Shown here: piece after piece, positions 1 to 20,175 of the stretch | Layout of the letters: every line of letters begins with the position of its first letter | Position numbering within the stretch: the first letter of the stretch is position 1 | Translations under genes and position numbers: made by a program | Notes under the pieces: model-generated | Seen by the model: the letters and a program-made list of their open reading frames with translations, nothing else | Databases searched by the model: none | What the model was told of the DNA's origin: nothing | Assembly (NCBI GenBank): GCA_029210225.1 | Contig: JARGOJ010000031.1 | Coordinates: 1,841-22,015 of the forward strand | Direction: 5' to 3' | DNA length: 20,175 nt | From: Planctomycetota bacterium | Lineage (GTDB): Bacteria; Planctomycetota; J058; JARGOJ01

Positions 1-7155: not shown

Positions 7156-9816
7156 GTGGATCTCTTCCAGCAGTTTTACCGCCAGATTAACGATATTGAT
7201 CCGATTGAGACTCAGGAGTGGATTGAATCCCTTGAGTCTGTTGTTGAGTGCATCGATCGTTCTCGTGCGGAATTCTTGCTTTATCGTTTGCTTAGTCGCG
7301 CTCGCCAGCTTGGTGTGAGTATTCCTCATACCACTCGCACACCTTATATGAATACGATCCCTCCGACCCTCGAGCCGGAGTTCCCCGGGGACGAGGAGAT
7401 TGAGCGTCGTATTCGTCGATTGATCCGCTGGAACGCGGCGGTCATGGTGACGCGAGCCAATAAGAAATATGATGGGCTGGGGGGGCACCTTTCTAGCTAT
7501 GCATCGTCCGCGAGTCTGTATGAAGTGGGGTTTAATCACTTCTTCCGCGGTAAAGATGGTCGCCAGCGTGGCGACCAAATCTTTTATCAAGGTCACGCGG
7601 CGCCAGGAATGTATGCCCGGGCGTTTTTGGAAGGTCGTCTTTCGACGAACGACTTAGATCATTTCCGACGTGAGTCTGGAAAGGGGAAGGCGGGATTATC
7701 CAGTTATCCTCACCCTCGCCTCATGCCCGAGTTCTGGGAGTTTCCAACCGTTTCGATGGGGCTTGGTCCGATCAATGCGATTTACCAGGCCCGATTCAAC
7801 CGTTACCTTGCGGCTCGTGGTTTGGCAGAGACCGCGAAGTCTCGGGTTTGGGCTTTCCTTGGGGATGGTGAAACGGACGAGCCGGAGAGTTTGGGGGCCT
7901 TGTCCCTAGCGGGACGCGAGCGTCTCGACAACTTAATCTTCGTCGTCAACTGTAACCTGCAGCGCTTGGATGGCCCTGTCCGTGGAAACGGCAAGATCAT
8001 TCAGGAATTGGAGTCAGTCTTCCGTGGGGCAGGTTGGAATGTCATCAAGGTCATTTGGGCTCGGGAGTGGGACGATTTGTTCCGCGCCGACACTCATGGC
8101 TTGCTCTTAAAGCGAATGACAGAGATTCCTGACGGTGACTTCCAGCGTTTTCCGACGATGAGTGGCGCAAAGCTCAGGCAATTCGTCTTTGGAAAGTATC
8201 CTCGTTTGCTCCGATTGGTTGAGCATTTGAGTGATGAGCAGCTCTGTCGTTTGCGCCGTGGTGGTCACGATTACCACAAGCTCTACGCGGCTTATAAAAT
8301 GGCTGAAGAGAGTGATCGTCCAACGGCCATTCTGTGTAAAACAGTGAAGGGTTGGACTTTAGGAGAGGGTTTTGAAGCCCGAAATGTGACTCACCAGATC
8401 AAGAAATTGACGGAGCGTGAGCTGCATGTTTTCCGCGATCGGTTGGAGTTGCCCATTCCTGATTCCAAGCTCAAGGATGCGCCGTACTATCACCCGGGCA
8501 AGGACAGTAAAGAAGTCAAGTATATGCTGGAGCGCCGCCGCGTTTTGGGGGGTTGTCTTCCGAAGCGTCGGGTAGTTGTTCCGGGTATTGAGATCCCTGG
8601 AAACAAAACCTACTCAGCATTCTATGAAGGAACGAAGGGTGATCAGAGCGCATCGACAACTATGGTCTGCGTGAGAATTCTTCATAACCTTTTAAAAACA
8701 AAGGACTTTGGCCAGAGAATCGTGCCAATTGTCTCTGATGAGGCTCGTACATTTGGTATGGAGCCGTTGTTCCGTGAGATTAAGATTTACTCGGCGACGG
8801 GTCAGACATACACCCCTGTGGATGCGGGGGTTCTCATGAGCTACAAAGAAGCAAAGAATGGCCAGTTGCTTCAAGAGGGTATTACGGAAGCGGGGGCTCT
8901 CGCGTCGTTTACGGCGTCGGCGACGAGTTATTCGTCCCATCGTCAATTTACGATTCCGTTCTTCATCTTCTATTCGATGTTTGGATTTCAGCGGGTCGGC
9001 GATTTGATTTGGGCTATGGCGGATGCTCGAGGCCGAGGATTCTTGCTTGGAGCGACTGCTGGACGAACCACCTTGAACGGTGAAGGTTTGCAGCATCAGG
9101 ATGGTCATAGTTTATTGGCGGCTTCGACGGTTCCGTCCTGTCGCGCTTATGATCCGGCTTTTGCGTTTGAGATTGCGATCATTATCGAAGATGCGATTCA
9201 TAAGATGTATGTCGAGAATCAGGACCTCTTTTACTACCTGACGCTTTACAACGAGAACTACCCAATGCCTGCTATGACGGGGGATTGGAAGGACGGGATT
9301 TTAAGGGGTCTTTACCTCTTCAAGCCTGGATCTGAAAAGGGAGTCAAGGCTCAGTTGCTCGGGAGCGGTCCGATCATGCAACAGGTATTGAAGGCTCAGG
9401 GTGTTCTTGCTGAAAAGTATGGAGTCTCTGCGGATGTTTGGAGCGTGACGAGCTATGGCGAGTTGCGTCGAGATGCCTTGGAGGTGGATCGTTGGAATCG
9501 TAAGCATCCGGACGCGCAGGAGAAGTTGCCGTTCGTATCGAAGTGCCTGAATCCAACGGAGGGTCCTATTGTTGCGGCTTCCGACTATATGAAGGCCATG
9601 CCAGATTTGATTCGTCCATGGGTTGAGAAGCCCTTTGTCTCTTTGGGAACGGATGGATTTGGTCGGAGTGATACAAGAGAAGCGCTTCGGCGGTATTTTG
9701 AAATCGATTGGGAAACAATTGTAGCGGCGACATTATCCAAATTGGTTCGTGAAGGTCAGCTGTCAGCGGATGTCTATCATGGTGCCGTCAAAGATCTCGG
9801 ACTCGAAATCGAATAG
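7156..9816 (+). CDS. aceE: Pyruvate dehydrogenase E1 component, homodimeric type, 886 aa
   Basis: Full-length homodimeric-type E1 (~886 aa), i.e. AceE. GTG start at 7156 preceded by GAGGGGG. No aceF or lpd follows. Confidence 0.9.
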   Translation: MDLFQQFYRQINDIDPIETQEWIESLESVVECIDRSRAEFLLYRLLSRARQLGVSIPHTTRTPYMNTIPPTLEPEFPGDEEIERRIRRLIRWNAAVMVTRANKKYDGLGGHLSSYASSASLYEVGFNHFFRGKDGRQRGDQIFYQGHAAPGMYARAFLEGRLSTNDLDHFRRESGKGKAGLSSYPHPRLMPEFWEFPTVSMGLGPINAIYQARFNRYLAARGLAETAKSRVWAFLGDGETDEPESLGALSLAGRERLDNLIFVVNCNLQRLDGPVRGNGKIIQELESVFRGAGWNVIKVIWAREWDDLFRADTHGLLLKRMTEIPDGDFQRFPTMSGAKLRQFVFGKYPRLLRLVEHLSDEQLCRLRRGGHDYHKLYAAYKMAEESDRPTAILCKTVKGWTLGEGFEARNVTHQIKKLTERELHVFRDRLELPIPDSKLKDAPYYHPGKDSKEVKYMLERRRVLGGCLPKRRVVVPGIEIPGNKTYSAFYEGTKGDQSASTTMVCVRILHNLLKTKDFGQRIVPIVSDEARTFGMEPLFREIKIYSATGQTYTPVDAGVLMSYKEAKNGQLLQEGITEAGALASFTASATSYSSHRQFTIPFFIFYSMFGFQRVGDLIWAMADARGRGFLLGATAGRTTLNGEGLQHQDGHSLLAASTVPSCRAYDPAFAFEIAIIIEDAIHKMYVENQDLFYYLTLYNENYPMPAMTGDWKDGILRGLYLFKPGSEKGVKAQLLGSGPIMQQVLKAQGVLAEKYGVSADVWSVTSYGELRRDALEVDRWNRKHPDAQEKLPFVSKCLNPTEGPIVAASDYMKAMPDLIRPWVEKPFVSLGTDGFGRSDTREALRRYFEIDWETIVAATLSKLVREGQLSADVYHGAVKDLGLEIE

Positions 9817-9883
9817 CTGAGGGTCTCCCAAGGAGGAGCTTCTGGAAATGCTCAAGAAAGCTTTGAGTTTCCAGTTTGTTTCT

Positions 9884-9913
9884 TTGCCGAACCTTCGGTG
9901 CTTGGGTTATAAA
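9884..9913 (+). promoter_or_regulatory. Candidate sigma-70 promoter for the kinase gene
   Basis: TTGCCG (9884-9889), 18-bp spacer, TATAAA (9908-9913). About 115 nt upstream of the ATG at 10033. Confidence 0.25.
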
Positions 9914-10032
9914 TTAGAGGCCTTCAGTTTGCAGGTGGAGATGTGTCGGATTACATAACCAGGGAAGGGATCCGATTCTGTAAATGGGTGGAACGTTGAA
10001 TAGCTTGGGGTGCTCTGTTTCGGGGAGCCGTT

Positions 10033-11307
10033 ATGCTTTTTGAACTGAGATTTGTTCATGGCGTGCGTGCGGGTCAGGTTATCAATTTAGATGATAATCA
10101 GACCGTGGTTCTTGGACGTGGAACAGAGACAAACTGTCGCATTCAAGATCCGTCGATTTCACGACGGCACTGCCAGATTACGAACTGTCCGCAGGGCTTA
10201 CTCATAGCGGATCTTGGCTCGTCCAATGGGACCTACGTCAACGGCCAACCCATCAGTCATTGGGTAGCGTTGAACTCTGGGGATCAAGTCGTTCTTGGAC
10301 AAAATCAGGTCGAGATCCATGCGGCGATGATGGTGCAGCAACACCTCTGCACTAGCTGTGGCCGTGAGTTCATGCCTATGGAGTTGACGCAAGGTCGCTT
10401 CAGCCGTGACCCCTCTGGTCGTCTCATTTGCACGGACTGTATGTCAAAGTTCGATTTCGATCCGCACATGATCGAGGGTTACGTCGTCGAGAGCAAGCTC
10501 GGGCAGGGTGCTTTTGGCGCTGTTTTCCGGGCGGTTCAACAGCAAACAGGCCAGGTTGTTGCGTTGAAGACGGTGCGACCCCAGCTCGTTCAAAGCGAGA
10601 GAGACATCGCTCGCTTCTTCCGAGAGGCCAAGGCTGGCGCGGCCTTAGTTCACCCTAATATCATTCGTATTTACGACGCGGGTGAATCTCGTGGCTGTTA
10701 TTACATTGCTATGGAGTATGTTGAGGGGAAGGAGATCGGGAAGCTAATCGAGGAATATGGTCAGATCAACATCGGCTATACCTTGCGGGTTGGAATCCAA
10801 ATCGCGAATGCACTCCAGCATGCTTACGAACGTAGTATTGTCCACCGTGATATTAAGCCTGATAACATTCTCGTTACGGCTCAAGGGCAGGCGAAGCTTG
10901 TCGACTTTGGCTTGGCGAAGAACTTCCAGAGCGCGGGGGTTTCAGGTTTGACGGCGCCGGGAGAGGGCATGGGAACTTTGGCGTATATGCCGCCAGAGCA
11001 GTTGGACAATGCGCTCATGGCTGACCAACGCTCTGACATTTATTCCCTGGGGGCGTCGCTCTATCATATGTTGACGGGGAAGCGTCCCTTTAATGAGAAG
11101 ACGACGCGAAAGTTCATTATGAAAATATTGAACAAGATGCCCGACCCAATTCGCGACCATAATCAGAGTGTTCCACCGGATTTGGAAGAAATCATTGAAA
11201 AGGCCATGGCTAAGGAACCTGAGGATCGTTATGAAATCCCTGAGGATTTTGAACGCGACTTGAAGGACCTCTTTGAACAGATGGCGCGCAATCACGGCGG
11301 GACTTGA
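10033..11307 (+). CDS. FHA domain / C4 zinc-ribbon / Ser-Thr protein kinase, 424 aa
   Basis: N-terminal FHA motif (VVLGRG..CRIQDPSISRRHCQI....GSSNGTYVNGQPI). CTSC...CTDC zinc ribbon. Hanks kinase motifs (LGQGAFGAVF, ALKTV, HRDIKPDNILV, DFGLAK, APE-like PPEQ). SD GGGGAG lies 5 nt upstream of the ATG. Confidence 0.85.
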   Translation: MLFELRFVHGVRAGQVINLDDNQTVVLGRGTETNCRIQDPSISRRHCQITNCPQGLLIADLGSSNGTYVNGQPISHWVALNSGDQVVLGQNQVEIHAAMMVQQHLCTSCGREFMPMELTQGRFSRDPSGRLICTDCMSKFDFDPHMIEGYVVESKLGQGAFGAVFRAVQQQTGQVVALKTVRPQLVQSERDIARFFREAKAGAALVHPNIIRIYDAGESRGCYYIAMEYVEGKEIGKLIEEYGQINIGYTLRVGIQIANALQHAYERSIVHRDIKPDNILVTAQGQAKLVDFGLAKNFQSAGVSGLTAPGEGMGTLAYMPPEQLDNALMADQRSDIYSLGASLYHMLTGKRPFNEKTTRKFIMKILNKMPDPIRDHNQSVPPDLEEIIEKAMAKEPEDRYEIPEDFERDLKDLFEQMARNHGGT

Positions 11308-11512
11308 TTCCATTGTCTCTTTTAGCCTCAATACGCTAGCTTCGTTCAGCTTCTTTTGCTTTGTTCTGAGGGGCATTGGCGGCGGTGATGCTATCTGTGT
11401 AATCCCGAACTATTTCATACTCTAAAAAATTGTTTGGCCTCCCTTCCAACGGACTGTCTGCGTTGACCGTATGGGAGGTATGTGAATCCTATTTTGGGGT
11501 TTCAATCTCAGC

Positions 11513-12895
11513 ATGAAGAGTGAGAGGTCTGTGAATATGAGAATGGAGTCCATGGCTGCGCGGCGTTTTGTTTCTTGGTCTGCCGCCGCTTGTGTGATCT
11601 TGGGCGTGGGGATAGCTCAGGCCCTCATCGCCGACTGGCGTTCTGCTCTTGCTGAAGACCGGGAAATGGTCGAGAATCACAAGAACGCGCTTGTTTCCGT
11701 CATGAAAAAAGTCAATCCAGCTTTCATCTTCATTGGTGGGGGATCCGGCGTCATCATTTCAGAAGATGGCTACATGTTGACGAATAATCACGTGGCTCAG
11801 TCGCGCAAAGTGTGGCAAGTTCATACTCCTGGTGGGAAGAGATACACAGCGGATGTTGTGGGATCCGATCCGCGTGGAGACTTGACTCTTCTCAAATTAC
11901 AAATCAAAGAGGGTGTGAAGATGCCCTTTGTCACCTTTGGAAATTCTGACCTCGCGAAAGCTGGAGACACTGTCTTTGCGGTCGGAAATCCGATCGGTAT
12001 TGGAAATGACGATTACTCACCGACCTTTACTTTAGGTGTGATCTCCGTGGTCAACCGGAATCATTCAAACTATACCGATTGTGTCCAGACAGATGCACCG
12101 ATCAACCCGGGTAATTCAGGAGGCCCCCTTTTGAATCTGAAAGGTGAGCTTCTCGGCATCAATGGAATGATTCAAACTCGCTTCCAAAGCCGCGTGAACT
12201 CAGGGGTCGGCTATGCGATCTCAGTTGAGCAGTGCAAACTTTGGATTCCAGTATTGAAGGCTGCTAAGGGGGGATCTTATCCTCATGCAACGACTTCAGG
12301 CATCAGCGTCCGAAAGAACTTCTCGGAAAGGGGTGCATTGGTAAGGTCTGTTGGGGGCGCTGCAAAAAAAGCCGGAGTTTTGGATGGCGATCGAATCTTG
12401 AAGATTGATGGACGGGTCGTTCGGAACCACGCTCGATTTGGTGGAATTGTTGGGATGTATCCTGGCGGATCGAAGGTCACGTTGACGATTGACCGTAAGG
12501 GAGAGGAAGTCAAGATTCCATTGACTCTGGACAACCGCGGTGGCCGTCGTTTGAGCCGCGCTCCAACTCAGCCTCGTCAGAATCCTCGACAAAACCCAGC
12601 TCCGAATCGTGGCAACGGTGCCTATTTGGGTTGCCGACTTCGTCCGACAGCTGGTGGCGTGAATATTTCAGAGATCGTCCCTGGTGGCCCCATGTCGAAA
12701 TCGAAGTTGAAGGTTGGCGATTTAATCAAAAGCTTTAATGGAGTCAAAGTCGCGAACTTAGATGCTTTGATCACGATGTTGGCGAAGAAGAAACCTGGCG
12801 ACAAAGTCACCTTTGGAATCACTCGTGGTGGCAAGGCGCTGGACATCGAGATGGCCTTGGGTCGTCGTCCTTCGAGACGGATGTCTCAGTCTTAG
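11513..12895 (+). CDS. HtrA/DegP-family trypsin-like serine protease with two PDZ domains, 460 aa, probably secreted
   Basis: Catalytic triad contexts TNNHV (His), GDL (Asp), GNSGGPLLN (Ser). Two PDZ-like segments separated by a Q/P/N/R-rich linker. Signal-peptide-like MAARRFVSWSAAACVILGVGIAQA. The true start may be an internal ATG at 11537 or 11552. Confidence 0.8.
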   Translation: MKSERSVNMRMESMAARRFVSWSAAACVILGVGIAQALIADWRSALAEDREMVENHKNALVSVMKKVNPAFIFIGGGSGVIISEDGYMLTNNHVAQSRKVWQVHTPGGKRYTADVVGSDPRGDLTLLKLQIKEGVKMPFVTFGNSDLAKAGDTVFAVGNPIGIGNDDYSPTFTLGVISVVNRNHSNYTDCVQTDAPINPGNSGGPLLNLKGELLGINGMIQTRFQSRVNSGVGYAISVEQCKLWIPVLKAAKGGSYPHATTSGISVRKNFSERGALVRSVGGAAKKAGVLDGDRILKIDGRVVRNHARFGGIVGMYPGGSKVTLTIDRKGEEVKIPLTLDNRGGRRLSRAPTQPRQNPRQNPAPNRGNGAYLGCRLRPTAGGVNISEIVPGGPMSKSKLKVGDLIKSFNGVKVANLDALITMLAKKKPGDKVTFGITRGGKALDIEMALGRRPSRRMSQS

Positions 12896-12924
12896 TCAAC
12901 CTTTCCAAAATTGGGAAAAAGCGT

Positions 12925-12951
12925 GAAGAGCAGGAGGATCCTGCTCTTTTT
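12925..12951 (+). terminator. Intrinsic terminator downstream of the HtrA-like gene
   Basis: AGAGCAGG-AGGAT-CCTGCTCT hairpin (12925-12945) followed by TTTTTTG. Confidence 0.65.
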
Positions 12952-12971
12952 TGCGTTAACGCTGTCGAGAT

Positions 12972-13297
12972 TTGATACCTGGGACGAGGCGGTTGTGATA
13001 CCTGGGATCATGGGAATCACAAAAATGGGGTCTTATCTGGGTCATAGGAAGAGAATAATGGCGAAGGCATATTGATACCTGGGACCAACAACATCGGGTA
13101 CCTGGGACCAACGATGTTTTATACCTGGGATCGACTTCAACTTGTGTTTGGGTTCCTGAATCCTGGTACCTGGGACCTCGGAGCCTCGGGTCAATTTTGA
13201 TACCTGGGATCGGGGTGACCGAGCGTTTCGTCTTCACTGACGAGCTTTTTATGGACGGACAGCTATGCGTTGATTCTCGCTTCGTTGGTACCTGGGA
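12972..13297 (+). repeat. Array of eight direct repeats of a 12-13-bp motif (G/T)(A/G)TACCTGGGA(C/T)C, plus two degenerate copies, all in one orientation
   Basis: Exact copies at 12972, 12995, 13072, 13095, 13118, 13163, 13197 and 13285. Degenerate copies at 13032 (TATCTGGGTCA) and 13149 (GGTTCCTGAATCC). Start-to-start spacings are 23, 77, 23, 23, 45, 34 and 88 bp. Copies 13072/13095/13118 share the extended unit TACCTGGGACCAAC. Confidence 0.75.
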
Positions 13298-13343
13298 TCG
13301 ATTTGAAGAGTCCTTGGACCCTCAACGAGATGTCTGCTTATTC

Positions 13344-13787
13344 CTATAAGATGGAAAGATTGGGATTTATGGATGAGAGTCTCTGTTTGATGGTCTTAAT
13401 GGACTGGGAGACTTTCAGTTGGTCGAGACCGAGGATCATCCCAATCTCAGCGTCTTCAAGCTCTTCAACGTAGTGCAACATGATGATGTGTTGTTCTTGT
13501 CGTGTCCGGTGCCGGGCGACCAAGGCGGGGAAGGAGGCGGCTTCTTGGGGGCTTTTTGGAATGAAGGTCTGATCGGCGACGAGGGCGTCTTTGACGAGCG
13601 CGGAAAATTCTTCATAGGAGAGTCCAAGGGCGTCGGCGACTTCTGCGTCGTTTGCGGGTCGTCCGAGGGATAGTTCAAGGTCTCCAATAAGTTCGAGGAG
13701 ATCTCTATTCTTTGTGGATGATGGTGGGAGACGTTGAATTTTACCGGACCGAGTGAGGTCGAGAGCGATTTTATGTTGATCCATCAT
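13344..13787 (-). CDS. Truncated sigma-factor paralogue of about 147 aa containing only sigma-70 regions 3 and 4
   Basis: Aligns to the C-terminal half of the adjacent FliA-like protein: LELSLGRPANDAEVADALGLSYEEFSALV vs LETILGRKANDLELAEHLDISLKELDSLV; HIIMLHYVEELEDAEIGMILGLDQLKVSQSIKTIKQRL vs LIVMLYYFEELTMREIGMILDLSESRVCQLHARIVKRL. There is no region-2 sequence. ATGATG at 13787/13784 is preceded by AAAGGGG. The track ORF extends in-frame to a TTG at 13883. Confidence 0.6.
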   Translation of the reverse strand: MMDQHKIALDLTRSGKIQRLPPSSTKNRDLLELIGDLELSLGRPANDAEVADALGLSYEEFSALVKDALVADQTFIPKSPQEAASFPALVARHRTRQEQHIIMLHYVEELEDAEIGMILGLDQLKVSQSIKTIKQRLSSINPNLSIL

Positions 13788-13921
13788 TGAGTACCCCTTT
13801 TGCCTGTCATACACAGACAGTACCCGACTCACAAGAGAGTCTAAGTTTAGTGATGATTGAATATAGAGACTAGTGCCGAACAAACAAAACCACTACTAGC
13901 AGTCGTTCTTTACAGACCTAT

Positions 13922-13950
13922 ACTATATGCAGTGTGACGAAAGATCGCAA
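13922..13950 (-). promoter_or_regulatory. Candidate sigma-70-type promoter for the truncated sigma gene
   Basis: On the minus strand: TTGCGA (13950-13945), 17-bp spacer, TATAGT (13927-13922). About 125 nt upstream of the ATG. Confidence 0.3.
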
Positions 13951-14043
13951 AGTTCTTTTAAAGTCAAAAATCCTACTTCATTAAGTAGTTGGTAGAATCC
14001 CAATACTTATATATCGGAGTGGTGAGTAAGGAAGTGAAGGCCG

Positions 14044-14082
14044 AAAAAAAGGATAAAGCGCGCCTGCTTCGAGGCGCGCTTT
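14044..14082 (-). terminator. Intrinsic terminator of the fliA-like gene
   Basis: Perfect 11-bp stem AAAGCGCGCCT / AGGCGCGCTTT with loop GCTTCG (14055-14082). On the minus strand it is followed by AUCC plus U7 (the + strand A7 at 14044-14050). It lies 50 nt past the stop at 14135. Confidence 0.7.
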
Positions 14083-14134
14083 CGCGTGTGTGCACAGATT
14101 TTATGGGTTTAGAGGCGGATTCCTAGAGAGGATC

Positions 14135-14941
14135 TCAGGAGATGAGTTCGTCTCTGCGATCACCGAGTTCCTTCTGAAGACGTTTCACAATTCGAGCATG
14201 AAGTTGGCACACTCTAGACTCACTCAGGTCCAAGATCATACCAATCTCGCGCATTGTGAGCTCTTCAAAGTAGTAGAGCATGACGATCAGGCGTTCTTTC
14301 ATGTTGAGTCGCTTAGAGACGAGCTCCATGAAATCGGTGGACTGGATTTTGTCGATAGGGTCGACTTCTTTTTTGTCGGCAATGATATCGATGGTTTGAA
14401 CGGCTTTTCCACCGTCATCATCGTGCCATTTATCGGAGAGACTCATGATTTGAGTGGCCGTCCCACCGCGAACCAAGGAGTCGAGTTCTTTGAGGCTGAT
14501 GTCAAGGTGCTCGGCGAGCTCTAAATCGTTCGCTTTGCGTCCCAGAATCGTCTCAAGCTCTTGTTGAGCCGCGCCGACCTTGGAGGCTTTTGTGCGAACT
14601 AGGCGAGGCACCCAGTCAGACTGACGGAGGTGGTCGAGAATCGCGCCACGAACGCGGAGAGCACAGTATGTTTTGAACTTCACGGCGCGTTCGATATCGT
14701 ATCCGTCGATCGCATCCATGAGGCCGAAGACGCCGGCGCTAAACAGATCGCCGAGTTCGACGCTTTGTGGTAACTTTGTGAGTAGGCGCTCAGCGCTGTA
14801 TCGGACGACTGGTAAGTAATGCTCGATGAGGCGGTTTCTGATTCCTTCGTCTTTTGTCTTCTTGTATTCTTCCCACAACTCTCTTGGCGCTTCTTTGACT
14901 TTACCCCGTGAACGGCTTGCATCCCTTGTAATAACTGTCAC
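14135..14941 (-). CDS. fliA: Sigma-28-type alternative sigma factor (FliA/WhiG/SigD family), 268 aa
   Basis: Regions 2, 3 and 4 are present: region 2 (DLFSAGVFGLMDAIDGYD..FKTYCALRVRGAILDHLR), region 4 HTH (ERLIVMLYYFEELTMREIGMILDLSESRVCQLHARIVKRLQ). GTG start at 14941 with SD AAAGGGG 9 nt upstream. Confidence 0.85.
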   Translation of the reverse strand: MTVITRDASRSRGKVKEAPRELWEEYKKTKDEGIRNRLIEHYLPVVRYSAERLLTKLPQSVELGDLFSAGVFGLMDAIDGYDIERAVKFKTYCALRVRGAILDHLRQSDWVPRLVRTKASKVGAAQQELETILGRKANDLELAEHLDISLKELDSLVRGGTATQIMSLSDKWHDDDGGKAVQTIDIIADKKEVDPIDKIQSTDFMELVSKRLNMKERLIVMLYYFEELTMREIGMILDLSESRVCQLHARIVKRLQKELGDRRDELIS

Positions 14942-15003
14942 TATTATGACCCCTTTAATTTATGTATTTCAAAATCCCACTGCCCGAGAATTTGGAACAC
15001 CGT

Positions 15004-15033
15004 CATAGACCCCCCTAGAGTCTATGGATAGAC
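15004..15033. promoter_or_regulatory. Operator-like cluster of inverted half-sites 63-92 bp upstream of the fliA-like start
   Basis: CATAGAC-N9-GTCTATG (15004-15026) overlapping GTCTAT-GG-ATAGAC (15020-15033). Three perfect ATAGAC/GTCTAT half-sites plus a degenerate CTAGAG. Confidence 0.4.
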
Positions 15034-15229
15034 GAGCGACTTCACCCAAAGCTCTCTATCTTGTGTCCCTCTCGACAAAAGACACGATAGCAAGAGTTAT
15101 TATTAGAAGCCAAGTCGGAATTAAAGATGTCTCCATAGTTTTTTCCAAAATAGGGATACATTCACAATCCGCCCCTCTCATGTAGACTGTAAAGCAATAT
15201 AAACAATAGACTTAAGATATAGCGAGGGT

Positions 15230-15919
15230 CCTGTATTCAAATTGTCAAGAAAAGAAAAAAGCCCTCAACGATTGTTGACACAAAAGTGCACTTGAGCAAA
15301 AAAGCACATTTTGTAGGGGTCTTGAGAATTAAACAACACCATATAGTAGAAAAACAAGCAAGATCTAGGCTTCCACCAGCTATTTCATGACCGATAAAAC
15401 GATCAAATTTGAGACTAACCTTAGAACATCCTCTCCTCAAAGATACCTAGTTGCAATCAACACACGCTTATGGCGCCAGTATCACACACCACCAAGACAT
15501 GAAAGCTCAAAAAACGACAGACGGAGCGATCCGTGCAAAGCCAATAAACAAGCCAATTCTCGCGTACCTGGGACAAATCGATTCTCCTCGACATCTTCCC
15601 CCCAAAGCATCCACACTCGCTCCCGCCTCACACTTCTCCACCAATCTGCTTCTTGAAAAAATGTCGCACCCCGCTCAAAGCCCCCAAAACCAACTCTCCT
15701 ACACAAGAACAACTCAAGAACGTCGTGTTTCACGCCCCAACATCCTCGCGCCCCAACAACACCGGCGTTAAACCCTAGAAAGAGAAACAAGCTTCCCTAT
15801 CCTTATTTATATAGGCGAAAAAGGTCTCACTACTCTTTACGCCCGCATATATCGATAAGGGACAAAGCGCCTGTCGGTGGCTTCCATTACAATGAAGCTC
15901 CACAAACGCAACATATCCA
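15230..15919 (+). other. About 690 bp of strongly G-depleted, CA-rich non-coding DNA (+ strand) immediately upstream of dnaG; part of a 978-bp non-coding interval (14942-15919)
   Basis: No convincing ORF on either strand; the track ORFs there translate to low-complexity S/P/T/Q/H-rich peptides without SD. The + strand has very few G (runs of C and A, e.g. CCCCCAAAACCAACTCTCCTACACAAGAACAACTCAAGAAC). Confidence 0.5.
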
Positions 15920-17857
15920 GTGCCAGTACCTGTGAAAGAGGTTGCCGTGGGTCGAATACCCCCAGAACAAATCGATTTGATTCGCGAACGCGCCGATATC
16001 GTCGCACTCATCGGTGAACGCCTTCAACTCACTCAAAAAGGTCGGCAATTTTGGGCCTGCTGCCCATTCCACGGCGAAAAAACCGCATCCTTCAGCGTTC
16101 ACCCAGAACGACAGATATACAAATGCTTCGGCTGCCAAAAAGGTGGCAACATCTTCGGCTTCCTTAAAGACTACGAACGCGTCAACTTTCCCGAAGCCGT
16201 CCGCATGGTCGCCGAAACCGTCGGCATCGAAATCAAAGAAGAGAAAAGCACCAAAGCTTCCCAAAAACGGCAAAGCGAAAGAAAAGGACTCCTTGAAGTC
16301 GCCGATGCCGTTTGCCAATACTTCGAAGACCAACTCTGGACCCCAACACTGACTCACGGACGCAAATACCTCAAAGAACGCGGCATCACCAAAGAAAGCG
16401 CCAAAAAGTTCCGCGTCGGACTCGCCCCCCAAGGCTGGGACAACCTGCTGAAATGGGCCGAAAAGAATCGCGTCTCCACAGACTCCCTCGTCAAACTCGG
16501 ACTCCTCGTTCAACGAGAAAAAGACGGCCGAAACCGCTGCTATGACCGATTCCGAGATCGACTCATGTTCCCCATCTCCGACGACCGCGGTCGAGTCATC
16601 GCCTTCGGAGGACGACGCTTCTCCGACGACCCAGAAACTCCCAAATACATAAACTCCTCAGAAGTCCCCGGCCTCTTCGAAAAGCGACGCGTCCTCTACG
16701 GTCTCCACCACACCAAAGAATCCAGAGCCCGACGCCTCATCATTGTTGAAGGATACACCGACGTGATCATGGCCGTCCAAGCCGGCGTGCTAGGCACCGT
16801 CGCCGTACTTGGGACCGCCTTTGGACCCGATCACATTCCCCTCGTTCGTCGCTTCGCCGACCAAGTGATCGTCCTCTTCGACGGCGATGCCGCCGGCCAA
16901 GCAGCCGCTCAACGATCCCTGGGAGCTCTCGTCCCCGTCGACCTCGAAGTCCGCGTCGCCATACTCCAAGGCGCCAAAGACCCATGCGACCTCATCGTCG
17001 AAAAAGGACCCGACGCCCTCAACCAAATCGTTGATACCGCCCCCGAAGTCTTCGACTTCCTCCTCGACTCACTCCAGGATCAAGCCCAACAATCACTCTC
17101 CGCACGAGCCAAAGCCATTGAAGAAATTCTCAAGCTTCTCGCTCCCATGGACCCCATAAGACTCCATCTCCATATTGGACGCTTTGCTCACCGCTTCTCC
17201 ATTCCCGAAGAAGAACTCCGAGAACGCATCAAAGCCGCTCGCAATCCCAATAAAGGGAAAAAATCTAACGACGGACCCGATGGCGACAATCGCTCCAACG
17301 ATCAAAACAGACGGCGCTCATGGACCCCCAAATTCAAAGGCAAAGGCAAAAAAGGCTTTCCACAAAAACCCGACCCCTTCGCGAACAGCCCCTCCCCCAA
17401 ACAATTTAACTTTGGCCGCGGCGCTGAAATGAAAATCCTAGAAGCCCTCCTCGCCGCACCAACCCACATAGCAACTGTCTTCACAATCCTCACTCCTAGA
17501 CACTTCTCCGAAGGCCCCTCACGGAACCTCGCGATCCGGCTCCAAGTCGCTGCCGACCTCGGACAAACAGTCAGCGAAGCCAACCTTTACAATGAACTTG
17601 AAGGCCGAGAACTCGAACTTCTCACATACCTCGGATCGAAAATTCACGAAGGACAACAACGGGAAAAAGACTATGAATCCGAACTCGCTCCAGAAGCATG
17701 CCACCACATCGTGAAAACCCTCCGGAAGCAACAAAGGGAAGAAGTACGTGGCCTCCTTAAAGAAGCCCTCCGTGAAGGTCGGCAAGAAGATGCCCTCGCC
17801 CTAGAAAAAGAACTCGATTCACTATTCCAAGAAATTCAATCTGCAAACAAAAGTTAA
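15920..17857 (+). CDS. dnaG: DNA primase DnaG, 645 aa
   Basis: CHC2 zinc finger (CCPFHGEKTASFSV..YKCFGCQKGGNIFGFL). RNA-polymerase/Toprim core (IVEGYTDVIM, VLFDGDAAGQAAA). C-terminal helicase-binding region after a basic low-complexity linker. GTG at 15920; a GTG at 15947 (MGRIPPEQIDLIRERADIV) is an alternative start. Confidence 0.9.
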   Translation: MPVPVKEVAVGRIPPEQIDLIRERADIVALIGERLQLTQKGRQFWACCPFHGEKTASFSVHPERQIYKCFGCQKGGNIFGFLKDYERVNFPEAVRMVAETVGIEIKEEKSTKASQKRQSERKGLLEVADAVCQYFEDQLWTPTLTHGRKYLKERGITKESAKKFRVGLAPQGWDNLLKWAEKNRVSTDSLVKLGLLVQREKDGRNRCYDRFRDRLMFPISDDRGRVIAFGGRRFSDDPETPKYINSSEVPGLFEKRRVLYGLHHTKESRARRLIIVEGYTDVIMAVQAGVLGTVAVLGTAFGPDHIPLVRRFADQVIVLFDGDAAGQAAAQRSLGALVPVDLEVRVAILQGAKDPCDLIVEKGPDALNQIVDTAPEVFDFLLDSLQDQAQQSLSARAKAIEEILKLLAPMDPIRLHLHIGRFAHRFSIPEEELRERIKAARNPNKGKKSNDGPDGDNRSNDQNRRRSWTPKFKGKGKKGFPQKPDPFANSPSPKQFNFGRGAEMKILEALLAAPTHIATVFTILTPRHFSEGPSRNLAIRLQVAADLGQTVSEANLYNELEGRELELLTYLGSKIHEGQQREKDYESELAPEACHHIVKTLRKQQREEVRGLLKEALREGRQEDALALEKELDSLFQEIQSANKS

Positions 17858-17948
17858 TCAACGATTTTTTTTATTGAACTTATGTGCCCGGCCATTCGTT
17901 TGAAAGGGCAAGAATTGCTAGGAATACAAGTCGATTCTCGTTTTTGAA

Positions 17949-17978
17949 ACAGGGTGATTTGACCCCTGCTTCAACCGC
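17949..17978 (+). promoter_or_regulatory. Candidate sigma-70 promoter for rpoD within the dnaG-rpoD spacer
   Basis: TTGACC (17949-17954), 18-bp spacer, TATAAA (17973-17978). About 265 nt upstream of the rpoD ATG. Confidence 0.35.
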
Positions 17979-18246
17979 TTTTTATAAAGGATTCATTGAA
18001 TTTGGGGCCGTTTCCCTTAAACTCTTCCAACCTTTTTCCGCTCCGAGATGTGTGTTAAGGACAGTTCCCTCAGGTTGAACGTCCGCCATCCGGGACAGAT
18101 GGGATTTGGTCATCCATACTAATTATCTGCGTATTTTTTTCGACGCCCTATATCGATGATCTCTGCAAGCGCGGATTAAACATTGTGGTCAAGGGATACC
18201 CCTTCGATAGTTTCCATGACTATCTCAAGGAAACTCAGGAGTAAGC

Positions 18247-20175
18247 ATGAGCCGTTCGTCGGTCACTGAAACCAAGAAATCTAATACGAAGAAATCTTCA
18301 ACCACAAAAGCGGAGGGCACGGCGAAAACCAAATCCTCCAGCTCCCCAGCGTCAGCAAAGGAAAGCAAAAGCAAAGCCGCACCCAAAAAACGCGCCGCAG
18401 CAAAACCCGCCAGCAAAGCTAAAAAAACACCGGCTAAAAAGAAGGCTCCTGCGAAGAGCGCAGAAAAGGCTGCGGAAGTCGAAACCGCCGATGCGCCAAA
18501 AACCGCTGCCAAGAAAGCTCGGGCGAAAACTAAAAAACCCGCTGCCGCTGCGAAAACAACGAAAAGCCGCGCTAAAGCTAAAAAACCCGCCGCTAAGGGG
18601 AAATCCCAAAAGACTGCTGCCGGTAAGGGCAAAAAAGGGAAGTCAAGTAAGGAAAAGTCTGACTTCAGCGACGAAGAGCTTGATGAAGAGTCCACCCTCA
18701 CCCTCGACGACGAAAGTCTTGATGAAGATGACGACGTCGTCGATCCCGATGGAACCGCAGACGGTGAGGAAGACGAAACCGCTGACGAACTCGACGATGA
18801 AGAACTCAACGAAGACGACGAAGACGACGAAGACGACGATGAAGAGCTCGGCCGAGCTCGAGACGAAGCCTACGAAGAACTCGCCGGGGAATACCACCGC
18901 ACCGTCACCGAGAAGATCGACGACCCGGTTCGCATGTATCTCACTCAAATGGGTGAAATTCCTCTTCTCTCACGTCAAAAAGAACTTGAATACGCCAAGC
19001 GCATCGAAATCTTTCGCAAACGCTTCCGCTACCTCGTATTCTGCTCTCTCGAACAACTCACGCAGGGTGTTGAGATTCTTGAAAATGTCATGCAAGGGCA
19101 GCTCGCCTTTGACCGGACCCTCAAAATTGCGGGAACCGAAGAGACAACGAAAATTGAGCTCACTGAGCGCCTCCCCCATGTCGTCGTCATCCTTCGCAAG
19201 AACCTAGAGCGTGTTCGCGCCCTCTTCGATAAATCACGCGCCAAACTCCGCGCCAAAGAACGAAGAGAGGTCCTCCAACTTCTCAAAGTCAGACGCCGAC
19301 GCACTATTTCTATTCTCGAAGAGTGTGGCGTCCAAATTAAGCTCGTTCGCCCAATGCTCGACGTTCTCCGCGAACACCTTGCCATGATGCGCCGCATCAA
19401 AAAGGACATCGAAGTCGGTGGTACCAGCGGACCTGAAGCCAAAATCTCTGTGGAAAAACTCAAGGCCATTGAAGATCGCCTCGGATTTGGTTTCGAAGAC
19501 TTCAGCAACCACATGCACTACCTCGAAAAGCGCTTCACCGCTTACGAGAAAGCGAAGCGTGACCTCTCCGGAGGAAACCTCCGCTTGGTCGTGTCCATCG
19601 CTAAGAAGTATCGCAACCGTGGTCTCTCCTTCCTCGACCTCATTCAAGAAGGAAACACTGGCCTCATGAAGGCCGTGGAGAAATACGAGTATCGCCGAGG
19701 ATATAAATTCTCGACCTACGCAACATGGTGGATTCGACAAGCGATCACACGATCCATCGCCGACCAGGCCCGCACCATTCGTATTCCCGTCCACATGATC
19801 GAAACCATGTCGAAACTGCGGAATATCTCCAAGAAGCTCGTTCAAGAAATGGGTCGCGAACCCACAATTGAAGAACTAGCCTCGAAGCTTGGTATGCCCG
19901 TGGCCGAGTGTCGGCGAATCATGAAGATCTCAAAGCACCCAATTTCCCTTGACCGTCCTATCGGCGAGAGCGACGACGGTTTCTTTGGTGACTTCATTGA
20001 AGATAAATCGGCCGAATCACCGGTCAACGCCGCCACATACGAAATGCTTAAAGACAAGCTTGAGAAGGTCCTCGAAACCCTGACCTTCCGTGAGCGCGAG
20101 ATCATCAAACTTCGCTATGGAATCGGCGACGGATACACCTACACTCTCGAAGAAGTTGGACGGATCTTCAAGGTC
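18247..20175 (+). CDS. rpoD: Primary sigma factor RpoD (sigma-70), 3'-truncated by the window edge; N-terminal histone-H1-like K/A/P-rich tail and acidic tract precede region 1.2
   Basis: Open frame from the ATG at 18247 (SD GGAG upstream) to the window end (643 codons, no stop). It is absent from the ORF track because it has no stop. Region 1.2 ([29 protein letters not shown]), region 2 ([73 protein letters not shown]), region 3 and the start of region 4 ([27 protein letters not shown]) are present. Confidence 0.9.

Follow-up and report, generated by a model that had tools for sequence, protein, structure and literature searches.

A conserved, helically phased array of a dispersed short word between htrA and a sigma-factor-like gene in an uncultured Planctomycetota clade

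Our analysis of a 20,175-nucleotide stretch of Planctomycetota DNA (the window) shows that the gap between two convergent genes, htrA and the small sigma-factor-like gene sigL, harbors a head-to-tail array of a short word which also occurs throughout the chromosomes of its clade. As far as can be judged from the sequence, we give a probability of roughly 0.5 to the reading that the array is a cooperative, one-faced platform for a sequence-specific DNA-binding protein which also uses single sites genome-wide. To our knowledge, very few short words are purposely repeated hundreds or thousands of times in a bacterial genome. Those that are known (Chi, KOPS, USS/DUS and HIP1) have each uncovered some chromosome biology, and we are aware of almost none from Planctomycetota. 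An uncultured clade of this phylum has such a word, with nucleotide-level constraint extending into coding sequence, and the phased, conserved array would be an ideal bait for the protein that reads it.

Results

Copies and genomic context of the array

The window contains 11 exact copies of TACCTGGGA compared with 0.07 expected, a number reached in none of 100 shuffles. Eight of these cores lie on the plus strand at 12976-13297 (starts 12976, 12999, 13076, 13099, 13122, 13167, 13201 and 13289), within 13-mers of the form (K/G)RTACCTGGGAYC that span 12974-13299. This corresponds to 24 copies per kb, compared with ~0.5 per kb outside the array. An earlier note on this DNA had described eight exact plus-strand repeats in one orientation, and the exact-word count confirms them; the positions that it gave denote the same objects but are 2-4 nt off from the core, and it lacked three further copies in the window (2270, minus strand; 2605 and 15565, plus strand). 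The 23-bp steps that it reported are borne out by the core starts (12976/12999 and 13076/13099/13122), whereas its two degenerate copies, though present, are only weak remnants: sites at 13160, 13174 and 13310 score 6-9 bits with a weight matrix, and true copies 18-21 bits. The array consists of the following elements:

12974..12986, plus strand: copy 1, GATACCTGGGACG
12997..13009, plus strand: copy 2, GATACCTGGGATC, 23 bp past copy 1
13020..13045, plus strand: decayed remnants caaaaaTGGGGtc and cttatCTGGGtca, 23 and 35 bp past copy 2, recognized by eye and below the site score
13074..13086, plus strand: copy 3, GATACCTGGGACC
13097..13109, plus strand: copy 4, GGTACCTGGGACC, whose ...GGGACCAAC recurs in copy 3, a sign that 23 bp were recently duplicated
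13120..13132, plus strand: copy 5, TATACCTGGGATC
13165..13177, plus strand: copy 6, GGTACCTGGGACC
13199..13211, plus strand: copy 7, GATACCTGGGATC, with a TTTT tract on its 5′ side
13287..13299, plus strand: copy 8, GGTACCTGGGATC, with the sigL stop codon 45 bp further on

The array is non-coding, as had been proposed, since none of the open reading frames in the gap is kept in four other genomes. It is likewise no CRISPR locus, in which repeats of 23-50 bp recur regularly around unique spacers of one length, as a rule beside cas genes: here the unit measures 11-17 bp, the spacings range from 20 to 147 bp, and the window harbors no cas genes. Collapse of a longer tandem repeat during assembly, which had been named as a possible artifact, is contradicted by spacers that are all unique and by four independent assemblies that cross the whole gap with 5-8 copies. 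One assembly is broken within the array (L121/L138).

The convergent arrangement of the flanking genes also agrees with the earlier description. The array itself is located between the stop codon of sigL and a terminator-like hairpin, in the following context:

11513..12895, plus strand: HtrA/DegQ-type serine protease (MDF1660747.1), left flank
12925..12949, no strand assigned: G+C-rich hairpin with T runs on either side
13344..13787, minus strand: sigL (MDF1660748.1), right flank, a FliA paralogue of 147 aa that comprises only sigma regions 3 and 4
14135..14941, minus strand: FliA/WhiG-family sigma factor (TIGR02479, 240 bits versus a cut-off of 189.6), upstream of sigL on the same strand

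The hairpin scores as a terminator on both strands, is kept in five genomes, and is followed by a conserved TTGCGTTAAC block that is present in all five (5/5). It is a probable bidirectional intrinsic terminator, which probably closes the htrA transcript and, less surely, that of fliA-sigL. Because a relative with a 60% identical sigL has an htrA/sigL gap of only 80 bp, the array is no obligatory partner of this gene. As the only DNA-binding candidate in view, sigL is tied to the word by adjacency and an equally narrow taxonomic range, and by nothing more. A sigma-70 promoter reading of the repeats was discarded, as the gap contains no promoter-like site, and ECF, sigma-54 and sigma-28 readings were discarded for want of a second conserved block at a fixed distance from the core.

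Conservation in related genomes

Five genomes, in which HtrA is 81-86% and SigL 67-80% identical, carry 5-8 copies in the same htrA/sigL gap; the spacers have diverged, and the chromosomal synteny around the array is kept in all five. Nearly all copies are oriented alike (31/33). The contrast between sites and background is strongest in the pair L122 and L139, where 74 of 77 positions in the 11-mers are identical (96%) compared with 209 of 355 in the rest of the gap (59%; p=5e-12). Single copies turn over: one has decayed in L139, and recent duplications of 23, 25 and 58 bp are visible. This comparison points to selection on the cores, and it is the location of the array that persists, not its individual copies. 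The word is absent from a more distant relative with a 55% identical MurJ (L141), and this absence is the only bound on the age of word and array. About 60 kb of clade sequence was read, and the 60-71% relatives (JGI 3300072015) were left out of the word comparison.

Shape and helical phasing of the sites

Each site consists of a 5′ T-rich tract, at -5 to -2 of the core, followed by G-R-TACCTGGGA-Y-C, with a conserved unit of 11-17 bp. It is asymmetric: a G is found at -1 in 29/32 copies, but the mirror C at +11 in only 20/32. Around the copies, neither extended shared sequence past ~17 bp nor a hairpin was found, and positions 2 and 12 of the 13-mer show no covariation when counted in the copies from the window and its relatives.

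Adjacent copies are separated by 20-147 bp, with smallest spacings of 20-25 bp. The 25 adjacent spacings have a Rayleigh R of 0.81 at 11.3 bp (family-wise p<0.001). This phasing holds when homologous arrays are removed and is also obtained from spacings >30 bp alone (p=3e-4); spacings >50 bp alone (n=8) give p=0.21, which is not significant. Odd multiples are frequent among the spacings (34, 55, 77, 101 and 147), and the array is therefore not a decayed 22-bp tandem repeat. Since local tandem duplication can explain the uniform orientation, only the phasing truly argues for cooperativity. A protein-binding array in duplex DNA, of one orientation and in helical phase as the earlier note had suggested, would be the best reading of the locus.

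A word dispersed across the clade chromosome

No 9-mer is more frequent than the word in any contig of the clade. Outside the array its density is ~0.5 per kb, a value from a small sample of ~28 kb of unique sequence, and very uneven (0.15-1.1 per kb); coding sequence has 0.31 and intergenic sequence 2.7 copies per kb, a nine-fold intergenic excess. Dispersed copies are found on both strands and within genes in both sense and antisense direction, and several fall within or close to priA, fpg and dnaG. Eleven exact copies are found in a 10-kb stretch 10 kb away. At locus L140, six of the 13 exact copies lie within genes, and the copies after murJ are missing from the same place in the window. 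Perfect copies outnumber those with one mismatch in both the window (11:5) and L140 (13:7). For the orientation of dispersed copies relative to strand composition or transcription direction, the sample is small (~13 independent clusters). The possibility that we are dealing with a common dispersed repeat is thus borne out for the clade, but not the lack of local enrichment that was to go with it, as the array is a strong and conserved one. Among the dispersed copies of the window are:

2268..2280, minus strand: within the ThiD2/ThiE gene, sense strand, codons TCG ATA CCT GGG, at the same position and with identical codons in three genomes
2603..2615, plus strand: within the ThiD2/ThiE gene, antisense, inverted and 335 bp from the 2268..2280 copy, codons CGT CCC AGG
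15563..15575, plus strand: in the divergent fliA/dnaG gap, a conserved island amid a poorly aligned stretch

In the inverted pair within thiE, all overlapping codons (7/7), ATA and AGG included, are identical in three genomes, compared with a background of 26% (~8e-5), and both copies are constant at synonymous sites. A MITE bounded by this pair was considered and rejected, as the intervening 335 bp encode a continuous ThiD2/TMP-TENI protein. In relatives, the fliA/dnaG gap carries two copies 22 bp apart (L138) or one-mismatch copies (L122 and L139).

A perfect 9-mer core at ~0.5 per kb with a 2:1 ratio of perfect to one-mismatch copies is odd for transcription-factor sites and looks more like a word for DNA uptake or for recognition by an enzyme.

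When every public genome was scanned for pairs of cores separated by 10-40 bp, at least 120 loci were returned, and the matches listed are all unrelated tandem, coding or CRISPR repeats outside this lineage. With a stricter two-site pattern, viral contigs gave no match and JGI metagenomes 14 loci, all of them unrelated tandem or coding repeats with repeated flanks; one example, L132, lies within a low-complexity protein repeat at the N-terminus. In the literature, searches for this word and for repeats or uptake sequences of Planctomycetes retrieved only primers and irrelevant papers.

Discussion

Alternative explanations

It is very improbable that the array is a locus-specific element of replication or segregation, be it the iteron origin or the incompatibility array of a replicon that has integrated, a centromere, or a polar fork barrier of the Ter type next to the terminus. 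The direct repeats of one orientation, 20-25 bp or about two helical turns apart, are indeed iteron-like, they follow a helix-turn-helix protein gene much as incA and incC follow rep, and a switch in base composition is found ~1.7 kb away. However, the word is genome-wide instead of being confined to ori or inc loci, the gap has a G+C content of 0.48-0.50 with no AT-rich stretch, and DnaA-box-like 9-mers occur at chance level (TTATCCACA with ≤1 mismatch: 5 matches, all outside the gap, versus 2.75 expected). Among the main window ORFs scanned, no gene for Rep, ParA/ParB, Tus or RTP is present; Pfam and NCBIfam searches for Rep families also found none in the neighbors of L122 and L140, and Tus and RTP were absent from the proteins scanned in the window and neighboring loci. 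BLAST searches against plasmids and phages gave no match. These results and the synteny kept in five genomes lend no support to the remnant iteron origin of an integrated replicon that the earlier note had put forward. Nor is there support for a fork trap of the Ter/RTP type tied to the composition switch. This switch falls, at ~15 kb, on the divergent pair fliA(-)/dnaG(+) and tracks gene-specific use of C-ending codons, with GC3 skews, read on the plus strand, of -0.75 for dnaG, +0.51 for sigL and +0.48 for the MVP gene, which lies on the minus strand; it is weak in a sister genome, where the same plus-strand genes have a GC3 skew near 0. Moreover, no opposed set of sites lies past the switch, and the copy beyond it (15565) has the same orientation as the array. 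The parS site is a 16-bp palindrome related to TGTTNCACGTGAAACA with few copies near the origin, and the array site is asymmetric and unrelated to it. Origin, terminus and integrated-plasmid readings are removed for the array locus.

Three further explanations do not require a locus-specific role in replication. The word could be a DNA uptake sequence of the Haemophilus USS or Neisseria DUS type, spread by biased uptake and recombination, with the array as a build-up in a little-constrained convergent gap that was enlarged by duplication. We regard this as unlikely, even though the word matches much of what is listed for USS (PMC1626085), namely an invariant core with an AT-rich flank, ~1 copy per kb in coding as well as non-coding sequence of both strands, more perfect than mismatched copies, coding copies constant at synonymous sites, and restriction to a clade. 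Its 9-bp core is invariant and has a T-rich segment beside it, it occurs genome-wide on both strands at a density that is, in our small sample, roughly of this order, perfect cores are in excess, coding copies are fixed at synonymous sites, the dialect is clade-specific and missing from L141, and several copies fall within or close to priA, fpg and dnaG. By contrast, uptake sequences show neither helical phasing nor head-to-tail order, and no single locus with 5-8 conserved direct copies is known for USS or DUS. Intergenic USS and DUS copies instead tend to form inverted pairs, the nine-fold intergenic excess is stronger than that known for USS, and we know of no sequence-specific uptake competence in Planctomycetota. 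If the word were an uptake signal, it would point to sequence-specific natural transformation in the phylum. The element could also act as RNA, in that a long 3′ UTR of fliA-sigL with 5-8 GAUCCCAGGUAYC motifs, and single copies in other 3′ UTRs, would bind an RNA-binding protein or small RNA as a sponge, stability or termination element; this we hold to be rather doubtful. The sole minus-strand terminator-like hairpin between the sigL stop and htrA is that at 12948-12926, so the array is probably transcribed with sigL within its 3′ UTR. In addition, the L140 copies in the priA/fpg, hyp148/M20 and tricorn/murJ gaps and just past M20 read UCCCAGGUA in the sense of the upstream gene (8/9), and local hairpin loops hold some window copies (12993-13022 and 13091-13117). 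Yet folding is no better than in shuffles (z-scores +0.17 and -0.47 on the two strands), the unpaired probability of the core is 0.38 versus 0.40 and 0.44 versus 0.48 for shuffled flanks, and covariation is lacking. Rfam gave no match at the gathering threshold in the whole window, nor at E≤1 in 12850-15950. A rule of 11.3-nt spacing over up to 13 periods has no RNA rationale, the constrained thiE copies are both sense and antisense, and the fliA/dnaG copy sits in a divergent gap which is no 3′ UTR. An RNA sponge, prompted by the two loops, and a mini-hairpin GRU-N7-AYC were both rejected on the basis of loop display, folding and the absence of covariation between positions 2 and 12. Finally, a selfish short repeat, either a tiny unit of the REP or MITE kind or a sequence that a mobile enzyme targets or leaves behind, might multiply in tolerant DNA and leave a functionless array, which we consider improbable. 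Copy number and positions do turn over between close genomes, for instance after murJ in L140, local duplications are visible, and intergenic copies are in nine-fold excess. On the other hand, shared sequence ends at ~17 bp with no hairpin, synonymous sites inside a conserved enzyme gene are constant in three genomes, the array location is common to five genomes, the cores are under strong purifying selection, and phasing is present. No transposase or RAYT gene was found in the ~60 kb, and unlike REP or BIME elements, which are almost all extragenic, the word forms no imperfect, hairpin-capable palindrome of 20-40 nt and has 6/13 of its L140 copies within genes.

A putative DNA-binding platform

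The reading that we prefer, a platform for a DNA-binding protein, takes the repeats as double-stranded-DNA sites for a putative sequence-specific protein, which would use the same word as single or paired sites across the clade chromosome. In the htrA/sigL gap, the 5-8 head-to-tail sites lie at whole helical turns (~11.3 bp), so that bound protomers would be aligned on one face of ~330 bp and able to touch. Touching protomers could then form a nucleoprotein complex with cooperative binding and high occupancy. The sites, their orientation and phasing, their conservation amid rapidly evolving surroundings, and the genome-wide use of the word are observed directly; protein binding and its cooperativity we infer from them. 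The weakest step is the role of such a complex: it might serve as a high-capacity reservoir or nucleation point for the protein, similar to datA or incA/incC, and may also form a barrier where the fliA-sigL transcription unit has its 3′ end. Should a DNA-binding protein prove to be the reader, a ready 330-bp affinity probe would be available in the array.

A bolder interpretation, which we regard as a long shot, is that the clade has an oriented word system of its own, with one protein and thousands of TTTnGRTACCTGGGAYC copies, in which the array would be a nucleation or organizing center, e.g., a loading or boundary site for a condensin- or partition-like machine, or else that it has the first uptake-sequence system outside Proteobacteria. 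Either the word system or the uptake reading, if true, would be a new case of genome-wide sequence signaling.

Resemblance to known systems

Like the word, uptake sequences have an invariant 9-bp core that is specific to a clade, flanked by AT-rich sequence and hundreds-fold over-represented on both strands, within as well as between genes, and their perfect copies exceed those with one mismatch (PMC1626085). A conserved, phased head-to-tail array and a strong intergenic bias, as seen here, set the word apart from them. CsrB and RsmZ sponge RNAs are similar in being intergenic and in having many short GGA-containing motifs that are oriented alike, plus single copies close to other genes. They display these motifs in loops and form a unit of promoter and terminator, however, neither of which is seen here, where Rfam matches and covariation are lacking and the spacing rule points to duplex DNA instead. 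In parC of plasmid R1, a type II system in which ParR binds cooperatively to two blocks of five 11-bp direct repeats, the repeats are likewise in helical register with a predicted protein array on one face; parC is contiguous and lies upstream of parMR, whereas our sites extend over 330 bp with no partition genes and belong to a genome-wide word.

The iteron arrays of plasmids, such as P1 incA and F incC, also have several asymmetric sites in one orientation, 20-25 bp apart, after a helix-turn-helix gene, and the predicted binding on one face as well as the likely role as a sink or pairing platform, with no promoter operator, are further points in common. Plasmid iterons have cores of 17-22 bp, in contrast to 11-13 bp at irregular multiples of ~11.3 bp here, and come with a Rep gene, origin, AT-rich region and plasmid context, none of which was found at this locus, where the word is spread chromosome-wide at ~0.5 per kb. 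The datA locus of E. coli, whose DnaA boxes titrate or inactivate DnaA, is similarly a cluster, on the chromosome and outside promoters, of an asymmetric 9-mer which elsewhere also serves as a single site, and binding at high capacity would be a further point in common. The word has no relation to the DnaA box, however, and our array is tighter and strictly phased.

Gene order and the repeat array between htrA and sigL

The window is part of a 22-kb contig that belongs to the MAG of an uncultured member of the Planctomycetota, with MDF1660747.1 as its HtrA, and is organized as follows.

Features of the window (position, strand, description)
259-1869, -, murJ
1866-3005, -, ThiD2/ThiE fusion gene
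3068-3982, +, usp
4073-6889, -, gene of a vault-shoulder-domain protein
7156-9816, +, pyruvate dehydrogenase E1
10033-11307, +, FHA-Ser/Thr kinase
11513-12895, +, htrA
12896-13343, gap between htrA and sigL, holding the array
12976, 12999, 13076, 13099, 13122, 13167, 13201, 13289, +, array core starts
13344-13787, -, sigL, sigma-like gene, 147 aa
14135-14941, -, fliA/whiG-family sigma factor gene
14942-15919, fliA/dnaG gap, 978 bp
15920-17857, +, dnaG
17858-end, +, rpoD, beginning only (start not defined)

A strong hairpin (12925-12949) with a terminator score on both strands lies at the htrA end of the gap and is followed by eight exact copies of the word TACCTGGGA, all on the + strand. The whole window carries 11 copies, compared to 0.07 expected, so that the repeat array described in the earlier note is real and far beyond chance. 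The 23-bp steps reported there are correct (12976/12999; 13076/13099/13122), as are its statements that the array is non-coding, since relatives keep none of the reading frames that cross the gap, and that it is not a CRISPR locus, which the short unit, the irregular spacing and the lack of cas genes rule out. Rfam gave no match anywhere in the window.

The 938-aa protein encoded at 4073-6889 (-) contains Major Vault Protein shoulder and repeat domains (PF11978, PF17795). The sister genomes keep it as well, it matches nothing in NCBIfam, and for a planctomycete a vault-like protein is unusual.

Conservation and turnover of the array

Four related genomes were retrieved by protein look-ups in Logan assemblies: SRR23272332 (contig L122), SRR23287147 (L137), SRR23272279 (L139), and SRR23272297, represented by two contigs (L121 and L138) that both end inside the array. 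HtrA and sigL are 81–86% and 67–80% identical to the window copies, and all five genomes agree in gene order and carry an array in the equivalent gap, with 8, about 7, 7, 5 and 6 copies, one-mismatch cores included. Orientation is uniform in 31 of 33 copies, the exceptions being the first, terminator-adjacent copy in L122 and in L139; local duplication growth adequately explains this uniformity.

Spacers between the copies are essentially unalignable for most genome pairs. In the closest pair, L122 and L139, identity reaches 96% for the 11-mers (74/77), compared to 59% (209/355) for the remainder of the gap, terminator excluded (Fisher p = 5e-12). One L122 copy has decayed in L139, and recent duplications of 23, 25 and 58 bp are seen in the arrays, indicating that copies turn over while cores and location stay. 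In a relative with 66% identical HtrA, the distance from htrA to the sigL homologue is only 80 bp (protein-level record), which suggests that the large array is young.

Right behind the htrA terminator, four of the five genomes carry the block TTGCGTTAAC (12950-12960) unchanged, and L137 has it with one mismatch (equivalent place compared in L121, L122, L137 and L139); divergence sets in immediately past it. The assembly break in SRR23272297 (L121 11420-11466; L138 reverse complement 1-40) falls inside the array, at a point where a copy with its spacer, 25 bp in all, is duplicated in tandem. Short-read assemblies of this clade likely fragment at arrays of the word.

Helical phasing and site architecture

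Phasing was analyzed on 25 distances between neighbouring same-strand copies from the five arrays.

Spacings between neighbouring copies (bp)
Window: 23, 77, 23, 23, 45, 34, 88
L138: 44, 55, 21, 102
L121: 21
L122: 22, 147, 44, 58, 43
L137: 78, 20, 32, 81
L139: 22, 146, 101, 44

The spacings gather at multiples of 11.3 bp (Rayleigh R = 0.81); across periods of 5 to 40 bp, not one jittered data set out of 1000 gave so high a value. The phasing persists when arrays homologous to another are dropped (R = 0.78, p<0.001) and for spacings >30 bp only (p = 3e-4); spacings >50 bp (n = 8) give a period of 11.4 bp and R = 0.69, which is not significant alone (p = 0.21). Odd multiples are frequent (34, 55–58, 77–78, 101–102, 146–147), and a decayed 22–23-bp tandem repeat therefore fails to explain the spacing. 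The helical repeat of DNA in vivo has a period near 11 bp, and we know of no reason why recognition at the RNA level should enforce it. This period is our main argument for reading the array as duplex DNA with its sites on one face.

The logo from 32 array copies reads t-t-T-n-G-R-T-A-C-C-T-G-G-G-A-Y-C, and its 13-mer is close to a palindrome (GRTaCC T GGgAYC). Three features indicate that the site is used asymmetrically: A (position 4) and G (position 10) are exchanged in no copy, a G stands at -1 in 29/32 copies versus 20/32 for the mirror C at +11, and the T tract is confined to one side. Counted over copies, positions 2 (R) and 12 (Y) do not covary (A-T 3, A-C 7, G-C 7, G-T 4); thus, a small RNA hairpin is unsupported.

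The word is dispersed across the genome

Every contig of the clade has TACCTGGGA as its commonest 9-mer, with perfect and one-mismatch copies at about 2:1. Three window copies lie outside the array. Two form an inverted pair 335 bp apart within thiD2/thiE (2270, -; 2605, +), with counterparts at equivalent positions in L121 and L122. The codons overlapping both cores (TCG ATA CCT GGG and CGT CCC AGG) are identical in all three genomes (7/7), against a background of 26% for comparable codons of the gene (probability about 8e-5), and third positions directly beside the cores vary. From these alignments, the target of conservation is the DNA word, not the protein. The third copy (15565, +) is a conserved island within a poorly aligned stretch of the fliA/dnaG gap; here, L138 has two copies 22 bp apart, and L122 and L139 have one-mismatch copies.

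The SRR23272297 contig L140, which reaches ten kb further left of murJ, adds 11 exact and 6 one-mismatch copies on both strands (priA-fpg, fpg, FGE-sulfatase gene, hyp148-M20, M20, tricorn, tricorn-murJ), including small clusters with spacings of 25, 25 and 43 bp. Over the whole contig, density is 0.31 per kb in coding versus 2.7 per kb in intergenic DNA. The more distant relative L141 (MurJ 55% identical, 68.5% G+C) has no exact copy and a single one-mismatch match. Among the matches listed in pattern scans of public collections there were only unrelated tandem or coding repeats, and no plasmid or phage similarity was found.

L141 carries intergenic clusters of a different 24-nt repeat, GCTC-N-CGRGGTAAGCGACATYGG, with 3 copies at 4991-5405 (+) and 6 at 19230-20406 (-), about 200–300 bp apart.

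Candidate functions of the array

Because the word occurs genome-wide, the interpretation of the array changes. The earlier note had listed a common, dispersed word as an outcome counting against its proposal; dispersion was indeed found, but the array is still conserved at its locus. Of all readings, a phased array for DNA binding, as the note proposed in general terms, has the best support, given the phasing and the conserved cores. Based on about 60 kb of sequence from five metagenomic assemblies, we assign a probability of about 0.5 to a cooperative, one-faced platform for a putative DNA-binding protein that also uses single sites across the genome. By analogy with datA and incA/incC, such a platform might act as a reservoir, nucleation site or barrier.

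In uptake signal sequences, a 9-bp core that does not vary is flanked by AT-rich sequence; they occur on both strands, keep their coding copies unchanged at synonymous sites, include more perfect than mismatched copies and are clade-specific (PMC1626085). The word's genome-wide properties, including about 0.5 copies per kb, match this description, and we therefore keep an uptake-like sequence as the first rival; it leaves the phasing and the conserved head-to-tail array unexplained, and we consider it rather unlikely. A 3′-UTR RNA element would fit the array's location: with the bidirectional hairpin as the only minus-strand terminator candidate, the fliA-sigL transcript probably includes the array in its 3′ UTR. 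Most intergenic L140 copies read UCCCAGGUA in the upstream gene's transcript. Such an element has no positive structural support and is unlikely. That the word is a selfish short repeat appears quite improbable, and a replication or segregation element very improbable; the little probability left over is given to no particular reading.

Two window copies are located in hairpin loops. A sponge RNA was rejected: over 28 copies, the native flanks leave the cores no more unpaired than shuffled ones do, whichever strand is folded, and the region folds no better than shuffles. In L140 (reverse complement, 6110-6140), a terminator-like hairpin AAGGCCTCC-CTACCTGG-GAGGCCTTTTT lies between the M20 peptidase and tricorn protease genes, with a word copy making up its loop and part of its stem.

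The iteron origin or integrated replicon considered earlier did not hold: no Rep or partition gene was seen among the main reading frames of the window, and no AT-rich region or DnaA-box cluster; the word also occurs away from this locus, whose chromosomal surroundings are conserved. A Ter-like trap finds no support either, as the composition switch at ~15 kb falls at the divergent fliA/dnaG pair and tracks codon preference, and no opposed site set lies past it within the window. GC3 skew on the + strand is -0.75 for dnaG (+), +0.48 for the MVP-like gene (-), +0.51 for sigL (-) and +0.32 for fliA (-), and only +0.03 to +0.20 for the plus-strand genes between the MVP-like gene and sigL/fliA. 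This pattern is a strong preference for C-ending codons in some genes; in the sister genome, the plus-strand genes have a skew of about 0. Codon use explains the extreme skew of dnaG (C over G), but not its non-coding leader (14942-15919), which is C/A-rich on the + strand.

sigL and the region upstream of fliA

Directly downstream of fliA, sigL encodes a FliA paralogue that aligns to sigma-3 and sigma-4 without sigma-2; its AlphaFold model, of moderate confidence, has two helical domains. When 1.84 billion representative proteins were searched exhaustively by HMM, the family was represented by only two clusters at E<=1e-30, the remaining hits being generic sigma matches. The range of sigL is about as narrow as that of the word, and sigL always adjoins the array, which makes it no more than a lead as candidate binder. 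Possible roles are those of an anti-sigma (FlgM) decoy, of a competitor for -35 elements or of a binder of the word.

The ∼200 nt directly upstream of fliA/whiG (14942-15150, -) are 93–97% identical in four genomes (L122 13385-13608, L138 4654-4877, L139 2031-2254), compared to about 59% for their other intergenic DNA. RNAalifold predicts several hairpins in this block, in which variation is too low for covariation and which has no Rfam match; a structured leader is one possibility for it, a complex control region another.

Follow-up and report, generated by a model that had tools for sequence, protein, structure and literature searches.

We identified a stand-alone protein composed of sigma domains 3 and 4 directly downstream of a sigma-28 gene in a 20,175-nucleotide stretch of Planctomycetota DNA (hereafter the window). 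Comparison with orthologues shows its gene to be a predicted functional, lineage-specific fliA offshoot that is held by purifying selection in one clade of Planctomycetota. The pattern of constraint suggests that the product may be a protein-level modulator of sigma-28, a mimic that binds a FlgM-like anti-sigma factor. We put the probability of this reading at roughly 0.4.

A truncated paralogue of FliA

The short gene falls within a minus-strand open reading frame (13344-13883) of the window's ORF list. Translation begins at a conserved ATG (13787), and its product corresponds to NCBI protein P1V97_03195 (P0001 in our set), annotated as ‘hypothetical protein’ in a Planctomycetota MAG. The gene and its upstream neighbour comprise the following features:

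13344-13787, minus strand: stand-alone sigma3-sigma4 paralogue of FliA, coding sequence including the stop codon (147 aa)
13794-13799, minus strand: Shine-Dalgarno sequence AAGGGG, 6 nt 5' of the ATG and the same in four loci
14040-14082, minus strand: fliA intrinsic terminator (11-bp stem, 7 G-C pairs, T-tract)
14135-14941, minus strand: parent gene fliA, encoding a FliA/WhiG-family sigma factor of 268 aa with regions 2, 3 and 4 (Pfam r2, r3 and r4)

The upstream protein exceeds the cut-off of the FliA_WhiG family model (TIGR02479, 240 bits against 189.6). BLASTP aligns the short protein to it with 32% identity over 128 aa (E = 2e-14), and the AAGGGG motif is also used by fliA. The short gene is thus a genuine paralogue of the adjoining sigma-28 gene with its own translation signals, as an earlier note on this DNA had proposed. 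The terminator that the same note placed between the two genes is likewise supported: its 11-bp stem and T-tract lie at 14082-14055 and are retained in four loci, and in L003 a compensatory change has turned one G-C pair into A-T.

Distribution and origin

We identified intact orthologues in five further genomes from one uncultured Planctomycetota clade, all at the same place and sharing 45-82% identity. In all six members of the set (the window protein and those of the L001, L002, L003, P0005 and P0008 contigs), the gene lies directly after a 268-aa sigma gene facing dnaG. The downstream neighbour varies, being htrA in some contigs and gcpE in another. A profile search of 1.84 billion representatives returned a family of 2 clusters, and no further members turned up when GTDB species genomes and JGI metagenomes were scanned by pattern. 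A downstream orthologue was absent at 160 fliA loci from the GTDB and JGI collections. The syntenic outgroup TARA loci L166 and L167 have an 804-bp fliA-htrA gap without a homologue (best E = 0.89), and the syntenic outgroup contig P0160 has no called gene at the corresponding position.

The family profile scores the clade's own FliA at 70-71.5 bits and the best full-length sigma factor among the 1.84 billion representatives at 61.5 bits. We infer that the gene arose by partial tandem duplication, in which the end of region 2.4 and all that follows it were retained. In the P0005 contig, an extra full-length sigma gene (263 aa) separates fliA from the short gene, which shows that tandem duplication happens at the fliA locus. 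We considered this 263-aa sigma factor as a closer relative and rejected it. The short protein shares 28-37% identity with every FliA lineage, without preference for any, and for this reason the duplication cannot be dated.

Domain architecture

The short protein can be divided into four segments:

13728-13763, minus strand: N-terminal motif LDLTRSGKIQRL, codons 9-20, with 10 of 12 residues invariant in the family
13572-13706, minus strand: sigma domain 3, residues 28-72, three helices (Pfam Sigma70_r3, AlphaFold and PDB profile matches to FliA sigma-3)
13533-13571, minus strand: shortened 3/4 linker, residues 73-85 (pN/pS 0.10, the lowest of the gene)
13368-13532, minus strand: sigma domain 4, residues 86-140 (Pfam Sigma70_r4 over its cut-off; pLDDT 73-90)

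Pfam Sigma70_r4 matches the window protein with E = 2e-6 (27.6 bits against a cut-off of 24.1), and the region 4 helix-turn-helix fold is present. The Sigma70_r3 match lies under its 25.3-bit cut-off in the window protein (19 bits, E = 0.0015), reaches 23 bits in the P0008 orthologue and exceeds the cut-off in that of P0005 (28.7 bits). The Pfam matches, the three-helix model and an alignment to FliA residues 117-166 together identify a region 3 domain. Sigma70_r2 has no Pfam match in the short protein. The FliA profile aligns to it solely from profile position 117 onward, such that regions 2.1-2.3 are missing and the last ~12 residues of region 2.4/3.0 are retained. The earlier description of a protein with regions 3 and 4 only therefore needs qualification. 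Regions 2.1-2.3 are indeed absent and region 4 is found without region 2, but a motif from the region 2.4/3.0 junction is retained, and region 3 is recognised above cut-off in P0005 and not in the window protein. When the gap and the gene of four loci were searched in all frames by tblastn with FliA residues 1-125, the best E was 0.28 and the matches were neither collinear nor shared; the gap thus holds no detectable region 2 remnant, as previously noted.

Regions 2.1-2.3 of sigma factors carry the main core-binding and DNA-melting determinants. The short protein has lost them and so cannot act as a sigma factor. The earlier claim that it cannot bind core RNA polymerase is too strong, as the groove that docks on the beta-flap is kept. 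The short protein falls far outside the FliA_WhiG family (42 bits against 189.6), and the remaining sigma models are also far under their cut-offs.

Pfam and family-model searches found no receiver or any further domain in the 147-aa protein. PhyR_sigma-like models gave weak, sub-threshold Pfam matches. A helix-turn-helix of LuxR/GerE or YlxM type was rejected, as the faint matches in P0005 (GerE, E = 0.055; UPF0122, E = 0.009) were both under cut-off. Homology to FlgM (Pfam accession PF04316) was not found at E <= 1; the short protein is sigma-like, not FlgM-like.

AlphaFold runs with 5 and then 43 sequences both produced two confident helical domains, with a disordered N-terminus and linker. 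The sigma-3 helices span residues 30-41, 47-53 and 58-72 (pLDDT about 76-79). The model is moderate overall (mean pLDDT 65), and its pTM of 0.38 is uninformative on domain arrangement. The best-matching solved structures are sigma-28/FlgM complexes, and the top matches by sequence and by structure are all sigma-28. Between the LGR anchor and region 4.1, the short protein has 56 aa and FliA 82 aa, a difference of 26 residues.

The family motif LDLTRSGKIxRL aligns to the FliA region 2.4/3.0 junction (ILDHLRQSDWVPRL) and is, judged by this alignment, a relic of it. Residues L9, D10 and R19 are invariant across all short proteins and FliAs. The motif is disordered in the AlphaFold model (pLDDT < 50).

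Selection on the short gene

Pairwise dN/dS of the short gene is about 0.1-0.2, with synonymous sites near saturation. Every pair shows a strong deficit of nonsynonymous relative to synonymous differences (Fisher p <= 6e-14). FliA is more constrained, with a dN about 8 times lower than that of the short gene; the window FliA is 97-98% identical to those of L001 and L002 (dN/dS about 0.01-0.02).

The faster evolution of the short gene, its tiny one-clade family and the syntenic outgroups that lack it would fit a non-functional leftover, either a partial tandem duplicate in decay or a second fliA copy that seems truncated because of an assembly or frameshift error. However, the frame is intact and of identical length class in six independent assemblies that have diverged to the identities given above, and no indel restores region 2. 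The low dN/dS, the conserved Shine-Dalgarno sequence, promoter-like blocks and terminator, and the absence of a region 2 remnant in any frame also argue against a leftover. Decay, which the earlier note had entertained, is contradicted by these data and by the presence of the gene in relatives, and the note's view that the gene is not a frameshifted fragment stands. The leftover reading is largely refuted, and we regard it as scarcely credible.

Constraint within the protein is uneven. The linker has the lowest pN/pS, sigma-4 has 0.19 overall, and the recognition helix (residues 122-134) is under the weakest constraint (0.43). Residues S224 and Q228 of Pseudomonas aeruginosa sigma-28 (PaFliA) make -35 base contacts (PMC12784957). 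Their equivalents in the short protein, positions 124 and 128, are hypervariable among the six orthologues (L/G/D/I/F/M and Q/Q/R/E/Q/E, respectively), while the FliA recognition helix SESRVCQLH is unchanged in those same genomes. The corresponding stretch of sigma-28 reads SESRVSQLH. The short protein thus has the degenerate promoter-recognition residues of a PhyR-type mimic.

Surfaces that hold FlgM in sigma-28 are better preserved. The sigma-4 residues L187, I191, A203, L204, Y206 and L210 of P. aeruginosa sigma-28 touch FlgM (PMC12784957). These map to F86, V90, M103, L104, Y106 and L/F110 of the short protein, the first five of which are invariant. Seven of eight FlgM-contact equivalents in the window protein are the same residue as in the window FliA; the equivalents of L200 (H/Q/E) and E209 (E/D/K) vary among orthologues. 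In sigma-28/FlgM crystal structures, the 3/4 linker is packed between sigma-4 and FlgM (PMC12784957), and this linker shows no length differences among the six short proteins. The groove and regions 4.1/4.2a, including an EIGMIL sequence identical to that of FliA, are the best-conserved folded parts.

Intergenic DNA

The gap from the fliA stop codon to the ATG, given as 250 bp in the earlier note, is 347 bp in full, of which about 265 bp lie 3' of the terminator. The gap is AT-rich, as stated, with a GC content of 0.38-0.43 versus 0.5-0.59 in genes. It contains the following candidate elements:

13922-13950, minus strand: putative sigma-70-type promoter TTGCGA-17-TATAGT (consensus scan), with its -10 element inside an invariant TATATAGTA block
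13960-13970, minus strand: invariant TTTTTGACTTT block 5' of the putative promoter (intergenic alignment)
14011-14017, minus strand: CCGATAT, resembling a sigma-28 -10 core, just past the fliA terminator and invariant in four loci

CCGATAT may be part of a sigma-28-dependent promoter, a possibility supported only by its invariance in four loci. A TAAA-type -35 partner is not present, and motifs of this type are not enriched in the window (4 versus 3.3 expected). A TTCTTGACA block resembling TTTTTGACTTT sits upstream of fliA. A near-palindrome reported at 13974-13989 actually occupies 13973-13988. It was considered as an operator and rejected, being conserved just in the window and partly in L002 in the four-locus alignment. 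Rfam searches of the whole window at gathering thresholds, and of 13700-15950 at E <= 5, found no elements.

Possible functions of the short protein

The -35-reading residues drift, while the linker, groove and N-terminal motif are constrained. This pattern favours a mimic that works at the protein level, and the earlier idea of a FlgM sink is compatible with it. The constrained surfaces (the sigma-4 hydrophobic groove, the short 3/4 linker and the LDLTRSGKIxRL tail) would be the same ones that hold FlgM in real sigma-28, and the free drift of the -35-reading residues would reflect a loss of promoter DNA reading. The short protein would then bind a FlgM-like anti-sigma-28 factor, either as a sink (an anti-anti-sigma) or as a dedicated carrier, and this capture would set the amount of FliA that is free for RNA polymerase. 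Three further observations point the same way: the closest solved structures are sigma-28/FlgM complexes, PhyR-NepR offers a precedent for a sigma-like domain that titrates an anti-sigma factor (PMC4551977, PMC4598750), and a second FliA-derived family, with sigma-4 only, follows fliA in Phycisphaeraceae. On the other side, FlgM also requires sigma-2 contacts (R40, R82 and R90 in P. aeruginosa) that are absent from the short protein, so its affinity for FlgM may be low, and the varying equivalents of L200 and E209 likewise speak against FlgM binding. Approximate Salmonella and Bacillus FlgM probes had no match in 170 loci, a search that covered about 20 kb of the clade's DNA and is uninformative, since flgM need not adjoin fliA.

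The conserved groove residues also form the core of every sigma-4 fold and the face that docks on the beta-flap, and their conservation fits FlgM binding and flap binding alike. The short protein could instead bind RNA polymerase, with the sigma-4 groove on the beta-flap tip and with or without sigma-3 on core, and compete with sigma factors, or modulate them, as a dominant-negative ‘micro-sigma’ or accessory factor and not as an anti-sigma sink. Conservation of the groove is as expected for such a binder, the fold matches sigma-28 in holoenzyme structures, and the conserved linker could occupy the RNA exit channel. Yet the contact between sigma-2 and the beta-prime coiled coil, the main determinant of core affinity, is missing (PMC4598750). 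The spacing between sigma-3 and sigma-4, about 13 residues of which are disordered in the model, is probably too short for both domains to sit at their canonical polymerase sites. A general competitor of sigma factors would moreover be costly for the cell, and we consider polymerase binding unlikely. A DNA-binding regulator or promoter decoy is less probable still. The sigma-4 helix-turn-helix, R19 and sigma-3 would engage duplex sigma-28-type promoters or another operator, and R19 and sigma-3 would read an extended -10-like GC to repress or activate without DNA melting. The helix-turn-helix fold is kept, the sigma-28 residues aligned with D10 and R19 are implicated in extended -10 recognition (the PaFliA contact R97 for R19; D81 and R91 in E. 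coli), and a dense (G/A)TACCTGGGA(C/T)C array and conserved blocks of DNA surround the gene. Against this option, which the earlier note had raised, the base-contact positions differ between orthologues from genomes in which the FliA helix and nearby DNA motifs do not vary, constraint is weakest in the recognition helix, and the near-palindrome is not conserved.

In some bacteria, a sigma factor is formed by two subunits (PMC10141391, PMC7826278), and the retention of sigma-3, sigma-4 and the region 2.4 tail would allow the short protein to serve as the C-terminal subunit of a split sigma factor in the style of SigO-RsoA, with an unlinked sigma-2-only protein as its partner. A sigma-2-only ORF is absent from the 20-kb window, where a FliA-profile search of all ORFs matched fliA, rpoD and the short gene only, and from the called genes of the orthologous contigs. 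The sole linked sigma gene here encodes a complete FliA, whereas the SigO and RsoA genes stand side by side. The drifting -35-reading residues also speak against a role in promoter specificity, and a split sigma factor seems very improbable.

Comparison with known systems

The short protein is homologous over domains 3 and 4 to FliA/WhiG sigma-28 factors of Aquifex aeolicus and P. aeruginosa, including those in FlgM complexes (PDB 1rp3, 9wsf) and holoenzyme (6pmi, 9wsm). It shares their FlgM-holding sigma-4 groove residues, and its adjoining gene encodes a parent-type FliA. It differs from them in the missing regions 2.1-2.3, the linker shorter by 26 residues and the variable -35-reading residues.

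In the PhyR-NepR-EcfG system of Alphaproteobacteria, the sigma-like domain of PhyR titrates an anti-sigma factor (PMC4551977, PMC4598750). Both PhyR and the window protein have a sigma-derived domain that no longer works as a sigma factor and whose DNA-reading residues are degenerate. PhyR, however, mimics an ECF sigma factor (domains 2 and 4) and carries a phosphorylatable receiver in the same polypeptide, whereas the window protein descends from a group 3 sigma factor (domains 3 and 4), is free-standing without a visible switch domain and is only a putative anti-sigma binder. SigO-RsoA of Bacillus subtilis similarly includes a partial-domain sigma protein encoded by a separate gene, but its halves are complementary and jointly form one sigma factor, while the FliA next to the window protein is already complete. 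Eukaryotic ‘microProteins’ such as Id/HLH are truncated transcription-factor paralogues that act as dominant negatives. They too keep an interaction surface, lose the catalytic or DNA-engaging part and titrate partners; they belong to another kingdom and fold, and the likeness is one of analogy only.

We also identified a FliA-derived double-sigma-4 gene right after fliA in marine Phycisphaeraceae (L047, L106, P0277 and P0280), with syntenic conservation down to 40% identity. Its predicted product has two sigma-4-like repeats and no sigma-3, and the first repeat keeps the recognition-helix sequence SESRV. As far as we could see, this putative protein has not been described in the literature. 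It is ~20% identical to the window protein, which indicates that the two families arose independently. A second family of FliA fragments after fliA suggests a recurrent solution and not a one-off accident. We tentatively suggest, as a possibility rather than an expectation, that the window protein is a sigma-28 mimic that captures, or chaperones for export, a FlgM-like anti-sigma factor, and that FliA C-terminal decoys would have been invented at least twice in Planctomycetota, each time by partial tandem duplication (in the window clade and in Phycisphaeraceae).

Implications

The anti-sigma proteins that control sigma factors are as a rule unrelated to them. To our knowledge, PhyR is the sole well-studied example in which a sigma look-alike exerts the control, and it concerns ECF sigma factors. 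If the proposed capture of a FlgM-like factor is correct, the window protein would represent the first partner switch by sigma mimicry that acts on a group 3 sigma factor and would extend sigma mimicry from ECF to group 3 sigmas. It would also illustrate a simple route to a regulator, in which partial tandem duplication is followed by loss of DNA reading. Should the protein prove inert, the case would still show for how long selection can preserve a fragment of a gene. The short gene may offer a compact handle on the timing of motility genes in budding, swarmer-forming planctomycetes.

A sigma-3/sigma-4-only derivative of FliA

The stand-alone paralogue of fliA studied here (the short gene) is a FliA derivative with its own expression signals, encoding sigma-3 and sigma-4 only. 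The features that define it are as follows.

14135-14941 (-), full-length sigma gene (fliA), upstream of the short gene; 268 aa, Pfam regions 2, 3 and 4
14082-14055 (-), intrinsic terminator after fliA; 11-bp stem, 7 G-C pairs, T-tract
13799-13794 (-), Shine-Dalgarno AAGGGG, 6 nt 5' of the short-gene ATG
13344-13883 (-), short-gene ORF; conserved start ATG at 13787, product 147 aa

The upstream sigma scores 240 bits against NCBIfam FliA_WhiG (cut-off 189.6), and an AAGGGG Shine-Dalgarno motif also precedes its start. The short gene and fliA (short gene <- fliA) lie opposite dnaG -> rpoD, and HtrA-type protease, FHA-domain kinase and pyruvate dehydrogenase E1 genes occupy the other flank. The primary sigma gene rpoD (18220-20175), with regions 1.2, 2, 3 and 4, is cut by the window end.

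The short protein is 32% identical to the adjacent FliA over 128 residues (BLASTP, E 2e-14). It matches Sigma70_r4 at 27.6 bits (cut-off 24.1) and Sigma70_r3 at 19 bits, under the 25.3 cut-off; no Pfam match to region 2 was found. These results bear out the earlier note's paralogue of the adjacent sigma-28 gene with regions 3 and 4, its own Shine-Dalgarno and a separating terminator; of the expected profile of regions 3 and 4 without region 2, all but a region 3 hit above cut-off was recovered. The protein cannot be a sigma factor.

Two AlphaFold predictions, from 5 and later 43 aligned sequences, agree on two helical domains, sigma-3 (residues 30-72, pLDDT about 76-79) and sigma-4 (residues 86-140, pLDDT 73-90), with residues 1-27 and 72-84 disordered. 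The closest solved structures are sigma-28/FlgM complexes and sigma-28 holoenzymes. The sharpest conserved stretch, LDLTRSGK(I/L)xRL (residues 9-20, ten invariant), aligns with the FliA region 2.4/3.0 junction, ILDHLRQSDWVPRL, so about twelve residues from the end of region 2.4 survive in the short protein. L9, D10 and R19 do not vary in either the short proteins or the FliAs, and R19 is the equivalent of R97, an extended -10 contact in P. aeruginosa sigma-28. The sigma-3 'LGR' anchor lies 56 residues from region 4.1, versus 82 in FliA.

Several neighbouring features were recorded. The window has three sigma-family genes inside a 7-kb stretch, and dnaG followed by rpoD (15920-20175, +) forms the classic dnaG-rpoD pair, about 1 kb from the divergent fliA. 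The FHA-domain Ser/Thr protein kinase (10033-11307, +) adjoins the HtrA-type protease, a synteny kept in the TARA outgroup, and 3068-3982 (+) encodes a tandem-Usp protein. The eukaryotic major vault protein has a bacterial homologue in a 938-aa ORF at 4073-6889 (-), which matches Pfam MVP_shoulder (3e-20) and Vault_3 (3.5e-7).

Orthologues and origin

The exact protein is present in NCBI as P1V97_03195, a 'hypothetical protein' of a Planctomycetota MAG. We identified four more orthologues (82, 77, 68 and 62% identity) and, by searching 1.84 billion cluster representatives with a profile, a sixth, P0008 (45% identity; 139 aa from its true start). Only two clusters in that search score below 1e-30, and all other matches are full-length sigma-28 or fragments of one. 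In six of six contigs the short gene sits directly 3' of a 268-aa sigma divergent from dnaG. Its far-side neighbour is htrA in some contigs and gcpE in another; the constant partner is therefore fliA. The six proteins have no internal length differences.

Searches of GTDB species genomes and JGI metagenome contigs returned no orthologue, and 160 other fliA loci have none downstream. The gene is missing from syntenic relatives with FliA 63-68% identical; the TARA outgroup loci L166/L167 read dnaG / fliA / 804-bp gap / htrA / FHA-kinase / PDH-E1. Within a single sparsely sampled clade the short gene is either an innovation or the only survivor; its family is tiny and comes from uncultured organisms.

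The best full-length match to the short-family profile is the clade's own FliA (70-71.5 bits; best other sigma in a representative library, 61.5 bits). The duplication is not datable because the short proteins are about equally distant from all nearby FliA lineages (28-37% identity). In one relative (the P0005 contig, JGI 3300072015), a further full-length sigma of 263 aa (P0163; 63% identity to FliA) separates fliA from the short gene, making three FliA-type genes in a row. Tandem sigma duplication therefore does occur at this locus.

Purifying selection

Sequence comparison of the four members with DNA places the short gene under selection. Synonymous sites approach saturation (pS 0.52-0.82; pN 0.12-0.23), dN/dS is about 0.09-0.19 where dS is estimable, and nonsynonymous changes are far fewer than synonymous in every pair (Fisher p <= 6e-14). 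The fliA genes of the same genomes share 97-98% identity, and their dN/dS is about 0.01-0.02; the short gene thus evolves about 8 times faster, yet under clear purifying selection.

As the earlier note had claimed, the gap holds no region-2 remnant, in any frame at four loci (tblastn with FliA residues 1-125; best E 0.28, non-collinear). This absence, intact orthologues and constant internal length rule out a frameshifted fragment. The decaying duplicate that the earlier note had allowed is rejected by the dN/dS and Fisher values, and a functionless remnant is accordingly a most improbable reading.

Constraint is uneven along the gene. The remaining linker (residues 73-85) is its most constrained part (pN/pS 0.10) and the region 4.2 recognition helix its least (pN/pS 0.43). 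The FliA helix SESRVCQLH is kept in every genome; the short-protein helices read DQLKVSQSI, DQGKISQSL, DEDKVQRSL, SEIKVIEML, DAFKVSQSL and SEMHVVEIL.

A possible sigma mimic

For P. aeruginosa, a crystal structure of sigma-28 with FlgM and an open complex have been described (PMC12784957); their contacts were transferred to the short protein by profile alignment.

Table. P. aeruginosa sigma-28 (PaFliA) contacts and their short-protein equivalents.
PaFliA residue; contact; short protein; conservation
L187; FlgM; F86; invariant
I191; FlgM; V90; invariant
A203; FlgM; M103; invariant
L204; FlgM; L104; invariant
Y206; FlgM; Y106; invariant
L210; FlgM; L/F110; conservative
L200; FlgM; H/Q/E100; not conserved
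E209; FlgM; E/D/K109; not conserved
S224; -35 base; position 124; L/G/D/I/F/M
Q228; -35 base; position 128; Q/Q/R/E/Q/E

At seven of the eight FlgM-contact equivalents, the short protein has the same residue as the window's own FliA. In P. aeruginosa, L204R lowers FlgM affinity about 200-fold, Q228A strongly reduces transcription, and the crystal structure has the 3/4 linker packed between FlgM and sigma-4 (PMC12784957). Contact conservation and segment constraint therefore fit a protein-binding groove plus linker rather than a sequence-specific -35 reader.

The anatomy and selection of the gene are solid; the mechanism is a proposal. The short gene derives from the sigma-70 family, lies outside every curated family and is a candidate sigma mimic. 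We tentatively suggest (probability roughly 0.4) that its product works at the protein level by mimicking a sigma factor. In the most plausible form, it would bind a FlgM-like anti-sigma-28 factor as sink or carrier, and such binding could feed back on FliA activity. PhyR-NepR, in which a sigma look-alike titrates an anti-sigma, offers a precedent (PMC4551977, PMC4598750).

The groove residues are also the core of any sigma-4 and the beta-flap docking surface, and their pattern fits FlgM binding and polymerase binding equally. A beta-flap or core binder is rather unlikely. The -35 decoy of the earlier note, a DNA-binding role, is more doubtful still, as the recognition helix drifts among orthologues and positions 124 and 128 vary. 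The sigma-3/sigma-4 content recalls the C-terminal subunit of a two-part sigma such as SigO-RsoA, but a sigma-2-only partner was not found in the window, and we consider this reading quite improbable. The observation in the earlier note stands, and its interpretation is partly supported.

Putative regulatory signals

Conservation across the fliA-to-short-gene gap of four loci points to several putative signals. The terminator is conserved, as is the short-gene Shine-Dalgarno; in L003 one terminator pair has gone from G-C to A-T, a compensatory substitution. Three further elements are invariant.

14011-14017, CCGATAT, resembling a sigma-28 -10 core, with no TAAA -35
13960-13970, TTTTTGACTTT block
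13950-13922 (extent of a putative promoter), TATATAGTA block holding its TATAGT -10, with TTGCGA 17 nt upstream

CCGATAT-type motifs are not enriched in the window (4 versus 3.3 expected). The near-palindrome that the earlier note placed at 13974-13989 is present, at 13973-13988, and is not conserved across the four loci.

Two other noncoding regions were observed. The fliA leader, about 190 nt directly upstream of fliA (14942-15135, -; L001 about 2066-2254, L002 about 4667-4855), is near-invariant in three genomes, in contrast to the saturated synonymous sites of flanking genes. It holds a 26-codon hydrophobic ORF, METSLIPTWLLIITLAIVSFVERDTR (15056-15136), and three predicted hairpins, has no Rfam match, and could be a new riboregulator or leader peptide controlling fliA. 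The convergent htrA/short-gene gap contains eight copies of (G/A)TACCTGGGA(C/T)C (12976-13301, +) at irregular 23-88 bp spacing. Further copies lie at 15565, 2605 and 2270 (13 hits versus 0.42 expected), and the motif also occurs at L001 3852-4207, L002 6587-6686 and 4201-4223, and L003 1156-1367. Every clade locus keeps the array 3' of the short gene; outgroups lack it, and it may be a REP-like or binding-site array.

A second fliA-adjacent family

Marine Phycisphaeraceae encode a 173-181-aa protein with two sigma-4-like repeats directly 3' of fliA (L047 6928-7473; L106 807-1412; L168-L170 about 1054-1639). The family comprises the L047 and L106 proteins, the 104-sequence cluster P0277, and P0280, which is encoded in L168-L170. 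Repeat 1 and the sigma-4 of the accompanying FliA share 44% identity (E 3e-10), and the family is conserved in synteny down to 40% identity (P0280). Identity to the window protein is only about 20%, and the two families are independent. Planctomycetota have thus evolved fliA-adjacent genes for FliA C-terminal fragments on at least two occasions, and this repeated origin argues for recurrent selective use.

Follow-up and report, generated by a model that had tools for sequence, protein, structure and literature searches.

A sharp, long-lived switch of strand composition with terminus-like polarity between a fliA-like sigma gene and dnaG in a Planctomycetota bacterium

Along the + strand of a 20,175-nt stretch of DNA from a Planctomycetota bacterium (contig JARGOJ010000031.1; hereafter the window), a long run rich in G and T gives way abruptly to DNA rich in C and A, and the change falls in the spacer between a fliA-like sigma gene and dnaG. 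A preliminary description of this DNA took the change for the signature of a replication terminus and named a recent inversion or translocation breakpoint, or an assembly chimera, as alternatives. The question raised by the locus is thus whether the switch is genuine, how long it has existed, and whether replication forks meeting at this place would account for it. Composition was expressed as keto skew, (G+T-A-C)/N on the + strand, or as keto3, the same quantity at third codon positions. The features of the window are listed below; genes were named from Pfam matches, and the noncoding block and the unconserved spacer were delimited in an alignment of three genomes.

259-1869, - strand: murJ
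1866-3005, - strand: thiD2-thiE, encoding a ThiD2-ThiE fusion; its stop overlaps the murJ start
3068-3982, + strand: usp, encoding a tandem Usp protein
4073-6889, - strand: MVP-like protein with major-vault shoulder and repeat domains
7156-9816, + strand: aceE
10033-11307, + strand: FHA-Ser/Thr kinase
11513-12895, + strand: htrA, encoding an HtrA-type protease
13344-13883, - strand: sig_s, encoding a small sigma-like protein (region-4 match only)
14135-14941, - strand: fliA-like gene (fliA), encoding a FliA/WhiG-type sigma factor
14942-15919: AT-rich fliA-dnaG spacer of 978 nt, between divergent genes
14942-15156, - strand: noncoding block of 215 nt directly upstream of fliA
15157-15356: partly conserved, A-rich, promoter-like region (GC 0.36, keto skew -0.20)
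15357-15782, + strand: unconserved, C/A-rich, G-poor spacer upstream of dnaG
15920-17857, + strand: dnaG (primase), with extreme use of C/A-ending codons
17858-18246, + strand: dnaG-rpoD intergenic region, without skew
18247-20175, + strand: rpoD, cut by the window end
1-2240: left domain (murJ and the 3' third of thiD2-thiE), + strand weakly C/A-rich, keto3 -0.11
2150-2500: left change point, within the intact thiD2-thiE gene; keto3 goes from -0.11 to +0.27, an origin-like polarity
2241-14941: G/T-rich domain (the island) of 12.7 kb and 8 genes, defined by third-position and intergenic composition

No tRNA genes or Rfam families were found in the window, and none of its genes encodes a transposase. 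The MVP-like protein (4073-6889, - strand) is a bacterial protein of 938 aa that matches the shoulder domain of the eukaryotic major vault protein (E 3e-20), in addition to a repeat domain, and shows 96% amino acid conservation in relatives. The small sigma-like protein evolves fast, with 66-75% amino acid identity versus 97-99% for its neighbours; its called length varies between genomes (179 vs 146 aa), and in relatives one to three small sigma genes occupy the position. In the N-terminal third of RpoD (18250-18900), a long stretch rich in Lys, Ala and Thr precedes an acidic stretch of low complexity; the two raise AT skew above +0.5 there independently of any strand effect.

The asymmetry is a property of the strand, independent of gene orientation. 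In sliding windows, GC skew of the + strand was above zero between about 2.2 and 14.8 kb and below zero from there to the window end, and AT skew mirrored it throughout. In the island, pooled keto3 was +0.27 and all 8 genes had values between +0.16 and +0.36, four of them on the - strand (the thiD2 part, the MVP-like gene, the small sigma gene and fliA; pooled, +0.327) and four on the + strand (usp, aceE, the kinase gene and htrA; pooled, +0.235). The G/T-richness first described at about 2.4-14.9 kb, whatever the gene orientation, was thereby borne out, as was the C/A-richness described from about 15.2 kb onwards: keto3 was -0.63 in dnaG (GC3 skew -0.75) and -0.29 in rpoD. Two exceptions reported at the time were also real. 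Third positions of murJ hold equal G and C, and the 3' part of thiD2-thiE (1872-2154) has a keto3 of -0.26; together these form a second, opposite switch, a point that had been left unweighed.

Counted exhaustively, third positions were T 32, G 33, C 22 and A 13% in aceE, C 49, A 31, T 13 and G 7% in dnaG, and C 40, A 24, G 18 and T 18% in rpoD. Earlier hand tallies for aceE (T 40, G 30, C 22, A 6%) and dnaG (C 53, A 30, T 10, G 6%) were right in direction and somewhat exaggerated in size. Far from matching the other + strand genes when counted exhaustively, the outcome held in advance to speak against a switch, dnaG and rpoD differed from them, and the comparison of the whole island with dnaG plus rpoD gave p = 3e-108. 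Fourfold-degenerate sites had the same signs as third positions in each domain (dnaG: C 60%, G 7%) and fell into two codon classes, one in which G and C are about equal and T greatly exceeds A, the other in which C greatly exceeds G and A and T are about equal. Both classes were reproduced by an additive model combining, for GC skew, a replication term of about +/-0.29 with a coding-strand term of about -0.25. The - strand genes of the island have the same composition as rpoD, whose codon use is of the lagging type. Intergenic regions have the sign of their surroundings (pooled island value, +0.11). The skew of dnaG is about twice that of rpoD, and on this account a gene-specific component is present in it.

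Segmentation by the Bayesian information criterion (BIC) divided the window at three places: within thiD2-thiE, near 2241; in the interval 14941-15920; and where dnaG borders on rpoD, near 17.7 kb. The last 90 codons of fliA were still at +0.37 and variable intergenic DNA was already negative from 15157 onwards, so that the interval 14942-15230 originally given for the switch proved right. The switch is at most 0.2-0.4 kb wide, lying between the fliA start codon and 15157-15357, and falls within or beside the 14942-15156 block; to its right, the window shows only 5 kb.

Against the best species-representative planctomycete genomes, identity of dnaG was only 35-44%, and dnaG scans of genomes and metagenomes returned relatives of 44% identity or less. 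The closest dnaG proteins were 93, 87, 74, 73 and 59% identical. All five contigs that carry them show the sigma-fliA genes (-) followed by dnaG-rpoD (+), and several also keep aceE-kinase-htrA in the same order. Independent assemblies containing the junction, with alignable intergenic blocks, come from other samples (Logan SRR23272332 and SRR23272297, JGI 3300072015 and TARA). The window (W) was compared mainly with relative A (L085 and L166, from the same sample; dnaG 93%) and relative B (L081; 87%), and also with L082 (59%). In relative B, keto3 was +0.43 to the left, then -0.28 in fliA, -0.74 in dnaG and -0.41 in rpoD; in relative A it was +0.11 to the left, then -0.35. Strength thus followed the order B > W > A in both domains, as would be expected from one lineage-specific mutational bias with opposite polarity on each side.

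The age of the two states was assessed from synonymous divergence. Third-position identity at conserved amino acids among W, A and B was only 7-28% above saturation, as given by independent codon draws, and each genome keeps roughly 40% of ancestral synonymous states. On this evidence both skew states must be actively maintained near equilibrium and are not relics, because with synonymous sites so close to saturation a decaying relic would require an impossible starting skew to leave +0.27 in W or +0.43 in B. L082 (GC 70%, GC3 about 0.9) has the same gene order and orientation, with no skew and no switch; therefore, the skew arose after the gene order was fixed. Nor do dnaG loci switch as a rule: across 45 others from Planctomycetota, right-minus-left GC skew averaged +0.04 (sd 0.08, minimum -0.07), as against -0.29 here. 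In a relative at 55%, dnaG and its leader are unskewed, yet rpoD is C3/A3-rich (keto3 -0.25). Combined, these results mark the switch as a real and long-standing boundary, with strand-asymmetric mutation pressure acting in opposite senses on the domains to either side.

Members of the clade sharing this gene order (the window, L081 and L166/L085 versus L082 and L167) range in GC content from 51 to 70% and in GC3 from 0.55 to 0.9, and in strand bias from none to extreme, a range that suggests lineage-specific changes in DNA repair or replication fidelity. On the contigs compared, conserved gene order repeatedly stops at the 3' end of rpoD, and different genes follow in different relatives: L082 and L083, both from TARA and with identical dnaG proteins, diverge fully just after rpoD (about 14.5 kb in locus coordinates), one contig continuing with ABC-2 transporter genes and the other with a PAS histidine kinase gene, and the 74% relative differs again (OmpA). 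Both Logan contigs of close relatives end inside rpoD, and a search with the RpoD protein found no close full-length orthologue.

Alignment of the spacers of W, A and B separated mutation pressure from codon choice. The segment 15357-15782 is essentially unalignable (10-35% identity per 50 columns), with indels that are not multiples of three, and its GC skew was nonetheless -0.41, -0.29 and -0.32 in the three genomes (-0.41 in the window); AT skew was +0.28 in the window and about +0.3 across the three. The composition is caused by mutation pressure rather than codon choice, since a neutral, unalignable spacer takes the same composition as the third positions of dnaG. This fast-evolving segment has a C/G ratio of about 2.4 and, if transcribed, resembles Rho-binding (rut-like) leaders. 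The dnaG-rpoD spacer (17858-18246), which is without skew, is 90% identical across the three genomes, its last 200 nt being nearly invariant; its composition is therefore constrained, and it is likely to be the rpoD promoter or leader.

The block 14942-15156 shows about 90-98% identity across the same three genomes despite near-saturated synonymous sites. Its - strand is predicted to fold into a long structure (-51 kcal/mol) that includes the hairpin CATAGAC-N9-GTCTATG, and its few substitutions lie mostly in predicted loops; in three genomes, no covariation was seen in the fold. It had no Rfam match and was not recognisable in the 59% relative. A 26-codon ORF on its - strand was not called a gene, conservation being at the nucleotide rather than the protein level. 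The block probably serves the fliA-like sigma gene as a structured leader or a regulatory element.

The position of the switch differs between close relatives by a single gene. The fliA protein is 97-98% identical among W, A and B, and yet the ratio of G+T to A+C at its + strand third positions was 164/105 in W, 99/170 in A and 98/171 in B (W versus A and B, p about 2e-8). The change point therefore lies in the sig_s-fliA spacer in A and B and in the fliA-dnaG spacer in W; all right-hand boundaries are at gene borders. Neither spacer showed a length difference or an insertion among the three genomes. As judged from these alignments, the boundary has moved by one gene without structural change. 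A search for a Ter-like motif common to both alternative boundary positions found none in all three genomes. A 12-mer, ACATTCACAATC, occurs at 15158-15169, directly after the conserved block, and also, inverted, in relative B (L081, at about 7990), in the sig_s-fliA spacer that is the boundary site of B; it is absent from A, and the match is probably due to chance.

The second switch, at the left end of the island, was supported by a delta-BIC of 66, with flanking chunks at -0.26 and +0.28. Relative A has its own BIC change point inside thiD2-thiE, at the equivalent of about 2496, and its contig L166 extends the left flank by at least 12 kb, which is weakly C/A-rich (-0.11) over 8 genes on both strands, among them those for Tricorn protease, M20 peptidase, FGE-sulfatase, fpg and priA. 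An inversion would not explain this border either, since the order usp-thiDE-murJ-Tricorn is kept in a 71% relative and no inverted or direct repeats flank the 2241-14941 island beyond chance 9-11-mers. The visible structure is thus weak minus, plus, strong minus, and not one arm against another. To our knowledge, an origin cannot sit inside a gene.

Among established processes we know of none but replication, through its direction, that is strand-specific, acts regardless of gene orientation and can differ between adjacent domains. The lagging-strand template is single-stranded for longer and loses C and A by deamination, and leading strands turn G/T-rich. We infer that replication direction underlies the asymmetry and that forks converge at the fliA-dnaG spacer. 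Forks would move rightward through 2.2-14.9 kb and leftward through dnaG-rpoD to meet in the intergenic region, the + strand gaining G and T to the left of the boundary and C and A to its right. Because the switch is complete within about 0.4 kb, forks would have to meet at a specific site (a fork barrier or a dif-like sequence) and not stochastically. Transcription of dnaG-rpoD would then be head-on to replication. The placement of these genes on the lagging strand, regarded as atypical in the preliminary description, follows from the fork rule but is less odd than was thought, because about half of the genes of Planctomycetes are lagging: on average some 50% lie on the leading strand, and average strand bias is low (PMC4613354).

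A terminus-type boundary at the fliA-dnaG junction is the explanation that we tentatively prefer, at somewhat under an even chance. The terminus-like signature first proposed retains its polarity and loses its long G/T arm: a replichore arm should stay G/T-rich, but the G/T state ends at about 2.24 kb, inside an intact and syntenic gene, where an opposite, origin-like switch lies 12.7 kb to the left and is shared by relative A. That this locus is the single terminus of the chromosome is for that reason doubtful, clearly more so than fork convergence as such; were unexplained switches to recur at intervals of 10-15 kb in this lineage, the prior for a unique terminus here would be low. A suggested search for a dif site returned no match better than shuffled sequence, which is weak evidence, as dif prediction has failed for Planctomycetes (PMC3025954). 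The gene-specific component in dnaG and the coincidence of every right-hand boundary with a gene border also weigh against the terminus reading.

The unexplained left switch gives weight to a different account, in which the 12.7-kb G/T island (2241-14941) in C/A flanks is one of many local domains of a skew mosaic unrelated to a terminus, produced either by local fork reversal (a polar barrier with secondary initiation) or by a patchwork acquired through homologous recombination with oppositely replicated relatives. We regard this as unlikely, though a possibility to be taken seriously. BIC supports a pair of change points of opposite polarity in W and in A alike, the left flank of A is consistently negative on both strands, the position of the left change point within a gene suits a recombination junction or a boundary of replication direction and does not suit an inversion, and skew inversions inside a replichore have been described in complete genomes (Chen et al. 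2020, PMC7111523). However, recombination patches would not share boundaries between lineages whose synonymous sites are nearly saturated, the skews of the island (+0.27 to +0.43) are too strong for relics, and the left flank is so weak (-0.11) that it could itself be a relaxing relic; moreover, the frequency of switches is judged from only about 30 kb of context. We know of no bacterial mechanism for stable 10-kb fork-direction domains. The specific proposal that fork direction is locally and stably reversed across the 12.7-kb block, by a polar barrier near fliA/dnaG with a secondary, non-oriC initiation zone or by many initiation and termination zones chromosome-wide, arises because the G/T block is opposite to both flanks in several lineages, with no rearrangement and with one border intragenic. 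It seems very unlikely and, if true, would be unprecedented for a bacterial chromosome.

That dnaG is far more extreme than any other gene (-0.63 versus -0.29 for rpoD) would also fit an effect confined to the operon, the dnaG-rpoD unit and its long leader being kept C/A-rich over an ordinary G/T replichore with fork direction unchanged, whether through a mutation bias linked to transcription or through selection on the mRNA (for low structure, a Rho-binding-like leader with C above G, and codons ending in C or A). The right-hand change points do fall at gene borders, the C/A-rich spacer may represent a 5' UTR, and rpoD is C/A-rich at third positions in the 55% relative with unskewed dnaG. We nevertheless consider this decidedly improbable: fliA of A and B has the same + strand C/A excess although it is encoded on the other strand and lies upstream of the promoter region between the divergent genes; the match in composition between rpoD and the - strand genes of the island is what a mirror-image strand effect predicts; neither L082 nor the 45 other Planctomycetota have a C-rich dnaG-rpoD; and transcription-associated bias enriches the sense strand in G/T, not C/A, which is the opposite direction. 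Where skew reverses locally in a bacterial genome, an inversion or translocation is usually responsible, and gene order to the right of rpoD does vary among relatives, but a breakpoint, recent or ancient, joining DNA of opposite replichores is highly improbable here. The adjacency and orientation of aceE-STK-htrA-fliA-dnaG-rpoD are identical in the 59% relative (GC3 0.9, no skew), which excludes a breakpoint at the junction, and usp-thiDE-murJ-Tricorn persists at 71%; the left boundary lies inside an intact gene, no repeats flank the island, the skew is too strong for a relic after near-saturating synonymous turnover, and fliA changes sign without any rearrangement. The recent breakpoint originally offered is thus set aside, the junction being present in five assemblies and the gene order being older than the skew. 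A replication origin of reversed skew polarity, with forks diverging from the fliA-dnaG region, would suit a long (978 nt), AT-rich spacer with strongly conserved blocks and would make dnaG and rpoD co-directional with replication. It is scarcely credible, since the polarity of the switch is opposite to the minus-to-plus change at oriC, the fliA-dnaG region contains no DnaA boxes at <=1 mismatch and no enrichment at <=2 mismatches (no DnaA-box cluster occurs anywhere in the window), there are no repeated motifs and no dnaA, dnaN or parAB nearby, and we know of no bacterium with C-rich leading strands. As to a chimera of two unrelated contigs joined at 14.9-15.3 kb, the sequence does come from a short MAG contig of 22,015 bp, but the possibility suspected at first is refuted, with a negligible chance left to it, by the same fliA-dnaG junction in five independent assemblies, including other samples, with alignable intergenic blocks.

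Skew shift points are familiar, and a terminus, if this one is simply that, is an ordinary part of every chromosome. Less ordinary are the strength of the bias for the phylum, the one-gene shift of the boundary without rearrangement and the conserved intragenic counter-switch 12.7 kb away. Should the locus be a fork-convergence site, it would provide a sequence landmark for replication termination in a phylum for which dif prediction has failed, and would point to a site-specific arrest element for which the conserved noncoding blocks beside fliA are candidates. The speed of strand-specific mutation pressure is also illustrated, in that the synonymous sites of a 98%-identical fliA were rewritten to the opposite codon class; such rewriting can mislead codon-usage-based detection of horizontal transfer, prediction of expression and phylogenetics based on third positions.

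Among known systems, the rpsU-dnaG-rpoD operon of Proteobacteria resembles this locus in having dnaG followed by rpoD and a conserved internal regulatory region; unlike it, the locus lacks rpsU, the place of which is taken by a fliA-like sigma gene in divergent orientation and a leader/spacer of about 0.6 kb, and the likeness has no bearing on skew. A short domain opposite to its flanks recalls the skew reversals caused by inversions, which make cumulative plots jagged (aberrant patterns are noted in PMC7111523), but here gene order is unbroken, one boundary is intragenic, no repeats flank the domain and the skew is too strong for a relic. As in the codon dichotomy of Borrelia and many Firmicutes, two strand-set codon classes arise from replication and coding-strand terms; unlike those bacteria, the host belongs to a phylum low in strand bias, the Planctomycetota (PMC4613354), and its close relatives differ about threefold in strength. 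With the dif/Ter terminus, the differences are that no dif-like sequence was found, that the G/T arm extends for only 12.7 kb before an opposite switch, and that the boundary lies on different sides of one gene in close relatives; the likeness is drawn from local skew. It is nevertheless to the shift points at the termini of E. coli and B. subtilis that the locus is comparable in the change from G/T to C/A on the + strand, in its presence at synonymous and intergenic sites irrespective of gene orientation, and in a sub-kb transition whose location is stable across related genomes.

Follow-up and report, generated by a model that had tools for sequence, protein, structure and literature searches.

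What kind of DNA separates dnaG from its upstream neighbour, and why is so long a stretch so poor in G? In the window (the whole stretch of 20,175 nucleotides that was analysed), the primase gene is preceded by about a kilobase that appears to encode nothing. The reading we favour, at a probability of roughly 60%, is that the gap between fliA and dnaG is a genuine, lineage-conserved non-coding control region, in which divergent modules lie around a neutral spacer at a strand-asymmetry boundary.

The FliA/WhiG-family sigma factor gene fliA occupies 14135..14941 on the minus strand; its 268 aa product, which starts at GTG 14941, has Pfam Sigma70 r2, r3 and r4 domains and is identical to NCBI MDF1660749.1 ('FliA/WhiG family sigma factor, Planctomycetota bacterium'). 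It is divergent from dnaG (15947..17857, plus strand), whose product carries the Pfam domains Zn_ribbon_DnaG, DNAG_N and Toprim. The primary sigma factor gene rpoD follows on the plus strand (18248..20175, running off the window end). Sigma-70 regions 2-4 are found in its translation, and the gene at the orthologous position in relative L086 is annotated with Sigma70_r1_2 through r4. The dnaG start is GTG 15947 and not 15920, as indicated by the N-terminal alignment of 12 homologues and by a Shine-Dalgarno sequence, AAAGAGG, at 15935-41. This shift lengthens the gap from the 978 bp given in an earlier note on this DNA to 1,005 bp (14942-15946).

No rpsU lies upstream of dnaG, as had been observed before; the gap contains no S21-like ORF, and the neighbour is the divergent fliA-type sigma gene. 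No rpsU was found in the window or in any of the 173 fetched loci by tblastn with approximate S21 queries from E. coli and B. subtilis, which makes this a weak test. Absence of rpsU from this position is normal outside the classic operon.

The divergent fliA(-)/dnaG(+) layout is a stable property of the lineage. Comparison of orthologous dnaG upstream regions returned the same long divergent gap, 584-1,020 bp in length, in every lineage relative recovered (at least five independent assemblies). An assembly artefact is ruled out by this recurrence, and the gap is colinear in the NCBI, Logan and ENA assemblies. Outside the lineage, a GTDB genome scan with the DnaG query found relatives at 33-44% identity only, and a metagenome scan gave no dnaG near FliA-like genes among the matches listed, all of which were distant sigma factors. 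The DNA comparisons were made with close relatives P0003 and P0004 left out. Four-fold degenerate sites, which serve as the yardstick for neutral divergence, are just 40-60% identical between lineages. FliA orthologues in L081 and L082 are 97-98% identical in protein sequence.

Measured against this yardstick, the gap falls into three parts: a fliA-side module (14942-15360), a core (15361-15717) and a dnaG-side module (15718-15946). Cross-lineage identity places about 575 of the 1,005 bp under purifying selection, and these selected positions look like two regulatory modules. The G-depleted stretch at 15230-15919, which had been treated as one unit, is indeed low in G but is not homogeneous, since conserved blocks are mixed in it with the neutral core.

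The fliA-side module is approximately 420 bp long and of fixed length, with 0-1 gaps between lineages. It begins with U1 (14942..15160, minus strand; core 14972-15156), an ultraconserved non-coding block of ~190 bp which adjoins the fliA start and includes a Shine-Dalgarno region at ~14950-14955. U1 is 87-92% identical across lineages, far above the four-fold sites, and is kept in a fourth lineage, L169. It is probably the fliA 5' leader. Its minus-strand RNA folds with z = -2.3 relative to shuffled sequences; there are no covarying pairs, the block being too invariant for covariation testing, and its consensus fold is weak. A pairing of 15139-15119 with the Shine-Dalgarno/start region of fliA at 14960-14940 is predicted. 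Six genomes keep a 26-codon ORF within U1. This ORF was dismissed as an explanation for the conservation: variable columns are spread 7/7/6 over the three codon positions, and its four-fold sites are invariant.

U1 is followed by a spacer (15161..15230) that is neutral in sequence (44-47% identity) and fixed in length (0 gaps between lineages). Beyond this are the AT-rich blocks A-C (15230..15360), which are 72-85% identical without gaps and lie at a fixed distance from fliA. They contain TGTCAA at 15243-48 (TTGACA on the minus strand), TTGACA on the plus strand at 15275-80, and a palindrome, TCAAC-N4-GTTGA (15265-78), whose stem is kept in the alignment while its loop varies (AATC, ATTC, CTTT). 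Two further conserved elements are AAAAGCACATTTTGTAGGGG (15300-19) and CCATATAGTAGAAAAACAAG (15339-58). The distant relative L083 has TCAACGAGCGTTG, which resembles an element of these blocks; when the conserved blocks were run as nhmmer profiles against the gaps of distant relatives L083 and L085-L087, nothing matched.

Blocks A-C are candidate back-to-back promoter and operator elements. The earlier note had reported a TTGACA near the start of the region and no good -10; both points stand, with the hexamer's position corrected from 15273-78 to 15275-15280. Neither TTGACA is followed by a good or conserved -10 hexamer, which is why 'promoter/operator' is used here as a provisional label. A sigma-70 promoter scan gave matches no commoner than in shuffled sequence, none of them conserved. 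Sigma-28 and sigma-54 readings of local motifs, made by eye, were discarded because the motifs are not conserved. No RNA covariation was found in blocks A-C on either strand.

At the other end of the gap, the dnaG-side module (15718..15946, plus strand; ~230 bp) is 60-77% identical between lineages. Its elements are GTTTCAC (15727), ATCCTCGC (15742), CGTTAAAC (15766), CTATCCTTATTTATATA (15797-813), TCGATAAGG (15852) and GCGCCTGTCGG (15867), followed by the conserved Shine-Dalgarno sequence. In three lineages, elements lie at constant offsets of -220, -150, -96 and -77 relative to the start codon. The module is probably the dnaG promoter and 5' UTR. No significant or covarying RNA structure was detected in it (z = -1.07 for 15715-15960), and a search for elements common to the dnaG, rpoD and fliA upstream regions found none that was significant.

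The hypervariable core between the modules (15361..15717) is CA-rich on the plus strand (A.33, C.34, G.13, T.19). Its identity between lineages is 44-51%, with 16-66 gapped positions, which equals four-fold-site divergence; its length ranges over 300-370 bp among relatives, and substitutions and indels alike are tolerated. In spite of this turnover, the core is CA-rich in all five genomes compared, with a GC skew of -0.26 to -0.43 and an AT skew of +0.21 to +0.35. It thus combines divergence at the synonymous rate, tolerance of indels and the same skew sign as the neighbouring four-fold sites, as expected of a neutral, strand-biased spacer.

One conserved island interrupts the core. The 13-nt sequence GRTACCTGGGAYC (15563..15575, plus strand) is a copy of a dispersed motif, and it is conserved in A1 and A4. 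The motif is a lineage-specific near-palindrome present in close relatives only. It has 12 matches in the window against 0.52 expected, including an array of eight same-strand copies 2-3 kb from the core copy; L081 has two copies, 22 nt apart. Spacing and this motif apart, the core would have no sequence-dependent function. The highest C/G ratio in any 78-nt window of the whole stretch lies at 15573, just downstream of the motif, which could mean selection on composition rather than drift.

The low G content itself is real and extreme. The composition of 15230-15919 is A.345, C.299, G.154 and T.203, which is in the lowest 0.3% of 690-nt windows for G; the gap region (15% G) is the G-poorest part of the window, and the lowest-G 100-nt windows (9% G) are near 15600. 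This is not particular to the gap. At the fliA-dnaG gap the plus strand goes from GT-rich to CA-rich, and the latter bias extends across dnaG and rpoD. At four-fold sites dnaG has C.61 and G.07, a stronger bias than in the gap; plus-strand four-fold GC skew is -0.08 to +0.61 over the eight genes from thiDE to fliA, -0.80 in dnaG and -0.59 in rpoD. In the left domain, 4/4 minus-strand genes are C-rich in the sense direction and 4/4 plus-strand genes are near neutral; the bias therefore tracks the DNA strand and not gene direction. It would be a replication-type strand asymmetry.

The boundary is also mobile. The fliA orthologue lies on the CA-rich side in L081, L082, L171 and L172, so that the boundary is shifted by one gene among close relatives and reverses fliA synonymous composition while the protein stays 98% identical. 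The flip itself is conserved in at least three genomes.

G depletion thus mainly reflects local DNA-strand composition bias and is not a leader-specific signal. The earlier note had offered three options for the region, namely a translational enhancer, a spacer whose composition comes from mutational bias where the skew switches, and a site of terminus functions. The second is the best supported, by the neutral-rate core, the same bias at dnaG and rpoD synonymous sites and the polarity flip at the gap. The apparent oddity is mostly explained away: the G-poor 'leader' is neutral DNA on this strand.

Several compositional features do not fit a clean strand-bias model. Four-fold G in dnaG is unusually low across genomes (2-7%), and the dnaG skew (-0.80 to -0.94) exceeds the prediction of a simple replication-plus-codon model. 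There may be a second, weak polarity change near 2 kb of the window, ~13 kb from the gap; MurJ four-fold sites stay slightly positive. In the L081 genome, the left domain has weak skew only.

Taken together, the favoured reading describes a control region common to two divergent units: the minus-strand gene for a FliA/WhiG-type sigma and the plus-strand pair dnaG-rpoD. The conserved blocks would be promoters, operators or leaders. On the fliA side, the U1 leader would be joined to AT-rich blocks with back-to-back TTGACA hexamers around a small palindrome. In the middle, a core of 300-370 bp would be free to drift, and its CA-richness would be explained by drift under strand bias. On the dnaG side, a rigid promoter and 5' UTR of ~230 bp with a Shine-Dalgarno sequence would complete the region.

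A replication terminus is an unlikely but coherent alternative: replication forks would meet at the gap, perhaps with a lineage-specific dimer-resolution or fork-arrest site. Such a terminus is compatible with the control-region reading and would account for the position of the flip. Left of the gap the plus strand has more G than C and more T than A, and right of it the reverse, which is terminus polarity under the usual G-rich-leading-strand rule, and the flip persists in at least three genomes while moving by one gene. Since gene-strand bias in Planctomycetes is ~50% (PMC11040001), lagging-strand positions for dnaG and rpoD are conceivable. Against this, no dif-like sequence was found: the 28 bp consensus (two 11-bp arms, a 6-bp centre, ATAA-N6-TTATG core) had no match at <=3 mismatches, a low-power test in this phylum, where dif prediction has failed (PMC3025954). 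The possible second polarity change and the weak skew over 20 kb of L081 also count against a terminus. The boundary is not tied to one sequence, and the lineage context compared spans 20-45 kb of DNA, which is below replichore scale.

A bolder version joins these observations to the dispersed motif. The gap would be the fork-convergence point of a Pirellulales-related uncultivated planctomycete lineage, with the core as the switch zone and GRTACCTGGGAYC as a new kind of terminus-associated protein-binding site. We regard this as a long shot. If true, it would matter, since canonical dif is not predictable in the phylum.

It is improbable that the core acts as a Rho-loading leader. Under that proposal, dnaG-rpoD would be transcribed from the distal TTGACA (15275) with a leader of ~670 nt, and the core would serve for Rho utilisation, so that transcription is attenuated and little primase is made; in function this would correspond to the terminator that precedes dnaG in the E. 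coli macromolecular synthesis (MMS) operon. By composition, a rut site requires at least 70-80 nt that are unstructured and have C>G (PMC6407284). The core has this composition, provided that it is transcribed in the dnaG direction. Its 78-nt windows have a median C/G of 2.26, with 64% above 2, and the peak of 5.6 is the highest of the whole window. Of all 300-nt stretches in the window, those within 15401-15800 fold least as plus-strand RNA: their MFE is -37 to -48 kcal/mol, ~3 sd above the window mean (-88, sd 17). CA-richness is retained in the five genomes through sequence turnover. Selection need not be invoked for any of this, since C>G is equal or stronger at neutral sites of the adjacent genes. 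In addition, there is no usable -10 after the distal TTGACA, the spacing of blocks A-C is fixed to fliA and not to dnaG, and the conserved proximal module suggests a dnaG promoter nearby.

A hidden small-protein gene or structured ncRNA within 15230-15919 is very unlikely. Open reading frames of 89, 106 and 102 codons are present, a gene finder predicted one ORF of 89 aa in L082, and blocks A-C and the dnaG-side module are conserved. Long ORFs are expected in this gap from the scarcity of T on the plus strand and of A on the minus strand. None of the gap ORFs is conserved in relatives or has a Pfam match at E<=1; in a six-frame comparison between lineages every frame shows similarity, and it is confined to stretches conserved as DNA. 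The earlier judgement that no credible ORF lies between the fliA-like gene and dnaG is borne out. A degraded rpsU or other pseudogene was considered for the core, and no similarity was found.

The same holds for the view that a structured ncRNA is unlikely. Rfam gave no hits at the gathering threshold in the whole window and none at E<=1 in 14850-16000, a tRNA scan of the whole window gave no hit, and the plus-strand fold of 15230-15946 has z = -0.15, which together with the -1.07 of the dnaG-side module speaks against a structured RNA. Consensus folds of blocks A-C (both strands) and of the dnaG-side module are weak, with an unfavourable RNAalifold covariation term in every region tested; per fold, 3-4 pairs survive changes on both sides, while 11-20 of 31-43 are broken in at least one sequence. 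The earlier argument that neither strand can form structure is correct for plus-strand RNA but not for the minus strand, whose GU-rich RNA over 15401-15800 folds normally (MFE -86 to -92 kcal/mol). G-runs on the minus strand had been described as modest, and no G-quadruplex motif was found on either strand.

That the region serves as a CA-rich translational enhancer, an unstructured leader which raises ribosome loading on dnaG, is scarcely tenable. The CA-rich composition and lack of plus-strand RNA structure suit it, but the core sequence is not conserved, and since the core stops at 15717, the CA tract is 230 nt away from the start and does not adjoin the ribosome-binding region. The last 230 nt before dnaG are conserved, less skewed than the core (G.19) and equipped with a conserved Shine-Dalgarno sequence for dnaG itself. 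An enhancer would also be unexpected for primase, a protein that is normally scarce.

A replication origin with an inverted skew convention can practically be dismissed: the lowest G+C of the window (0.38, at 15151-15450) and the flanking divergent genes would suit it, but there is no DnaA-box cluster by an AT-rich unwinding element (0 boxes at <=1 mismatch in the gap, 5 at <=2 against ~2 expected, and chance numbers window-wide), an origin would have the reverse polarity by the usual rule, and in relatives the boundary falls beyond fliA.

The control-region reading is of interest in several respects. It dissects a 1-kb control region of two sigma-factor-linked units in an uncultured planctomycete lineage, and the ultraconserved leader-like blocks are candidates for new cis-regulatory RNAs or operators. 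The sharp, conserved asymmetry boundary could help to locate replication landmarks in a phylum in which dif and oriC are poorly defined.

The locus can be compared with four known systems. As in the E. coli MMS operon rpsU-dnaG-rpoD and the Gram-positive dnaG-sigA core, dnaG is followed by a primary sigma gene on the same strand. Unlike the E. coli operon, it has no co-oriented rpsU upstream, and a divergent FliA/WhiG-type sigma gene lies across a 1-kb non-coding gap; the dnaG-rpoD spacer is also different, being ~390 bp long and containing an ultraconserved block upstream of rpoD at 18002-18247. In Gram-positive species, too, what lies upstream of dnaG departs from the E. coli layout (PMC2824700).

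Divergent promoter regions with shared operators resemble the gap in having two genes read outward, TTGACA hexamers (here 26 bp apart around a palindrome) and conserved modules each at a fixed distance from its own gene. They differ in that this gap is several times longer, has a neutral spacer of 300-370 bp between its modules and lacks a recognisable -10. The core shares with the rut regions of long 5' leaders in bacteria a C-rich, G-poor and unstructured stretch of well over 80 nt; unlike theirs, its composition is accounted for by local neutral bias. As at replication-associated GC/AT skew switches, the bias tracks the strand, peaks at four-fold sites, is common to neutral non-coding DNA and changes sign sharply. 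Its magnitude in dnaG is unusually high for such a switch, its boundary differs by one gene among close relatives, and a second switch may lie 13 kb away.

By Pfam assignment and translation, the window begins with MurJ (minus strand), followed by ThiD2-ThiE (minus), a tandem Usp protein (plus), a 938-aa protein with a major-vault-protein shoulder domain (4073-6889, minus), pyruvate dehydrogenase E1, an FHA-Ser/Thr kinase and HtrA (all plus), a small sigma-like protein (minus) and a FliA/WhiG-type sigma factor (14135-14941, minus). The 938-aa protein is conserved in L173, a contig of a relative; it matches the shoulder domain at E = 3e-20 and the vault repeat at E = 3.5e-07. FliA is identical to MDF1660749.1, and its closest named relatives are in Pirellulales (54-58% identity). 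The plus-strand dnaG (15947-17857) was identified by Pfam and homologue alignment, and rpoD (plus) runs from an ATG at 18248 past the window end.

The earlier note placed the dnaG start at GTG 15920, behind a 978-bp spacer. Alignment of twelve DnaG homologues moves it to GTG 15947, where the protein begins MGRIPPEQI and AAAGAGG lies just upstream; the gap between fliA and dnaG is therefore 14942-15946, or 1,005 bp, and no other intergenic region in the window reaches half this length. DnaG relatives recovered by protein search are 93, 87, 74, 73, 59 and 49-55% identical. Contigs taken from these matches, and others reached via identical FliA proteins, yielded four more full gaps (L081, L082, L171 and L172), one partial gap (L169) and four from distant relatives. 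In every case the sigma gene and dnaG stand back to back, 584-1,020 bp apart (with one start, in the distant L083, corrected). Hence the gap is no assembly artefact but an old trait of the lineage, and no recovered relative has a short junction. Beyond this lineage, the divergent arrangement was absent from the 80 FliA loci fetched from metagenomes.

At four-fold sites, fliA and dnaG are 40-60% identical among the three main lineages, which is near saturation, while FliA protein is 97-98% identical. With these sites as a yardstick, the gap divides into five segments. U1 (14942-15160) is 87-92% identical between lineages, above flanking coding DNA, with 0-1 gaps. It is followed by var1 (15161-15230; 44-47%, no gaps), blocks A-C (15230-15360; 72-85%, no gaps), the core (15361-15717; 44-51%, 16-66 gapped positions) and the dnaG-side module (15718-15946; 60-77%, 1-11 gapped positions). 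Distance to fliA is fixed up to 15360 and distance to dnaG from 15718; in each of the three lineages, conserved blocks on the dnaG side sit at exactly -220, -150, -96 and -77 relative to the start codon, and the core absorbs all length change. Together the segments form a long control region, conserved and divergent, in which two constrained modules flank a drifting spacer. The interval 15230-15919, singled out earlier, joins the last stretch of the fliA-side module to the neutral core and the dnaG-side module.

In line with the earlier view that the gap has no credible open reading frame, none is conserved in relatives: translated similarity occurs in every frame and is confined to conserved DNA, and long open frames appear on both strands because the strands are T-poor and A-poor. 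Six genomes retain a 26-codon frame in U1. Variable columns in this frame split 7/7/6 over codon positions and none of its four-fold sites varies; it is therefore the nucleotides, not a peptide, that are constrained.

A structured non-coding RNA is likewise improbable, as first thought: Rfam gave no match in the gap even at E<=1, and folding of single sequences gave nothing unusual, with z = -0.15 over the whole interval and z = -1.07 over the dnaG-side module. For blocks A-C, on both strands, and for the dnaG-side module, consensus folds were weak, and convincing covariation was not found in them. The minus-strand RNA of U1 folds better than shuffles (z = -2.3), with a predicted long-range helix between 15139-15119 and the fliA Shine-Dalgarno and start codon; compensatory pairs number 0 of 57, the block being too invariant for covariation to show. 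U1 is a putative fliA leader. An ultraconserved non-coding block within it, 14969-15156, just 5' of the sigma gene, persists in a fourth lineage (L169) as well.

Blocks A-C carry an outward-facing TTGACA pair around a TCAAC-N4-GTTGA palindrome whose stem is kept while the loop varies. The plus-strand TTGACA noted near the start of the interval is present, but at 15275-80 and not 15273-15278. As that reading held, it has no good -10: no conserved -10 for these hexamers was found in the gap, so the conserved blocks are candidate promoter, operator and leader elements. The dnaG Shine-Dalgarno AAAGAGG (15935-15941) is complementary to ATCCTCGC at 15742-15749 (-200) and paired with it in the consensus fold, which could be a long-range anti-Shine-Dalgarno interaction; both sequences are invariant.

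G depletion of 15230-15919 is real (A.345, C.299, G.154, T.203; G in the lowest 0.3% of 690-nt windows), and the least-G 100-nt windows (9% G) lie at about 15600. Its context is wider. From thiDE to fliA, four-fold GC skew in sense is near neutral in the four plus-strand genes (-0.08 to +0.14) and strongly C-rich in the four minus-strand genes (-0.23 to -0.61); the plus strand there is therefore GT-rich. The sign flips from the gap onward: four-fold sites are C.61 and G.07 in dnaG (skew -0.80), rpoD has skew -0.59, and the first 1.3 kb of dnaG in L171 (1-1314) has C.74 and G.02. Given this shared sign, the G depletion is not a leader property; it belongs to a CA-rich domain spanning 5 kb or more. 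Synonymous G avoidance in dnaG (15947-17857) exceeds that of any neighbouring gene, and its skew is larger than a simple two-term model predicts.

Core GC skew (-0.26 to -0.43) and AT skew (+0.21 to +0.35) persist in all five genomes despite sequence turnover, and have the sign and roughly the size expected of unconstrained DNA on the plus strand here. Together with divergence like that of four-fold sites, this makes a spacer shaped by strand mutational bias the best supported of the earlier options; the core would drift neutrally, with its composition set by a strand-asymmetry boundary. Four-fold sites of fliA have C.46 and G.15 in the window versus C about.2 and G.25-.30 in L081, L082, L171 and L172, with directional changes (41 C>T, 23 A>G), as if the boundary had moved across fliA among relatives. 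This flip supports composition following the DNA strand and not gene direction. The orthologues (window 14135-14941, L081 1051-1857, L082 4243-5049) encode proteins 97-98% identical with opposite synonymous composition.

The flip could mark a replication terminus, which is compatible with this explanation but improbable. The leading strand is usually G-rich, and under that rule the flip has terminus polarity. With a terminus here, dnaG and rpoD would be lagging-strand genes, a position that is not implausible, as gene-strand bias in the phylum is near 50% (PMC11040001). The scan for 28-bp dif-like sites found no dif consensus in the gap, at low power since dif prediction failed for Planctomycetes (PMC3025954). 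Across the 20-45 kb of lineage sequence used as skew context, L081 shows little skew over 20 kb further left; in the window, a second, weaker polarity change is possible near 2 kb in raw skew, and MurJ four-fold sites stay slightly positive on the plus strand.

If transcribed towards dnaG, the core could instead be a Rho loading site, described as long, C-rich, G-poor, unstructured RNA (PMC6407284). The window's most extreme C/G ratio (5.6 over 78 nt) is at 15573-15650. The claim that neither strand folds holds for plus-strand RNA of 15401-15800, the window's least structured 300-nt stretch (-37 to -48 kcal/mol versus mean -88, sd 17), but not for the minus-strand RNA, which folds normally because it is GU-rich and can use G-U pairs. 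Rho loading is quite improbable, because neutral bias already accounts for the composition and the dnaG-side module resembles a self-contained promoter and leader. A CA-rich translational enhancer for dnaG is unlikely, since 230 nt separate the CA-rich part from a start codon with its own conserved Shine-Dalgarno, and DnaA boxes, which an origin might carry, are not enriched in the gap. G-quadruplex motifs are absent from both strands. The more interesting-sounding readings of 15230-15919 are not needed.

The core's one conserved island, TACCTGGGAC at 15565 (15565-15574), is kept in all relatives; L081 has two copies 22 nt apart. Its consensus GRTACCTGGGAYC is a 13-nt near-palindrome that the window matches 12 times, where 0.5 matches are expected. 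The HtrA/sigma convergent gap (12976-13298) holds eight copies on one strand, spaced 23-88 nt apart and often 23; window sites also include 2269-2278 and 2605-2614. Conservation between genomes extends to two copies inside thiDE. Other intergenic regions of relatives have the motif in pairs or triples, 22-25 nt apart. Sites in relatives are at L081 19-250 and 2482-2513, L082 3086-3452, and L173 11814-11866, 16961-16995 and 20681-20778. The motif was absent from all 167 loci outside close relatives. It is lineage-specific and the main unexplained element.

A second ultraconserved block, 18002-18300 (92-100% identical in three lineages), covers the final ~250 nt upstream of rpoD together with the start of that gene; it had no meaningful Rfam match and is likely an rpoD leader element. 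RpoD has an N-terminal extension of ~230 aa (18248-18940), first Lys/Ala/Ser/Thr-rich and then strongly Asp/Glu-rich, whose composition explains AT skew of up to +0.72 at 18300-18900.

The gap belongs to known kinds of feature, of which it is a new and uncharacterised case; what stands out is its leader-like blocks, which are ultraconserved, a skew boundary that moves, and the 13-nt motif with its dispersed copies. About 50 nt past the fliA stop codon, a perfect 11-6-11 palindrome, AAAGCGCGCCT-N6-AGGCGCGCTTT (14055-14082), is most simply a bidirectional intrinsic terminator; it shares the 28-bp 11-6-11 geometry of Xer sites but has no sequence similarity to dif. The noted absence of rpsU upstream of dnaG agrees with Pfam and with tblastn of the window using approximate E. 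coli and B. subtilis S21 queries (a weak test); the same queries found no S21-like sequence beside dnaG in 80 GTDB Planctomycetota dnaG loci. Divergence upstream of dnaG outside the enterobacterial operon is already known (PMC2824700). Compared with the classic macromolecular-synthesis operon (rpsU-dnaG-rpoD in E. coli), the window is without rpsU but retains the pair common to both, dnaG followed by rpoD.
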